Notes under the pieces: generated by a model
The model's input: only the letters and a program-made list of their open reading frames with translations
Database searches by the model: none
Told to the model about the DNA's origin: nothing
NCBI RefSeq assembly: GCF_036321535.1
Contig: NC_087436.1
Coordinates: 64,544,001-64,608,000, forward strand
Direction: 5' to 3'
Length of the DNA: 64,000 bases
Origin: Camelus dromedarius
Taxonomy: Eukaryota
In this document: positions 1 through 64,000 of the stretch, piece by piece
Layout of the letters: every line of letters begins with the position of its first letter
Position numbering within the stretch: the first letter of the stretch is position 1
Translations under genes and position numbers: made by a program

Positions 1-2659
1 TTTTTAAGCCTTTCATTATTAAAAGAAGTTTGTTACAATTTTGTACTTAATTTAATGGGATTGATTATATATTTCTGTATGCAAATAAACTCTACATGCT
101 TTTCAGACGTATTTCCTAATTCTGTATATTATAATTGGAAATGAAAGCCTACTTTGGTAGTTTTGTAGTAGATTTGTAAATAAGCACCACAGATTTCTTA
201 GCAGGGCTCATTAGGATTTGCAGTTCTGAAGGACACGTGTCCTCACCAAGGATCCTTTCTCCTCAACTTTTTGCTTCCTAATTTCTCACAAAATACCCTA
301 CCCAGGAATCATGTCTATATTACAGGCAGAATGACTCAATGAAGGTGTTTGGGTGGGATTTGTTTTGGAAGCTGAATCAGAACCCTAAGCAGAGGTGAAT
401 ATTTAAATGCAGATATACCAGTCAAGGGCATACCTTCAGTTGAAACTGTGTTTTGTCTTGGTTTTGTTTCATTTCATTGTTTTTCTATACACTTTATTGA
501 CAGCCTCAGCAGTCAGTGATAGAGCACTACCTGTGAATTCTTCCCATCACTAGGAATTTAGATAAGTTCCTGTCAGTAACCAAGGAAAGACATTAACTTC
601 TGAAAAATGTCTTCCATTTATATTGCTAAGGATGATATTTTGAATATTCTGCTAAATAAAAATTTGACAGTTATCAGATACACTTCACCTTCCAATATGG
701 AAAATCACTCATAATAAAGCTGGTGAAAACTGTAGTGTATTTATTTTGTACAGTATTTTGTATAATCTTCTTTTAGGTAAGGTCTTATATTTGATCACAA
801 ATCTAATACTAAACACTAATTTATACATTTGCTAATTGTTGACAGTTACAGTTTCTACTCCAAGAAAAAGCTAAAATATTTGGGCACATTTGAAAAACTG
901 CATCTATTTTTTAAGCTGTTTTTTCTATAATAATATGAGTAATATAAACATGATTCCATTGGCAGATAATCAGTGAACTAGAATAATGCCAGGCGTTATT
1001 CCATGTGCAAACTGAATTATATTCAGCAATCTACACACCAAAAATATTTTTTTTAGATCAAAATAAACATGATCCTGCCTGGGGCATCTGTATTAAAAAT
1101 AGGCTATAGCCAAAGATTTAGCATCACAAATTTTAGACATTGACACACAATATTATTTAGTGAAATACAAAAACATTTTAAATTGATTAAAATGAAATAG
1201 GAGCAAGATACCTGGCATTCTTATTGAGGAGTCTCCAAGCTTATTCTTTAATATGCTATGGTGGTGGTTTTCTAACTTACCTAGTTAGTTAGCAGATATC
1301 ATGTGGTGGAACATAATTCTATATCTTTATCCACTCTTAACCCGTGGTGATAAAAATTAAACTTGCATATAACAGAGTGCTTTGACCATGTTAAATAAAC
1401 ATCCTTTTCCTACACTTGCAAGTGCCAAACATTGTTTTGCTCTGTTTAAAATACTCTGTGAACACCTACAAGATAGAAGCTTAGTGTATAGCTTGTTATT
1501 ATTAATGGTAAACACCACTCCCGTTCATTAAGTATTTATCTTGTGTCAGACACAGGAAAAAATATTTTATACACATTGTCTCCTTTAGTCTTACAAGAAT
1601 CTTACCACTTTTTTCATTCAGACTTCCTTATCATTATTCCACTTCTAGCATCAAGCATACTACTATAATACTATATAGTAATAATTGAATTTGGGTTGAA
1701 TTTAGTTGAAGCTAAATTCTAAACTTGATAGTAAAATGTACTCTTTATTCAGTATTGTTAGGAATATGCATGAAGATTTTGTAAATTGTAACATACTTAA
1801 AAAATATAAATTATTGTTTAAAAGCCAACATTTATTATTTGAAATAATTTAGCACATTCCTGCAGGCCCCTTGTGGAATATAAAATTCATGTGTTGAGAA
1901 TAATTATTCCAGAGAGTAGTGTGATGTGGTAGTTTATCACATTAGGTTCCTAATCAGCTTGTCTTGGTGATCTCTCAGTGAGCCTGAATGAGAAGAGAGC
2001 TTGTCTGAATTCTGCTTCCCCACTGGCTGATGGAAAGATATTCTTAAAATTCAAAAGGTATTAAATAGAAGTGTGATCCTGTTGTAACCTGAACAGTCAC
2101 CTTCAGATTCGGTGTGCTTGATGGCAGATCCAGTGAAAATGGTCCTTGACTAGAGTAGGATGGTTCCTCCGTGGAGCTGTCATTCAGGGAGTAGGGACGT
2201 CTCCAGGATTAGGATGTCTCTAAGAAGCTGTGACCAGGGCTCAGTTCTCTGTACTTCACACCTCCGTACAGCTCTCCACCGCCTAGCTCTCTGTGTCCCC
2301 TCCTAAGACTGCTCACTGGCCCAGCTCTCCACAGATTGCTGCCTTACATTCCAGTACTCCTCTTTGTCTTATTTTGGTTTTAGTCTCACTCAGACAAATG
2401 GGAGCATAGCTGCTTTAACTTGTTCAGGGAGAAAACATTTAGTATTTTCTAAATGCCACTACTTTTTTACAGTGAGGTATTGCTAGTCAATAATAATAAC
2501 AAGAATAATAGCTAGCATTGATTACTCAAGTTAACTTTAAATCATGTGTTCAAACTAAAAATTACCTATATGATTCCCTCTCTCCCAGTTCCTAAAGAGA
2601 GCCAATCATAACATTCTTCAGGATAATTTCAATAATTACCACCTTTTTGAGTTGACATG

Positions 2660-2870
2660 ATATGAACACTTACTATTTATACTTAAGACTTGTGCCGAGC
2701 TGTTAAGCACTTGACATGAATTATTTCATTAATTTCTTGAATCCCATGAATAAGTTAGTGTTATTTTGATAACTTGTGAATGAAAAAACTAAGACATCGA
2801 GAGTTTTTTTTAACTTCATAAAGTTCAGGCAAGTGTAAAGTATTGAAGCCAGGATTCAAACCCAAGCATC
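2660..2870. mobile_element. MIR
   Basis: TGAAAAAACTAAGAC...GCCAGGATTCAAACCCAAGCA. Confidence 0.55.
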
Positions 2871-3607
2871 TATAAAATCTGGTTTGGCAGTTTTTCATTT
2901 GTACGAAAGAAACAGTGACTTAATTTCCAAAACTACATCCTATAGCAAGTAATTAGTAATGAAACATATTACCAGCAAAGGATGGGGCATATGACCGTCC
3001 AGAGTATAGTATTTTTTTTTAATTCCTCACTGTTTCCATTATTCATCTCAAGAACACAATATGGCACAAGCAGTGTGAACACTTATGTACACTACTGCCC
3101 AGTGACAGATTTTTTGTGTCTGTTGTCTTTTTTTATAAAAATAGGATATCTTTGTTCTACTACCATTCTGTTACCTTTTACTTTTTTCATAAAATGTCTT
3201 AATGGTTTTTCACAAAAGAGATACCTAAAATCATACCACAAAAAAGTAAGTCAGACATTCTTATAATGTTTCACAAATTGTGTATAAATTAATGTACTAA
3301 ATTTTGTTATACTTTATTTGTGATAAAATGTCCTGTTTTTGTGTTTTTCAGTATTTTCTCTGCAAAATGGTTATTATTTATAGAATCACCAGAAAGTTGT
3401 TTTTATACCTGTATACTCAAAATAATTGCCTTACTGCCAGGAGCAGACAGCTGGCTGATAGCTGTGTGTCAGGCCACCACCAGAGCCTGAGATGGGGTGA
3501 AAAAGGAGTCGACTTGACCTCCAAATATAACTGTCACCTGCATCCCCACCTGCTGAATGCCCACAGCTGCAAGGTTCCGATTTTTTGATGCACCCACACA
3601 ACACATG

Positions 3608-3610
<3 letters not shown>

Positions 3611-3656
<46 letters not shown>
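3611..3656. repeat. (AC)23 microsatellite
   Basis: Direct read. Confidence 0.98.
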
Positions 3657-3657
<1 letters not shown>

Positions 3658-5569
3658 ACTCAGGAGTAGTACCTTCTTTAATATAATTCTAACTTGACAA
3701 TAGATTTAGAAGATAGGTATGATAAAAATAAAATGTACAGTAAATCCTCAATATTCAAAATATCTTTTAGAGTCAATTGCCTGAGATTAGATAAGATCTC
3801 TTTTCTCTAGATTCATCTTTTATATGTGGATGGAAGGAGTTGAGACTATTACAGATAAAACATCCTCCTACACATCACTATCACAAGAATGGGGAGAGTG
3901 AGGATCTTGTTTCCTTAAATTTAAAAGGCATATGCTTCTGTATGGGAAGCGCTGACTTTGAGTATTGTCCATCCCATAATACGCCAAACAGCATTGCCTT
4001 CTAAAAAGCACTTGGCTCCCTCAATACTAAGAAGCACTTTTCTCTTTGTTAGTTATAGCTCTGGGTCCAGCAATTATTTCCAGCTCTTAGGAGACCAGCA
4101 GAAAACTTCCCTCACTGAAACTAGGTTCTCCTATTAAGTTTGGCATCAGATTCTCTGGGATAGAATCACAAGGAAGTATGCAGCTGCAATTCTAATCCTT
4201 GGATTTAATCCTAGTAACCTGAAATTGCTAACTATATGATCATGGACAAATCCCATATCCACAGCAACAACCTCTTTCCCAAGATTGTTTAATTATCAAA
4301 TCCCAGATATGCTACTATATGTGGATGTGCTTCAGACCCTATGGAATGCTATACAAATATTGTTTAGTATAATTTAGCAGCAACACTCTATTGCTCTAGT
4401 CTAAAACTCAGTGTAGCTCATACATAAGATCAAGAAAATGAGTCCTCAAGAGAGTTTGCAATGTTTTCATCCTCCTTAAATCCTATTGGCTTAATTATGA
4501 TACTGTTTCATGTTTAAAATAATGATACTTTCCTTGTGAATGTCTGTATATTTAAAATTGTGAACATGTATCAGACAATAAGATTATTCCACAGCTTTTC
4601 TTTGTGCTCTCCTGAAAGAGTAACTTTCATTCAACGTTCAACAAATATTTTCTATACAGTTGCATTTTGTGCATGGGTTAGATTCTGAAGTTAGGGGGTA
4701 AAGCTGAAAAAACAAATAACAAAACCCACCTTGAAGAGCCCTCAAAATTATCTATAAAATAGAGTTTTTACAGTAATGGTTTATTCCTCAATATTAGAAA
4801 ATATGAATAAAAAATACCCCAAACCTCTCTGGGTATGGAGGTACTTAGTGATGAGTGATGCAGGGAGGCTTAGAACCAAGGGAACATATCTCAGCAACCC
4901 TAGTCACTCTAGGTCATCAGCTCATTGGAAAATGGAAAATGAAATCCTCCCTCAAATTCTTTTTGAATATATATAGTAGAATTTAAGTCAAATTAATTTT
5001 AATGTAACTATACTATAGTGAGCGCTTACCATATGCCAAGCTTACTCTGCAGGTGACGGGCAATACAATGATGCACAAGAGAGAAAAGCTAGACTTTACC
5101 TAGGAGTGGAGGAGGTGAACAATAGATCAGGTATAGGTTGAACAATCAAGATTATGAATAGGTGATGATTAGAGGTATAAAGGAGATATGTAAGGTGGAT
5201 GGTCAAGGAAAACCACTCTAGAGTGGTGACTATTTAGCTGAACAGTGAAGAATGAAAGTGAGTTAACCAAGATTAAAATTGAAGGATAGTATAATCAAAG
5301 GCCCTGAGGTACAAAAGTCATGGTGTGTTAATTCATTTGTTCACTAAGCAGATATGGATTAGGACCTAACCTGTGCCAGGTATTGAAGAAACTGTGCAGT
5401 TTACAAGTCTGTCAAGACTTCTTATGAAACATACGCTCCAGACAGGTGAGAAAAATAATAAATGAATAAAAAAATTAACACGTAAGTGGACATAATAATT
5501 CTGAAACATAGTGAGAGGCGGGACTGGAGATAGAGGTGGAGTATTTAGGCAGGATTCATCATGCAGGGC

Positions 5570-6032
5570 GTTTTTAAGGAAAAACCAGAGCTGGACAGTA
5601 GTTAAAGTGGTAAAAAGAGATTTTTGTTGTTGTTGTTCAGAGATACTGCAGTAGAGGAATAAAGACCTCAGTATAGAAGGGGCTCAACTCCAAATACAGC
5701 CCAAACCAGTGGAAATTTATAGCCAAGAAATAGGGCAGAGGTCACTGAATGTAAAATTACTAAAAGGAAACATTAGAGTGAGGGGGATTGGAGCCAACTC
5801 GATAGGATTCTTGCTGAAGTCTGGCCAGGGTGGTCAGACATCACCAAGGAAACAGTGGAAGGTGAGGAATCAGACCAGGTACGGAGATCAGATATTGAGG
5901 GTGGGGGATTCTGGTTACACTGACGTAGCAGGGTCCTTGCTAAAACTGGATGTTACAGGGACATGCACAAATGGACCTAAAAGGAGGTTCAGGAGTCTAA
6001 TTAAAGTTTGGTCTAGCAAAGAATCTTTGTCA
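5570..6032. mobile_element. Old solo LTR inserted in an L2-like stretch
   Basis: Recognised from LTR-like motifs (AAAACCAGAGCTGGACAGTAGTTAAAG...AAAGAATCTTTGTCA); family uncertain. Confidence 0.5.
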
Positions 6033-6113
6033 GCCTTGTAGGCCATGAAAGGATTTTGGGTATTATCTTAAGAGCTGTGAGGATCCCCGAAGAATTTTTA
6101 CATGGAGTACTGC

Positions 6114-6851
6114 TGTTACCCCAGCAGGTAAAGACCCTAGTTCTTGTCATACCCAAAAGATGAGTTTACAGTCAGGAGACAGTGCATTGTGTAGTGAAAG
6201 ACTTTAAAAGATGTATTTAAAAAAGGAGAAGTACACGTCCAGGAACGGGAGGCGGGCTGACCCAAGGGAAGAAAAGCAGGGGTTTCTGTCTCCCCTTCTC
6301 TTATAAACCTCACTTAGAGATGGTCTCTCTCTCTCTCTCTCTTTTTTTAAAATATATATGTATTTATTGAAGTATAGTCAGTTTACAATGTGTCAATTTC
6401 TAGTGTACAGCACAATACTTCAGTCATATAGGAACATGTGTATATTTGTTTTCATATTTTTTCACTATAAGTTACTACTAGATATTGAATATAGTTCCCT
6501 GTGCTATACAGTATGAATTTGTCTCTTGATTGATTGATGGCTCTTGACCCTGGAATGCTTAGTCATGTTTCTCCCCTTTTGCGCGTGTCGTTACCCATTC
6601 TGTACACGGGAAAACCCATGGTGGGTGGGGCTAAACCACAATGTTAATTATAGTACGATGAGCATTGGGTCATGTCCGGTTAAGTCCTTTCTGCTACCGC
6701 ACAGTCGTGACTGTTGGGTTCTAACTGGTTTCTTGCTGGCACTCATTAAGAAGAAGTCAAGTCCCTTTATCCTGGAGGAGGGTATAACACCATCTTCTGG
6801 ACCATCCTCCACCAGTCTGCCTGGTGCCTTCACTTATCTAACTACCTAACA
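6114..6851. mobile_element. Solo ERV1-like LTR interrupted by an L1 fragment
   Basis: TGTTA...TAACA termini. Flanks CTGC and CTAC fit a 4-bp TSD with one mismatch. Confidence 0.7.
6342..6520 (-). mobile_element. Short L1 3'-end fragment nested in a solo LTR
   Basis: TTTATTGAAGTATAGTCAGTTTACAATG...TTCCCTGTGCTATACAGTA, homologous to 47398-47555. Confidence 0.85.
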
Positions 6852-9800
6852 CTACATGATCTGATTTTGACTTTTAAAAGATGACTCTAGCTACAGAGTG
6901 GAAAATGGCATAGAAAGAGGTAACTTCAGTCATACTGGTGTGGCCTTTATTTAAATTTCATTAGAGAATGCCCTCCTGCCACTTAAATTTTCCGAAGATT
7001 CTCTTTCCTTCTTTCCCTTATGCTTTCCACATTACTGGCCTTTGGGTAATGTATGACTTCTCTGATCCAGAAGTAGCAGAAGAATTTGGAAACTGCCAAA
7101 TTCAGATTACTGTGGGACTAAATGCTGAGCCCTTTAGAAGCAGTACCTGAGGGAACACATGCCTGGATTCCAACAAATGCTCGGGGGTTACAGTCCCCAA
7201 GGGAAGAAGGGCATTAGCTGCTATCAGATAACCAGTGAAAACACTGTGTTTGCTGTGTGCTTGCTGGGCACACTGCATACTGATTCTGTTAAAGAAGAAT
7301 AGTCTTAGACTCTTCTTGGCTGTTGATTGCTAAGCTATTACTCTATTGATCAGGTTAGTCTGCGTTGCCTTTGGAACTGGGAAAGTTTTCAGTGCCCACA
7401 GTTGACATGGTGCGAACTGGGAAGAAAGAAGCTGGCAAAAGAGCTTGTTGCTGAGATCTTTGTGTACTAAACCTAGCAGTTCAGTTATCCTATAGAAACC
7501 ACAAAGGACTTTGAGGACAGAAGGCGTTAATACTTACACTTTTTTACATAGAAATGTTGACTCCAGTGCTTAGGATGGATTGGGAGCAAAGAGAATTGGT
7601 GGTAGGCTATTTCAAGAAAGATTCTTGAGAGCACAAACTTAAATACAGTAGCAGTGGGAGTAAAGAAGACTTGATGGATTCATGGACATTGCAGTTAAAG
7701 CTTAATCCGACATGGTGATTGGTTGGATCTATTGAGAGAAAAAAAAAAGATAATGCCTTGGTCTCTATTTTGATAATTTGGGTAAATATTGATACTGTCC
7801 TGGAAGACAAGAGAAATTCATGCTCAACCATTATTAAGCCTTTGAAAATACATGTAACATGAAATATGATTGGAAATCATTTCCTTTCAGTCTGTGGGAG
7901 ATGTGAAAAATAATTTCAGAGGTGTCTGAGACCTTTAGCCTTTTACAAGTAATTGAATTAGCCCTTTGGTCACCAGGTGGTTAGTTATCCCAAGATGTAA
8001 TTTATTTAGAAGAGTATGACTAGTGGATTTATGTGATACTGTGTCTGATAAAGTTCTTTCCTGGGACCTGAAAGGCATGCCTGCCAGACTTTATTTAGGT
8101 TTTAATGAATGAATAAATGAAGCCAAGGCTACAGAGTGAAAACCACCTCTGGTCACCAAATGGTCCGTGCCTTTCCTTTGTTTCACTCTTTGAACATTTG
8201 TACTTCTTCATTTCAAATGCATGTGCTCATTTGAGAGGGCACCTCAGGGCATACTTGTTTTTTTGTTAGAAAAAAACATTCTTGAAGACAGAACACAGAG
8301 CATACAGGCTGCACTGCAAGTGCATAAAACCTGGAATACCAGATGGAAATGCCTTAGCCTTGTACTTCTGATTTTTTGAAGTTGAAAAAAAAAAAGGATA
8401 CACAGTCAAATTTTCTTCAGTTGTTTTTTCCTGTTATATAAGAATGTGATGTTAATATCTCAAAGAACATGGGTTTTTAGAAGAAAATCCTCAGAATTTT
8501 AAAACCAACCCCCCCCAAAAAATTGGTAGTATATTTTTCTTTATAAAATCTACTCAGCTAAAATATTTTCTGGTAAGTTTAAATACATATGAATTAATGC
8601 TCTGGAGAATTTCTTAATTGAGTACTTTGTTTTACACTTTACTGAAATGTGTACTTTGAAAATATTGATGAAATTTGCCATTTCCCACCTTGCACCAGCA
8701 ACAGCTGAAACCTGGACCCCGTCTGGTGGCCTACACTCAGGCAGCACTGATCTAAGGCAAATGCCACAGTAAAAGCTACCTCCCCGCCCCTTCTTCTGTT
8801 AAATGTATCGAAGGTAAAAGAAAGCATAGTATTTTATTTAAGCTCTAGTTATTTTCCTTTTTCTCCTCGTCTCTTTCCGTTCCTATTACTCTAAAACTAT
8901 TACTAGTGGTCATACTCTTAACATTGAAATATTTATAGGAAAAAGAATTGTTTTGAATGAGCAGATGGGCCAGTTCTAAGACAAGCTGCTATATTAATAA
9001 ACATGTGTGGTACTTTATCAGCAAAGGAGCAAATTTTGACATTTCTTCTGGATGATTTGTATAGCCTATCACTATCACACCTGGTGCCGGGACAATAAAT
9101 GGGCACTTAATAGTCAAGCAGTGTGCGAACACCTTCATTATAACTTCATTATGTCAGATATAATCATCTATTACTGACTGTCAGGCATTTAATTTATGAT
9201 CAGTTGCCCTACAGAATTAGTGGCCATACAAATGAATGGTCCATTCATGTCACTTTTACTGTAAATTTCTTTCTCCCAATACCAGCCCCCTTTTTAAACA
9301 CATAGAATTAATTTGATATCCTTTTGGGATTTTAGAATATATGTATTGTTTATATTTATGAAATTTGAAAAGTGTAAATGAGAATCACACGTGATATAAA
9401 ATTCCATATGTTAATGTGTATATCTGTTTAAAATAATAATACAATTCTTCAGTTTTCTTTACTTATGAACTTTAGTTTGATTTTGTTAAAGAAGTGACAA
9501 TGCTCTTAGGAAAAATGAAAGTTTTCCTTAGAGATCTACAATGATACAACAATATGCATACAGTTAACAATACTATACTATGCATCTAAAAGTTCATTGA
9601 GGGTAAATTTTATCCTATATATATTTTTACCACAACAACAGCAATAATAAAATTCCATTGGACCATGTAGACAAAATACATAATCAACTGTGGCACTACC
9701 AGAAGGATCTGTTAACAAGAAACAGTAAAAAGAGAAGCTTAGGTTTGTGAGAGCATTGCTGAGGGAAATAAGAGCCAGGAAATTAGTACTTTTTACTTGT

Positions 9801-10977
9801 TTAGGATTGATGTTCCTACTGACATCTGCAGAACCCTCCAGCCCTCTTCTTTGAACTTAGGAAAATACAGAAGAAATGTTTTCAGGATCACTTTCAGAAA
9901 GAGCTTCAGTGCTTATGAAGACTCCTGATTGAAGTTACTGTCTATGAAAAAGTTCTTTGAGAGATGTCTCAACTGCTGTCCACTGAGGACCTTAGGAATG
10001 GGGAGATGGTAGGACCCAGTAAATGGGAAAAGAAATTGTAAAGACTATTAAGCAATCAGTATAATTATTGGACCTTCCAGATTAGGAAAAAAATGAATGG
10101 TACAGAAAGGAAAATACTAACAAACTGATGACAAAGTTGGATGGTATGAGATGAATCTGCATTAGTACCAACACCTTGTAACAATTACCTTTTGCAATTT
10201 GAAAGGCTGGAGCTGCCAAAAAGAAGGTTCCACCTGGAACATAATATTATGAACCTGCCTGCCTTCCACCCAGTTCCAGCTTTCAGTGCAATGAGCGGTA
10301 GCACTGAGACAGGAAACAAGGTGGCTGTAGATTATTAGCTTTTTCATTAAAGTTTTAAACTTAAAGAAACCACGCATTTTGGAAGGGATGTCTTCCACAA
10401 CTGAAATATGTCATCAAGGACAAGTAAGTGGAAGATGCTAAGTGGGGGATATTTAATTCTAATATCTTAAAGAATTAACAAGCTCTGGTGGTGTGAAAGA
10501 ATGCAACTGCAAAGGCTTACTACAATTACACATTTCTAATTGGCGTGGACATAGCTGCCTCAGATTTCCACTCTCTAAAGATTCCAGTGGTCAGTAGACA
10601 TATTAGTCCATAGAATATTACATAGACTTGAACAACTAAAAAGCTCATTAAGGGACCCAGGCTGTATAAGATGATCTTTTAACCACCAAACCAAATAATA
10701 TTGTTAAGGTTTATTTGGTGAAAACTCATGATAAAGTGACTTCAAATGATTCTGGCTGAGACACTTCAGGGATGCAAGCTTCCCAAATGAACTGATCAAG
10801 ACTGCTGTCTTTTCCAGATGACCCTTGGGCAAGTGTAACCAGAATCAAGAGGAAGCTGGCAGTAAGGCTTAGCTGGCTGGCAAAAAAATTCTAAAACCTG
10901 CAGAGTAAGCTTCACATAGGAGAGCCCTGAGTCAGATCCAGCGCTAGATAGCTGACTAGACCTGAGCACCTATTTTA

Positions 10978-11690
10978 TTTTATTTTATTTTATTTTATTT
11001 TATTTTATTTTATTTTATTTTATTTTTTACAGTGTTCTCTTTGTTTTATTTTTTTTACATACTGTGCTGAAAATGTATTAAGCAACTAATTTTATTGCAG
11101 TTTTTCTTAGTTTGAATTTATAGTTTTATAATCTTTTTTTAGTATTTCTTTTTTTAAACATTTTTTATTGATTTATAATCATTTTACAGTATTGTGTCAA
11201 ATTCCAGTGTTCAGCACAATTTTTCAGTTATGCATGAACATGTATATGTTCATTGTCACATTTTTTTCTCTGTGAGCTACCATAAGATTTTGTGTATATT
11301 TCCCTGTGCTATACAGTATAATCTTGTTTATCTATTCTACATTTTTGAAATCCCATCTATCCCTTCCCACCCTCTGCCCCCTTGGCAACCACAAGTTTGT
11401 ATTCTATGCCTGTGAGTCTATTTCTGTTTTGTATTTACGCTTTGTTTTTTTGTTTATTTGTTTCTGTTTTTGTTTTTTAGATTACACATAGGAGTGATCT
11501 CATATGGTATTTTTCTTTCTCTTTCTGGCTTACTTCACTTAGAATGACATTCTCCAGGAGCATCCATGTTGCTGCAAATGGCGTTATGTTGTCGGTTTTT
11601 ATGGCTGAGTAGCATTCCATTGTATAAATATACCACCTCTTCTTTATCCAGTCACCTGTTGATGGACATTTAGGCTGTTTCCATGTTTTG
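10978..11690 (-). mobile_element. Young 5'-truncated L1 with 3' transduction and (AAAAT)n tail
   Basis: 16-bp TSD CTGAGCACCTATTTTA at 10962-10977 and 11691-11706. ORF2 C-terminus (KTWKQPKCPS...ILSEVSQKEK) and 3' UTR at about 11149-11690. Confidence 0.95.
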
Positions 11691-12410
11691 CTGAGCACCT
11701 ATTTTAAACCAATAGACTGGTACTTGGCAGGGACCTGTGTTCATTTACTTTTTTTTCCCCCCGTCGTCTCATACGTATTTTTCTCATAGCTTCATTGGAT
11801 CCACCGTTTCAAAAATCTAGATCATCTGGAACCTTATTGGAAAACTTGGTTTTATAGTCACTTGACTGTCCAGAATCATTGTTTTTTTCACCTTTCTGAT
11901 CATCATGTTTGTGTAGAGCTAAATATATTTCCTGCAGTGTCTTCAGGCAAGATCTTGAATGTTTTTGTGTGCAAAATGAAAACCATTAAGAGACATGACC
12001 ATCTGGAAATTAAAAGGAAAAATGCATTTATTTGTATCTGTATCCTCAAATTTATTTTATTTTTGCTGGTTACGCCAAGACTAGTTGAGAATAGAAGCAT
12101 GTATCATGATGTATAAGTGGTAGGAAAAATACGAGCTACCCTGCAATTTTATGTAGCATAACAAGCATAATTTTTACAAGGGTGCTTGGTTTATTCTATA
12201 TAAAAAACGTGCAGAAGTGAACACTTTGCCTTTTTGTTTCTAGCTATAATTACAATCTTTAAAATCCATTTTAATAAGTAGCTTTAGTCTTCATACATAC
12301 TGAAATGGGCTTAACTCAAGAAAATAATATGAACAACGCTTTTAAGTGTTTAACAAGAAAAGAGAAACTATCACAATGAAAAGACTATAAATGATATGTA
12401 CAGATCTTAC

Positions 12411-12483
12411 CTTGAACACCAGTCATTCGATAAACTTTTATTGACTTTAACGGAAAACTTTAAGGTACAGCATCTATTTTAGG
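12411..12483 (-). other. Candidate 73-nt non-coding or UTR exon
   Basis: Minus strand has branch-like GCTGAC about 30 nt upstream, acceptor TTTTGTTGCCCCACAG and donor AAG|GTAAGA. Stops occur in all three frames. Confidence 0.35.
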
Positions 12484-13559
12484 CTGTGGGGCAACAAAAT
12501 GTAAATCGCTTTCAGTCAGCAAGAAAGGGAATAATTCCAAAATGTAAGCAGCTTTCTTTTCCCTCTTGGGTATAATTAGAACCATTATTAAATCAGAGCC
12601 ATTAAACTGCTGGGAATTTGGGGACAATAATTAGATTTGTTTGTAAAAATTGATTGAAAAATAGTTAATCTAAAGAAAAATGACATAATTTTTTGAGAAT
12701 TCACACTTTAACTGATTTTATTCCTTTTTATGTTTTCACAAAGATTATGACTTAATCTCTTTTCATTTTCCAAACTAGAAAAACTACTCACTACATTAAA
12801 GCTCCAAAATTCTATGATCTCTGAGAAAAATATTCTATAACTCGGTTCCTATCAAACTATGTAAACCCATTATTGTATGTACTGCTGAATTATCTTTGCC
12901 GTGAAAATAATTGAAACCTTGGAGTCATAGAGTTCTAAAGGCCAAGTGGAAACAATTTAAGTGCATTGTTTCCTTTATAAAATCCACTGGAGAGTTTTCT
13001 TTTTTTATTATGTGATTCAGAATAGACAGTGTTAAATGATTGATATGAAATGTTATAGTCTCTTGTTCATTTTACCAATCAAATTTGAATGTGTGATATT
13101 CAGGACATTATGCATTTTAAAACTATATGAATCTGAAGTACCCATAATTTCAAATCAAAAGACATGTAAAACCCAAATGTCTTCCTTATGCTAATATTTT
13201 TCCTTGAATAAAAATATTATTCATGAATGCTTATTATACTAGTTATTAAGATTTCCTTTTTAAATTACTGTATTTATCATGAAACAGATTTACTTCTCTG
13301 GAACTTTTTGATGTGTTCTCGATTAAGAAAAAATTAGTAAGTGATTTCCATTTATTCTGTCATGTGAAATCTTTGCCTTTATAAACATGTAATTTAAAAT
13401 ATGACTTTACTCAGTTCTATCCAGCTGTAACTGTAGGAGTAATACTGAATAATAGAAACAAAATTGAAATCCAAGACTTAGGAAATATCTTTAGAAATGC
13501 TATTAGCAAATAAAATAAGAACAAGAACGGTCACCACTGACTGGATGGCAGCTTTAAGC

Positions 13560-13720
13560 CTGGTACACTTGTACTTCACATAGGTTATTTCTAATTCTTA
13601 CGAAAACTTGGGAAGGTGGGTCTCTTTATCCTCATTATAGAAATTAGGAACTGAGACTTAGAGCAGATGAGGTAACTCATCCAGGGTTATGCAGCTATTA
13701 AGCGCTAGGGCTGGGACTCT
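13560..13720. mobile_element. MIR
   Basis: ATCCTCATTATAGAAATTAGGAACTGAGACTTAGAG...GGTAACTCATCCAGGGTTATGCAGCTA core. Confidence 0.65.
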
Positions 13721-15365
13721 GGAAAAGATGACAAACAGTAACCACATATTTTATAGTCAGTAAAAAATATGATAAAAGTAGCAAAATACTAGTACCTCTT
13801 AGGAAACAATTTTTAAAAATAACAATCATGATAGCCTTCTAGGAAGAACAGATCACACACTGTTACCATTTAATAGTTATTTCCCAGAGATGGGGGTTGG
13901 GAGGATGACATTGCATTATAATTTTAAAATTAAAGTGTATTGAATTTTATTTGTTACAATGTACTATAAGCAGTTAGGAGTAAGCTTTAGAACTGAGTTG
14001 TTTGTTGTTGATAAAATTTGTTTCTCATCAAATTCTCAGTACCATGGATCACATTACCCAGACCCCAAGCTGTAGCTAAATATAAACCACTCTGTGATGA
14101 CATGTAGTAATAATTACACTTGCTGGATTCTATCATAAGGGAAAATGGAAAAAATGTCTTCATAAACCACTCTGAGCATCTCATTATATCTAAAGATAAA
14201 TATCAAGTTTAAAACAAGAAATCTTATGAACAGTTTCTAAAAAATGCAGAGCTATTTTAAGTGTATGTACATATGTACAGTGGTTTAAAATTACTTGAAT
14301 CTGAACCTAGCTCTTTAAAAAGGAGACAAACAAATTTTTATAGATTTCTCATGGTAGGTAAGTATTTGTCTTATTTAATGTAAGACTGTCATGCAGGTAA
14401 AACTCAGGACCATTCTTCTGTTCAAACTTCAAATTTTGTTTATATGAAGTAAATTAGAACATACATACGTATGAGCACATACAATTGAATTACTTTAGTT
14501 AAATATAGATATAGGTATCTAACATATAAATGTGTCCAATGTCTTACAGTAGAAAAATTGAAGAATTACCAATTCTGTTATATTGATGAATGAAGGTTTA
14601 TCACAAGAAAAACTATAACTTCTCTGGTTGGAAGTTAAAGAAAAGTCTGTGCCTTTAATATGTAAGAAAAGGTCTAAAGATGCTGATTCATTTAATTTCT
14701 TCCTCTAGTTCTGTTCTACTGTGGAGGAGATAAGGGCGTTCATTCAATTTAATAAAAAAAAAAAAAGACTGTGTCTATGACTAACTCATTAGTATGTCTA
14801 AGTGTCTAGAGAAGATGGAAATGATCTTTTAAGAAATCTGAGTTGAATGCCAGTGAAACTAATACAAAATGATCTTCAGAATCACTTAACATAAAGGGTT
14901 GTGTTGACAGGGTGATTTTCTGTTAAGGAGACTTGGTAGGTAGCATGGAATGGGGCAGTGGGGCAGGAAGGAAGAGGGTATATGCTGGACTATTTTAAAC
15001 TATCATGCTGTATGTAGTAGTTTTAAAATATGTTGCTACCCATGGTATTCTTTGTGTTTATATAACTGTAAAGTTTGTAGTTATATTGTGATTATTGAAT
15101 TAATTAACAGTAAAATGTATTCTTATGGTAATTTTCTTTTTAATTGTCATAATTCTTCCAGGTTCTCTTTTTAATTGGTTGCTTTTGATTCAGTTACAGG
15201 TTTTGGAGATAAGTCACATGAAAAATTATTGTCTGTAAAAGCATGGTTCTCATATAATAGCACAGAATGATACTACCTTTTTTATTTAAAGGAATTAACC
15301 AGTAACTAGTTTGTGTCATTTAATTTTCACAGACACCTGAAGTGATACAAAATCCCATTTACACA

Positions 15366-15753
15366 TGTTAAAAGATAAACTGAGGCATATTAAAAATTTA
15401 AAGAATTTATCCGAGCAAAAATTGGTTTGAAGTGGGCAGCATCCAATCTATCAGATAGAAAGGAGATCTAAGGAGCTGTACAAAATAAGAGACTTTTATA
15501 GGCAGAAGGGAGTTGAAGCAAGGAAGTTATATTAGGCAGAACTGCAGACTGGTTATTGCCAGGTTACTTTCCTTTAGGGGATGGAGGGGTCTATCAGGTA
15601 GATTGCCCAGCTGGTGCTGATCAGGTGATTCCTGATTGCCTGGTTTAAGATTCCATTTCTCAGAAAGCTGAAACTGTAATTAAGTCTCATTCTAGTGACC
15701 TGAGGCTTAAGCATAATCACTCCATTTTGGGCATGTTGTTTTATTTTTTAACA
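15366..15753. mobile_element. Solo ERV1 (MER4-group-like) LTR
   Basis: Inverted termini TGTTAAAA...TTTTAACA; about 390 bp. Confidence 0.75.
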
Positions 15754-18559
15754 CGTATAAGGAGAGGGAAGCTCTAACTGTGTGTGACTAGTAGTAATAC
15801 GTTTTGAGTGTACCCTTTTGTGAGTCTGAGTCTGAACTCACTCTTCTGAAATCAGTATCTCCATCTTTTTAACTGACCAAACACTACTGAACTTCTCTAT
15901 TTTTGCTTTTCTTTTTTCAGTGTTTATTTTGCTAGTTACTGTGCTAGGACCTTTGGGAGATTATAATAAAGGGATTTGTTGTTGTTTAGTTTTCTTGCTG
16001 TCCCTTCTCAAAATGAGACTTTTTCCCTAAAAGAATGAGTCAGATAATTTGGAAACCAGCCCAGGTTCCTGAGTTTATGTCTGGATTTGGAGGCAGGAAA
16101 TTGTTAAAAGAATCTCTACTGCTTCTGAACAGTCTATCAAAATATGGTACTTCAGGGAACATTTCCTCTTCAACCAAAGAGAAGGAGACGGTTTTTGTCT
16201 GTTTTAGATTTTTTTCTTTAGAATTCTCCCTTCCCTTCTCCCTTCTCTTTATCTATTCCAAGACTAATAAAGATTTCCTTCTCAAGCTTCCTCTAATCTC
16301 AAGGGAGAGTAGTAACTAAATTCCAGGTGTATTTTATCAGTGTAAAACTAAAATGTACACTGGATAAGTTTTAAAGTCAAAATACTCCACATTTTCCCTA
16401 AAAGGCAGCCATGAGCTCGTCTTTCCACACCCCCTCCCCTTCCTTTCTTCACTAGGGCCTCTCCTTTTTCTCTCTCCTATTTTGCCTAAACAAAAACAAC
16501 CATGACAACAATGAAAATCTTGGTTTGAACCTTTAAATATCTGAAAACTCAAAATATGAAAATCCTTAGGCATAACAGAATTGTTGGCCTCCATCAGGCC
16601 TTTCCAATATGCTAGAGGCTCACTTATGTATTTGCATATAAATTATGTAGTTTCTTAAATTTTCATATACATCCTTAGGCCTAACAGATATTCTCAGATG
16701 ATTTTCAAGTCTAAATCAGGGTAGCCTATACCCTTAAGGAAATTCTTTTTCAAATATTCTGTTCTCCCTACCTCTTCATCTAACTGTTCATCTTAATTCA
16801 CTCAGAACTTCATGTCAGCACTAGTCGACATGGGATTTTGAGAATGAAAGATGAGAAAAAAAAGTTAAAGAAGGCAAAACAGATTGGTTTCTAAGAATAT
16901 TTCACACAAGGAGGACAAATTAACTTTGTGAAGAGGAAGGAACATCTCCATGGGATAATTTAAATCATAAGATCATTTTAAAATTGTAGAATGGAAGAAA
17001 TTATTTTATTGGACAAAGTAAATAATTTGTCATGAGCAAAAAATAATTTCCATTGCTGAATATCATCTGAATAGTGAAATTATTCCTACCTGCTTGGTAT
17101 TTTCATGAAAGTTTGAGTTCCTTGCTGCCTAAACTACTTTACTCTTATCTTTGCACACACTTCTATCATAGTACTACTTGTAGTGCCAGGAGGAGAGGGC
17201 ATGTGAGGAAGCCAGCTTGTATGGAGATAGATGCCTGAAATTTGGCTTTAGCTGTCCCTGGTAAGAGCCAGCAAAGTTGACATTGGGGGTATTTTGCAAT
17301 CATTTGTTTAATTAGCTGAAAACTCCTAAGGGAAAATTTTATGAAATGGCAAACTCCCAAAGCCTAATTTAAATCTGTTTTTCTATATATGACAGAATTT
17401 CATAACACAGTGATGCTAAAAAAAGGCACTAGTTGAAACCTTTTAATACCAAAAGCAACAACTTACAGAGAAATGTGAAAATAAATTATATAGGTTAAAA
17501 TATTATTCATATGAGAGAACTGAGGTAAATGTTTGCAGGTGGCTAAGACAATCATATTTTGGTTAGGGGGATTTTTTTTGTTTTCTTTTACTCCCTCCAC
17601 TTCCTCCTTTTCTTGTTTCCTTTGGATTTTTCTATATATGTAAGTATGTAATCAAGCTTACATTCTGTTCTTTTCCAATGGATTTTTAATCTACAAGATA
17701 ACTCACTTCTGGAACAACAAAAGGGATGTCTCTAAAGGCTGAGAAGTCTTCATCATTCTGTTTTAGTGTTCTCAGAGTTTAGATTTAGGTAACTAGTTGA
17801 TTGAAAAGGTTAGTGAGATAGATTTTCTTTTGCATTTGGTTATACAGCACAAAAACATTGTTGAGTCATCCTCCCATGGAAGAAAAAAGCAGCTGGCCAA
17901 AGAGCCATCTTCTCAGGTATTCTTGGTTTAAAAAAAAAAATCCACTGTGTTGTTTAGAAAATCAAAATCTTTTTAATGTATTGATCACAGATGAATAAAA
18001 TGCATCAGTTTTGTCATAATCCTGAGGCTAGAAGATGACTTTATAAAACTCTAATTGAAAGCAGTTTGTGTTTTGTATGAAGCTGCATCATTTGCTGTTT
18101 TCAGTAGCTGATGAATTTTCTTGAAAGGACCAGCTAAACGGAGGCTTCTAATCATGAATGCGTGTAGCCTACACTGAAGCTGTACTTTATACATTGGAGA
18201 TTGGAAACAGGTGTTCCAGCACTGGTTCTATAAGGGCTGTTACAAATTGCTTTCAGTAAGAGGCTATGAGGAAACACATGTAAGGAAAGAAAAAAAGCAA
18301 CTTATAATTCTTATGATTATTACCTCATCTATACAAGCATTGAGTGACTGAAATGGAAAAAGGGAATAAAAAAGACCAGGGGATTAAATCTCTCAAAACA
18401 TGGGCCTAGGTGGGAAGGGTGTGATAGGACAGACAGAGAGAGACAGAATCCTTTTTCATGCCATAAAATCGTTTCATTTTCCTTCACTCTCAGAAATCGG
18501 ATCAAGGTGATGTCATTTCTAAATGTAAAGACATAAACTTATAGATATGCAAAATCCAT

Positions 18560-18993
18560 ATAGCAGAGACAACTAGATGTCCAGCATCTGTTCACCTTCT
18601 TCTTCTGCAATAATGGAGTCCTTGTTTTTAGCTGGACCCTTGGCTACTGGGATGAAGGAGATTTTCCCTTGCAGCTAAGGTATGTCTTAGCCAGTAGTAC
18701 ATAAATAGAGTGGGTGTATGAAATTTCTGGAAAGTGTTCTTGAATGAAGGTGGCATTCTCCTTCCCTTTTTTTAATCCTTTCTATTGGCTGGTTGCAATA
18801 TGCTAGTGGAGCCATTGCAGATCACAGAGTAGACTTTATGTATTAAAGAAGCAAAGAACATGAAAGAAGATGCTTGCTTCCATATTAGCCCTGGAAACCT
18901 GTTTTCTCATGAGAGAGAAATAAAATGACTTCTTGAGTTAGCCACTCTTATGTTGGATTTCTGTCACCAACAGCTAAACCTCATCCTATTATA
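18560..18993. mobile_element. Old MaLR (MLT1) LTR
   Basis: TTTCCCTTGCAGCTAAGG...GAGAGAGAAATAAA...TTAGCCACT...CAGCTAAACCTCATCCTA motifs. Confidence 0.55.
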
Positions 18994-21156
18994 CTCCAGT
19001 ATGAGATCCAGTAATAACTTCATGTGTAGACTGTGCCTAAATCAATTCATGAGGGTCTGTGCCTCTCAAAAGTACATAAAAATGTGAAACATAGTTTTAT
19101 GCATTTTCTAGTTCATCTTTGCTTTCTTTTTTTATTGTGTGCTAGTTTTACCGATAACAACTGCAGTCAAAAAAGATTTCAGGAAAAAAATATAATTAAA
19201 GGCTATATATTTACTTTATTCCTCCACAAACTGGGAAGACCCTGGCTAAAAGTGAATAATGGCAATACTCACCATTTTATAGTTTGAGCGTTACTGCTTT
19301 CAAGATCGCCACTTATGTAGCCTTTACATCCATTTCAACAGTCCTTGCCTGTTTGCAAAACCTCTTCATCGCTTGTTTGTGTTATTCCAAGAGACTCAAA
19401 CTACATCCATTGCTTTTGAACTGTTTTCTTTGCCTTCTCTGACCGGCTTCCTTATTCTCTTGTGCTGCAGTGCATTTATATCTCTGTAACACTTAACCGC
19501 ATTCTGTGCAGTTATTCCTTACATGTCAGTCAGAAACAACGGAACTGTTTGTTCCTGCAGGACATTTGTGTGTCTAGACTAATGGGCATATAGTAGCTAC
19601 CCATGAAACATTAGAAAAGAAAAAGGAATGAGGGAGAGTAGGAAAGAAGGAAAGGAGAGAGTAAGCCAGCTTTCCTGTTTATATTCATTTTAAAAATTTT
19701 GTGTGGACAGGTGCAGTCATCATATACAGATGTACTATGTACCATAAACTATTAAAATTTTGTGTTTTGATAGTTTATTTCTTAGCATTTTCTTTTAGGC
19801 ATCAGTTCTCCTGGAATTCCCCCTTACCTCTTCTTTTTTGGACATTTTTTATATTGAGATAAAGGAAGAAACTACTCATGACTACGTCCCGTGTCCCATT
19901 ATACTTTTCTCTTCTCTTGTATTAACTAACGGTTATCACTCTCCACTCTATTTAATGCTGTATTTAATGACCCAGAATTTGCTCAGTGGTTTTATTAACC
20001 CTTAATGACAGAAGTCAGTAGCTTCTGTGGGAGATATGGCAGTTTGGGAGAAACTTGGAAGAGATTATAGGGATACAGTAACATAGTTAAACTGGGACAG
20101 TGTAGATATTTACATGATGATATGTAAACCAGTTCTTGCCAGCAATTGCCTCCAACAATACTATTTTATGTATGTATACTGTTCAGTATACTTTTATAGC
20201 ATTTATTGGCATCATATCATTTTATCAATGATTCTTTAATTCTTTGGTTGCAAAATTTTATATCTATACAGAGTCTTTTCTATTAAAAGTGATATACTTG
20301 CTCATGTAGAACATCTTAGAAAGTAAAAAAGAATAAAATTAAACAATATTAATATATTCCCAGATATTACAAATGTTATTATTTTATTATTTATTACTTT
20401 ATTTTATTATTTTAGTTCATAAACACCTAACCTTCTGTTCTGTTTATATTATACATTCTCTTTTACAGTACATTTTATTAATTGCAAAATAGGTTATGAA
20501 AAAAGTGTACATCAATAAATATTTTTCTATATTATTATTAATGCTGATACATTTCATTTGTATGTGTATAGATAATATATTCAATTAATCTCATACTATG
20601 GAGTATACTTAGTATAATTCCAGTTAGTTCATGTGATAAATAGCACTACAATGAATATTCTTGCAAATTGTCTGATTTATATATTTTATGCCTATCTATG
20701 ATTATATCTTTAGACTAAATTCCTAAGTAATGAAATTCCTAAATTAATGAATAAGCAAAGTGCTGTCACATCTTTTTAAATATTCATTGACAATTGTCCT
20801 GCAGAAACATTATACTAATATAAAATTTAAGCAGGCCTTTCCCCAAAATCTCACCAATTCTTTAGGGCCATGTAGGAAAAGTGTTTACCAGTTTAAGGAG
20901 AGGTGTGTGTGTGTGTGACTTGAAAGTAGATATTACCCTTTTTCTGTGAAGAATCATTAAATTTTTATCATAGAATTCTGTTGCTTAAAAGTCCTGATTG
21001 GACTTTTGTGTTAAATGAAAATAATATATAAATAGTAATAGAAGAAGGGCAGAATGTTTTTAAAGCATCTACTGTGTCTAAAATTTTATCTTGTAAACCA
21101 TCCCCTAATTTTGGTATTGAGATATAGTAGCTCTTACTTCTAATTCTGAAACCACA

Positions 21157-21572
21157 TGTATTAGCTTCCTAAGGCTGCTGTAATAAATTGCCACATATTT
21201 TAATGGCTTCAAACAACAGAAATTTATTCTCTCCATAGTTCTGGAAGTTAGAAGTTCAAAGTGAAGATGTCAGCTGGACCATAATCTCTCCAAAGCCTCT
21301 AGGCCAAGTACCTTTCTTGCCTCTTCAAAATTCTGGTAGCCCCCAGAGTTCCTTAGCTAGAGGCAACATAGTTCCAATCTCTGCCTCCATCTTCTGTCTT
21401 CCCTGTGTGTCTCTGTCTCTAAACACCAGTCAAGCAGGGCCTGCCCTACTCCAGTATGACCTCATCTTAACTTGATTACGTCTGCAAAGATTCTTTTTTA
21501 TAAAGTCAGGCTACATTCACACAGGGTCAGGACTTCAACCAGGCTCTTCAGAGGACACATTTTAACCCATAA
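21157..21572. mobile_element. MaLR (MLT1) LTR
   Basis: TGTATTAGCTTCCTAAGGCTGCTGTAATAAATTGCCAC...AAACAACAGAAATTTATTCTC...GGACACATTTTAACCCATAA. Confidence 0.85.
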
Positions 21573-24500
21573 TTCTATACATCTTAAATTTTATTCAATA
21601 AATTTATTATCTATTTTGATAATGAGTGAATAGTAGTTTTTACTTGTAGGTCAATAATATTCATAGTATTACCTTATACAAGGAGAAATTAATTAAATTA
21701 CCAAACTTTCTAAAAGGCCTAATTTAGCATCTTGTGACTGACTGTTCTAGAGACCCTTTTATATACAAATAATAGGAAAATTAAAATGCACTTAGGATTT
21801 TCTGACGTGCCTCTGATGTCACAGGTATCTAGATTATAACAGAATGCAGTGAACAAAGTTCCAGCCCATTCAGATCTCTGTTCATACCAATATTTAGAGA
21901 AATGCTTTATAAAGGTGTCTAAATACTTAAGAATAACTGAACCAACTAATAGGAAGTATATGCATTTAGCAAGTTTAGCTTTTAGCTATACGCAGTAAAA
22001 TTATAGTAGTAACCCGTTTTTCATCTGGTAAAAAGTCTTAGCCAGTGTTGTAAAAGAATTATTCATTTTCAGCTGGTCTGTATGTCTTTTTTCTCTGCTT
22101 TATGTTCTACTGATCCTTTTTTCTTTTTGAATTTTTTTCCCCTCACAATAGTCTACCATGAGAAGTCACTTTCTTTTATTAGAGCACATACTACTATTTG
22201 TAAAAGTCCTGTCCACTTATAGAGATGCTCAAATTTCACTTTAAATCCAATGATATTTTAGCATTCCCTAACCAATGCAGTATTGCTTCCCAAGGGCACA
22301 AACTTCTGAATGCATTTTGCTGTCTTTCTTACCCAGCTCCACTGAGTGCTCAAGCTCTCTGTATCATTAGGATGGATTCTAATGCGTTTTCTGGATTTTA
22401 CATAATTTCTGTGGGATGCAGTTCAAAAACTGTATCCCCCTTTTTTCACTCGGCACGAGCTGGTGTATCTTAATTCTTCCTACCCCATTAAATATTCTCT
22501 CTGCAGCACTTTTGGGGGTCTTTTTATCCATTTTATATGGAAGTTATATGTAACCTTTAGAAATAGTTCTGTATCTTTTATTTCTCATCTCTGATTTTAA
22601 TTGTCTTTAGGTTAAATTTCCAATTCTTTCTGACAAATATTATTCTATTTTAATATCTAAATGCCAGCTGAGACTTTATTTCTTACAAACAAAGAGAAAA
22701 TACAGTCAACATATCCAAACACATTTAGTTTACTCCTAATTTGAGGACTGCTTAAAATATTTTCATATTACAGTAAACATTGCCATGGGTATTTTAGGTA
22801 TAAACACATCACTTGTAAACAGAATGCTTTTGTAAAACAGACTGACTTGAAAAATATTTACTTGAATCGTAATGGTATAATATAGCATATTCAGGCAGAT
22901 TTTTGGCATTATTTTATTTTCCTAATTTCTCCTATTGTGCACATCAGTATCTTAACTCCTAATAGTATGTAGCGCCCTCTGATCCAGATCTTGATGAAAA
23001 CAATAGCTAGAGGAATTCTTTAACTCAGAACATTGGATGATCAGTCCATATTCTCTTAATATTTACTGAACACATGCCATTGGCCACATGCACTCTGCTA
23101 AGAAACTTGTGCTTATTGTTTTCTTTTATTCTCATCACAATTCTGAATTATTATTATCAAATTTTTTCCATTTGAAAGATACAGACACTGAATCTTAGAG
23201 AAATTAAATGATTGAGTTTCCTGTCCTAGTTTTAAGTGCTATTATTCAGTTTACTATATACTTACCATTGTAAAATATAAAGAGTAGAATGGGTTCTTAT
23301 ATCAGACTTTAGCTTTTACCATTATTAGATGATAAACTTAACCTTAGTAACTAAGTGAACAGTCCTGATCTATTTTAGATCCTTTGCCCTAATACTGTTC
23401 TAGGCTAAAGAGTTTCAGACTATGCAGGAAAATTGTATTGTTAATTATAGAAAAACTGTCAACATAACAACACTGGTTCTCTGGGATCTTTCTAGACAGC
23501 ATTTTCTTTGTAGCCTTTTTCACTTAGATACTCTGGGCAGGTCTATTACTTCTTCATAACAGCATTAAATGTCTTTTATATTATATAGGATTTTAGGCAG
23601 TGGAAATTTAAATATAGATGGAAAATCTAAAATTTTTTTCAATAGTCTATTTAGAAAGAATCCCCCGTGCAACGAAAGGGAAAAGGGGAAAAGATAACTT
23701 TAGATAGAGTAAAATATAAATTATTTCCTATCAAGATATACTGCTATTGAAAATTCTATCCCCAAATGGAATCATCTTCCCCAATGGCATTACCTTATTG
23801 AAATAAAGAAAAGCACATTTCCTAATAATGGAAGTGAGTTAAAAAGTGAGCCAAATGGCATTTTTAATCATTCAGCAGTAGAAATTTGAATTGAATACTT
23901 CATATCTTTTATTTTATAACACATGTAGTTTTATCTTCATCTACTATTTTTATCACATATATTACCTTAATATACAATTCTTTTATCTGTTTCTTTTTAA
24001 GTGTAGTGATTTATCCAAAAGTCATATTATGCAGAGAAATTATGACAATCTTTAGTATTAACTTAAATGAGCAAAGATGTATAGCTCAGAATAGTTTTTG
24101 TATATTCATTTCAAGAGCATTTATTAAATACCTATAATGTGAATAACAAATTAAGGGGCTTGAATCAATGCACTCAAGTGTCACTTTTTAGGGGACAGTT
24201 ACTACACAGAAACTTTGGTAGAGATTTTGTTAAAATTTTTACTCTAAACTCATGTTTCCTGAAATTATATTTTAAAGAGTTTTTTTTTTTTCTTTGAGGT
24301 ATTGGAGAGAATAAACCTCTCCAATGACATGTGAAACTGTTTATGTGCTTTTGATATAATGTAATAGATGCAGTGTGTTTACTTCTTTAAATCTTGAAAA
24401 ACATTATCGATATACAATGGTAAAGACTTGTTTTGCTATACAATTAGAAAGAAGATCGACGTTTGTCCAGAACTGATTATGTAATTATGCATGTGTTTAT

Positions 24501-25429
24501 GGAGAAAAAAAGGTCCTAGTAAAATATATATTGTTACTGTCTAAGTTTTGCCTAAGCAATTTAAAATTTAGATCTTTAAGTTTACATGTTGGGAGGTCTC
24601 CGGGATGGAAAATAACAAATTTGAGGGTGGCCATATTATTGTGGTTTTGTTTACTCATTAGAGCAGTTTTTTAAAAGATCTTTTTTAAAAAGGAAGTTTG
24701 TCTTGGTCTCTCTAAATTCTGCTTAGTTAACACTGATACTACATTGATGTATTATTTAGTACAATTTAAAAAGCACTGTTTGTGAAATGCAGATGCCATA
24801 GTTATTTAGTCTGTTTATTACATTTAGTTAGAATGTGTAAAATTGAATGTGGAAGAGTCTTTGAGTTAAGTCTCAAAATATGTGGAATTACCAGGTACCT
24901 GCACAGGTACCTTTTTGCCCAAAGAAGAATCCTGTTTTAGAACTCAGCTTCTTACTTTTCAAAACTGTGTCTAACTTCCTTCTTTTTCAAATCACCAACT
25001 ACTACTGGCTGTAGAAGAAAGAAACTTTTGTGCCCTAGCGGTATGTCTCTGTCAGAGCTTGTCTCCCTTTGTACTCCTATTCTTAATTAGCACAATGTCT
25101 ACCCTCTGGACTCACAGGGACAGGATTTAATAATCCAGTATCACTGATTGCCTTAAGCATCCACTATTTCTTAAAGAAATATAAACATATAGAATAAATG
25201 TAAACCAGTATCTCCTTAAGGCCCTGGTGGTTTTCACACTGTAATAGCCACGAGAATGACGTGGCATAAAGATTCCCAGGGCTTATCTCCCAGATTCTTA
25301 ATGTTTTAGACTTGTGTTGATGAAACAGAATTTGCACTGTTAAGCAAATTTAGGAAATTTTGATAATTTATCTCTCTGATCTTGGTATATCCCCATGACA
25401 CTACTGTTATTATTATTGACAGCCTGTGT

Positions 25430-25610
25430 TACTAATATTTATTAAACACTAGTCGTATGCTTGACAACTTTGCATACACTTTTAAAAATACTGTTTTTAA
25501 ATCCTACAATAATTTTATGTAGTAAGCACTGTTTCTCCCCATTTTACAGGCAAGGTAACTAAAGCCCAGAGAGTGTGGTCACTTGCCCAGATACAAAGCT
25601 AGTAAGTTGA
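25430..25610. mobile_element. MIR
   Basis: CCCCATTTTACAGGCAAGGTAACTAAAGCCCAGAGAG...ACTTGCCCA core. Confidence 0.65.
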
Positions 25611-26869
25611 TTTATGGAAATTCTTCACTTTAATTTTAACATTTATTTAACAATTAATCATGCCCCCAAGTGGTTTTTACAAGTTGGATGAAGAAAACAA
25701 AACAGTAAACCCAGACTGTTCTAACATAACACATTATACACATGCAGTCTGAGATCTACTAAACAATGAATCACTTTCCCGCATTAGAATAGCACTGTCA
25801 AAGATCGTCTTACTCAAGTTTCCCTTTAGGTCTCCGCCCTCAATGGCCTAAGTCAAGATCGCCTCTTATGTCAGTTTAACTGGTTCTTCACAGCCAAGGA
25901 TGAGCACAGCCATCAACAGTCCTCACTGAGATTTAGCTGTTGTTAAGTAACTTCAAGAAATGGGATAAATGCATTGCTTTTCAATGATAAATAATGCAGG
26001 ACATTTTTTATCCAGCTCTATGTTCCACCCTCCTTACCTAATTTGTTCTTATCTTCGGCACAGTTCACCCAAACTACCCTAATAATTCGGGCTACATGCC
26101 CTGAAGGGGCCTTTTTGTACTAGTAAAACTTAACCAGATAAATACTTATATGCATAAATAAGGGATGAGAAACACAAGATTGACAACTTTTTAAAACTTT
26201 TACCAACTAAGGATATTATATGCATATATAATTTTGTTTGTTAAAAGCTATTATTGGCATCATTTCATAAGAGGAAATAATATTTAAGACTATTCTCCAA
26301 TGAGAAAAGGGAGAATAAAGGTCAAAACCTCAGAATAAATGATATTGTTTTGAGTTCTGGGGAAAAGTGAAAAGGATCAGTGGATGTTCCTGGGCTGGTA
26401 TTTGGTGGCCACTATTTTCAGCAGTCACCTGTGGTGTCTTTTCAAGAGCTTCCTGATGACTTATTCCCTGCTTTTGTACTTATAAAATGCCCTCCTTCAC
26501 ATTTTCAACCATTTTGAAAGAATGCAATGTTTTAACATTCTGTTTAGAATTTAAAGTTTTGTAGCATCATACCAGCACCATTTCCTAAGTGATTAGCAAT
26601 CTATAGTATTTTTTTAATTTCTGTAAAAATGTATTCCCAGCTTTTCTCTCTCATTTGCTACTTCCCTTTTTGCCTAAAAACTTAGAATGCTATTGATGCC
26701 TAATATTCTCTTTAAAAAAAGAAAAAAGTTCTCAGTTACAATTTCAAAATATTAGCAATATTTCTTTGTCTTTCTTACTACTGCATTGAAGGCACTATGA
26801 AAAGAAAGTCTGGGATTAAAGAACATTAAGGGACTCTATGGTATATCTTTCATTTGTTTGAGATATATT

Positions 26870-27603
26870 TTCATATTGTTTGTGTGTGTATTGTTTTCTG
26901 ACACCAACTCGGTGTCTAACAGTTCAGTTCCATTCAATTCTGACAGTAACTCCCAGAGTAAGAGCAGACTCCACAGGTTAAAAGCTCAGTCCCAGGAAGA
27001 CTGCCTCCACTCAGATGCCAGCCACAAATGGGTGCCCGGGTCCCCACACTTCTGCCCAGCTAGCTACAAATTCAGAGGGTTCCCATGACTCCTTCCCCGC
27101 ACCTCAAGTTTAATCATTCTGTGGAACAAACCGTGGAACTCTGAACTCATGGGAGTGCTCTATTTAGGATTACAGCTTTATCTGCAACTCAAGAACTGCC
27201 AAATGGAAGTGATTTGTAAGATGGTGTGTGGGTTTCTGCACAGCTTCAGTGTCCTCTCTGGGTGTCACCTCCCAGCACATAAATGTGTTCAACTAACCCA
27301 GAAACTTTCAGAATCTTGTGGTTTAAAAAGGTTTATATAACCCATCCTCGCTCTCCACTCCCAGAAGCTTGGAGAATGAGGCCTAAATTTCCCATCCTCT
27401 AATCATATGTTTGGTCTTTCTGTTAACCAGCCCCCTCCAGAAGCCATCTAGAGGTCCCACCCTGAGCTATCTCATTAGCATAAACCCAGAACTTGTTATG
27501 AATAACAAAAGACATTCATATCACTCAGGAAATTCCAAGGATTTTAGGAGTTCTGTGCCAGGAACCTGGGACAAAGACCAGATAGATTTTTTATTATACC
27601 ACA
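26870..27603. mobile_element. MER21-like LTR
   Basis: TTCTGACACCAAC...GGTGTC start and CCAGGAACCTGGGACAAAGACC...ATTATACCACA end, recalled from MER21. Confidence 0.7.
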
Positions 27604-28419
27604 GTTTTATTTCTGAGGAGAGTGGAATATTATGACCAGATTTTCCTCTCCCAAACCATCAGTAAGCTTTCACAGTGTGTTTATTGTCTCATCATCTGCA
27701 AATTTTCTTATTTTTTACTACATAATTTTACTTTCAGCTGCAGCATAGTGGCTTTGAAAATACTTCAAAAAATTAAGAAGTACTTTCTACCATAAAGAAG
27801 TATTATTGCTTTAATTATTTTGAAGAACTTTTCTCTCCTAGAGACACTAAAGAAGCACATTTGTGTCCTTTAACTCAGACCTACCAAGAGTGTTATCTCA
27901 GAGCCACTTGCTGAAGCATTTTTTTACATGATTTGCATTCCTTAAATTGATGTTTATATTCGGTTCCTAATATTTGAGATTTACTCTTACTTTCCTGGAG
28001 TTCCAGTCACAGTACTAGGGAACAAGTTCATTTGTAAAACTCAACAAGGAGAAGCAGAAGTGGAGAGTATGAACTACAATGATTCCAGAACATAGTTGTT
28101 TTTTATTTATAGTCTCTTTTCTGTAGCCTGGACTTAAAAGATCTGTACTTGACATTGAAAGCATATCTATCTTTTTGAGTAGTTATGGATGCTGATATAT
28201 TAGTTACCATTTGGTCTGGTTTATTTTTCTAGAAACCTTCTATTTTGGCATATTTATAAGCCAGAGTATCTGGGAATTTATTGCCTCTTTATTTGTAGAA
28301 ATACACACATATGCATGTGAATATGATTGTATTATATTCATTAGAAAGATTGATGGAATTCTAATGGAGGGCATCCAGAAAGTTGACTGGTCAATACTTT
28401 CCTTGCAAAATGAAGCCAA

Positions 28420-29500
28420 TATCAAAAGTAAAAGAAACCATCCAGCACCCAAGTCTTGGTTTCTAATACGATTCTCCAATCAAAGGAAAAACTCCTTGGA
28501 GAAATGTCTCACCATAGAGGAAGTATACAAAATGAGCCTGGAAAGTCTTGAGTGCCAGAAAATAAGAAAGGTCTCAAAAAATAAAACAATGGGGACTTGT
28601 CAATAAGAGATGAGAGCAACCAGTGGGAAAGAGCTCCCGTGGCCAAAGCTGAAATAATTTGTGCAACAGATTAAATAAATGATGTAGAATTGGATTACAT
28701 CTAGAGTATAAAATAGATAGTCATGAGTCCATAGTGATACAAATAAATGATTAAGTAAATGAAGGAGAGACATCTCCTATAGAAAAAAATTCCAAATAAC
28801 TTGTGTTATTGGAATTAAGAGTTTAATCAACAAGATGGAGCTTAATTCCCACACCTTTGGTGTAGGTTACACGTAATAGCATGTTATCAAAGAATACAAC
28901 ATGGAAGGGGGAAAACCAAAAAGTAAGTTTACAGTGGAGAAATAAGGGAAACAGTACCTCAGTCAGATGATCTTTGCTAATTTCATCATCAATCAGACAT
29001 GTTAATAGCACATACACTAAAAGTTATGTGATTAAAATGGTACTTCACCTCTGTGGCCATCTTTCCCAAATCTACAATCACATTCTAACCATGAGAAAAG
29101 GACAAGAGACAACCATAAATTTAAGAGCATTGTACACGTTATCTAACTACCACTCCTCAAAACTGTCAAGATCTTCAAAAACAAAAAAATGTCAGAGAGT
29201 GTCACAGTCTAAAGAAAGCTAAGCAGACATGACAACTAAATGTAATGTGCTATCCTGGATGGGATCCTAGAACAGAAAAAAGACATTAGGGAAAAGCTAA
29301 TAAATATGGCATTTGGTTAATAATAATTTATTAATATTTGTTTGTGTGACAAGTGTACTATAGTAATGGAAGATGTTAAAAATGGGGAAACTGAGTGCTA
29401 AGTATATAGGAAACCAGATTACTTTGCAAATTTCATGTAGTAAACTAGAAACCAGTTTATTTTAATTGTAAAATAAAAATTTAATTAAAAAAGAAAAAAA
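28420..29500 (+). mobile_element. Old L1M (L1MC/MD-like) 3' UTR
   Basis: GACATGACAACTAAATGTAATGTG...CCTGGATGGGATCCTAGAACAGAAAAAAGACATTAG, followed by an A-rich tail. Confidence 0.75.
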
Positions 29501-30911
29501 ATTATGAAACCAAAAGTCTCTCAATTATAGAGTTGACTGAGTTTTTGTATTGAAGAATTTTCCAGAAGCAATAAAATCCAGAAACTTTGAAAAAAATGTT
29601 ATTTGTTTGCTTGTCAACAGGTAGGAGTTCTGATTTAAAAGACATTGTTTAGTGAGTGAATTGACTATCAGTAAAGAATATTGAGCTAGTGATTGGGAAT
29701 ATCAATAAAGACTATTTTTCACTTTTAAAAATTTTCTTGAGGCTATTGAAAAGATCATGACAGATTTAATTTTGTTCCTTAGATATCAGCAACTTGTTAC
29801 TAGTAAAATGCACAAGTGGCCCATTTTGGGACTTTAATGATTCACTTTAAATAATTTTAAAGTGGTTTTATGAGCGTTATGAGCTATCAATGAAGAAAAT
29901 ATTTGTCTAATAGTTTGTGAAAGGTGATAGATATAATTCCTTTAGTTTTTTCAGCCAACCAAAATCAAATGCCTACCAGTTGCTAGGCTGTGAAGATACA
30001 AACTTAGTCCCTAATTTCAAGGAAGTAACAGTCTAGTACAGGACATTGGGCAGATAATCAATAAGAGTAATTAAGTAAACTGTTGGCCTGGGTCCATTGA
30101 GAGCATTAAAGAAGGAATCATCAATTCCAGAGGATAGGGACAGTTTACAAAAGCCTTGCAGGACTAGTGATTCCAGAGCTTAATCATCTTTCATCATGAC
30201 AAAAAAGTTGAGGAACCAAAGGCATAGTCAGATGACTGAAGCAGTATGTCAAATTCAGGCAAGTGCTAGTGTTCGAGAATTTCTCAATAATGTTGGGAGT
30301 AGAGAGTCTATATGAGAAAACCTTCTGTAAGAGTAAAGCTTAGAAATACGGGAAAACTCTGGGTTATAGGGGGCTAGAGTTTTAAATAAGGGAATAAGAT
30401 GATCAGGTTATTCTAACAACTGTTGATCAAGGACAATGAAGGTGACTTGCCTGTCAGTAAGTCTTGGGGTTTTATTTTAACTTCCTACCACCTAAGCACT
30501 ACCAGTTTCCTCCACTATGATGGAATAATAGACCTAAGAGAGGCATTGCAACAGCCCTTAAGTGTGTCAGGGCAGAATGCTGAAGAAAGCTTTGGAGGAA
30601 CATAAGATTGTAGACAGCTGAGAAAGATGTTGAATAACTTTTAATAGGCCGCATGAAAGATGAATTAAGGTTTAGCAAAATGAGAGAGAGGAAGACAAAT
30701 GTGAGATACTTCGATGAGGCAGAATCATTTGGAACTTAAGTCATTGATAAGTGGTAAGAGTAAATATGTCCCAAATGACTTCATTATTGAAAGGAACAGA
30801 AGTTGGTTTGTGAGGAAAGATAATGAGTTATGTTTTAGCATACTGAGTTTGAGATACCAATGGGTCGCAGAGGCGACACACCCAAAAGGTAGTAAATAAA
30901 ATGATCTAGAG

Positions 30912-31250
30912 CAGGAGCTGGCAAACTTTTATTATGAAAGATCAAATAATAACTACTTTAGTCTATGAAGGCTGTAGAAGGTCTCTTTCACAGCTGCTCA
31001 GTTCTATTGTTGAAGCTGGGACGCAGCCATACACATTATGTAAACAAATGAGGCAGGCTGTGTTGCAGTAAAACTTTATGAACACTAATACACTAATACA
31101 TGATTTCATATTATTCTCACATCATGAAGCATTCTTTTTTTTTCATAACTATTAAAAATGGGGAGAGAAAAAATATTCTGCACTTATGGACTATACAAAA
31201 ACAGGCAATGGGGCAGATTTGGCCAAAGGTCCCTAATTTGCTGACCCTTG
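30912..31250. mobile_element. MER58-like hAT-Charlie DNA transposon
   Basis: TIRs CAGGAGCTGGCAAA and TTTGCTGACCCTTG. 8-bp flanks ATCTAGAG and ATCTATAA. Confidence 0.85.
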
Positions 31251-33979
31251 ATCTATAAAAAGGTCTGGCTTAGAGATGGAAATTTTTTTGTCATCAACCT
31301 ATGGAAAGAAGTCTGAAGTGATAGTTGTGAATACCATCATGTCTATGGATTGATGGAGAAAAGAATATAGGTAGGATATGGCTAGGGAATTAGAATTTAC
31401 AGGATAGAAATCAATAAATTAAATTTGAGAAGTAAAATCAATGCTGTATTGCTATGAATACTTCCATAATCATTATTCTATACATATACTAGGTATGAAA
31501 TATATGTATATATACTATACTGTTAGCATTTCTGGGCTCATTTACCTGTGTATTTTTCAGTGTTTAATGTACCACCTACAGTAGAGCTTGCATTTGAAAA
31601 ATGTCTAATGGATGGATGGTTAGTAAAATTTTTAAATACCCTTATTTAGGACTGTTTGATTTAACATGGGCTGTATCTTTTTTTTCTACCTATTAATCCA
31701 GATAAGCAGAAAGGAAACTAGGTGAAATTCTTAGAACTCTGAAATAATTTACAGATCAAGTAATAATAAAAGTATTCTTAGTGGTAATATTGCAAATTAG
31801 TAACTACATTTAGTTTTTTCATACTGTAATCATGATGGTTTTTAATGTTTTTGTTAGTTTTTTCTAATTCCTTGATGTTGAAATGATTTAAAACATTTAG
31901 AAATGAAGTCCCTAATCATTATGTAGGTTTCAGTGAACCAGAATTCCACATTTTCTCAGTATATTATTGTTCTCTTTCCAATTTGTAAGTTGAAAAGCAT
32001 GGCATAGAAACAGCAGTAACCTCATGCAGTTCTGTAAGAAGTACAAGAAATTCAAATTTAACAAAACATTATTAACAGGTATTTATAACTTCATTCTGAT
32101 TAAGTGCTGGGAAGTAACTGTGATTACGGGTCTGCAATAATGATCTGTTTCTGTAGTATGTAGAATTAAAATGGCATTCTTACTAAAGAGGTGACTACCA
32201 CTAAACAGAACCAGTTACCTCATCAGTGAAACCAATCTTAAAGGAAGTAAGTTAGTGCCTAATTATTCAAGTTAAAGAAATATGACATTATATTTTTCCT
32301 GTGCTTTATCTGAATTAGAGAAATACGGTCTCATTGCATTTAAGTTAATAAAATAACACCATGCTAAAAGCTATTTTTCAACGTTCAAATCCATATACTT
32401 ACCTTTAAAAATAGAAATAAAGGTGTATATATGTTTATTGTTTTGGAACAAAGCCTCTCACTACAGGATATACTTGTGAACTACTACACAAGAACTACTT
32501 GTGGAGAGTTTTGATTCAGTAGCTTCAGGGTGGCAGGGCATTGGAATTTTTAAAAGCTCCCCAGTGGCTTTCTAACATGCAAATCAAAGAAGCACGGGTG
32601 TGTGTGTGTGTGTGTGTATAAGTGTGTGTGTTGTTTCCGTCCTTCCCTACCTCCAGCTTAGGACAACTTACCTGAGAACAGTCCCATTCTCTTCTCTTTT
32701 TGTTTTCTTCTTTAACAATATAGAGATGAACTTAAGCCCTTTTATTTACTGACATTGTCCAAAATCAAATTATCAGAGTTGGAGAGAAATGTGGAATTAT
32801 GTGTGATGCTGGTAGGAAAGTGAACAAATTTGCCCACAAGCAGATATAGGATAACAGCAGTTGCCAACTAATCGTTTTATCTCTCTTGAATCTGGGTGGA
32901 GTAGAAGACTTCTGTGATGCTGGCATCAGTACAGTATGCTGATGCCAATATCTGGGCCTCTTTGATGATGCCAACGTTATACAAATCTTCTCATCCACTC
33001 TGCTCCATCTGCGGGATTTCCCCTGGGCGCAACAGCTAAGAGTTGTCACTGAATGCCCGATTCCAGTGCAGTCACCTCTCAGAGCTCCTGCGTGTCATTA
33101 ATAGCTGCCTTGGGAGTGCCTGCCATGTGGCAACTACTCTTTGGGGCACTTTATGTCTTCTTATTTAATAATCATCACAATATTACAAGATATCATCATT
33201 ATAATCATCATCATCATCCTTCTGTTACAAATAAAAAAATGGAGTGTCAGCGAGTGTAAAGTAACTTATCCAACCATAGGAAGTGATGGAGCCAGGATAA
33301 GAACCATGTTCAGCCTAATCCTTAAGCCTGCTTTTTTCCTTAAGTCACATTGTCAAATATTACTCTACTAAATCACTCATCATTTTGTGTTAAGTTGGCA
33401 AGTACTTCTACATATGAAATATTAAAACTTATTTTCTAGTATAGTGGGGACCCAGGGTGCCACTTTGTGTCAGAAAACACTATTTTGAAATAGGATAGGT
33501 GTACAAGGGTAGTTCTATCCTCTTGTTTAAAAAAAAAAAAAAGCAAAGTTCCAAATTAAGAAGACCATTTAGCATTATCAGAGAATGACTGGGGAGAAGT
33601 GGGAGCAGAAGAATATTGCATGATTGTTAAAAGCAAGGACTTTGGAATGAGGTGTGTATTTGAATTCATAATCCAGTGCTTACAAAACGTCAGCTTGGGC
33701 ATCTGTGAAATGGGGATAATAACATTACAGTGTATCGCGAAGAAGACATAAAATAATATAGGTTGTCAATTTAGGGAAATGCCCAATGAATTGTTAGTGC
33801 TTATGAATGTTTGTTTAGAAAAAAATATTCTAAAAGACTAGATTAATAGGTTGGATTAAATCAAGAAATCAAAGGGACGGAAGATTAAATTCAGCTGAGA
33901 AGCAGCATGCTTAAGCAAGAGTCTTCAAAGAGCCAAGTAAATAGAAACAAGGTTGGTCCCTTTTTAATTAGATGGGATT

Positions 33980-34510
33980 GTGATTACCTAGTAGTACATA
34001 ACTAACTACCCCAAATTAAGTAACTGTCATTTTATTCTACTCATGAATTCTGGGGTCCCTAGCATGGTAGAATTGGTTTGTTTTTGCTCCATGATTTCTA
34101 TGGCCTCAGCTGAGAAGTTTTGAACAGGTGACTTAAATGACTGAGGATAGAATCATCTGGAAGCTTCTTTACTCACAACTCAACTGTTGGGGCTTGATTA
34201 CCTGAAGCCCAAACCTACCTGGAACTTAGAACTGTAACATCTACATGTGTCTTTCCCATGTGGAATTGACTTTTCTCAGCATGGCATCTGCTGTCTGAAA
34301 GAGAGTGCCCCAAATTAAAGCTTCTGGACAGCAAATGTTCCAAGAGAACAGTAGAAGTTGCACAGCCTTTTCTGACCTAGCCCTGCAACTTGTGTACCAT
34401 CACTTCAGGAACATTCTATTGGTACAAGGCTGTACTGGTACTAAGGAAAGCAAGGATTCAAGGAAGATGAATGAGACTCTTCCTTTTGATGGGGGAATGG
34501 CAAGGTAGAG
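33980..34510. mobile_element. Old MaLR (MLT1) LTR
   Basis: AACTACCCCAAA...GAATCATCTGGAAGCTTC...TTCTGACCTAGCC...CATCACTTC motifs. Confidence 0.6.
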
Positions 34511-34988
34511 TGGCCAACCTTTTTGGTTTCCCTAGGATTTAGATAGCTACCATGATGTGAGCCTTTCAATTTTAAAACTGAGAAAGTCCCAGGAAAGCCA
34601 GGACAAGTTAATGATATGCTCACATTCAGAAGAGCATTGGGAAGAAGATACTGTTGCTCAAAATAGTCTACACCAAAGTCAGAAACCATGGGGCAGAGCT
34701 GTAGCTATAAGCCAGAATCTAGATCAGCCAAAGTACAGGCATTTGCATGCTTCACCTTGGCCTGACCCACTTTTAGCTAGAGTTGTTGGTTGGCATTCTC
34801 AAGTGTGGGTTAGAAGAGAAGGAGACTGACCTATGATGGGATATTGAATCGTCTAGCCCTGGCTGAAAACAAGGCAGACCGTTGTCCCCACAGACATGGT
34901 CCTTGGTATTATGTGTAGCACCACTGCCAGCACTACTCTTGGGAAACCTCCCAAGTCTCTGCATATGCTAGTGGCCTTGCTCCCCATC

Positions 34989-35210
34989 ACAGTGCAATTC
35001 AGAGTATGATCCCTGGACCACTAGCGTTAGCCTCGCCTGGGAGCTTGTTAGAATTACATGTTCCTGGACCCTATCTCAGACTGACTAACTCAGAATCATT
35101 GAGAGGTAACCTATCTCAGACTGACTAACTCAGAATCATTGAGAAATCTGTGTTTAAACTAGCTTTCCAAGTGATTCTGATGTTTGTGAAAGTGTGAGAA
35201 GCATGTTTCC
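34989..35210. mobile_element. MER5A-like element with internal duplication
   Basis: TGGGAGCTTGTTAGAA...AATCTGTGTTTAA...GTGATTCTGATG...AAAGTGTGAGAA. Confidence 0.7.
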
Positions 35211-35596
35211 AGCACAACACTACACAACTACTAGGTTAGTGGTTCTCTTCCTGGGAGTGCATCTGAACCAATTTTTATTTTTTATTTTGGTGGGGAGGGG
35301 GTGTATTTTTAAATCAGACTAAAATCGGCTTCCTAAGCTCCATCACCAAAATGATTCTGATTTAGTACAGTAGGGAAATAGTAGGTAGGCAAAAGAACAC
35401 AGGACTTGGATTTCAGAAATGGTATTTGCAGTCCAGCTTTGCCACTTATATACTGTGTGACTCCTCTCTGAAGGGCAGTTTGAACCAAATGAACAGTATG
35501 ACCTTTTTGTCTGTTCTGACATTCTGTGATATGCATGATATCTTGAACTCACTAACACAGACCAATACATTCTTTTTTTTTTATGGTGAATAGAGT

Positions 35597-36685
35597 TTTG
35601 TTTTTTTTGTTTTTTTTTTTTTTTAATTAAAGTACAGTCAATGACAATGCATCAGTTTCTGGTGTACAGCACAATGTCCCAGCCATGCATATATACACAG
35701 ATATTCATTTTTATATTCTTTTTCATTAAAGGTTATTACAAGATATTGAATATAGTTCCCTGTGCTATACAGAGGAAACTTTTAAAAAATGTATTTATAT
35801 ATTTGTAGTGGCTAACATTTGCAACTCTCAAACTCCCAAATGTATCCCTTCCCACCCCCTTTCCCTGGTAACCATAAGATTTTTTACTATGTCTGGGAGT
35901 CTATTCCTGTTCTGTAGATGACATCATTAGTGTTGCCTTTTTTTCTTTTTTTTAGATTCCACATATGAGTGATATCATATGGTATTTTTCTTTCTCTTTC
36001 TGGCTTACTTCACTTAGAATGACAATCTCCATGTCCATCTATGTTGCTGCAAGTGACATTATTTTATTCTTTTTTATGGCCAAGTAGTATTCCATTGTAT
36101 AGATATACCACAGCTTCTTTATCCAGTCCTCTGTCAATGGACATTTAGGTTGTTTCCATGTCTTGGCTATTGTTAACAGTGCTGCTAAGAACACTGGGGT
36201 GCGTGTTTCTTTTTGAATTAAAATTCCCCCTGGATATATGCCCAGGAGTGGGATTGCTGTATCTTAGGGTAAGTCTATTTTTAGTCTTTTGAGGAATCTC
36301 CATAATGGCTGCACCAAACTACATTCCCACCAACAGTGTAGGAGGGTTCCCTTTTCTCCACATCCTCTCCAGCATTTACCATTCACAGACTTTCAAATGA
36401 TGGCCATTCTGACTGGTGTGAGGTGGTACTTCATTGTAGTTTTGGTTTACATTTCTCTGATAATTAGTGATATTGAGCATTTTTTCATGTGCCTGTTGAT
36501 CATTTGTATTTCTTCCTTGGAGAATTGCTTGTTTAGGTCTTCCTCTCATCTTTGGCTTGGGTTGTTTGTTTTTTCTTTTTAAGTTGTATGAGCTGTTTAT
36601 ATATTCTGGGAATTAAGCCTTTGTCAATCACATCATTTGCAAATATTTTCTCCCATTCCATAGGTTGTCATTTTGTTTTGCTTAT
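35597..36685 (-). mobile_element. Young 5'-truncated L1 (ORF2 end plus 3' UTR)
   Basis: Poly-T head on the plus strand, then the same 3' UTR/ORF2 sequence as the copies at 11.2-11.7 kb and 47.4-48.1 kb. Confidence 0.93.
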
Positions 36686-38879
36686 AAACTAATACTTTGT
36701 TGACTAGGAAATTTTCTACTTTACTTAGTGCTTAGGCATCAATCATTCTCAGTAATTCCAATCCCACATCTTTTAGAAAGGTGCGGTAAAGTGGATATTT
36801 ATGTCGGTATCAGCATACAGACAGATACAGACATCCATACACATGAAATTACTTTATTTTCAAACATTATTTAACACATCTTACAAATATATCACATTAG
36901 TGGTGGAGGAATGTAGATTTTTTATAACTTCAGAGCTGTAATTTATTATTGGCAACAAAAGGCAAAAAAACCTCACAGTCATCATGAGGGCACAGTTTGA
37001 AGTGATTGAAATCACACAAGCATTGCTTTATAAACATTGATTTTTGAGTGACATATTTTCAGAAAAGACTGATTTTTAAAGGATATTTAATTATGCTCTA
37101 ATAAGTGTCTGGAATGAAATACTATATTGCAGTTATCCATGTAAAGGTTTGGTCAGCATTGGTTCTTCTGAATGTCTAGCTTTGTAAGAGAGCAACAGGG
37201 AAAGCAGCTTTAAATGAACTCTTGTGGCATATATTTTATATGAGTAGTAGTTAGGTTGTCATCAAAACCTTGGTAATAGTCTCGATGTATTTAAGTGAAA
37301 GATGGTTGACACTAAGCTGTTATAGGAACAGATTATCTGTGTAGCTTATCCTTGGAAATTGCTACTGTATTAAAGGTCTTAGTTTTAAAAACATAATAAT
37401 CCATTTATATCTTCCTTTCAAATCAGTTTACTTATGAATGACTCCCATGTATTCACTCTAATTTACCAAAAGATTGGCATGAAATAATGGAAATTGATCT
37501 ATAAAAATAACTTTTCTAAACCAATAACGATTTCCTCACTGAATTCAAGCTCCTGATCAGAACAGGAAGGCTAACCAACTACTTTTCCCCTCAATGCAAA
37601 AGGCCTTTCATGAGCCTTAGTAAATATTGGCACGTCCAACTTAAAATCCTAGTTCTTACCTATCTTACATTTGATTTGAACATTTTAAAGCCCTGAAGTA
37701 TCAAATACTTAATGTTAAACAGAGCTCACCAGAAAGCCAAGCTTTTAGATGTTATTGTGACAGTCACTTACTGCCTAAAACACATGCAGAAACTATAGTC
37801 ATGTTGCTTTAGAAGGTCAGAATTCTGATCTACTGTTCCTTTTTATTTTTGGTTAGAATAACATTATACTGCTGAGGCAACAAAAAGCTAAGGTCACCAG
37901 CAGAAACTGGAGCAAATAATGGAATTTTCAAGCAAGATTCTTTTGAATCTGGTGTTGAACTGACTGAGGAGAAAAAAAATGTTAGGTTTACTGAACTGAG
38001 AAAGTTCTGTGCATAGTGCCCCAAAGAGACATAAAAGGAACAGCTTGGAAAAAACTGGTAGAATTTTAAAGCTGTTGAACTAAAATTCAATAATTAGAAG
38101 CATAGTATATGTCTCATTTAATTGTATTTTGTTGTTTTGTTTGGCCAACATACACTTATCACTTATTTGGTACTTTGATGCAAATATCTAAATAATGATG
38201 CAGAACCTAGTGATTTTTAGCCTGTTAGGATAAAATGTAGAAAGTATTATTTGTGTATGAATGTTTGTAATTTTCTAAATAGTTTACTTATGTCTCATTG
38301 AGGTTGGTTTAAACTAAGAATAAACTATGAAATAAAATTTTAGTCTAGAATAGAATGAATATTTTAGATGATAAATTTGAACCATCCTAGGTAAGGGGAA
38401 ACAGAATTTAAGAAGCAGTTTCTTCAGGGCCTTGGTGTAACTCTCTTGTACCCTATTCTCACTTCACTTAAGATGCAGATTCCTGGGGAGTCTAGCTGGC
38501 GTAACTTGATTCACAGACTCACTCAGAACCAGAGAAGAGCAGGGCATCTTGAGTGGCATATTACAAGTTTATGGACATAGGCTGGAAAGTTTCTCAAAGC
38601 AAAATTGAGATGTTTTCCCAAGCAGAGGGAGTGACAGCCAGGGAAGCAAAAACAATAAATATTCAATGCAGAAAGCAAAGTGGAAATTTGTTTTTATTAG
38701 TCTTGCTAATGTTGGATAGTTTTTTTTTTGTTTTTTTTTTTTTTTACTGATTTGACATTTTTGCACTTCACCTAACAGATAGATTGCCAATATTCTTGAA
38801 ACACACACACACTCTTTATTTCATACCAAAAATCAATCTAAAAACACTTCTTCCCTTTCCTTCTCCCCCTTGCCTACTT

Positions 38880-39105
38880 CACGGTTTCTCACCCTTCACA
38901 CTTTGGGCAGGTGCCCGTTTGGTATTTTGACATCTGGGGCAGGATAATTCTGTCGTGGGGGTCTGTCTTGTGCAGTGTGGGATGTTGAGCAGCATGCCTT
39001 CTCTCTGTTGACTGGATATCATCCCTCTTAGTTGTTACAATCAAAACTGTCTAGATGTTGCCAAATGTCTTCTAGAGGACACATCATCCCCATGCAGACC
39101 TACTG
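38880..39105. mobile_element. MER20-like DNA transposon
   Basis: TTGACATCTGGGGCAGGATAATTC...TGTGGGATGTTGAGCAGCAT...TTGCCAAATGTC. Confidence 0.75.
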
Positions 39106-40379
39106 AACTCCTAGACTATATTTGAGGAAAAAAAATCTTTTTTCTAATGAAAATAAATAATAAATCTGCTAATACATTTTAGCTATTTAAAATAATTCAC
39201 ATAGAGGAAGATTATCCAATATACTAATACATTTATTTTTGTAATGGTTGTTTCTTGATGTGATTCCTTTTATTCTGTCACATTATGGATAGTATGGACC
39301 ATTATTTTTATAGTCAGTTTTCTCTGGACCTAAGCATTATCTGAGAGAGATATTTGATTGACTAATAACTGTATCTGTTAGCAGTTAGCAATTCCCTCCC
39401 CCCACAAAGCTACTTAAAAACAACAGCAGCAGCAATTCTAAATCTCAGATCTCAGTAGCTTCAAAAAATTATTAGGCTTTTACCTTCCACCAACATGGAA
39501 CCAGTAGCACTGTACTTGAGACAGGATTTTTAAGATACGATGTGTATCTGGAAGGCTGTTGTGCAGCATTTCAATCTACCAAAATAACCAACTAGTTTGT
39601 AATCAATACATTACATTAAATAAGGATTGAGTCCAGTCATAAAACAGCTTTTTTCTCATCCTCCCGTGTTTCTTCCCTGCCCTTATAGCTCCCTTCGCCC
39701 CACAATCATCGTTTCAGTCCTAAGAAGAATCCAATTTTTGAAATTCCCTATGATAGGAAAATTTCCAAACTTCATTGACAGTAAAATTTCACACTTTCCC
39801 TCTCCTCATTGCTCTAAGTGGAAAGCTTGCCGTGCGAAGTGGATGCCAAGCCTGCTTCCTCTCCATTTCCCCACCTGATGCTTCCCCTTGTCTTCTGTGG
39901 GCTGGAATGCCTGTAGCTCCTAAATGGTTCAGCATTGGAGGTGAAGAGGGGACGACAGATAAGGCACAGGAAAGGTCTTATGTGACAGGTTTTAATGGAG
40001 TAAAGAATAAATTCTCCTCTGGAAGATGGATAAAGATGAATCTCTGTCTTGGGCAGATTTTTAAAAACTGAAAAGTCCCATTGAGAAATATCTGACTGTA
40101 TTTCATGTGAAAACAAATGATGCATGTTCTCCCAGCTGGATGACTGCTTACATTTCCTCCTTGTACCCCTGGAAATTCAGTTGTATACCTCTTCTGCTGA
40201 TATAATTTTTCACCTCTAAAAAGTCACCTTGGACTTCCAGACCTCACACTGTCTCTGAGAAACTTACACAGCCTTGCTTTCATCTTTAGAGTAGAACTGT
40301 AGCTAACACCCTATGCATCTTGATCTTTCTTCCTCTGCTTTTTCCCCAAACTCCAGGGCGTATATATTAACCCTCCCAT

Positions 40380-40831
40380 TGTTATGGAAACGACAGGCCA
40401 GTCAAGAAACAAGCACCACTCGGAGGGTTGGAGTACTCAGATGTATTACGCCGGCGGGCTCAGAGGGGCTTCTGCTCCGAAGCTCTGAGCACCTTCAAGA
40501 CGTGCACATGAGGTTTTATAGGGTAAAGTACAAGCATGGGGTATTCGGCCAATAGGCATGGAACAGCTTTAGCAGCATTATCATCACAAAAGTGGAGGCG
40601 GGGAGGCAGCAAACCAACATTCCAAAGCCAGATATGTATCTTTGAGAATCCAGCTGGCTAGCAAAAAACATAAACAGCAAACCAACACTAATTAACTTAG
40701 ATTTACAACTTAGTCCAGCAGAACTCAGATTGGTATTCCAATACTTAGACTTGTTAGCCCAGCCCAGCCTCTCCTTCACATTCCTAGACCTGTGAGTTAT
40801 CTTGTTAGACCAGCCCAGCTTTTCCTTCACA
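40380..40831 (-). repeat. 3' LTR of the provirus
   Basis: Same length as the 5' LTR, with 10 substitutions and no indels by manual alignment. Preceded by the PPT. Confidence 0.97.
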
Positions 40832-40843
40832 TTCCCCCCTCTT
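40832..40843 (-). promoter_or_regulatory. Polypurine tract
   Basis: Minus strand AAGAGGGGGGAA directly abuts the TG of the 3' LTR. Confidence 0.95.
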
Positions 40844-40858
40844 GGTGCTTTCACAACT

Positions 40859-41449
40859 CTAGTTGGAGTAAGCATCATCACTTATCTGTTGCAGGGGCTC
40901 ATAATTGGAGGCTAACATCTGAAGTTATATAACCTCTATCCACTCACTGACCAAGCGGGTCCAGAAGTTTAGGACACAGGGCCCAAATAGCAGAACTGCA
41001 AAAAATCAAGAGTAAGGGACCTATGAACGGTGCCAGCCAGGAGGTCCAGCCCCAGGGGCCTGTCCATGGGCTCTTATTTAAAATATGTTTTCTCTTTTTA
41101 CTCGGTCTTGTAACTCTTGAACCATCTCTCTGACAATTTCTGATTGATTGGCATAAAAACAGCACTCTTCATTGTAGGAAGAGGCATAGTCCCCCCTCTT
41201 TGGCCATGAGTAAGTTACAGACCCCTCCTGTTTTGTAAAACCACCTCGGCCAGAGAGTCAATCTGATTTTGCAGAGTTCCCAGGGTTTCTGCTATTTGTT
41301 GGAGATCATGGCTGAATTCACTTGTAAGCTGGAAATACAGGTTGGTACATGGACCATTTGTCACCCGGTTCTGTGCAGGTGCATTGTACAGCCAAGGAGA
41401 GTGAGGGCATTAGCGTCAGTAACATCAGCCTTATGATTATCTTAGACAT
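40859..41449 (-). pseudogene. env: ERV env: signal peptide plus TM subunit, SU deleted
   Basis: MSKIIIRLMLLTLMPSLSLA-VQCTC leader, then a jump near 41348 to TM. TM has the heptad repeat and ISD (LQNQIDSLAEVVLQNRRGL), CX6CC (CLFLQ/EECCFYANQS) and the membrane anchor WLAPFIGPLLLI...FGPC. Several frameshifts. Confidence 0.93.
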
Positions 41450-41613
41450 GATGCTGCAGTGATGGCACTAATTATAACAAGATATAAAATAGCTATCAGG
41501 ATTCTATGGCCTATGTTCCAGTTAGGTGTGGCGGCGCTAGCTAGCCCCACTGCTAATACGCAGGCTAGTATGGCAAACAAGGAAATAGGCAAGGGAGCAC
41601 AAAAGAAATACAT
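41437..41613 (-). CDS. Small intact ORF (58 aa) with two hydrophobic segments between pol and env; putative accessory membrane protein
   Basis: MYFFCAPLPISLFAILACVLAVGLASAATPNWNIGHRILIAILYLVIISAITAASCLR*. It is shorter than any ORF in the provided track. It starts 23 nt after the pol stop and overlaps the env ATG. Confidence 0.5.
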   Translation of the reverse strand: MYFFCAPLPISLFAILACVLAVGLASAATPNWNIGHRILIAILYLVIISAITAASCLR

Positions 41614-41636
41614 TTAACAGCTGCGTTGAGCTTTCC

Positions 41637-41894
41637 TCAAGCTTCGGCCGTGTGTTGACTAGCCAGCTTCTGGATGTGGCTAGAGCAGGGCTTGTCGATC
41701 CTTTTCTGGTCCCTCTTGATCTTGATCTTGAGCGGGTCTCCCGGGACACACTCAATTTTCCAGGGACCCTCTGTCTGAGGTGAAGTCGCTCTCTTAACCC
41801 TGGAGTGGTGGATCCAAGGGATGACTCCTGCAACTTTAACAGCGGTAGGGGTGGTTAATACCACTAAATATGGTCCCTTACAGTGAATAATGGC
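41637..41894 (-). pseudogene. pol: ERV integrase C-terminal (GPY/F) fragment
   Basis: KGPYLVVLTTPTAVKVAGVIPWIHHSRVKRA...DPLKIKI, fused directly to the protease fragment. Confidence 0.92.
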
Positions 41895-42132
41895 ATGTGT
41901 CACTAGATGGCCCCCTACTCGACAGGATTGTGGTTGGCAGAAATGGCGGGCAGTTGAGTCCCCAGTAGCCCCTATAATAGTCGCCTTTTTCTTGGTCAGG
42001 GGGGCTACAGGTTTGGTCACCACAGACAGAATACTCTGCTCCTGGGTCTACCATAAAAGTCATTGGTTGGCCCCCTATAAACATTTTGACCTTGGGCTCC
42101 CGGGGGCCCAGGGGCAGGGACCGCGGTCTCTC
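41895..42132 (-). pseudogene. pro: ERV protease, N-terminal part
   Basis: In frame after the gag amber codon: EPKVKMFIGGQPMTFMVDPGAEYSV (active site DTG is DPG here). After a frameshift it reads VTKPVAPLTKKKATIIGATG...VGGHLVTH. Confidence 0.92.
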
Positions 42133-43896
42133 CTATTCTGAGTCGACTCCAGCCAGTCCGATGTGATTACTGGCTGGTGGCTCCAGCTGATAAGTAGGCC
42201 TTTTGAGGGGTGCTCTCTTTCCATCCTTTCTGTTTGGGCACTCGTTCTTCCAGTGTCCTGTCTCCCAGCAGTATGCGCACTGGTCTCGGCCCAGGGGCAT
42301 CCGTGGTTGGGGTCCCCTCTTCCGGGGTGGTGCAGGATTCTGGCTGAAGCTTGTTTTTCCCAGGGCTGCTGAAAGGAGTGCGGCTTTCTGCTTCATTCTC
42401 TGGTCTGCTTCTCGTTGGGCTTCCCGTTCTCGGTTTACAAAAACTTTGCTACTTCCAGCAGCTGTGTAGCGTTCATCCCTGCGAATCCATCCAGTTTTTG
42501 GAGTTTCTGGCGTATATCTGGGTGTGATTGGGCTACGAAGGCAGCGTTGACCATCCGCTGGTTTTCTTGGGCCTCAGAATCAAAAGGAGTGTAGACTTGG
42601 AATGCTTCACATAGTCTCTCATAGAAGTCAGTGGGGGTCTCGTCTGGCCTCTGGGTCACCATGGTCGTTTTAGACATGTTAGTTGGCTTCTTGGCTCCTG
42701 CTCTTAGCCCTTGTAGGATGGCTTCCTGGTACTCACACAGCACTTCTCTTCCTTCTTGGGTGTTAAAGTCCCAATCTGGTCTGGTGTCAGGGGCATGTGT
42801 CATGGCCCACCCCTCAACATCCATTGTGTCCCCAGGGGCTCGGCCCTGCAGCCATTTTCGTGCTTCAGTGAGAATGCATCTCCTCTCCTCTGTATTGAAA
42901 AGAGTCAAAAGCACCTGGAGGACATCCTCCCAGGTGGGCTGGTGAGAATGGAAGATAGACTCTACGAGGTAAATCATAGCCTGCGGCTTGACAGCCTGAT
43001 TACAGTCGTCACCACCAAGTAGAAATCATCGTGGGCTGGACAGAGACCAAATATTTGTATGACTTTGCAGCAGAGCCCAAGGCTGTCCCAGCATCGCTTC
43101 AGGACTGGGCAGGGGCCGGCGCTCCCCGACAGTTGCCATGGAGGCGGCGGCGGCTGAGGTGGAGGCGGTGCCGGGGCTGCGGGGGCTGCTGCTGCTGCTG
43201 TTGCTGGGCGGCTTTTCAGAGTAGGAAGGAGTATGATGGCACCAATTAAGAAGGGCTGTAGTGCTAAAGGATTGGTAGCAGAGTACGGGGTGCCCGGGCC
43301 GAACAGTCCCGTTTTCCCCAACTTGTTGCAGCCCTTGTGTCTCCTGCAGCGGCATTTGGAGGGCCGGTGGTGCTGGCTTCCCGGCTTGTGCTGAGCGGAG
43401 TCTCCTTCCTACCGGCTCAGGCTGGGGGCTGGGCTCTGCCTCTGGGTCCTCAGGCTGGGGAGGTGTTGGTGCCCCGGGGGCATACGGAGGGGGTAGACAT
43501 ATCTGTCTTCTGCATCTCCATGGAAAATAGGCTTTTTTCTCTCTGTCTTTTTGGCCTGGACTGGCTGGGCTGCTAATATCTTGCATTGTCCAGGTCCATT
43601 GGAGCAGAACCGAATCCATGGGGTAGAGTCTGGGCGATATTTAGCCAGGAGTCAATGTAAGGGAATTGATCTGGGTGGCCTGGGGTTCCAGTGATTATTT
43701 GATAGACTGCTCACACTGTTGCTAGGTCCAGAGTTCCTCCTGAGGGCCACTAGACTCCAAAGGCCGGCCATTCAAGCTCACACAAAGTGCGGAGCCTGCC
43801 AGGGGTCATTCAAATTCCACAGTCTCTTGAGAACCCCTTTTTGAAATTCTTAATCATGCAGTCTAGAGTGGTGGGTTTCGACTTAGAGCCTCCCAT
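42133..43896 (-). pseudogene. gag: ERV gag (MA-p12-CA-NC), disrupted
   Basis: MGGSKSKP myristoylation start, LCELEWPAFGV*WP matrix motif, PPPY late domain, CA HQPTWED, MHR QRPDETPTDFYERLCEAF, single CCHC knuckle [14 protein letters not shown] and an amber TAG at 42133-42135. It has 3 stops in MA, at least 3 frameshifts and a 225-nt host insert. Confidence 0.96.
42990..43207 (-). pseudogene. ATXN7: Captured fragment of host ataxin-7 mRNA inside gag
   Basis: Translates, in shifting frames, to AQQQQQQQPPQP / [33 protein letters not shown] / [23 protein letters not shown] / DCNQAVKPQA. This is colinear with the recalled ATXN7 N-terminus (polyQ...[30 protein letters not shown]...[35 protein letters not shown]). 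Confidence 0.95.
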
Positions 43897-43899
43897 TTT

Positions 43900-44380
43900 T
43901 TAGATGTTTGGGAAGGTAGCCTTTATATCTTTTCTTTCTTCACTCCTCAAAACACTGAGTTCCCAGAGAGACTGCTCTCTTGCTGGGTCTCTGAGTTGTT
44001 TGAAGGCTAATTTGGCCAGGGAGTCTGGGTTCCAGTCACAGCTGATGTCTCTGGAGCTCAAGGCCTCAAGCAGTTCCAGGGACTTTCTTCATTAAATCCT
44101 GTCTATATCCTGAACTAACATATCAGGGGCGTGGGACTGACGGCAGATGGTAAAACAAATGGACTAGTAAAGGGACCTCCAAGGCCGGGTGAGCCCGGTC
44201 CTGAAGGAATTCATCTTCTAAACTTGAGTCCTGGGGGTCTGGGGCTAGGCAAAAGGGGCACTACTTGGGTCTGTTCTGTAGGGAAACACTAAGTCTCGGG
44301 TGTTCTGTAACAGAATCAGGTAGGAGACTTTTCAAAGAAATAGCATCCTAGCCTCCGAGGGCACAGGGGCGTTGACTCAT
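43900..44380 (-). pseudogene. Decayed pre-gag ORF in the long leader
   Basis: ATG at 44380 gives MSQRPCALGG*DAISLKSLLPD...RPK*CPFCLAPDPQDSSLEDEFLQDRAHPALEVPLLVHLFYH. After a frameshift it reads DMLVQDIDRI**RKSLELLEALSSRDISCDWNPDSLAKLAFKQLRDPAREQSLWELSVLRSEERKDIKATFPNI*, ending one codon before the gag ATG. Confidence 0.5.
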
Positions 44381-45018
44381 TGGCTGTCTATGTCCTTTTC
44401 CCTCCCAGTGTGGCCACCCTGTGCCGGTGTCGCAGACAAGACAAGGGAGGGTTTTCGTTGCGTCCGCCTGGCCGCTCCCCTCGCGGGGACGAAGGTGCCT
44501 CTTAGCTTTGGCGGGTCAGTATAAGCTGCTGACTCCGATCGGGACCCTGAGGGACCGATACCGCCCTGAGCCGTATGAGGTCACCATGGAACCGCAGGTT
44601 GGGACTCACTCGAACTCCGTAGCAGAATGCCGTGGAGCTACAAACTCGAGCCTGATCGCACACTTCACAGGCCGCTCATTCACTCACACACACACACACA
44701 GAGGTTAACAACATTCTTCCCACCAATACCAATATCCTGTTTCCTGTAGGAGAGGATCAGCCTCCTCTTCTGTCCAATGGGACAGGACCTGATACCTCCC
44801 GGGGGTTCCTCCCTTGTCCGGATGGCCACCTGGTGAGTCTGTCCGTCCCTCCATGGAGTCTGGATCTGGTTGTAGCCCAGCCACCCGGGGGCCGAGTTGC
44901 TGTCATGAAAGAGAACCCGAAATACCGTCGGGCGGCGCCATCTCGTTCGCTGCCGGAATCCCGTCCCCCGGTCGGCCGGAGCCACCAGTCCGGCGGCTCA
45001 GGGGGCCGGCGTGGTTGT

Positions 45019-45036
45019 ATATCACTGGGGCCTCCA
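45019..45036 (-). promoter_or_regulatory. Primer binding site, tRNA-Thr-like
   Basis: Minus strand TGGAGGCCCCAGTGATAT, 4 nt after the 5' LTR. It matches 16/18 to the recalled complement of a tRNA-Thr 3' end (TGGAGGCCCCAGCGAGAT). Confidence 0.85.
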
Positions 45037-45040
45037 GAAA

Positions 45041-45492
45041 TGTTACGGAAACAACAGGCCAGTCAAGAAACAAGCACCACTCGGAGGGTTGGAGTACTCA
45101 GATGTATTACGCCGGCGGGCTCAGAGGGGCTTCTGCTCCGAAGCTCTGAGCACCTTCAAGATGTGCACATGAGGTTTTATAGGGTAAAGTACAAGCATGG
45201 GGTATTCGGCCAATAGGCATGGAACAGCTTTAGCAGCATTACCATCACAAAAGTGGAGGTGGGGAGACACCAAACCAACATTCCAAAGCCAGATATGTAT
45301 CTTTGAGAATCCAGCTGGCTAGCAAAAAACATAAACAGCAAACCAACACTAATTAACTTAGATTTACAAGTTAGTCCAGCAGAACTCAGATCGGTATTCC
45401 AATACTTAGACTTGTTAGCCCAGCCCAGCCTCTCCTTCACATTCCTAGACCTGTGAGTTATCTTGTTAGACCAGCTCAGCTTTTCCTTCACA
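45041..45492 (-). repeat. 5' LTR of the provirus
   Basis: Minus strand reads TGTGAAGG...CGTAACA and is followed by the PBS. TATAAAA at 45175-45181, CCAAT at 45210-45214 (plus strand), R hairpin at 45119-45151. Confidence 0.97.
45175..45181 (-). promoter_or_regulatory. LTR TATA box (second copy at 40514-40520)
   Basis: TATAAAA on the minus strand, about 25 nt upstream of the R-region hairpin. Confidence 0.8.
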
Positions 45493-47381
45493 CCATGAAT
45501 CCTTTCTCAATAGGTTTAAATGAAAGGGAAGCAATGCCACAACTCTTCAGTACCTTAAATACACTTGACGGTGGCACAGCTCACCCTTCTCACTGTAGTG
45601 TGTTCTTCATGGTCTCATCACTTGTGCAAGCTCTTACTCAAGAACATCTGCAATCTACTGACATCAGATTTGTCTGCTCTGGAGCTAGTCAGTCTGAACT
45701 TAGCGTATATGTTCTCTCCGTCAGGAGGAACTCAGATGCTATTGGTACTGGCCTAAAGCTACTTCACTCACTTCCTTCCTGTCCATAGTAAGGCTGGAAA
45801 GCACTTATATTTCAAAATGCCTCCAACCTTTCCAGTATGCCTTTTGAAACATCATAATTAAGGAACTCCCTGTACAGCCAGACTTCACTGAAGAGTCCTT
45901 CCACGTCATGGCATTAACTAAAATGCATGTCTCCCCCGAGCACACCCTCAAGCCCACTTGAGGGAAGATTATGTTCTTAGTCTGTCGTAATTCTGTTTTA
46001 GGGATTAAAGGTAGTGTCACATTGATCAACCATCCACGTGCTTGCTGAATAACAAAATTAAACAAGGCTAAAGAAGAACCTTCTGAAGCTCTTGGCATTC
46101 AAGTATATTCCCTGAGGGTCAACTATAGGCACAGTAGATATTATATACAGACTCTATAAAAATCATTTTGACTTTGTTGCAGCTTCTTTTCATTACAACA
46201 TAGAAAATTCTTGTGTACTTTGCCTTCAAATTCTATTTCCTAGATTTAAAAACATTGAGAAGGTAGTTTGATGTTAGCCAATATCTATTTTTTAACACAT
46301 ACACTAAAGAATATTTGCATTATAACTGGTTAGATTAAACCAAACAGAAACTTACTTCTAAATGTAAAATTTTTTGAGATAATCGTATCAACACCCAAAG
46401 GTAATTTAAAGAATTAAAAGGAGGAGGAAGACCATTATAAGGGGAAAGAGAGGCAGGAGGTGGAAAAGATAACTGTGTGGGAAGGTATTCAGCCAGGTGA
46501 ACTAGGAGTAGGAATTGAGAAAGGTAGTAAGGAATGAAGCCAGAGCAAATTTCACTTGGTTAGGTAGAGATCCATCTTAGGAGTCAGACTTATTTTGACT
46601 CCCTGCAGTACTTCTGAGAAGTTGCTTTTGGTAGTTACTAGCATTGCCCTTGCAATGATGCAGTACTTTTTTTTTCTTCCAAACCATTACCAAACAAATG
46701 AATTTAACTGAAGTTGATTTTAAAGAGGATCTAATGTAGTCTAAGATCAGATACTGTGTATAGACTTCAAAGTAGGACTGTAAAATCAACTTGAATTGTG
46801 CATTAATGGTATACAGAGTCTGTTCAGCAACACATTAGACTAGTAAGTTTGTCAAATGTTTACCATAAAATATGAGCAAAGAGTTTTATTTTGCTGTTTG
46901 AAGTTGTTCCACTGAGAAAGAGCAGTATCATTTTTTAAAGTTATTTGAATAACCCTTATCTTAAAGTTTTACCAAATAACTTTGGAATACTGGTAATGGA
47001 TTTTTGCCTTCATGATAAAGGTGAATTTATATACCTTTTCATCTTCATAGGAAATGTCACTTAATCAAAATGTTGCCATTGTGTGTTTTTGATGACAGTT
47101 ACTTGAACATATACCATATTCCAAAAAAGAAATAAAACTAAAATTATTTTATAAAACGGTACAGCAGAGAACCTTTTAAAATTATTTTCACATTCTAGAT
47201 GTCTTTCATAATACGCAGGTTGATATGAAATGTCAGTCTTTCATTAGGTCAGCATAATATATTACAGATTGATTTTTGTTGTTGTTAACAATTTTCTGAT
47301 TAAATATATAGGATCATAAGTGGTAATATACTTAATATAAATAAGTTATTATTTTGATGTGATAAATGCAATATTATTCTT

Positions 47382-48152
47382 TTTTTTGTCTATGTATTTT
47401 TATTGAAGTATAGTTAGTTTACAATGTTGTGTCAATTTCTGGTATATACTATAATGCTTCAGTCATACATGAACATACTTATATTAGTTTTCATATTCTT
47501 TTTCACCATAAATTACTACGAGATATGGAATATAGTTCCCTACTGCTATACAGTATGGACTTGTTATTTATCTATTTTATAGATATTAGTATCTTCAAAT
47601 CTCGAACTCCCAATTTATCCCTCCCACCCCCACTCCGTAACCATAAGTTTGTTTTCTATGTCTGTGAGTCTGTTTCTGTTTTGAAAATAAGTTCATTTGT
47701 CTTTTTTTTTTTTTTTTTTTAGATTACACATGTAAGTGATATCATATGATATTTTTCTTTCTCTTTCTGGCTTACTTCACTTAGAATGATGATCTCCAGG
47801 TCCATCCATATTGCTGCAAATGTCATTATTTTTGTCTGTTTTTATGGCTGAGTAGTATTCCATTGTATAAATATACTACAACTTCCTTATTCAGTCATCT
47901 GTTGATGGACATTTAGGTTGTTTCCATGTCTTGGCTATTGTAAATACTGCTGCTATGAACATTGGGGTGCATGTGTCTTTTTGACTTAAGTTTCCCTCTG
48001 GATATATGCCCAGGAGTGGGATTGCTGAATCATATGGTTAGTCTATTTTTAGTTTTTGAGGAATCTCCATACTGTTTCCATAATGGCTGCACCAAACTGA
48101 ATTCCCACCAGTAATGTAGGAGTGTTCCCTTTTCTCCAGATCCTCTCCAGCA
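47382..48152 (-). mobile_element. Young 5'-truncated L1
   Basis: Flanked by the perfect repeat TGATAAATGCAATATTATTCTT (47360-47381 and 48153-48174). L1 3' UTR/ORF2 sequence. Confidence 0.95.
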
Positions 48153-49357
48153 TGATAAATGCAATATTATTCTTGATAACATTGCTATATAAGGTTTTAT
48201 CTCAGTAAAATAAGAAATTTGAGACAAATATATAAGTCCCAATAAAATAAGAAATTTGAGACAAACTCAAAGAACATAAGATAGTCTGTATAGAACAATA
48301 CGAGCAGAAGGGTTTTTTTCCCTCTCTGTTGATTACTTAGCAAATTTACATAATTCAATCCAGAAATGCAAGCTATACCTTTTAGCATGTATTAGTATTT
48401 ATACTCCTTTCCAGTGCTATGCCAGTTACTCAATTTTTACATGGTTATAATAATTAGACACATATTGTTGGATCTTGTATGTTTTCTCTTTTTTGTCTTA
48501 GATCTTGTGTAAACTCTTAGATATATCTGTGTAGCTTATGTGTTTTTCACTTTTAGTAGCAATAATCTATGGCCATTTAAGCCATTCTCAAACTGTGTGT
48601 GTATGTCTCTTCATCTCCTCCCTAATATACAGCATGCTATACATCACTCTATATAAATATATGGATTTCTTTTGTAAAATTTCCTTGTGATATAGTCCCT
48701 TAAATGGAAATATGAAAAGAAAGGTTATAATTTTTTTCCATTAACAAACTAATAATAGGACTGCATTTTAAAATGCATACTACCTTTTCTATTACCAGTG
48801 CCATTATTACCCTATTGTCCTTTAACTCTACTATTTGTTATAACTTCCAAATTATTCTTTAAACCTCTTTCTTTTTTTCCTTTTATATTCTATATTCTAT
48901 AGCCAAGTTATTCTCCTGAAAACAGCACTTCATTCTCTGCTCATAAACCTCAACAGAAGTTTTAATTTCTAATTTAGTAGGCAATTACAGTCCTTAGCAA
49001 GTCATTCAAATTTTTGGAAAGTATCACTTCACCCTACTTTTGTAGCTTTGCAACCCAAATTTAAATGCCTTCCATTGGTACTGTTAGTCATCAGAGTACT
49101 GCCAATCATTCAAGAACCATTTGAAAGGTCTGTCTTTAACTTACCAAACAGATACCAAGTGCCTACTGTGTAGAAGGCATTGAGAGATTCAAAAATGAAA
49201 GAAAAACAAAACACAACATAATTTCTGTTCTTGTGTTACTCACTGCACTGATTTGAGATTTAAAATGACACAGTACTATAATTGTTGACAGCCTAAGTAG
49301 AAATTGGTTTGTTTTGAATGATGAGTAGGGGCACACTAGAGATAAGAAGTTAGGGGC

Positions 49358-50645
49358 AAGACAATTTAGTGGGAAGAGAATAGTCGTCTTTTCATCAAAT
49401 TGTGCTGGAACAGTTGGATATCTACATGCCAATGACTGGAGTTGGACTCATACCTTATACCATACATGGAAATTAACTCAAAATGGATCATAAACCTAAA
49501 TATAAGAGCTGAACTAAAAATTAGAAGAAAGCATAGGAAAATATCTTTACAACTTTGGATTAGATAATGGTTTCTTGGATATGACATGAAAAGCAGAAGC
49601 AACACAGAAACAAATAGATCATTCTTCATCAAAATGAAAACCAACTATACTTTGAAGGGCACTGTCAAGAAAGTGAGAAGACACCAACATAATTGGATAA
49701 ATTATTTGCAACTCATATCTGATAAGAGATGTTCAAAATATATAAAGAATTCTTACAGCTCAATAATAATAGTACAAATTCCCAATTAAAAATTAGACAA
49801 AGGATCTGAATAGACATTTCTCCAAGGAAGACATGCGAAAGTACAACGAATGCTTGCAAAGACCGTCAACATTATTAGCCATCAGGGAAATGCAAAACAA
49901 AACTACAGTTATATACAATTTCTGACTCCTAGACTGTAATGAAAGACAGATAACTAGAAGTGTTGGCAAGGATATGGAGAAATTGGAATGCTCACAGACT
50001 GCTGGTAGGATTGTAAAATCATGTGGCCACTTTGGAAAACAATCTGGTAATTTTTCAAATGGTTAAACATAGAGCCACCGTATGACTTGGCAGTTTCCCT
50101 TCTAGGTAATCTACCCAAGAAAACTCAAACATATGTTCACATTTTTAAAAAAGGTACACAAATGTTTATAGCATCATTTGTTTCTAATGGACAAAGAGTG
50201 GAAACAATCCAAATGTCCATCAACGAATGAATGGATAAATAAAATGTGATATACTCGTATGTAGAATATTATTTGGTGATAAAAAGGAGTCAAGTACTGA
50301 TTCATTCTGTGACATAGATAAACGTTGAAAACATTATGCTAAAGAAAATAGTCACAAAATCCACATATTGTATGATTCCATTTATATGAAACGTCTGAAA
50401 CAGGCAAACCTGTAGAGATAGAAAGTAAAGTAGTTGCTCCTAGAGCTAGAGAGTTGGGGAGAGAGGGGACCTACTTCTAATGGGTATTGGATTTCTTTTG
50501 GAGGTGATAAAATTATTCTAAAATAGATTGTGGTGATGGGACACACTTCTATGAATATACTAAAAACCATTGAATTGTGGACTCTGAATGGCTAAATTGT
50601 GTGATATGTGAAATGTATCTCAATAAAACTGTTACTTTTTAAAAG
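49358..50645 (+). mobile_element. Old L1M (L1MA/MB-like) ORF2 end plus 3' UTR
   Basis: Decayed ORF2 motifs (AATAGACATTTCTCCAA, CATCAGGGAAATGCAAA, CCAAATGTCCATCAAC), ending TATCTCAATAAAACTGTT. Confidence 0.85.
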
Positions 50646-52580
50646 TTAAAGAAATAAGAATACAGAGAAGCATGTTCCCTTTACTTATGTTCCTTCTATT
50701 TGGAGTGATCTTCCTCAGTTATCTGTATGGCTCACTGCTTCACTGTCTTCAAATGTCACCTTTCAGTTGGGCCTGCCTTGACCACCAGTCTAAATTTCAA
50801 AATTTTTCTCCTTTGCACATGTTACTATCTAGCAGATATTTTATCTTGTTTATTATTTGCCTCCTCATGAAGGGAAGGATTTTTGCGTATTAATTTGTTG
50901 CTGTAGCTCTAGTCTCTAGCACATAATAGGTGTTCAATAAATGTTTGTTCAATGACTGAATTAGGTACTACATAAAAGAAGTGACAGGTAAACCCACATC
51001 TCAAACAGCCTAGTTTGTTTGGACACTACACTAGTTTTTAAATAGCTGGAGCCGAGGATAGCCAGTGGGGTGTGATTATAAATAAGACTGTAGAGGAAAG
51101 GAGAAGCCCCATGTCTGAGGATCTGATGTATATACACTAAAGAATTTAGTCTTATATCCCATAGGCAGGAGAGAAACTTGGAAAGGCAGTGAGCAGCAGG
51201 TTGTAATGATCTTTCGTAGTTAAGTTCCCTTCTTGGCGGCAGGGGATTCTCTCTCTCTCTAGTAAGAAGGGGTCTCTGAAACTGTTTTTCATTCTCCCAC
51301 CCTTTCCATAATAGTATATATTGTTATGTACCTTGAAGTACTGATAACACTGAGGACATATAATTCATAAGATGATTTACATTTGTTTATTCATTATTTT
51401 ATTTTAGACTTTTCTCTCATGGTTTAAGTCAGATACTTATTTAATCAGCCTCAAGTTAGTTTCTAGTCTCAATGTTAACCTTATTTTAAAAAGCAAGAGT
51501 AGAAATTCAGACAAAATAAAACATTTTCTCTTCTAGAAAAAAATGAACAAACAAACAAACAAACAAAAAAAGCCAGAATATTTTTCCAGTTAACCTTGTT
51601 AACTCTAAAATCAGGTAAATTAGACAATGTCCATGGGCAAGGTGAGTAGAGTAGTAATTTTTTGGTTCAGTTTTAAAATTATTACCAGTCCCAAAAATGT
51701 AAACATAAAATGACTAGAGTTTATTTTATTCTCTTAAGGCAAAAATCTATTTATCAGCCCATAAGGAAATCACAGGCCCTGCTTCCAGTTCTTTGTTTAA
51801 ATTGCACTGTAGTGCAGTATGATTTGCATGTTAATGATGTGAATCCAACTGTATAATAAATGAGAAAGGGAAGATATAAACTAGTTTCAGAGAGCAGGTT
51901 TGTTTTTCGTGATTTCTTCCTTAAATGTTTAACTTGAGAACACATCTATGAGATATCCTTATGTGAAAGCTAATCATTTGTGATCATCAAATGCAGTGGC
52001 ATTGAAGCAAGAAGTTTTATTCTCACATTTCTCATTCCGAAAGCAACTGAACACTAGAGGCATTTGAACATCTATGGACCGCAGATCTAATGTAGTAAAC
52101 AAGAGGCTTGCAGAATTTATTCTGTGCAGTGTGATCTCTGAAATCAAAAAGCATGAAGTCACCACAGTTTCCCTTTTCTCTCAGCCACTTCCCCCGTCCT
52201 TGACCCAATTCAAGCATGCAATTGGGATGCTTTGTATTTTGTGCTTTTCATTAATTTCCTGGTATGCTGTTACGCATGTTCTCCTTAAGTAAAACAGCAA
52301 AATAAAACTGTTTTTAAATATTAATATGCAATTTGTGAAAATGTGTCTTAGAAGTGTAGAATCACTAGAAAGTGAAAGGCATAATCTATGTTTTTGAAAG
52401 CCATCCAATTTCCTTTTATTTACAGACTTTGAGCCATTTCACAAATTGAAAAGCAACCATCCAGCCATTTCATGTTTAGATTAATATATATTTACAAGAT
52501 CCTAAAACCATTATCAGCATGCAGAAGCCTTCTCATTGAGCAAATACAGATTAGAGGTAAATGAAGAAATTCCACTACAT

Positions 52581-52809
52581 CAGTGGCTCTCAAATATAGG
52601 TGATTTTCCCCTTAAAGGGCATTTGGCTGTTTCTAGAGGTATTTTGATTGTCACAACTCGAGGTAGGGAGTACTACTGGCATCCAGTACAGAAAGTCCAA
52701 GGATATTGGTAAACATCCTACAATGCACAAGACAACTATACACACACCACACCCACCCACCCCCCCACACACACACAACAAAGAATTGTCAATAGATTGG
52801 GAATTCCTG
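52581..52809. mobile_element. MER20-like DNA transposon
   Basis: CAGTGGCTCTCAA...GGGCATTTGGC...TACTACTGGCATCCAGT...AAACATCCTACAATGCACA. Confidence 0.75.
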
Positions 52810-52891
52810 CCCTCTTGGTTGTGAAACCAAATCCTATCAAATTTTACATTCTAATTCACAAACGTTTACAAGTTATGAAATAGTTAGAACT

Positions 52892-53395
52892 TGTATTAGC
52901 TACTGCTGTATAACAGTACTACCACAAAGGCATAAAACATGCATGCTCATTATCTCAGAGATTCTGTGGGTCAGAAGTCCAGACGCAGATTAGATGGTTC
53001 TTTTACAAGGCTGAAATCGTACTGCCACACAGGGATGAGTTCTCATCTCAATGCTCAACTAGGGAAGAATCTGTTACCAAGCTTATGTGGTTGTTGGTAG
53101 CATTCAGTACCTTGCACACCATCAGACTGAGGGCTTCAGTTTCTTGCTGGCTGTTGTCTTCAGTTCCTTGTCCTATGGCTCCCCATAGACAGTTCACAAC
53201 ATGGCAACATACTTTGCAAAGCTGGATGGGAAAGTCTTCTCAGACTTTATGATTATATGTATGTATTTACATATATGCATGTAATTACATACATTCCACT
53301 ACAGTTGCCTGTTTCTATAGGGTAGAATTAAGTACAGATCCTGACCCACACTTAAGGGTAAGTAAGGAATGACACAGAAGTGTGAAAGTGCCCAC
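52892..53395. mobile_element. MaLR (MLT1) LTR
   Basis: TGTATTAGCTACTGCTGTATAACA...TTATCTCAGAGATTCTGTGGGTCAG motifs. Confidence 0.7.
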
Positions 53396-54373
53396 TCTTC
53401 TGTTTCATTTTCTTTCTCTGTATTAAAATTTTTCACATTATTTGGAACTTAGATGTTGGGGATTTGGAAAGTAGAAAGGCCATCTTGGGTTCTTCTTCAT
53501 TGCTAGTTAATCTGCAGTTAAAATATACAATTGTAAATAGGGTAAATAGGATAACTAACAACTGAAAGTAATGTGAGTTACGTAATAAAAATAGGTATTA
53601 TATCTCTCTCTACCATAAATTAAACTTGTTATAATAAATTTGTCATTTTATAATAAATTTTGTTTGCTAGATCCTCACTGGGGAACTTTCTCTGTTTACT
53701 TTAAGTATACACTGAATCTTAATTTTTAGATATGCAACTATGTTTTCCTTTGGTTTTAATACAAGCCAGATTAATTTCTACAGTATTAGAAATTAATTTC
53801 AGTGAAAATGTGATACTACACCGGTTTAATATTAAAGAGATTCATTGTTAAACAAGGAGGCACAAATATTAATGAGTAAGAGTTTTACGATTACAATGAA
53901 TCTTTTGTGCATTTGTGTTCTTCTTAAAAATGTACAAATAAATATAAATAGATTTGGATACTGTTTGATCTATTAGATATACTGTAAGACATTCTGTTGT
54001 ATTTAATACATATGTGATGACTGAGAAAATTGCATTATGGTAGATAGCAAGTATACTTTTCACTTTCAGAGGAGAATTCAGAATTTCTGTTTTATAGAAT
54101 TGTACTCATTTCATAATTTGGGGGGACATGGAAATTATATAGTCATATAGATTTTTTGTTTCCTTCAAATAACTTCCTTTGATGTTTGCACTATTTGCAT
54201 ATCTTATACACATACACAAAATACTTCTTAAGTACCTATTATGTGTCAGAAATTGTGTACTATATATACAATATTGCATTCTCATTCATAAGTCTATTTT
54301 ACCTAAATTTTTAAAGGAAACTAACATGTATTCTGTTTTAGAGATTTGCCCGAAGTTTCACAGCTAGAAAGTG

Positions 54374-54514
54374 CAAGAGCAGGAACTTGTAGCAGACACT
54401 CCTTCATGTGGCTCTGTGTAACTAGTGGTGCAAAAATTTATCACAAGAGCAGGAACTCATATGCAGACACTCCTTCATGTGGCTCTGTGTAACTAGTGGT
54501 GCAAAAATTCATCA
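54374..54514. repeat. Tandem duplication, about 70-bp unit x2
   Basis: CAAGAGCAGGAACT...GCAGACACTCCTTCATGTGGCTCTGTGTAACTAGTGGTGCAAAAATT.ATCA repeated with few differences. Confidence 0.95.
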
Positions 54515-55059
54515 CTTCCAGAAAGAATGAAATCTTGAATTTTTAGCTGAGTAATATCCAAAAAATTGTAAACATATACTGAATACAATTATGAGTAATC
54601 CAAAATGGCAATTTCATTCATTCTTTTCCATTTTCTGTGTGCAATCACTATAAATCACAGCTATGGAAAAGATTAGTAACTCAGCCGAGTGAAAGGGGTG
54701 GGATGTGAGAGAGAAAATAGTTATGACTGAGAAGAGCATGTTCCGGAAAGAAACATTCATATCATTGAAGATGAGAGGGGCCTTTTTAAGACTCAGGAAA
54801 TATATCCAGGATGGTTAGAAGGGAGAGAACAAAGGCAGGAAGGCATCAGTGGAGGCTTGAGAAGTAGGGAGGGTGAGGATTAGAAGGCTTTTAAAGCCAT
54901 GTTTAAAAATTTTGAATTTATAATAAGATCAGTTGTGAGCTTTTAAACAGCAACAAGTCAGATGGCAGTTTTCAAAGATCATTCCAGGTACAAGGTGAAA
55001 GATGGAGTATAGGTATTCATGTGATGATTCAGGGGAATGATGTAGCTATTGATAGCTGC

Positions 55060-55560
55060 AACTGACTAGATGGACCTCAAAAGCATTATGCTCAGAGAAA
55101 AAAAGTCAATCTCAAAAGGTTTCATTCTTATGATTCTAATTGCATAACATTCTTGAAAGGATGAAACTGTAGAGGTGGAGAATAGAAGAGGTTGCCAGGA
55201 GATAGGAACAGGGTGTGTAGGTATGAATACAGAGAGGTGGCAGAGGTACTGCTGTAGTGATGGAACAGTTTTGTATCTTCCATGTGGTGGTGGTCACACA
55301 CATCTACACGTAAGAAACAATTCCACAGAATTACACATACACATACACATAAATGAATGCAAGTTTAAAAATGGGGAAAACTAAATAAAGTCTGTAGTCA
55401 AATTAAGAGCTATGTACCAATGCCAGTTTCCTGGTTTTGATATTATACTATAGTCATGTAAGTTCTCACCATTGGTGGAAAGTAAAAGAAGAGACTCTTT
55501 GTAGTATTTTTGCAGCTTCCTGTGAGTCTATACTTATTTCAAAACAACAAAATTTTTAAA
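55060..55560 (+). mobile_element. Old L1M 3' UTR fragment
   Basis: GCATTATGCT...TGATGGAACAGTTTTGTATCTT...TTTTTGCAGCTTCCTGTGAGTCTA. Confidence 0.65.
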
Positions 55561-57418
55561 AGGCTATTGTAATAAAACAAGCTTAGGTTAGAGTGGGATT
55601 GGTGGTGAAGAATAAGAAAGACAATATTCCCTTGGCTCAACAAGGATCAAATCTGCAAGTCTTAATGCTAATATTTTGTGATGAATCAAGCTGGTTGTTG
55701 TTAGAGTGCCTTTATTGAACACATACTAATTGAGCAACCTCCTCTATGTCCCAGGCTGTTGAAGGCACTGAGGATCATTCTGAGCAAAAGAGCAAGAGTC
55801 TGTCTTTGTGGGGCTTCTGGGCTACCAAAAGAGTCTAAAACTTGCCATACAAATTTTTGATACTCTCCTATATGAAGACTAGGCTGTGCTTCTGAGAGAT
55901 CAAATGATTGATAGACTTCTGTTACCACTTGTAGGCTCCTAAATTATGTGAGCTATCTGTAATTTTGAGTCCAAAATAGCTTAGTATTCTTCATAGTATA
56001 TATTTCAATTTTCATTTAAAATGTCCCTGTCTTTCCCTGTCCCTCCCATTTTACTTTCAAAATTAAATATTGAATTTTTTTGGAAAAAAAAATTTTTATA
56101 TCCTGTATACCCATAATTTTTTTTTCATTTCAAGTTTTGAAATACTATAGAGCAGAAAAGTTGTTTTGAAAAATATTTTTCTCTTTATTTACATTATTCT
56201 TACTTTAAAATTATTTCCCGTTGGAGTACAAGTGACAATAGCACATACCTTTCCCAAAGCTGGTTTGGATAACAGGGGGTAGATTACTAGTGGGGTTTTA
56301 AGTGCCCCTCAGAGATTGAAGTGAAAAAAATAAACTTTATACTTTTACTTCAGGCTAGTCTAACTTCAGTTCTTATTATATAAATTTAGGAAATAGTTCA
56401 ACTTGTTAACTTAGATGGCCATTTGTAGCTCTCCTGAAACAGAGTCAAATGCATCTGAGAATAACCTGCATTTGATTGTAATAATGTTACTATTACTGAA
56501 TGTCTTTTGTATGTCAGTATTATCAAAATAAATATAAGAATCCACATTTTTAAAATCCAGAGTTTTAAAGATGAGGAAATTCTGACTTTCGAGAAGATTA
56601 ATTTTTTCCCAGATCCACACAGTTAGTAGATGATTACCTAACATTTGAACCTAAAATAAATGTTCTTTCCAGTATACCTCACTGTCCTTTATTGTATTAT
56701 TAATACAGTAAATATACTGTTTTATGAAGCCTTCAAAGTCTCTGAAAATGAATCTAGTTCTGTTGAAGTAAAAGAGCTCAATATAACCAGTATGCATTTT
56801 ATATACTTATTTTCCTAGCAATTTGAAATACTGCATGTGTGATGTGCATGTGTTTGTGTGTATATGTACATATATATCTGTGTATATAAATAAGTGTGTG
56901 TATGTGTGTGTATATATATATGTATGCTTTTAGTAGAAAAACTTGAAAATTATTATCCTGTGGGCAGATTTTTCCTGAGCAATTTGCTTCTCTGACCCAT
57001 TTATTACTACTTATGGAATGTATCACCTCATCCTCTTATAAAGAAAAACATCAGTTGAAAGCAAAATGGTGAGGCTTTTATTATGCTATTAATTTAGAAG
57101 GTGATGAGCAGGCACAGTTGGCATGATGTTAGAAAGAAAATAAATTGTTTGGTGCATGTTTGAGTAAAGAGAAGTTACTAAATTCCCAACTTGAGGACTA
57201 GTCGAAAACATTTGCCTCAACAGATAATGTAAATTACATGACAAAAATGAAATGTTTACTGACCTCACCAGTGCTAGTGAGATGATGGGCACAGCCAGAA
57301 TTTGACTTTCTACAGCTCATACCACAGTGAGCCTGCACACCCTGTACACTCCTTGAGGAGAGGAGCCCTGTTTTATTCAACCCAGTAGTCCCATTCTCGC
57401 AGCCGTTTGGCCCTCCCA

Positions 57419-57494
57419 TTTGTGTTACTGTGTATGTTTTTGATTTTTTTAAAAGTTTGTGTTACTGTGTATGTTTTTAATTTTTTAAAGTTTG
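57419..57494. repeat. Tandem duplication, about 37-bp unit x2
   Basis: TTGTGTTACTGTGTATGTTTTT.ATTTTTT.AAAG repeated. Confidence 0.9.
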
Positions 57495-58559
57495 TTTTTA
57501 AGCAATATTTTGAAGTACTTAGAAAGCAATACAATGTCCTTCTTTTTACCAGACTCTAAACATAAACAACAAAACAAATAACCAAGAAAAGTAGCCACCT
57601 TGAAATAGGGCCTTACATTTTATCAGTTTCTTAGAAGCTTGTGCATATGTAACAGAGACAAGCACATACATATTTTTCAAGCATCTGCAGTAGATCAAAG
57701 TTACTAAAATTGCTTTCTTAAAAAAAAAACTTGGAGCTTAAATTATGAGCTCTTCTTTACTATTCACTTTGAGTATTTCATTTCCAAATACAGAGAATAA
57801 TTTTATTTTTCTTGAATTTATTTTAACTTCATACCTATAAATAAATCACATATATCCCTTACATTTTGGTATCACTTTGTCTTCATAGGTAAACTACAAT
57901 TCACAAGTTAATAATAAAACGTATGTCACTGGAAATATTAGGCAATGACTCCTGTAACTGGATAACAATGATGTCAAAACTAAGGGAATAAAATACAATA
58001 TTGAGGCTGGGAGTAAGGAATTATTCTAAATCCTGTCATCAGTTCAACTACTTACACTCCTTGAGTGTTTTACTGGTTGTTGAAAAATCAGTAAACTCAG
58101 ATTCAATTGAATTTATTCCCTCAGTTTTTTTGTTTGTTTGTGTGCTTTTGTCACCACCTAAATTTACTTAATATCCTCATAAATCAAAACTTCTAGAAAT
58201 TTTACAGTAATGAGAACACCAACATAATTCTGTTGGTTATAAGTCAGGAATTCTCAGGAACATTTTCATACTGGTGAATTCAATTTGTCAGTGTGTTTGT
58301 TTCAATTTTGAATAAATGATAGTAATTGATATGGAGCTCAAGAAGAATTTACATGAGAAAGGCTAACTTCTTTTGTTAAAATGAAAAAGCAAACAGCTCA
58401 ATTCCACCAACAGTTATTGAAGGCCTACTGTGTGCCAGTGAGGATCATAGTATATGTACTTAAAAGCCATGACCTCCCTCACACCCTTGTGCCCTTGTGT
58501 ATATATGTATGTGATCCATAGGATTCTAGTCATCAGCACCACTGAAACCTCAGATGTAT

Positions 58560-59200
58560 AGTCAAATATTGTTCTCCCTACTTCCATTCTTCTCCCATTC
58601 AGTCACTCTTAAACACAACAACCCAGGTGAACCTAAGTCTGACTGTGTCTTTTCTTTGTTCAGAACCTTACGTGGCTTCCCACACCAGACAGAGTAAATG
58701 CCATAGTCTTCACCATACCTGTGTGTATTGTACAATCACCCCAGTCACTCACCATCGCTCTGATATCATTTCATACTGGCTTTCCCTCATGTTGCTCCAG
58801 CCATTCTGGCCATCTCACTGAGTAGGGCTTTTGCAGATACTGTTCCTACTACCTGGAATGCTCCCCAGTTATTCACATCTCTGAGTCCTCCAGTTCCATC
58901 AGAGCTTCCTTGTCATCTTAACAGCATGGAAATGCCTGACACCCTATTAAAAATTGCAGTTCGCTTCTTCCAAGACTTCCTGTTACTTTCCCCGGTTTTA
59001 TTTTTTTCTTCTTATCTTTAGCACTTTTTAATATCTAATATGCTATATATTTTAATTTTTGTCCTATTTATCCTACTAAAATGTAAGCTGTATGAGGTCA
59101 GGGCTTTTCATCTTTTGTTGTTTTTGTTATTTATTTCTGTATCCCCAACATTTAGAATAGCAATTGACACATGGTAAGCAATCAATAATCCTTGAATGTA
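58560..59200. mobile_element. L2 3' fragment
   Basis: AATGTAAGCTGTATGAGGTCAGGGC...TGTATCCCCAACATTTAGAATAG...CAATAA...TTGAATG, typical of an L2 3' end. Confidence 0.65.
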
Positions 59201-61524
59201 TTAGGGAATGACTAACAATATTAGTACTGATAGTAAACATTTATTAATCTGTTGGTCTTTGTCATTTACTTTGCTAAGTCTACTTTAAATCCATATTGCC
59301 ACTTTTTTTCTCTCAAATAAGTATGTATATTATTATCTCCATTTAGTGAAAAACAAAAAAAACTAAAGCACAAAGAGATGTTATAATTTGTCCAAAGTCA
59401 CATCTCTTTTAAACCATTATTTATCTCACTGTATTATGTGGAGACATTTCTGCTGTTATGGTATTTTAACAACTCTAAGAGTCTTATGATTTCATCTTTT
59501 AACATTTTATAAGTTGAAATGTTCCTAACGCTTGAAGGCATGTCAGAGTTTAATTGGCAGAGATTTTTTTTTTCCTTTCTAAGTGGCACAGAGAATAATT
59601 AATGCTTTTATACCTTCCCAAAATACAGTATATTAAAATCTAATTGAAGCAGCACTCTTTGCTTCATCTCTGAATTCCTGCTGTTTGGCACAATGTGTAA
59701 TATAAAGCAAACAGCAATAAATACATATTGAATGAATAAATATATTAGTATGTTTCTCCTCTTCCTATTTCCTATCTTCTTCAGTAGCTTTTTCTATAAA
59801 CGTTCTTAGGACTTCAATGAGGACAAGGAACATGATAATGATACTCACATTTTGTTCACAGTACTACGCCTGTAATATGATAGTTGATAAAGAAATATAG
59901 ATGGGATGAATTAATGTTATAATTCCTAGAAATGAGCTCTTTTGTAGGCAGATAATATAGTCCAAACTTGATACTTTAAAAAATGACTTTAAATCTTTGT
60001 CAGATAATATGGATTACACATGGGTTTTAGAGTCAACTATCTGTATTAAAATCCTGGCTTTACCACTTCTTAACTATGTGAAGTTAGGAAATTCGCTTAG
60101 CCTCTCTGTACCTCAAGAATGCATGTAGAGCATTAGCACACTTCTAGGCACATAATATATGCTCCAGAAAAGCCAGCTGTATTTCACAGTATTGTTTGCC
60201 AGTTGTTTATTGCCTACTTGTATGCTGAATACGGTACTAAGTTTTCTGGATTTTATAATTTTTTGTTGTTGTTTTTGTTCTCCTCAAGGGTCCTTACTTT
60301 AGGAGAATTAAACATGCCATAAACAGAAATTAGCTCAAAGCGAATTACTTCCTCCAGTCTCAACAGCAGCAGCTTTCTTGTGGGTCAAGTTCAGGTTCTC
60401 AGTGTTCCATCTGGGTTAGTGTGGTTAAAAGTGTGCCCGGGTTGTTTCTCGTTATGAACTTTGAACCTTTGAAAAATTACTGAATCTCTTGGTGCTTCAG
60501 TTTCACCATCTGCAAATGATGATAATTAATAGTACAGCTTTGATGTCAGAATTGAATGGGCCAGTTTCTGGAGAGTGCTCGAAGTGGTGCCAGGTCCTTG
60601 ATAAGTACTCAAGAACTACACAACAGGTCCAGGCCATAGCAACACCAGTTAAAGTATATGTGAGCAGTATTGGGGACGAATTATTCCAGGTTTACTAAGA
60701 GTTTTCACATATATGTTTCTGTGATTAAATTTTGTCTAAATTTTAAACAACAGCATCATCCTAATAGAAAGGGAGAGATTTTGATAGACTTGGGCTTAGA
60801 ATACTTGTCCTATCACTTGCCAGCTATATAAGCTTGGGAGAATTACTTAATTTGACTTCTTTCATCTCCAAAATGAAGTATAGCCACCCTAAGCTTATTA
60901 AGAACACTAAGTTAGAGCACATATATAAAACATACAGCACAATTCTTGGCTTGGTAGAGGCTAAATACGTAGCAGATAATTTTAATAAGGTGCCCTCAAA
61001 GTCTTATATTTTACCTTATTACCTCACATGATAAGGTCATTACAAGTTCATGTTTATTTGAACAGATAGTTTCCTTTATTTACAGTAAGGATAATATCCT
61101 ATGAGAGAATCAGATAATACAATGTATCAAATTACAAAAATAAATGTAACTCTACATGACTGATAGTATATGGAATTTCACTACTTTAAGGGACCGTAAA
61201 GCTAGGTATTATAGATGGATTCTGAAAAGAATTGGAAAATTTCATGATTGGTAATATTGATGTTTCTTTTTAAAAACTAGATGTAACCAGATCTTCTGCC
61301 ACCTACTGATATCCATGGAGGTCAGGCAGAATTTCTTTATTCCACCAAGAGCACTGCGCAAGTAGCCAAAAGCCACTTGCAGCATTGTTATCGTTTGGTT
61401 TACTTATTTCCTCTGTCAGGCCCTTGAGAAGAGTTCATCAATAATTGACCTTGGATTTAAATAAATACTCTGGAAAGTAGGGAGAAGGAAATGTTCTGTA
61501 GTCAGCCAAAATGTTTTATGTTGG

Positions 61525-61829
61525 AATGAACACAGTTCTGATGGCCAAACGTTGAAGATCACGGTACCAGCGGGATTGGTTTTTCCTGAGGCCTCTCTCC
61601 TTAATTTAAGATGGTCACTCTCTCACCGTGTCCTCACGTGGCCTGTAACCTGCGCTCATGTTTCCCTGGAATCTCTGCTCTTACAAGGATGCCAGTTCTG
61701 TATATTAGGGCCCCACCCTTAGGAACTCATTGCATCTTAATACCTCTTTAAAGGCCTATCTCCAAATATAGTTACATGTGGAATGGGGCTTCAACATATG
61801 AATTTTGGGGGAAAACAAGTCCGTTAACA
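61525..61829. mobile_element. MaLR (MLT1) LTR, partial
   Basis: CACAGTTCTG...CTCTTACAAGGATGCCAGT...TTAGGGCCCCACCC...GGGCTTCAACATATGAATTTTGGGG. Confidence 0.8.
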
Positions 61830-63439
61830 AAGTTAATCCCAAATAATAAATGTTTTGTGATCAAGAATAGTAATGTTTTATTATAATCATTTTAGTTCCT
61901 TCAGTCTATTCTTAAAGCGTCGGAAGACTTGTAGAATGCTTGAAATAATTCAGGCTGCCACTTTTGAAAGCATATTATGAAAAATATGGAATATGGAACT
62001 AGAGGGCACTGATTTACTTACTACTTATGATTATGATTCACTTACCAGTTGAGCCTATGTTTTCTCATTTGTAAAGTTATGATTTCATAGTTATAATTAC
62101 TCTACACAGTTTTTAATCAGAATTCAATGAATACTAGAGATAAGGAAAAACATTGCAGGATGTAAAGCACTATACAGATGTTCATTATTTTCGCTGTTTT
62201 CCATTAGTGTCCTCCACAGAGTATAATCTGTAGTAACATTCAAAATAGTATTTATTCTTTTCAAGGCAGGCTGAACAAAAGAATTAAACAGAATAAATCA
62301 AATCATTAGAATGAAATAAGCCATGGTCAATACATTTCAGGGGACAGGAGAATTAAAAATTTCTTTTGGAAATAAGGTTAATTATGAGGGGAAAATGTTA
62401 ACATGGAGGGCTTTTTTGGTTACTTTTATGAAAATACTATAAGAATGACAATATAAGGAAGATTGCACAATTTTGTTTAAGTGTTTTATATAAACAATCA
62501 CTCAAGCTTATTTTCTTTTACATAGTAGCCTTTCCCTGATACACAACCTCAAGCATATGAGGTACTTAAAAACACATAGTTTTATGAAACTAGGTGTATC
62601 ATCAGGTAAGACTCAATAACAGTATGCACTGGAAAAGTGTCAGATCCTTCCTGGAAGTAGAGAGAGACGGACTCTTGATGGCATATGATATAGGCCGGAA
62701 CTTGGCCAACGTGTGTTGCTCTGACTCTTCAGTGAATCCAGATCTTTTTTCACAGTATCTAGCAATAAGACAGATTCTTTCCTGGGCACTGGTAACAACA
62801 CGTTTATCAATAGTAGTGCTTATTCTGCCAAAAGCTAGCACTGAGCAGAGCCCTTGGGAGTCTTACATGGCAATAAATGGAAGGGAAGGGGTGGGAGATC
62901 AGGGACAGCTTTTAAAATTGACTTTTATTCTGTTTAAAGACGAATGGAATGATATGACCCTGCTTGTAGACATCTCTCTGCAGCACAGATCCAAGGAAAT
63001 AAGTTCTATACTGACCCTTAACATTAGTGTTCCTTTATTAAGCCAAGTCCTTGTAATGTATTTCATAACAAATTGAACTTTAAAAAATATTTTATCAGTG
63101 TTATTGCTTCACAAAAGTATATTCAATTTAAGTATGATTGTTCTGAGATAAGGTCATCTGAGGAAAGAGGAGGCTTTATATTCTCCCTGCTTATTTTCTC
63201 TTTGAATTATCTCCTTGAATTTTCTTAATGTAGAGTGAAATGCATTTATGAAATAACTTTTTCAGCCCATCAACTGTGGAGACATATAGCTGCCCCATTT
63301 GCTGTTTCCTTCTATTTATCCTTTTCCATCTCTGTGAAATTTTACAACTGGACTCTCCTTTGCTTCCTTGACCTATCCCTGATATTCATCTATCTTGGCT
63401 GAGAGCTTATTAACTCTTAGTCAGACAACAAGGCTAAAA

Positions 63440-63870
63440 GTTAAGGAAATAGTCTTGACAAAACACACTTTAGTATATAACCCTGTCTTGTTAAATTTGG
63501 AAAGGTTCCCTGATGGAGATGGCATCCAATCTAAGCCCTAAAGAATACATAGGAATTACCAGGTAGAAATGGGGGCAGGACCGCTGCAGCATATGCAAAT
63601 ACCCTGAGGCCAAAAGAACAGGGGGCAGTTGGGAAACTACTGGTAATTTTGTGTGATTTAAGAGTACAGATACAAGATGGGAAAACGTTATAAATGAGCT
63701 GGAGAAAGAAACCCATAAGGGCTCTAGGCATGAAGAAAAGGAGTCCAGCCTTTGTTTGGATGGCAGATAGAAACCATTTAAGGATTTTAACCTGGGGAGT
63801 AACGCATTCCAATTTATAACCTACGAGATGCCTCTGGCAAAAGGTAGAGGATGGTTTGAATAGGGTAATT
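63440..63870. mobile_element. L2 fragment
   Basis: CAGCATATGCAAATACCCTGAGG...GAAACCATTTAAGGATTTTAA motifs. Confidence 0.55.
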
Positions 63871-64000
63871 TTAGAGAAAAATAAAGAACATTGATTTTCA
63901 TTATGTGCTGCTATCGTTAAATACATTTTGGTGGGATACTGTAGTCTTTTAAAATCTGAAATCTGGATCAAATAGAACACAATGATGTATCAAATCTATG

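Follow-up and report, generated by a model that had tools for sequence, protein, structure and literature searches.

The 64-kb stretch of DNA analysed here (the window) holds an ERV provirus on the minus strand, running from 45492 to 40380 over 5,113 bp. The class I ERV marks present are paired LTRs, TG..CA ends, a 4-bp TSD, a primer-binding site (PBS) and a polypurine tract (PPT), and the domain set is gamma-like: Gag_p30, a single CCHC knuckle, an MLV-type integrase C-terminus and a TLV_coat TM. Pfam matches in the interior are clear for Gag_p30, MLVIN_C and the TLV_coat stub and weak for the zinc knuckle and the protease stub. Judged by these features of its sequence, the element is a class I (gamma-like) ERV provirus that survives as a broken relic. 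No second copy of it, no Rfam match and no tRNA gene was found within the window, and the L1 fragments in the flank are presumably camelid. From the 5′ to the 3′ end of the element, the features are:

45493..45496, no strand, TSD CCAT, right
45041..45492, minus strand, 5′ LTR, 452 bp
45019..45036, minus strand, primer-binding site, 4 nt from the 5′ LTR
43898..45018, minus strand, leader, 1.1 kb, with 68% identity to the relative L001 across 44414-44622
43215..43897, minus strand, gag MA-p12-CA start, identical to alpaca Gag P0144 at 180 of 199 aligned residues
43208-43214, minus strand, 7-nt direct repeat, second copy
42990..43214, minus strand, insert read as captured ATXN7 mRNA, net 225 bp, inside gag at the capsid start
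42983-42989, minus strand, 7-nt direct repeat at the insert's 3′ junction, KPQA codons, a motif common to Gag and ATXN7
42133..42989, minus strand, gag CA-NC (Gag_p30, zinc knuckle), frameshift at ~42448, identical to P0144 at 257 of 284 aligned residues
41894..42132, minus strand, protease N-terminal remnant, frameshift at ~42027
41637..41893, minus strand, integrase C-terminal remnant (MLVIN_C)
41437..41613, minus strand, 58-codon ORF between pol and env with two hydrophobic stretches
41350..41449, minus strand, env start: a signal-peptide-like stretch (read by eye) and a few SU residues, then a deletion
40930..41350, minus strand, env TM remnant (TLV_coat) with four frameshifts
40832..40843, minus strand, polypurine tract
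40380..40831, minus strand, 3′ LTR, 452 bp, TG..CA ends, TATAAA at 40520, AATACA at 40447, AATAAA absent
40376..40379, no strand, TSD CCAT, left

Re-alignment of the two LTRs reproduced the count given in a preliminary description of this DNA: 10 mismatches over 452 bp (8 transitions and 2 transversions, 5 of them of the CpG-decay type) and no indels, corresponding to a K2P distance of 0.0225. The same description held that every cis element had been kept. The PBS, which we take to be of the tRNA-Thr type with mismatches, the PPT, the TG..CA ends and the 1.1-kb leader are indeed in place; the claim goes slightly too far in that AATAAA and ATTAAA are absent from both LTRs, each of which has AATACA downstream of TATAAA, and in that two stretches of the leader fold no better than shuffled sequence (z -0.11 and +1.18).

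A frameshift-aware alignment to intact relatives finds 8 frameshifts in the viral genes: three in gag (~43622, 43503 and 42448), one in pro (42027) and four in env TM (41217, 41171, 41100 and 41003). Both 5′ gag frameshifts are also seen against L001, an 8.2-kb relative (~67% identical, with a different env) that served as length reference, and 7 of the 8 sites are matched by indels relative to family contigs among the best 12 of 53 rows. MA holds three stops (~43810, 43750 and 43711), and p12 has a 14-codon deletion at ~43464. A deletion of ~3.15 kb has removed most of pro-RT-RH-IN, with the protease stub ending at 41894 (L001 2573) and integrase resuming at 41893 (~L001 5722). The env gene begins at 41449 and is in TM by ~41350, a point that corresponds to residue 417-445 in distant Envs; the deletion junction lies at ~41345-41375, SU is largely gone, as is the fusion peptide, and the loss, as estimated from the distant Envs, would be ~1.1-1.2 kb. 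The 58-aa ORF has no Pfam match under E 0.2 and no Atlas match of 0.9 or more. The damage reported earlier (at least 7 frameshifts, several stops, two large deletions and a host insert) is thus borne out by the 8 frameshifts, the 3 MA stops, the deletions of ~3.15 kb and ~1.2 kb and an insert from ATXN7.

The identity of the insert follows from two frames of 42977-43240 that match human ataxin-7 (PDB 7ktr_N, E 2.4e-9 and 6.8e-5). Relative to alpaca ATXN7 (P0093, 903 aa), it covers amino acids ~28-157 in pieces, with internal deletions of ~17 codons (~43176) and ~31 codons (~43076) and small ones at ~43152 and ~43008. Its CAG tract has 7 glutamine codons, as in alpaca ATXN7, and 9 of 77 aligned residues differ (the one at the junction was excluded from the rate test); 5 of the residue differences cluster at the splice point. 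Immediately after GLCRE, 8 of 79 ATXN7-like proteins run into other, apparently intronic, sequence and 5 of 79 skip the next exon, while the insert reads straight through. Because the proteins diverge or skip exactly where the insert continues, the insert crosses a splice junction, and on this protein comparison it is derived from a spliced host mRNA.

No gag sequence has been lost at the insertion site: gag is contiguous across it in both P0144 and L001, where SEKPQA is unbroken, and ATXN7 has VKPQAF. The junction microsimilarity consists of KPQA at the protein level, the level at which the host sequence was compared, together with the 7-nt repeat. There is no poly(A) at the insert, in which the longest A run is 4. 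At 225 bp the insert preserves the reading frame of gag, an outcome with a chance of 1 in 3, and an in-frame Gag-ATXN7 fusion was considered; it was rejected on the grounds that one piece only is in the ATXN7 frame, that the insert holds a stop codon in the gag frame at 43026 and that MA is broken. We take the ATXN7 cargo to be decaying junk rather than an expressed gene; it bears no sign of function.

Among 73 Gag matches the closest is alpaca P0144, which is open over 499 aa and 90% identical; a Bactrian camel Gag piece (P0152) is 81% identical. The GTASTS variant of the insert occurs in 3 of 79 ATXN7-like matches, one of them alpaca, and by this variant and the nearest Gag, the insert and the virus would both be camelid in origin. 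In metagenomes, Gag matched 7 loci at 67% identity or less; L001 and L002 were compared, and L003-L007 are short zinc-knuckle matches. None of 5 candidates from a Gag search of viral contigs was confirmed, and none of 597 pattern matches to host ATXN7 DNA in metagenome contigs.

Contigs from 4 of 24 listed public runs (X1 and X6, DNA; X15 and X17, RNA) aligned to 38800-45070, and we considered the best 32 of ~10,900 pieces and the best 40 of 887 differences by support. The absence of a feature from these data is not evidence, and the top-matching DNA runs may include the sample from which the window itself was sequenced. Contigs running from the flank into the LTR carry 1 difference in X1 and X6 and cover fewer than 31 nt of the LTR each; that of X15 has 7 substitutions in ~1,025 bp of flank and 9 gap letters, with 22 nt of the LTR covered. 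The flank is covered by the RNA runs as well, and the interior-to-flank ratio in them is no higher than in the DNA runs, so transcription of the element is not supported. In X1 and X6, 36-61 contigs per end leave the LTR ends. Because these dozens of contigs exit into unrelated flanks, the LTR family is large.

Position 43070, inside the insert, is covered by contigs that differ from the window locus in all four runs (7, 7, 5 and 1), and in three of the four the differing contigs extend 66-70 nt to each side, across the insert's internal deletion. Summed depth at this position is 470 against a flank of ~38-48 in X1 (~10-12x) and 177 against ~7-9 in X6 (~20-24x), values to be read as orders of magnitude and not as copy number. 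One X15 contig (record 13, 42868-43134) spans both the internal deletion and the gag junction and differs from the window by 41 substitutions in 267 positions (15%) and 5 gap letters. There is therefore more than one copy of the ATXN7-bearing form, distinct in sequence but with the insert and its internal deletion in common, in line with the multiple copies proposed at the outset and against the case in which all lesions are private to this locus. Being common to sequence-distinct copies, the insert and its internal deletion predate the window integration. At the env junction, an X1 contig extends 106 nt both ways from 41322 and apparently spans the deletion, so that this loss, too, appears to be common to another copy.

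The expectation of copies with identical lesions fared less well. The sister copy in X15 differs as described, and no contig among those listed bridges the pol deletion: the long listed contigs stop at 41894, and X15 record 12 continues past that point for 831 further letters of non-window sequence. Of the 39 interior sites listed, 9 have the window allele at 4x single-copy depth or more in both DNA runs and 14 in either run; at 25 it is close to single-copy or missing. Based on these 25 sites, much of the damage may be private to the window locus. APOBEC hypermutation was considered as the main cause of the damage and rejected, as the changes relative to the family are strand-symmetric (C>T 108, G>A 102, run X1).

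At a rate of 2.2e-9 per year the LTR pair is 5.0 Myr old, and at an illustrative 1e-9 it is 11 Myr old. With the 5e-9 per year adopted in the available text of PMC8605555, the age is 2.2 Myr (1.1-4.1). The LTR mismatches are evenly spread (largest gap, P 0.61), with no partial conversion tract in the LTRs. Three comparisons were made with the expectation from this LTR clock. (i) The clock predicts 8 Gag changes, or 19 at its upper bound (P 0.57), and 19 are polarised to the window copy; with the 21 unpolarised changes apportioned, the count for this copy comes to 35 of 481. (ii) ATXN7 changes amount to 8 of 77 residues against 1.4-3.2 expected. (iii) There are ~15 indel events against 3-10 expected from assumed indel ratios (P 0.10 at the upper bound with the higher ratio). 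Because interior changes exceed the expectation, half or more of the damage probably predates the window integration, with a thin margin at the upper bound. The view that most lesions are older than the integration thus holds for the insert and its deletion, which are shared, and is favored by the excess of changes, but the 25 private-looking sites count against it. The difference between the sister copy (41/267) and the LTR pair (10/452) is significant (Fisher P 9e-11), and because the sister copy is 15% off against 2.2% between the LTRs, the capture is much older than the window integration.

We consider it likely that these observations reflect a template-switch capture of ATXN7 mRNA followed by non-autonomous spread in trans. 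A camelid class I ERV would have co-packaged spliced ATXN7 mRNA, and RT would have switched to this mRNA at the KPQA codons common to Gag and ATXN7, copied part of the ATXN7 5′ coding region and returned to the same gag site at a short GC-rich match, which would account for the 7-nt duplication with zero gag loss. The chimeric provirus would then have given rise to a non-autonomous sub-lineage, copied on several occasions with Gag/Pol supplied in trans by intact family members acting as putative helpers. During this spread the sub-lineage would have lost env SU and accumulated damage, and the window locus would be one of the later integrations, at about 2 Myr (1.1-4.1) for 5e-9 per year. Candidate helpers are the open 499-aa alpaca Gag and the contigs continuing past 41894, neither of which is linked to the window LTR.

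A more tentative proposal, which we regard as possible although the less probable course, is that a long-lived ERV lineage was serially remobilised in several waves, many Myr apart, each carrying the exon for the ATXN7 polyglutamine tract as inert cargo. Decayed copies would have been re-transcribed and re-packaged by later helpers, and recombination would have renewed gag and the LTRs. Serial remobilisation would explain why a 15%-diverged sister copy occurs together with LTRs that differ by 2.2% and a Gag ~90% like that of a young alpaca element. If true, it would make these copies a natural record of how ERVs recycle dead copies and of CAG-tract behavior in many dispersed copies.

The divergence of the sister copy could also be taken to mean that there was one old burst, in which all ATXN7-bearing copies are ancient, most point damage arose in situ and gene conversion of whole LTRs mimics youth. 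The 25 of 39 private-looking sites and the strand-symmetric transitions, as for germline decay, agree with such a history, and the dozens of other LTR ends are possible conversion donors. We nevertheless think it unlikely: the even spread of LTR mismatches leaves no partial-conversion tract, the window Gag is only ~10% from the open alpaca Gag, which is below what the sister-copy distance implies, and the X15 contig with the same junction and 7 substitutions in ~1,025 bp of flank fits an age somewhat above the flank split.

The insertion site bears on a different account, which we judge improbable, in which ATXN7 entered an already integrated provirus at the DNA level, through L1-type internally primed insertion or cDNA-patched repair, and was later amplified in trans. 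The 7-nt duplication without target loss resembles a TSD, and an A4 run on the 5′ side is one mismatch from what we take to be the L1 cut motif. Poly(A) is absent, however, the fragment stems from the 5′ portion of a coding sequence of ~900 aa, the 3′ copy of the repeat is itself ATXN7-encoded KPQA, and the internal deletions would be typical of RT slippage. Replacement of part of the element, seen in the Drosophila template-switch retrocopies in the accessible portion of PMC5131818, is lacking here, which favors DNA-level entry. That the element is a single dead-on-arrival recombinant, its extra depth coming from host ATXN7 or processed pseudogenes, is very improbable: the depth sums are crude and the 64-kb window holds one copy only, but differing contigs span the gag junction as well as the deletion specific to the insert, neither of which occurs in the host gene or ordinary retrocopies, and X15 record 13 contradicts it directly.

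The disagreement between the age of the LTRs and the divergence of the interior is a warning against dating a capture from the LTRs of one copy, and dispersed ATXN7 fragments could confound mapping or PCR at camelid ATXN7. A search of titles and the beginnings of abstracts, with subscription journals mostly outside its scope, found no report of a camelid ATXN7-bearing ERV.

The closest known process is LTR-mediated retroposition, described with capture and onward spread in Drosophila by Tan et al. 2016 (PMC5131818). According to the available sections of that paper, its products resemble the window element in that part of a spliced mRNA lies within an LTR element, L1 poly(A) is lacking and onward copying is non-autonomous; they also have short similarity at the junctions, for which the window element offers KPQA at the protein level and the 7-nt repeat. 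The same sections put mammalian host mRNAs captured by ERVs at few cases (3 human and 8 mouse retrocopies), cite HERV-K/FAM8A1 and mouse IAPEy, and contain no camelid case; to these the window case adds onward amplification and insertion with zero loss. All the Drosophila cases in those sections replace part of the element, whereas the window element retains all of gag at the site and has a 7-nt repeat on each side of the insert.

In the accessible text of PMC4299795, CrocERV29 carries KIT-ligand in 9 copies and CrocERV31 carries nectin3 in 6. Like the window lineage, these are multi-copy ERVs with a host mRNA, and KIT-ligand was gained without loss of an ERV domain; given CrocERV29, element replacement would be common in LTR-mediated retrocopies but not obligatory. 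The CrocERV cargos keep ORFs under purifying selection in that text, whereas the ATXN7 cargo is fragmented, frameshifted and inside gag.

Spread by competent relatives is described, in the part of PMC10924933 consulted, for the bovine D-type of ERVK[2-1-LTR], which is trans-complemented, with ETn/MusD, IAP I-delta-1 and recKoRV cited alongside. These defective morphs resemble the window element in being ORF-less with cis ends; they carry swapped retroelement segments and their mobilisation was observed, whereas the window element carries a host mRNA and its mobilisation is putative. Within camelids, the sections of PMC8605555 at hand describe alpaca ERV1 clusters of short elements that may be non-autonomous; by description these are like the window element in being camelid ERV1, short and ORF-less with LTR ages of a few Myr, and unlike it in that host-gene capture is not described in those sections. 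Set beside these systems, the camelid ATXN7 capture is a new example of a known, uncommon route by which parts of host genes are duplicated.

Contigs from sequencing runs that were aligned to window 38800-45070, and that include other copies of the ERV family, differ in their deletions. Different indels are present in other copies in p12 around 43465 (window 43460-43570), and a 201-nt skip occurs in other copies in the env start region (window 41274-41476). Thus, several deletion morphs coexist in the family. Additional features of the ERV and its surroundings are as follows:

40442-40447 and 45103-45108, minus strand: AATACA at the expected poly(A) signal position in both LTRs
40750-40831 and 45411-45492: tandem duplication of ~51 bp in U3 of both LTRs
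41437-41613, minus strand: ORF of 58 codons, open throughout and containing two hydrophobic segments, located between the stop codon of integrase and the signal-peptide-like start of env
35600-36700 and 47380-48150, minus strand: two truncated L1 3' ends at a distance on either side of the ERV, which we take to be camelid L1

The region of the U3 duplication shows length variants among the family contigs. A scan of the LTR sequences found no AATAAA in either LTR of the ERV. The 58-codon ORF region is covered by family contigs and is therefore not private to this locus. No Pfam or Atlas family was matched by this ORF. It could be a relic signal peptide dating from an exchange of env, or it could encode a small accessory membrane protein.

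Relatives were also identified elsewhere. A predicted Bactrian camel protein (P0152; Camelus bactrianus LOC141577848) has a CA-NC piece of the ERV family fused to an immunoglobulin V domain, which suggests either that a family member adjoins an IGHV/VHH gene in the camel or that the gene model is an artefact. A near-full-length ERV1 relative from a metagenome assembly (L001, 1-8192) is about 67% identical to the ERV in gag-pro; its primer site differs from that of the ERV, and its env, open over 690 codons, is of another type.

Follow-up and report, generated by a model that had tools for sequence, protein, structure and literature searches.

Gamma-like retroviruses are the textbook 'simple' retroviruses and are usually thought to manage without accessory genes of the kind considered here. 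Among other systems, the lentiviral Vpu has one N-terminal helix and a long phosphorylated cytoplasmic tail with a phospho-serine motif, and the S2 gene of EIAV is located between pol and env. ERV3/HERV-I-type proviruses may have a similar short hydrophobic frame at this place. For HIV vpu/env, PMC4306834 presents a weak Kozak context with leaky scanning as one published model and shunting as the other. The study of EIAV S2 (10.1101/065078) describes a very small protein that acts at membranes against SERINC5 and carries Gly2 myristoylation and ExxxLL or YxxL motifs. In two further papers, extra proteins of gamma-like retroviruses are described at other positions, namely the glycoGag of MLV, located at gag (PMC5120145), and an extra ORF of HERV-T that is pre-gag (PMC5388530). 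Insect LTR retrotransposons that lack env encode sORF2/FAST-like proteins of 63-107 aa with one helix, a myristoylation motif and a polybasic patch (PMC11952523), and CrocERV29 carries a captured KIT-ligand ORF between pol and env (PMC4299795).

Here we describe an ORF of 58 codons, ORF58, that lies between pol and env in an endogenous retrovirus within a 64,000-nucleotide stretch of Camelus dromedarius DNA, referred to below as the window. We think it probable that ORF58 represents a true accessory gene of a gamma-like retrovirus clade, of 58-59 codons and positioned right behind pol in several lineages and ahead of env. It resembles HIV-1 vpu, as presented in PMC4306834, in being a small membrane-protein ORF before env with a weak start context, here as read from genomic sequence rather than from an mRNA, and it resembles EIAV S2 in being a very small retroviral accessory protein that would reside at membranes. 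It shares with the sORF2/FAST-like group the character of a short transmembrane accessory ORF, some of which lie downstream of pol (PMC11952523). The glycoGag and HERV-T proteins are likewise extra proteins of gamma-like retroviruses, but they lie before or within gag and not between pol and env; the pre-gag HERV-T ORF was therefore rejected as a counterpart of ORF58. CrocERV29 does have an extra ORF between pol and env, but that ORF is a host gene, whereas ORF58 has no recognisable host, Pfam or PDB relative. No published description of ORF58 was found in the full-text literature searched, a body that leaves most subscription papers, supplements and repeat databases outside; PMC13461226, 10.1101/2021.11.23.469661, PMC12970346, PMC12679747 and PMC4133949 yielded nothing that bears on it.

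The element that carries ORF58 is a deleted, multi-copy gamma-like (class I) endogenous retrovirus with the following features, given in transcriptional order.

45041..45492, minus strand: 5' LTR (TG..CA), with target-site duplication ATGG at 45493-45496
45019..45036, minus strand: primer-binding site, from the sequence, which we take to be of the tRNA-Thr type
42133..43896, minus strand: broken gag with stops, frameshifts and an insert (Gag_p30 E 5.5e-47 plus a zinc knuckle; stop map)
41890..42132, minus strand: protease remnant (RVP E 0.019, weak)
41637..41888, minus strand: integrase C-terminal tail, the pol end, behind a large pro-RT-IN deletion (MLVIN_C E 2.6e-10)
41633..41694, minus strand: pol-end block of about 60 nt in common with a sister family, in which the pol stop and a putative splice acceptor lie (loose ends at positions 41633 and 41691-41694)
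41437..41613, minus strand: ORF58, a 58-aa predicted two-helix membrane protein and candidate accessory gene
41326..41449, minus strand: env start with a signal-peptide-like N-terminus, truncated by a deletion near 41325
40944..41325, minus strand: broken gamma-type env TM remnant (TLV_coat E 2e-11 and 3e-8)
40380..40831, minus strand: 3' LTR, with ATGG at 40376-40379

The two LTRs differ at 10 of 452 nt and are bounded by the 4-bp ATGG target-site duplication. Class I features comprise these paired LTRs, a capsid of MLV type (MLV capsid chains E 1e-37, besides the Gag_p30 match), an MLV-type integrase C-terminus and a gamma-type Env TM. The element has no RT and has lost the greater part of pro, IN and SU; its gag carries at least 5 breaks, and at the deletion near 41325 two contigs start, one with loose letters beyond. 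Several further observations concern the element and its surroundings. A tandem repeat of about 51 nt opens each LTR (45411-45496 and 40750-40835), and a leader ORF before gag (44941-44705, minus strand) has one in-frame stop at 44905 and ends in a Trp/Cys-rich tail; Pfam gave no match for its second part, and it may be a HERV-T-like pre-gag ORF. Within gag, an insert of roughly 200 nt, GC-rich and containing a CAG run (43220-43000, minus strand), interrupts the capsid region at its start. Two frames of this insert match ataxin-7, at residues 53-98 (E 1.4e-9) and 125-150 (E 7e-6), and we read it as a captured fragment of a host ATXN7 transcript; a short shared peptide at its 3' junction suggests a template switch. 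Elsewhere in the window, 36039-36263 and 47959-48266 are LINE-1 ORF2 3' remnants, which mark the host as a mammal.

At 41613-41437 on the minus strand, the translation is exactly the 58-aa peptide quoted in the earlier note, and the flanking pol stop (41639-41637) and the overlapping env-type ATG (41449) reported there are both in place. The ORF58 ATG follows the pol stop by 23 nt, and the end of ORF58 overlaps env by 13 nt in a different frame. The prediction of two membrane helices held up in hydropathy windows of 19 residues, with residues 10-28 and 39-57 each reaching a mean of at least 2.46, and in this respect ORF58 is the top two-helix ORF among the 93 ATG ORFs of at least 50 aa in the window. 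As a chance test, the 200-nt gap was shuffled 20,000 times with dinucleotides preserved: 182 shuffles contained an ATG ORF of at least 58 aa and 8 contained two helices at 1.8, while none equalled the two-helix hydropathy score of ORF58, with the reservation that this test was post-hoc. ORF58 had also been called the only uninterrupted unit in the element. It is indeed the sole complete gene-like unit; other stop-free stretches do exist, namely the 83 codons of the integrase tail and the env signal region, each truncated by deletions. By a hand estimate from the 1.76 kb of gag, which carry at least 5 lesions, a clean stretch of 177 nt has a chance of about 0.6.

To see how ORF58 varies among copies, contigs of four public runs were aligned to 41280-41900 (97-242 contigs in each run, with coverage of all 30 bins), and the alignment reveals a multi-copy family. 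In one RNA run the contigs cover 30 of 30 bins, and since DNA is possibly included and the strand is not given, this was not used as evidence of expression. Indels inside ORF58 occurred in 3 rows, representing 2 events with 1-2 contigs each, and in the four runs no indel row fell between 41437 and 41565; the separate frames of ORF58 and env are therefore the state of the family. Of 200 variant rows the best 40 were considered, and in these the 14 variants with most support in ORF58 comprised 5 synonymous and 9 non-synonymous changes and 0 stops, a 5:9 ratio equal to that of neutral drift and thus without synonymous bias within the family, and the integrase tail did no better, with 3 of 18 in the same set. 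The family looks like a defective element that has been copied without selection on its proteins. Because variation in the family is neutral, the intactness of ORF58 in this copy, which had been offered as an argument, carries little weight. Host co-option as a reading of the open frame was rejected on the same ground together with the chance of about 0.6, and in this copy ORF58 is carried along by a defective element, showing nothing that would indicate use by the host.

This neutral variation also agrees with a reading in which ORF58 is a vestige or a product of chance, either the collapsed signal peptide and anchor of an old env or a T-rich spacer, inherited without selection. In its favour, helix 1 in this copy terminates in a signal-peptidase-like Ala-Ser-Ala, and deletions joining the env start to TM do occur in the family, where loose ends at 41393-41395 are present in all four runs and mark an alternative form leaving the env signal region, likely a second deletion type of the family. 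We nevertheless consider a vestige highly improbable, in view of the comparison between lineages given below. The alignment further contains a sister family (4-9 contigs per run) that has the pol-end block in common and then diverges at 41633, so that not all close relatives carry the ORF58 stretch at 80% identity; in some relatives ORF58 may be absent or strongly altered. Around the block of about 60 nt at 41633-41694 families differ on both sides, and the block is present in tandem duplicate in four proteins of the lineage termed E below (P0016, P0051, P0076 and P0097). It is possibly both a splice acceptor and a recombination hot spot.

The search for homologs outside the family began from protein sequence. 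A word-indexed protein search with P0001 returned 2 candidates, none of which was scored, and the same type of search with the env N-terminus and with longer lengths returned none. By contrast, phmmer against 1.84 billion protein representatives yielded 4 homologs of ORF58 (E 1e-6 to 7e-4), and a six-row profile gave 53 matches among 1842 candidates, 51 of them at E<=1e-5 and 4 of them the clusters of the query rows themselves. These homologs are 30-50% identical to ORF58 and represent three or more further lineages. Every one stems from a metagenome assembly and lacks a meaningful name; they are probably present there as host DNA. In a tree of 35 rows, which has few columns and leaves many forks open, a lineage of 59-aa proteins (J) and a lineage of 58-aa proteins (E) are separated, a smaller group stands beside E, and the window protein is alone on a long branch. 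A distant homolog, P0075 (E 5e-6, branch 0.98), has different upstream sequence and may mark a further lineage.

The boundaries of the ORF are kept across these lineages. A Met occupies the shared start in 44 of the 53 homologs; the shared stop ends 35 of the 53, the remaining 18 being cut short or out of frame, and 31 of those 35 have, like P0001, a Cys third from the end. The position is kept as well. For example, in P0076 an integrase tail 46% identical to that of the window directly precedes the ORF; P0016 and P0111 similarly run from integrase-like sequence into the ORF, and the pol-end block peptide is found upstream of it in 15 of the 53 homologs. What follows the ORF is different in each lineage: an env-like Met lies about 6 codons past the ORF stop in lineage J (P0065, a frameshifted copy) and about 27 codons past it in lineage E (P0006, also a frameshifted copy). 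The signal peptides of the window and of lineage J do not align, and the downstream signal-like peptides of J and E have no Pfam match, their identity as env being by appearance only. The ORF thus retains a stop of its own and remains attached to pol, and the sequence after it varies. A frameshifted env leader, which would account for the ORF as part of a longer env N-terminus, was rejected, since the stop is kept in 35 of 53, the env-like start shifts and only copies with a frameshift run on to the env-like Met. The conservation in relatives that the earlier note had called for is therefore found for length, start, stop and position, bearing in mind that homologs picked by protein similarity in this frame favour open and conservative copies and miss lineages that lost the ORF. 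In this sense the proposal of an accessory membrane protein encoded on the env mRNA gains support.

DNA of the homologs was not found in the viral, metagenome or genome contigs searched, the alignment being too divergent for a pattern search, and selection was therefore assessed at the protein level. Identity alone proves little, because the integrase tail, read in a non-coding frame, likewise shows 49% identity between lineages. We instead built a neutral codon model from the ORF58 of the window and took expectations at 40% identity, under which the mean BLOSUM62 score of mismatches is -0.73 to -0.78 and helix hydropathy is 1.3-1.5. In 26 full-length homologs, hand-chosen from the 53 matches and their clusters, the mismatch mean was -0.02 and helix hydropathy was retained at 2.35 and 1.80, compared with an expectation of 1.1-1.5. 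Within lineages, after 3 near-duplicates were left out of this control, mismatches averaged -0.58 in J (15 rows) and -0.56 in E (8 rows), against a neutral value of about -0.6, whereas mismatches between lineages averaged -0.09, +0.10 and -0.29 against about -0.7 to -0.8 expected. The difference of between- minus within-lineage scores is 0.48 (column bootstrap 0.10-0.85, for pairs that share ancestry), and the J-E interval of -0.77 to 0.19 has the neutral value inside. A neutral frame at 40% identity, with indels uncounted, would be stop-free with a frequency of 0.2-0.3 and would keep its ATG with a frequency of 0.27-0.29; that both are seldom retained under neutrality tells against a vestige, as does the agreement of start, stop and length in three lineages with conservative changes. 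Taken as protein sequence, this pattern points to purifying selection in replicating viruses followed by neutral decay after insertion. Support for an accessory gene comes from conservation between lineages, not from intactness in this copy, and the ORF family is real, likely selected and apparently unannotated.

The leader in which ORF58 lies suggests how it could be translated. The 439 nt that precede the env ATG contain a single AUG, that of ORF58, against 6.6 expected (P about 0.01). The ORF58 start has T at -3 and +4, a weak context, and A occupies position -3 of the env start; the Met-Tyr of lineage J is preceded by a Gln codon (P0005, P0052 and P0077), so that the start is weak there too. 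The AG at 41681-41680, on the border of the block common to the families, is a candidate splice acceptor, one of several AGs with equal scores. A spliced env mRNA with its acceptor near 41680 would present ORF58 for translation first, and leaky scanning would carry ribosomes onward to Env, as in one model for HIV vpu/env. The same arrangement would also suit a regulatory uORF, whose frame is kept to tune the translation of env while the peptide is minor or acts only in the ribosome or translocon: ORF58 has the first AUG, its context is weak, it adjoins or overlaps the env start, and the depletion of AUG in the leader fits. Tuning, however, needs neither 58-59 codons nor two helices, invariant loop residues or a terminal Cys, and the conservative changes and retained hydropathy point to a protein, so that we regard a purely regulatory uORF as very unlikely.

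If ORF58 is an accessory gene, its product would be a simple one. AlphaFold2 places helices at 8-28 and 34-57, with a pLDDT of 78 from the single sequence and 70 with 27 sequences, and a helical hairpin with both termini on one side of the membrane is predicted. This hairpin would have a short Pro/Trp/Gly loop and Cys near both termini, predicted as sites of acylation or disulfide formation, and no soluble domain, so that any action must go via the membrane. Two-helix viroporins have a comparable size and hairpin shape, and a basic cluster is usual in such pores. We see it as unlikely that ORF58 acts as a viroporin, that is, as an oligomeric hairpin pore aiding assembly or release, a reading that makes the same claim about the gene and assigns it another function. 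The predicted size and shape of the hydrophobic hairpin match, and polar Ser, Thr, Gly and Cys residues lie inside the helices; on the other side there is no sequence or fold match, charged residues are few (1-3 K/R) and the usual basic cluster is absent.

Database comparisons identified no relative for this hairpin. In Pfam, 0 of 27 family members pass, weak matches such as Wzz (E 0.03) being due to chance, and an 'O-antigen length determinant' label attached by the source to two homologs was set aside as chance in the same way. A PDB sequence search with the family gave 0 matches. Foldseek against viral models gave 0 at E<=0.001, a bare hairpin giving no usable fold match, and the first ESM Atlas matches, at 0.87 and 0.89, are leads only and form no family. 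ORF58 was rejected as a homolog of HIV-1 Vpu, from which it differs in having two helices, no tail and no sequence match, with no Pfam match in the 27 members. It was rejected as a homolog of S2, since Gly2 and ExxxLL are absent in the 27-row alignment and ORF58 is almost wholly hydrophobic, and as a FAST/sORF2 protein, since no Gly2 (MGxxxS/T) appears in the 27 rows and ORF58 has two helices and no polybasic patch, the 5 proteins checked having 1-4 scattered K/R.

As to function, where our confidence is lower than for the gene and its layout, the relation to Env is informative. The arenavirus stable signal peptide is 58 aa long, with two hydrophobic segments and a Cys near its end. ORF58 might similarly act as a leader, translated on its own, that binds Env or serves as its chaperone, given that it would be on the same mRNA, is of similar size and layout and, in 31 of 35 homologs, has Cys as its third-last residue. 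We find this partnership scarcely probable: in none of the three lineages does it share a frame with env, the position of the env-like start varies from -13 nt to about +6 and about +27 codons relative to the ORF stop, and the signal peptide of the window does not align with that of lineage J. The ORF remained beside pol while the env signal peptides that follow it have nothing in common, which makes service to any single Env improbable; a general role at the membrane of budding or assembly would fit better. Most likely, a tail-less two-helix protein of this kind would act on other membrane proteins through its helices. By analogy, because small accessory proteins of other retroviruses (S2, glycoGag) counter such factors, we would tentatively guess that the job of ORF58 is to neutralise a host membrane restriction factor.

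The extra proteins of gamma-like retroviruses found in print sit at gag (glycoGag and pre-gag ORFs). If our reading of ORF58 is true, the vpu/env layout arose in the gamma-like group too, with an unrelated protein. ORF58 thereby defines an unannotated protein family missed by gene finders, which may serve as a marker to trace recombination between pol and env and as a small probe for the host membrane defences faced by these viruses. A wider picture, which we put forward as doubtful, is that of a widespread gamma-like clade in several mammal groups that would have carried a gene in the position of vpu through successive swaps of env, using the hairpin against a host membrane defence, and whose many unannotated copies in mammalian genomes, some of them open, are maybe translated from env mRNAs. 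For co-opted env genes of such viruses, translation would be affected, since their mRNAs may carry an ORF58-type frame first.

Follow-up and report, generated by a model that had tools for sequence, protein, structure and literature searches.

The window, that is, the whole 64,000-nt stretch of Camelus dromedarius DNA analysed here, contains a gammaretrovirus-like provirus of 5.1 kb on the minus strand (40380-45492). Its two LTRs differ at 10 positions with zero gaps across 452 bp (97.8% identity), and the element is flanked by a 4-bp duplication, the length of gammaretroviral target-site duplications. From 5' to 3', the provirus comprises the following features, the insert in gag being listed further below:

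45493..45496 and 40376-40379, no strand: 4-bp target-site duplication CCAT, with flanks ...tcccat/TGTT and CACA/ccatga
45041..45492, minus strand: 5' LTR, 452 bp with TG...CA ends, from a repeat search and alignment to 40380-40831
43215..43900, minus strand: gag 5' of the insert (p12 and capsid N-terminus, last residues ...HHTPSYSE), an ORF colinear with every sister copy checked
42435..42989, minus strand: remaining capsid, Gag_p30 (PF02093, E 5.5e-47, profile positions 16-195 of 201)
42133..42573, minus strand: nucleocapsid region, out of frame with the capsid and containing a CCHC zinc knuckle (zf-CCHC, E 0.0015, under the Pfam cut-off)
41637..42047, minus strand: ORF in which an N-terminal protease fragment is fused to the integrase C-terminus (...IIHC/KGPYLVV...; MLVIN_C, E 2.6e-10)
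41215..41409, minus strand: env transmembrane fragment (TLV_coat, E 2e-11)
40380..40831, minus strand: 3' LTR, aligned to 45041-45492

The Gag_p30 match scores 160 bits against a cut-off of 27.4, as expected of a p30-type capsid. Together with the paired LTRs, the CCAT duplication and the MLV-type pol and env remnants, this capsid makes the provirus a gammaretrovirus-like (class I) ERV. ORFs resembling reverse transcriptase (RT), RNase H and integrase, judged by eye, are present in sister copies.

The capsid motif SEKPQAMI is interrupted by an insert that has aagccgc at each edge. Among five insert-free relatives at the gag site, three read SYSEKPQAMIDLVESIF uninterrupted and two read S*KPQALI. 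Because these relatives read through the motif, it has truly been split by insertion, as a preliminary description of this DNA had claimed; the insert is 225 nt long, with boundaries at 43214-42990. The insert and the homology at its 3' edge are laid out as follows:

42990..43214, minus strand: ATXN7-derived insert in a 5'-truncated form, 225 nt, of which 207 are identical to host exons (92%)
43083..43214, minus strand: piece of ATXN7 coding exon 1 (E1:91-287; CAG tract, then ASTSAAA...MLGQ), by exon alignment
43063..43082, minus strand: final 20 nt of ATXN7 coding exon 2 (E2:50-69), by exon alignment
42990..43062, minus strand: piece of ATXN7 coding exon 3 (E3:1-77 with a 4-nt deletion), encoding 21 residues, by exon alignment
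42979..42989, minus strand: aagccgcaggc, an 11-nt homology (10 of 11) between KPQA of gag and KPQA of ATXN7 exon 3, the crossover site of both junctions in longer copies of the insert

Aligned to the host gene on contig C17, the insert yields two pieces, with 100 of 113 and 81 of 90 nt identical. Compared with the host exon, the exon 1 piece lacks 9, 53 and 3 nt at internal points, and the short exon 2 segment is bounded upstream by a deletion of 94-95 nt across exons 1 and 2 and downstream by the exon 2-exon 3 splice junction at 43063/43062. A spliced donor RNA had been proposed, with a junction predicted within 43030-43080, and the junction indeed lies there; the matched segments are not contiguous in the genome, where exons 2 and 3 are 38 kb apart. 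All four peptides quoted in support of an ATXN7 origin are present in the minus-strand translations, of which one frame includes a 54-residue stretch and a later stop and the other two include a 23-residue stretch and DDCNQAVKPQAMIYLVESIF; the peptide Q7PPQP is encoded by cagcaacagcagcagcagcag ccc ccg cag ccc. The GLC...YLVV frame of the window matches PDB chain 7ktr_N ('Ataxin-7') at residues 124-150 (E 1.7e-4), and the translated host exon 1 matches residues 1-108 of the same chain (E 5.7e-47). The nucleotide and PDB matches identify host ATXN7 (ataxin-7) as the donor gene, in agreement with the original proposal. The gag-frame ORF gave zero PDB matches at E <= 0.01, and a profile scan of the insert-bearing ORFs gave zero Pfam families. 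The insert in the window is today a decaying passenger that lacks a reading frame, and no present function is assigned to it.

At least 39 loci, spread over 13 contigs, have the insert at the identical gag site, and close relatives free of it number at least 10; among 16 loci with gag flanks and no insert match, 10 have both flanks 14-23 nt apart. The search for further proviruses with the gag/ATXN7 junctions and for insert-free relatives, suggested in the preliminary description, was successful on both counts. A long form of about 430 nt is present at 22 loci. Copies with inserts of 295-305 nt were considered as an intermediate form lacking a 53-nt deletion seen in the others; this was rejected, their extra length being due to repeat growth (CAG runs of 21-31, or a 12-nt repeat in copy L018). 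The 94-95-nt deletion across exons 1 and 2 and the 3' junction are common to all 30 copies read which, given the existence of insert-free relatives, points to a single origin of the insert family. Recurrence of the junctions at 39 loci also refutes an assembly chimera, a concern raised at the outset. Nothing was found in favour of a chimera or of a chance resemblance to ATXN7, and the probability of either is close to nil: the junctions are identical across 39 loci and 13 contigs, the PDB and nucleotide matches are far past chance level, and, by word index, at least half of the words sampled from one long copy occur in each of 14 public runs filed under two organism labels (RNA runs share only a small part of those words).

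To order the copies in time, we relied on a midpoint-rooted tree of the flanks, covering insert-bearing copies only, and on the pol deletions. The A-long copies split off at 100/99, and a single clade (96/90) nested among the B-long copies unites 16 of the 17 truncated ones; the other truncated copy, L010, falls outside this clade within an unresolved comb. The most diverged lineage includes long copies. The pol deletions are nested, reading IIHC/KGHQK in L014, the sole B-long copy read there, and IIHC/KGPY in the window, where the junction of the internal deletion lies near 41873-41894. The other 5'-truncated copies run across this junction in 13 of 16 cases, as does L008, and long copies diverge there. 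On this evidence the window copy is judged to be a younger derivative, belonging to the youngest lineage, in which the 5' part of the insert and part of pol have been deleted. Its insert is not the primary, one-off product that it had been taken for; it is a 5'-truncated member of a multi-copy family.

The long copies retain what the window copy has lost. The host gene contributes four exons to them, each flanked by ag and gt and all on one strand of C17: a 98-nt 5'UTR exon, here called X, which lies 13.3 kb upstream of coding exon 1 (E1, containing the CAG tract), and coding exons 2 and 3 (E2 and E3), E3 lying 38 kb downstream of E2. Joined end to end, they would form a circle of 605 nt. The long form is arranged in the order tail of E3, X, E1, E2 and E3, with the donor end of E3 fused base for base to the acceptor end of X, which constitutes a back-splice (non-colinear) junction. 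In 13 of 13 long copies read, the insert amounts to exactly one turn of this four-exon circle. The back-splice junction is free of gaps in all 13, with 1-8 mismatches per 24 nt (a single mismatch in L028), and the E2-E3 junction is free of gaps in 29 of 30 copies. The X-E1 junction is gap-free within +/-12 nt in one of the 13 long copies and has 17-22 of 24 columns aligned in the other 12; in the 11 copies that reach 22 columns, the alignment is interrupted by a gap of 2 nt shortly inside E1 and not at the junction itself. The long inserts contain only X, E1, E2 and E3 sequence and no poly(A), and their ends adjoin gag directly. They therefore resemble circRNA-derived retrocopies sensu Dong et al. 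2016, which are recognized by a reversed junction at exact exon boundaries, by circle exons only and by the lack of poly(A).

Several circRNAs arise from human ATXN7, ranging from 336 to 1106 nt and each including the CAG exon (PMC13313202); the human ATXN7 circles named in the accessible literature are exon-3/4 or exon-2/3 circles and differ from the X-E1-E2-E3 set. The window copy itself has no back-splice junction, its exon order being the colinear E1, E2, E3. For this copy, a circRNA origin would follow from its sister copies together with a presumed common origin of the long and short forms.

Taken alone, the window copy, colinear with a forward splice junction, is also what would be expected from the donor envisaged in the preliminary description: a linear, spliced and co-packaged ATXN7 mRNA, entered and left by two template switches. 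That LTR elements can capture mRNA at microsimilarities is well established (PMC5408686). The exon order of the long copies would then have to stem from later duplication or rearrangement of the ERV, and such a rearrangement must have fused the last base of E3 to the first base of X exactly. It must also have left exactly one circle length between the two copies of the homology in 13 of 13 long copies. Sequence beyond E3 or upstream of X is absent from every copy aligned, and long copies are already part of the most diverged lineage. A linear mRNA donor is consequently very unlikely, and the sister copies, with their E3-X junction and exactly one turn of the circle, indicate that this element of the original proposal probably does not hold.

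An E3-X junction identical to the one observed would also be present in a linear RNA with repeated exons, generated by trans-splicing or from an ancestral tandem X-E3 duplication, now lost, in the host gene; Dong et al. warn that a non-colinear junction need not come from a circle (PMC4897178). However, a genome-wide search for exon X, with all 22 candidates scored, gave only the host exon and 21 ERV loci, each of the 21 being an insert locus, and therefore no present-day genomic arrangement gives a linear E3-X splice. With only one non-ERV copy of X in the present genome, no repeats found in 200 kb of the host locus and an insert length of exactly one unit, a donor with repeated exons is highly improbable.

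Both gag junctions of the long form fall on a single 11-nt homology, AA(A/G)CCGCAGGC, and no gag sequence was lost at insertion. The idea that this homology is unusually long was rejected, as 28 exact words of 8-10 nt are common to the circle and the internal region of the provirus. The inserts also contain two internal deletions bounded by microhomology, one of about 53 nt and one of 94 nt bounded by TGG. The former, the first gap in E1, measures at least 45 nt in 23 of 30 alignments; the other seven include repeat-expanded copies and their alignment is unreliable. The third position of the homology distinguishes the two partners: gag reads AAG in five of five insert-free copies, and both repeats read AAA, the ATXN7 form, in L021 and in five of the six A-long copies, together six of the 13 long copies. 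The one-turn insert, the back-splice junction and the single 11-nt homology together lead us to conclude that the donor was most likely a circular RNA and not a linear mRNA.

A circular template could also have been joined at the DNA level: LINE-1 or another cellular RT would have made cDNA of the circle, this cDNA would have been primed at the microhomology in a provirus already present in the genome or joined there by repair, and the product would later have been transcribed and amplified. The same one-turn, homology-bounded structure would be expected if the end of a nicked DNA strand had paired with the circle. The gag site GAAAAG has the T-rich complement CTTTTC, which we take to be loosely similar to a LINE-1 nicking site, and fragments near the provirus are presumably L1-like. 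Against a DNA-level join, we find no poly(A) and no target-site duplication other than the homology itself, and both repeats carry the ATXN7 form in six of 13 long copies where insert-free gag reads AAG in five of five. In addition, the two microhomology-bounded internal deletions resemble the serial template jumps that characterise reverse transcription in retroviruses. We consider a DNA-level join unlikely. Sequence alone would not separate RT action within a retroviral particle from another RT, or repair, acting on a genomic provirus.

The insert has destroyed the coding capacity of gag. Exon X carries a stop codon into the gag frame, and gag is open and in frame through the insert in 0 of 30 copies. 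Read into the insert in the gag frame, 10 of 13 long copies first meet a stop at codon 23-25; in L015 this stop is likewise present, preceded by one at codon 3. The CAG tract has grown in some copies to pure runs of 21-31 repeats, compared to 9 in the host gene.

Taken together, the data suggest that an ERV lineage probably acquired a complete lap of a back-spliced circular ATXN7 RNA, 605 nt long, within the N-terminal region of its capsid gene. The ATXN7 circle would have been present at reverse transcription, probably within the particle. At the homology, RT would have left the viral RNA for the circle, and after one lap it would have returned at the identical homology. This retains the RT template switching of the preliminary description, with which the clean insertion into gag capsid sequence at microhomology and its presence in the germ line are in line. 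The deletions of about 53 nt and of 94 nt inside the insert may have arisen during or soon after capture. Owing to the stop in exon X, the recombinant was unable to make its own capsid, and its spread to at least 39 loci must therefore, as we infer, have used proteins of insert-free relatives. The family would then have divided into three pol-deleted lineages, and the window copy would have lost the first ~205 nt of its insert (the E3 tail, X and E1:1-90) at a GCCGC microhomology. Beyond this family, there is in our judgement an even chance of a broader rule, by which retroviral RT copies a circular RNA in one lap via one homology. It would provide a general route for circRNA-derived pseudogenes such as circRFWD2 beside MMERVK10C and would here have made a gag-dead, helper-dependent ERV lineage of about 39 loci, in which the CAG tract expanded to 21-31 pure repeats in some copies.

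As of 2016, circRNA retrocopies had been shown in mammals, and the accessible text of that work left open how an endless, poly(A)-free RNA is reverse transcribed and inserted (PMC4897178). Because a single genome preserves the two gag junctions, the back-splice junction and relatives free of the insert, the mechanism can be read from sequence in the present case. This makes the ERV family a rare, readable record of a circular RNA written back into a genome. We predict that mouse copies will have a matching one-lap architecture and that single-cycle retroviral vectors will take up engineered circles at engineered homologies. The family further illustrates that a gag-killing host insert did not prevent the multiplication of an ERV lineage, and it offers natural replicates of the disease-linked (SCA7) CAG tract of ATXN7 evolving away from its own gene.

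Several known systems share features with this family. Acutely transforming retroviruses carry spliced host sequence in a defective, helper-needing retroviral genome, and the ATXN7 family likewise has spliced host sequence within a defective, presumably helper-dependent retrovirus. The preliminary description had equated the two mechanisms. Unlike the colinear insert of a transducing retrovirus, which replaces viral sequence and leads to an expressed protein, the ATXN7 insert is non-colinear, replaced no viral sequence and gave no Gag-host fusion frame in any of 30 copies; its junctions are bounded by homology at one point, and the element is ancient and in the germ line. ETn elements are mobilised in trans by MusD, and such coding-defective, internally deleted proviruses equal or outnumber their competent relatives. 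The ATXN7 family is also coding-defective and internally deleted, but the defect that marks its lineage is a host circRNA insert in gag, and its mobilisation in trans is presumed. LTR-mediated retroposition of mRNA via template switching at microsimilarity (Tan et al., as summarised in PMC5408686; Bs1 of maize) is similar in that host RNA enters element cDNA at short homologies and the chimera moves with the LTRs. Those cases are colinear mRNA pieces, whereas the ATXN7 family has circularly permuted exons and a back-splice junction.

We found neither ATXN7 within an ERV nor ERV capture of a circRNA in the literature, a search that was thin on subscription journals, and ATXN7 is absent from the searchable supplement text of PMC4897178, which possibly does not cover the tables. 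The earlier statement that no ATXN7-bearing ERV had been described therefore stands, although the kind of event has a precedent in mouse circRNA-derived pseudogenes beside ERV sequence. In its accessible parts, the study of Dong et al. 2016 defines circRNA-derived pseudogenes by the reversed exon-exon junction, lists 33 high-confidence copies of circRFWD2 as well as circSATB1 and others, notes LTR enrichment in the flanks of the mouse copies while terming the mechanism 'mysterious', and marks MMERVK10C-int sequence in the legend of Figure S1 (PMC4897178). As described there, the mouse circRFWD2 pseudogenes are the closest precedent, for they too have a reversed junction, no poly(A), circle exons only and multiple copies. 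In contrast to them, the ATXN7 copy resides inside gag of a class I (gamma-like) ERV, in a different host and from a different gene, and the insert multiplied within a defective provirus. The bounding of exactly one turn by one 11-nt homology, read here in the ATXN7 copies, may likewise distinguish this family from those pseudogenes.

The ATXN7-derived insert interrupts the gag capsid motif SEKPQAMI of a gammaretrovirus-like provirus with the following features:

40380-45492, minus strand: provirus, 5,113 bp, with a CCAT target-site duplication
Ends of the provirus: LTR pair, 452 bp each, TG...CA ends, 10/452 positions differing
45021-45040, minus strand: presumed primer-binding site just inside the 5' LTR, sense orientation ...TGGAGGCCCCAGTGAT
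43214-42990, minus strand: ATXN7 insert, 225 nt, aagccgc at both edges
Within the provirus: Gag_p30 domain (Pfam, E 5.5e-47); other Pfam matches are a weak CCHC knuckle, the MLV integrase C-terminal domain and a TLV_coat fragment

Large parts of the provirus have been lost, since the integrase C-terminus is directly fused to the protease and most of env is gone. Three co-linear direct-repeat blocks (36000-36375 and 47767-48153, 87-91% identity, ~11.77 kb apart) bracket the provirus region; we take them to resemble the 3' end of LINE-1.

The donor of the window insert is host ATXN7. Among the matches scored in the 2.3-Gb genome (171 contigs), the sole non-ERV match is one place on contig C17, around which we examined 200 kb. 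The 5' part of the insert pairs with an exon (100/113 nt aligned) that translates as MSERAADDVKGEPRR...Q9... and is followed by gt, and the 3' part matches an exon 38 kb downstream at 81/90 nt. A 69-nt exon in between (...NREVMGLCRE/gt) is the source of the 20 nt preceding IFG. Translation in the gag frame runs through the site into a stop, and the ORF in that frame has no PDB match; one other frame gives DDCNQAVKPQAMIYLVESIF. The host first exon matches PDB chain 7ktr_N, 'Ataxin-7', over residues 1-108 (E 5.7e-47), and the window frame GLC...YLVV matches residues 124-150 of the same chain (E 1.7e-4). With 207/225 positions identical to host exons, the ATXN7 origin proposed in the preliminary description stands. 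The splice junction it foresaw within 43030-43080 is located at 43063/43062, where exons 2 and 3 meet; the donor was therefore a spliced RNA.

The insert defines a multi-copy family and is not a one-off event. Searching the genome with the insert plus ~10 nt of gag per side gave 49 candidates, of which the best 40 were scored; their 46 rows comprise two from the host gene, five second pieces of listed loci and 39 ERV loci. There are thus at least 39 insert-bearing ERV loci, on 13 contigs and at 74-100% identity. Searches with the two gag flanks returned 88 and 76 candidates, the best 40 being scored in each. Among the best 40 downstream-flank rows, 24 are known insert loci and 16 are not. At ten of these 16 the two flanks are 14-23 nt apart, the spacing expected without an insert; the other six have no upstream-flank row among those scored. 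Five of the ten were read at the site: three read uninterrupted SYSEKPQAMIDLVESIF and two S*KPQALI. The intact motif is thus the original state of this gag, and an ERV lineage that already existed received the ATXN7 piece. Both the further proviruses with the same gag/ATXN7 junctions and the insert-free relatives that the preliminary description proposed to look for are thus present in the host genome. Many of the family's loci lie on one large contig, C37, with five insert-bearing and two without an insert match, one insert-free by flank spacing and one lacking an upstream-flank row. Local family clusters lie on C9 (69.49-69.76 Mb) and C13 (41.05-41.63 Mb), and C5 has three upstream-flank matches within 230 kb (94.30-94.52 Mb). 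These groups could be segmental duplications instead of separate integrations.

Insert lengths in the 30 loci examined are 218-248 nt (n = 12), 295-305 nt (n = 5) and 397-463 nt (n = 13). In the 13 long copies, gag ...TCTGAA is directly followed by AAAC(C/T)GCAGGC ATTTCAATCACATTATG, the part of exon 3 that lies beyond the point where the insert ends. Some 98 nt of different sequence separate this exon-3 tail from coding exon 1, which starts at its first base. On C17 the 98-nt stretch has a match at 88% identity on the strand of coding exon 1, 13.3 kb upstream of it. Scoring covered all 22 genome candidates, and the remaining 21 are ERV loci coinciding with insert loci. In the host it is a clean exon, X (5' UTR), reading ttctttatag/GTCTGAAC...AAGAAAAG/gtaactgg. 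Four exons, all flanked by ag and gt, make up a 605-nt unit:

X: 5'-UTR exon, 98 nt
E1: coding exon 1, 333 nt
E2: coding exon 2, 69 nt
E3: coding exon 3, 105 nt

We aligned all 30 inserts to a host circle of these exons opened at AAACCGCAGGC and then examined the junctions. All 13 long copies begin at this site and return to it after a full round. The junction of the exon-3 donor with the exon-X acceptor is gap-free in 13/13, with 1-8 mismatches in 24 nt (one in locus L028). X is contained in 22 of the 39 insert loci, and the back-splice junction was read in 13 of them. The long inserts are exactly one unit in length and contain neither poly(A) nor sequence foreign to the four exons. At E2>E3, 29/30 copies show no gap. 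Of the 13 long copies, one aligns gap-free across X>E1 (±12 nt); in 11, the ATXN7 ATG is lost to a 2-nt gap a few bases into E1, and the gap of L019 in this region is larger. The start context AGAATG has become AGTG by this gap in most long copies (for example L013-L016 and L019-L022), while L028 retains it. E1>E2 is absent in 30/30 copies because a 94-95-nt deletion, bounded by TGG and running from base 285 of E1 to base 46 of E2, removes it. A word index finds at least half of the sampled words of one long copy in 14 public runs carrying two organism labels; the run with the largest share may come from the source of the assembly itself.

Both gag junctions of the insert lie where gag and ATXN7 resemble each other: gag GAA AAG CCG CAG GCT ATG (KPQAM) and exon 3 GTC AAA CCG CAG GCA TTT (KPQAF) agree at 10/11 positions in equal codon phase. 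Both repeats are AAACCGCAGGC in 6/13 long copies, namely five of the six A-long copies (one of two long classes) and L021. The 3' repeat has AAG in 6/7 B-long and 16/17 5'-truncated copies, as do 5/5 insert-free copies. Beyond the homology, no gag bases were lost or duplicated. With 28 exact words of 8-10 nt common to the circle and the provirus internal region, the homology itself is not exceptional; the informative feature is that, on each molecule, a single point serves for entry and for exit.

Capture from a circular template is the most likely mechanism for this architecture. A back-spliced ATXN7 circle would have been present while reverse transcription ran; at the homology, reverse transcriptase would have left gag RNA for the circle, and after a single lap it would have returned to gag by the same homology. 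The 94-nt gap, common to 30/30 copies, and a ~53-nt gap between two GCCCC words may reflect further microhomology jumps during or soon after capture. A gap of at least 45 nt within E1:118-196 is found in 23/30 alignments, the other seven including repeat-expanded copies in which alignment is unreliable there. The main rival places the join on an integrated provirus, made by another reverse transcriptase or by repair. The sequence is compatible with both; we prefer a join made inside the particle by the viral enzyme.

The recombinant was capsid-dead from the start, because the TGA that stops the gag frame of the long insert is already present, in frame, in host exon X. The first stop falls at codon 23-25 in 10/13 long copies; L015 has a stop at codon 3 in addition to that at codon 25, and L022 and L030, with indels in X, stop later. 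In none of the 30 copies is gag open and in frame through the insert, and spread probably relied on helper proteins of insert-free relatives. Three kinds of internal deletion cover all sampled insert-bearing copies. In A-long (n = 6), capsid is joined to mid-RT (junction sequence from L028), and colinearity stops at window position 42765 in 6/6. In B-long (n = 7), protease is joined to the RNase H end, IIHC/KGHQK (junction sequence from L014), and colinearity stops between 41873 and 42055. In the 5'-truncated class (n = 17), which includes the window copy, protease is joined to the integrase C-terminus, IIHC/KGPY. Of its other 16 members, 12 keep colinearity with the window throughout the 1,490 nt; L024 spans the protease-integrase junction to position 1356, L018 likewise extends to 1356, L008 reaches 1221 in one comparison and spans the junction in another, and colinearity of L010 ends before it. 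The deletion sites (L014 ~2840, L028 ~1946, window ~41880) each mark one insert-bearing lineage. In two of the three, the left edge is IIHC in protease and the right edge a KG motif (KGHQK, KGPY), as if a second jump between short repeats had extended one earlier deletion.

For a maximum-likelihood tree we used the gag flanks and excluded the insert (30 insert-bearing rows, 923 columns, midpoint root). A-long branches off at 100/99, B-long forms an unresolved comb, and 16/17 truncated copies form one clade at 96/90, with L010 outside. Truncated inserts mostly begin at E1:91, as GAA/AAGCCGC/CCAGCA; they lack the exon-3 tail, X and E1:1-90 (~205 nt), a loss at GCCGC microhomology. The window copy has no back-splice junction of its own because it belongs to this class. 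Its link to the circle rests on features common with the long copies: the 3' junction, the 94-nt deletion and the E2>E3 junction. At mammalian neutral rates of 1-2.2e-9 per site per year, an LTR divergence of 2.2% roughly suggests that the window provirus integrated a few to ~10 million years ago, and A-long terminal branches of 0.06-0.10 would make the capture tens of millions of years old; both ages are inflated by CpG decay.

The ATXN7 (SCA7) CAG tract varies widely among the ERV copies compared (L009, L011, L023, L025, L024 and L012). In the window copy (43178-43206) it has 5 pure repeats, or 7 with one CAA, and the host gene has 9; pure runs reach 26 in L009, 31 in L023 and 21 in L025, while the 26 repeats of L011 are interrupted. 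Expanded copies are scattered on the flank tree (four changes for five rows), which suggests that the tract expanded repeatedly and independently outside the gene. The extra length of L018 is not CAG growth; it is a tandem 12-nt unit in the ASTSAAA-coding stretch.

Full-text literature searching returned nothing on ATXN7 within an ERV or on ERV capture of a circRNA. According to the accessible text of three sources (PMC13313202, PMC10786880, PMC6507340), human ATXN7 gives rise to several circRNAs of 336-1106 nt, all with the CAG exon; those named comprise exon 3-4 or 'exon 2 and 3', and the X-E1-E2-E3 circle is absent among those reported there. A 2017 review describes, in its accessible text, mRNA capture by template switching at microsimilarities, and comments that LTR enrichment 'may suggest LTR-mediated retrotransposition' (PMC5408686). 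CircRNA-derived pseudogenes were published by Dong et al. in 2016 (PMC4897178); in the accessible parts of that paper, LTR sequence is enriched beside 42 mouse circRFWD2 copies, MMERVK10C-int sequence is marked in the Figure S1 legend and the mechanism is termed mysterious. ATXN7 does not occur in the searchable text of three of its supplement files. The kind of element is therefore known, and the ATXN7 member, with its resolved architecture, appears to be new. As set out in the accessible text of Dong et al. (PMC4897178), such pseudogenes are recognized by a splice donor linked to the acceptor of an exon further upstream, precisely at the exon boundaries, and the long insert-bearing copies carry this very junction.
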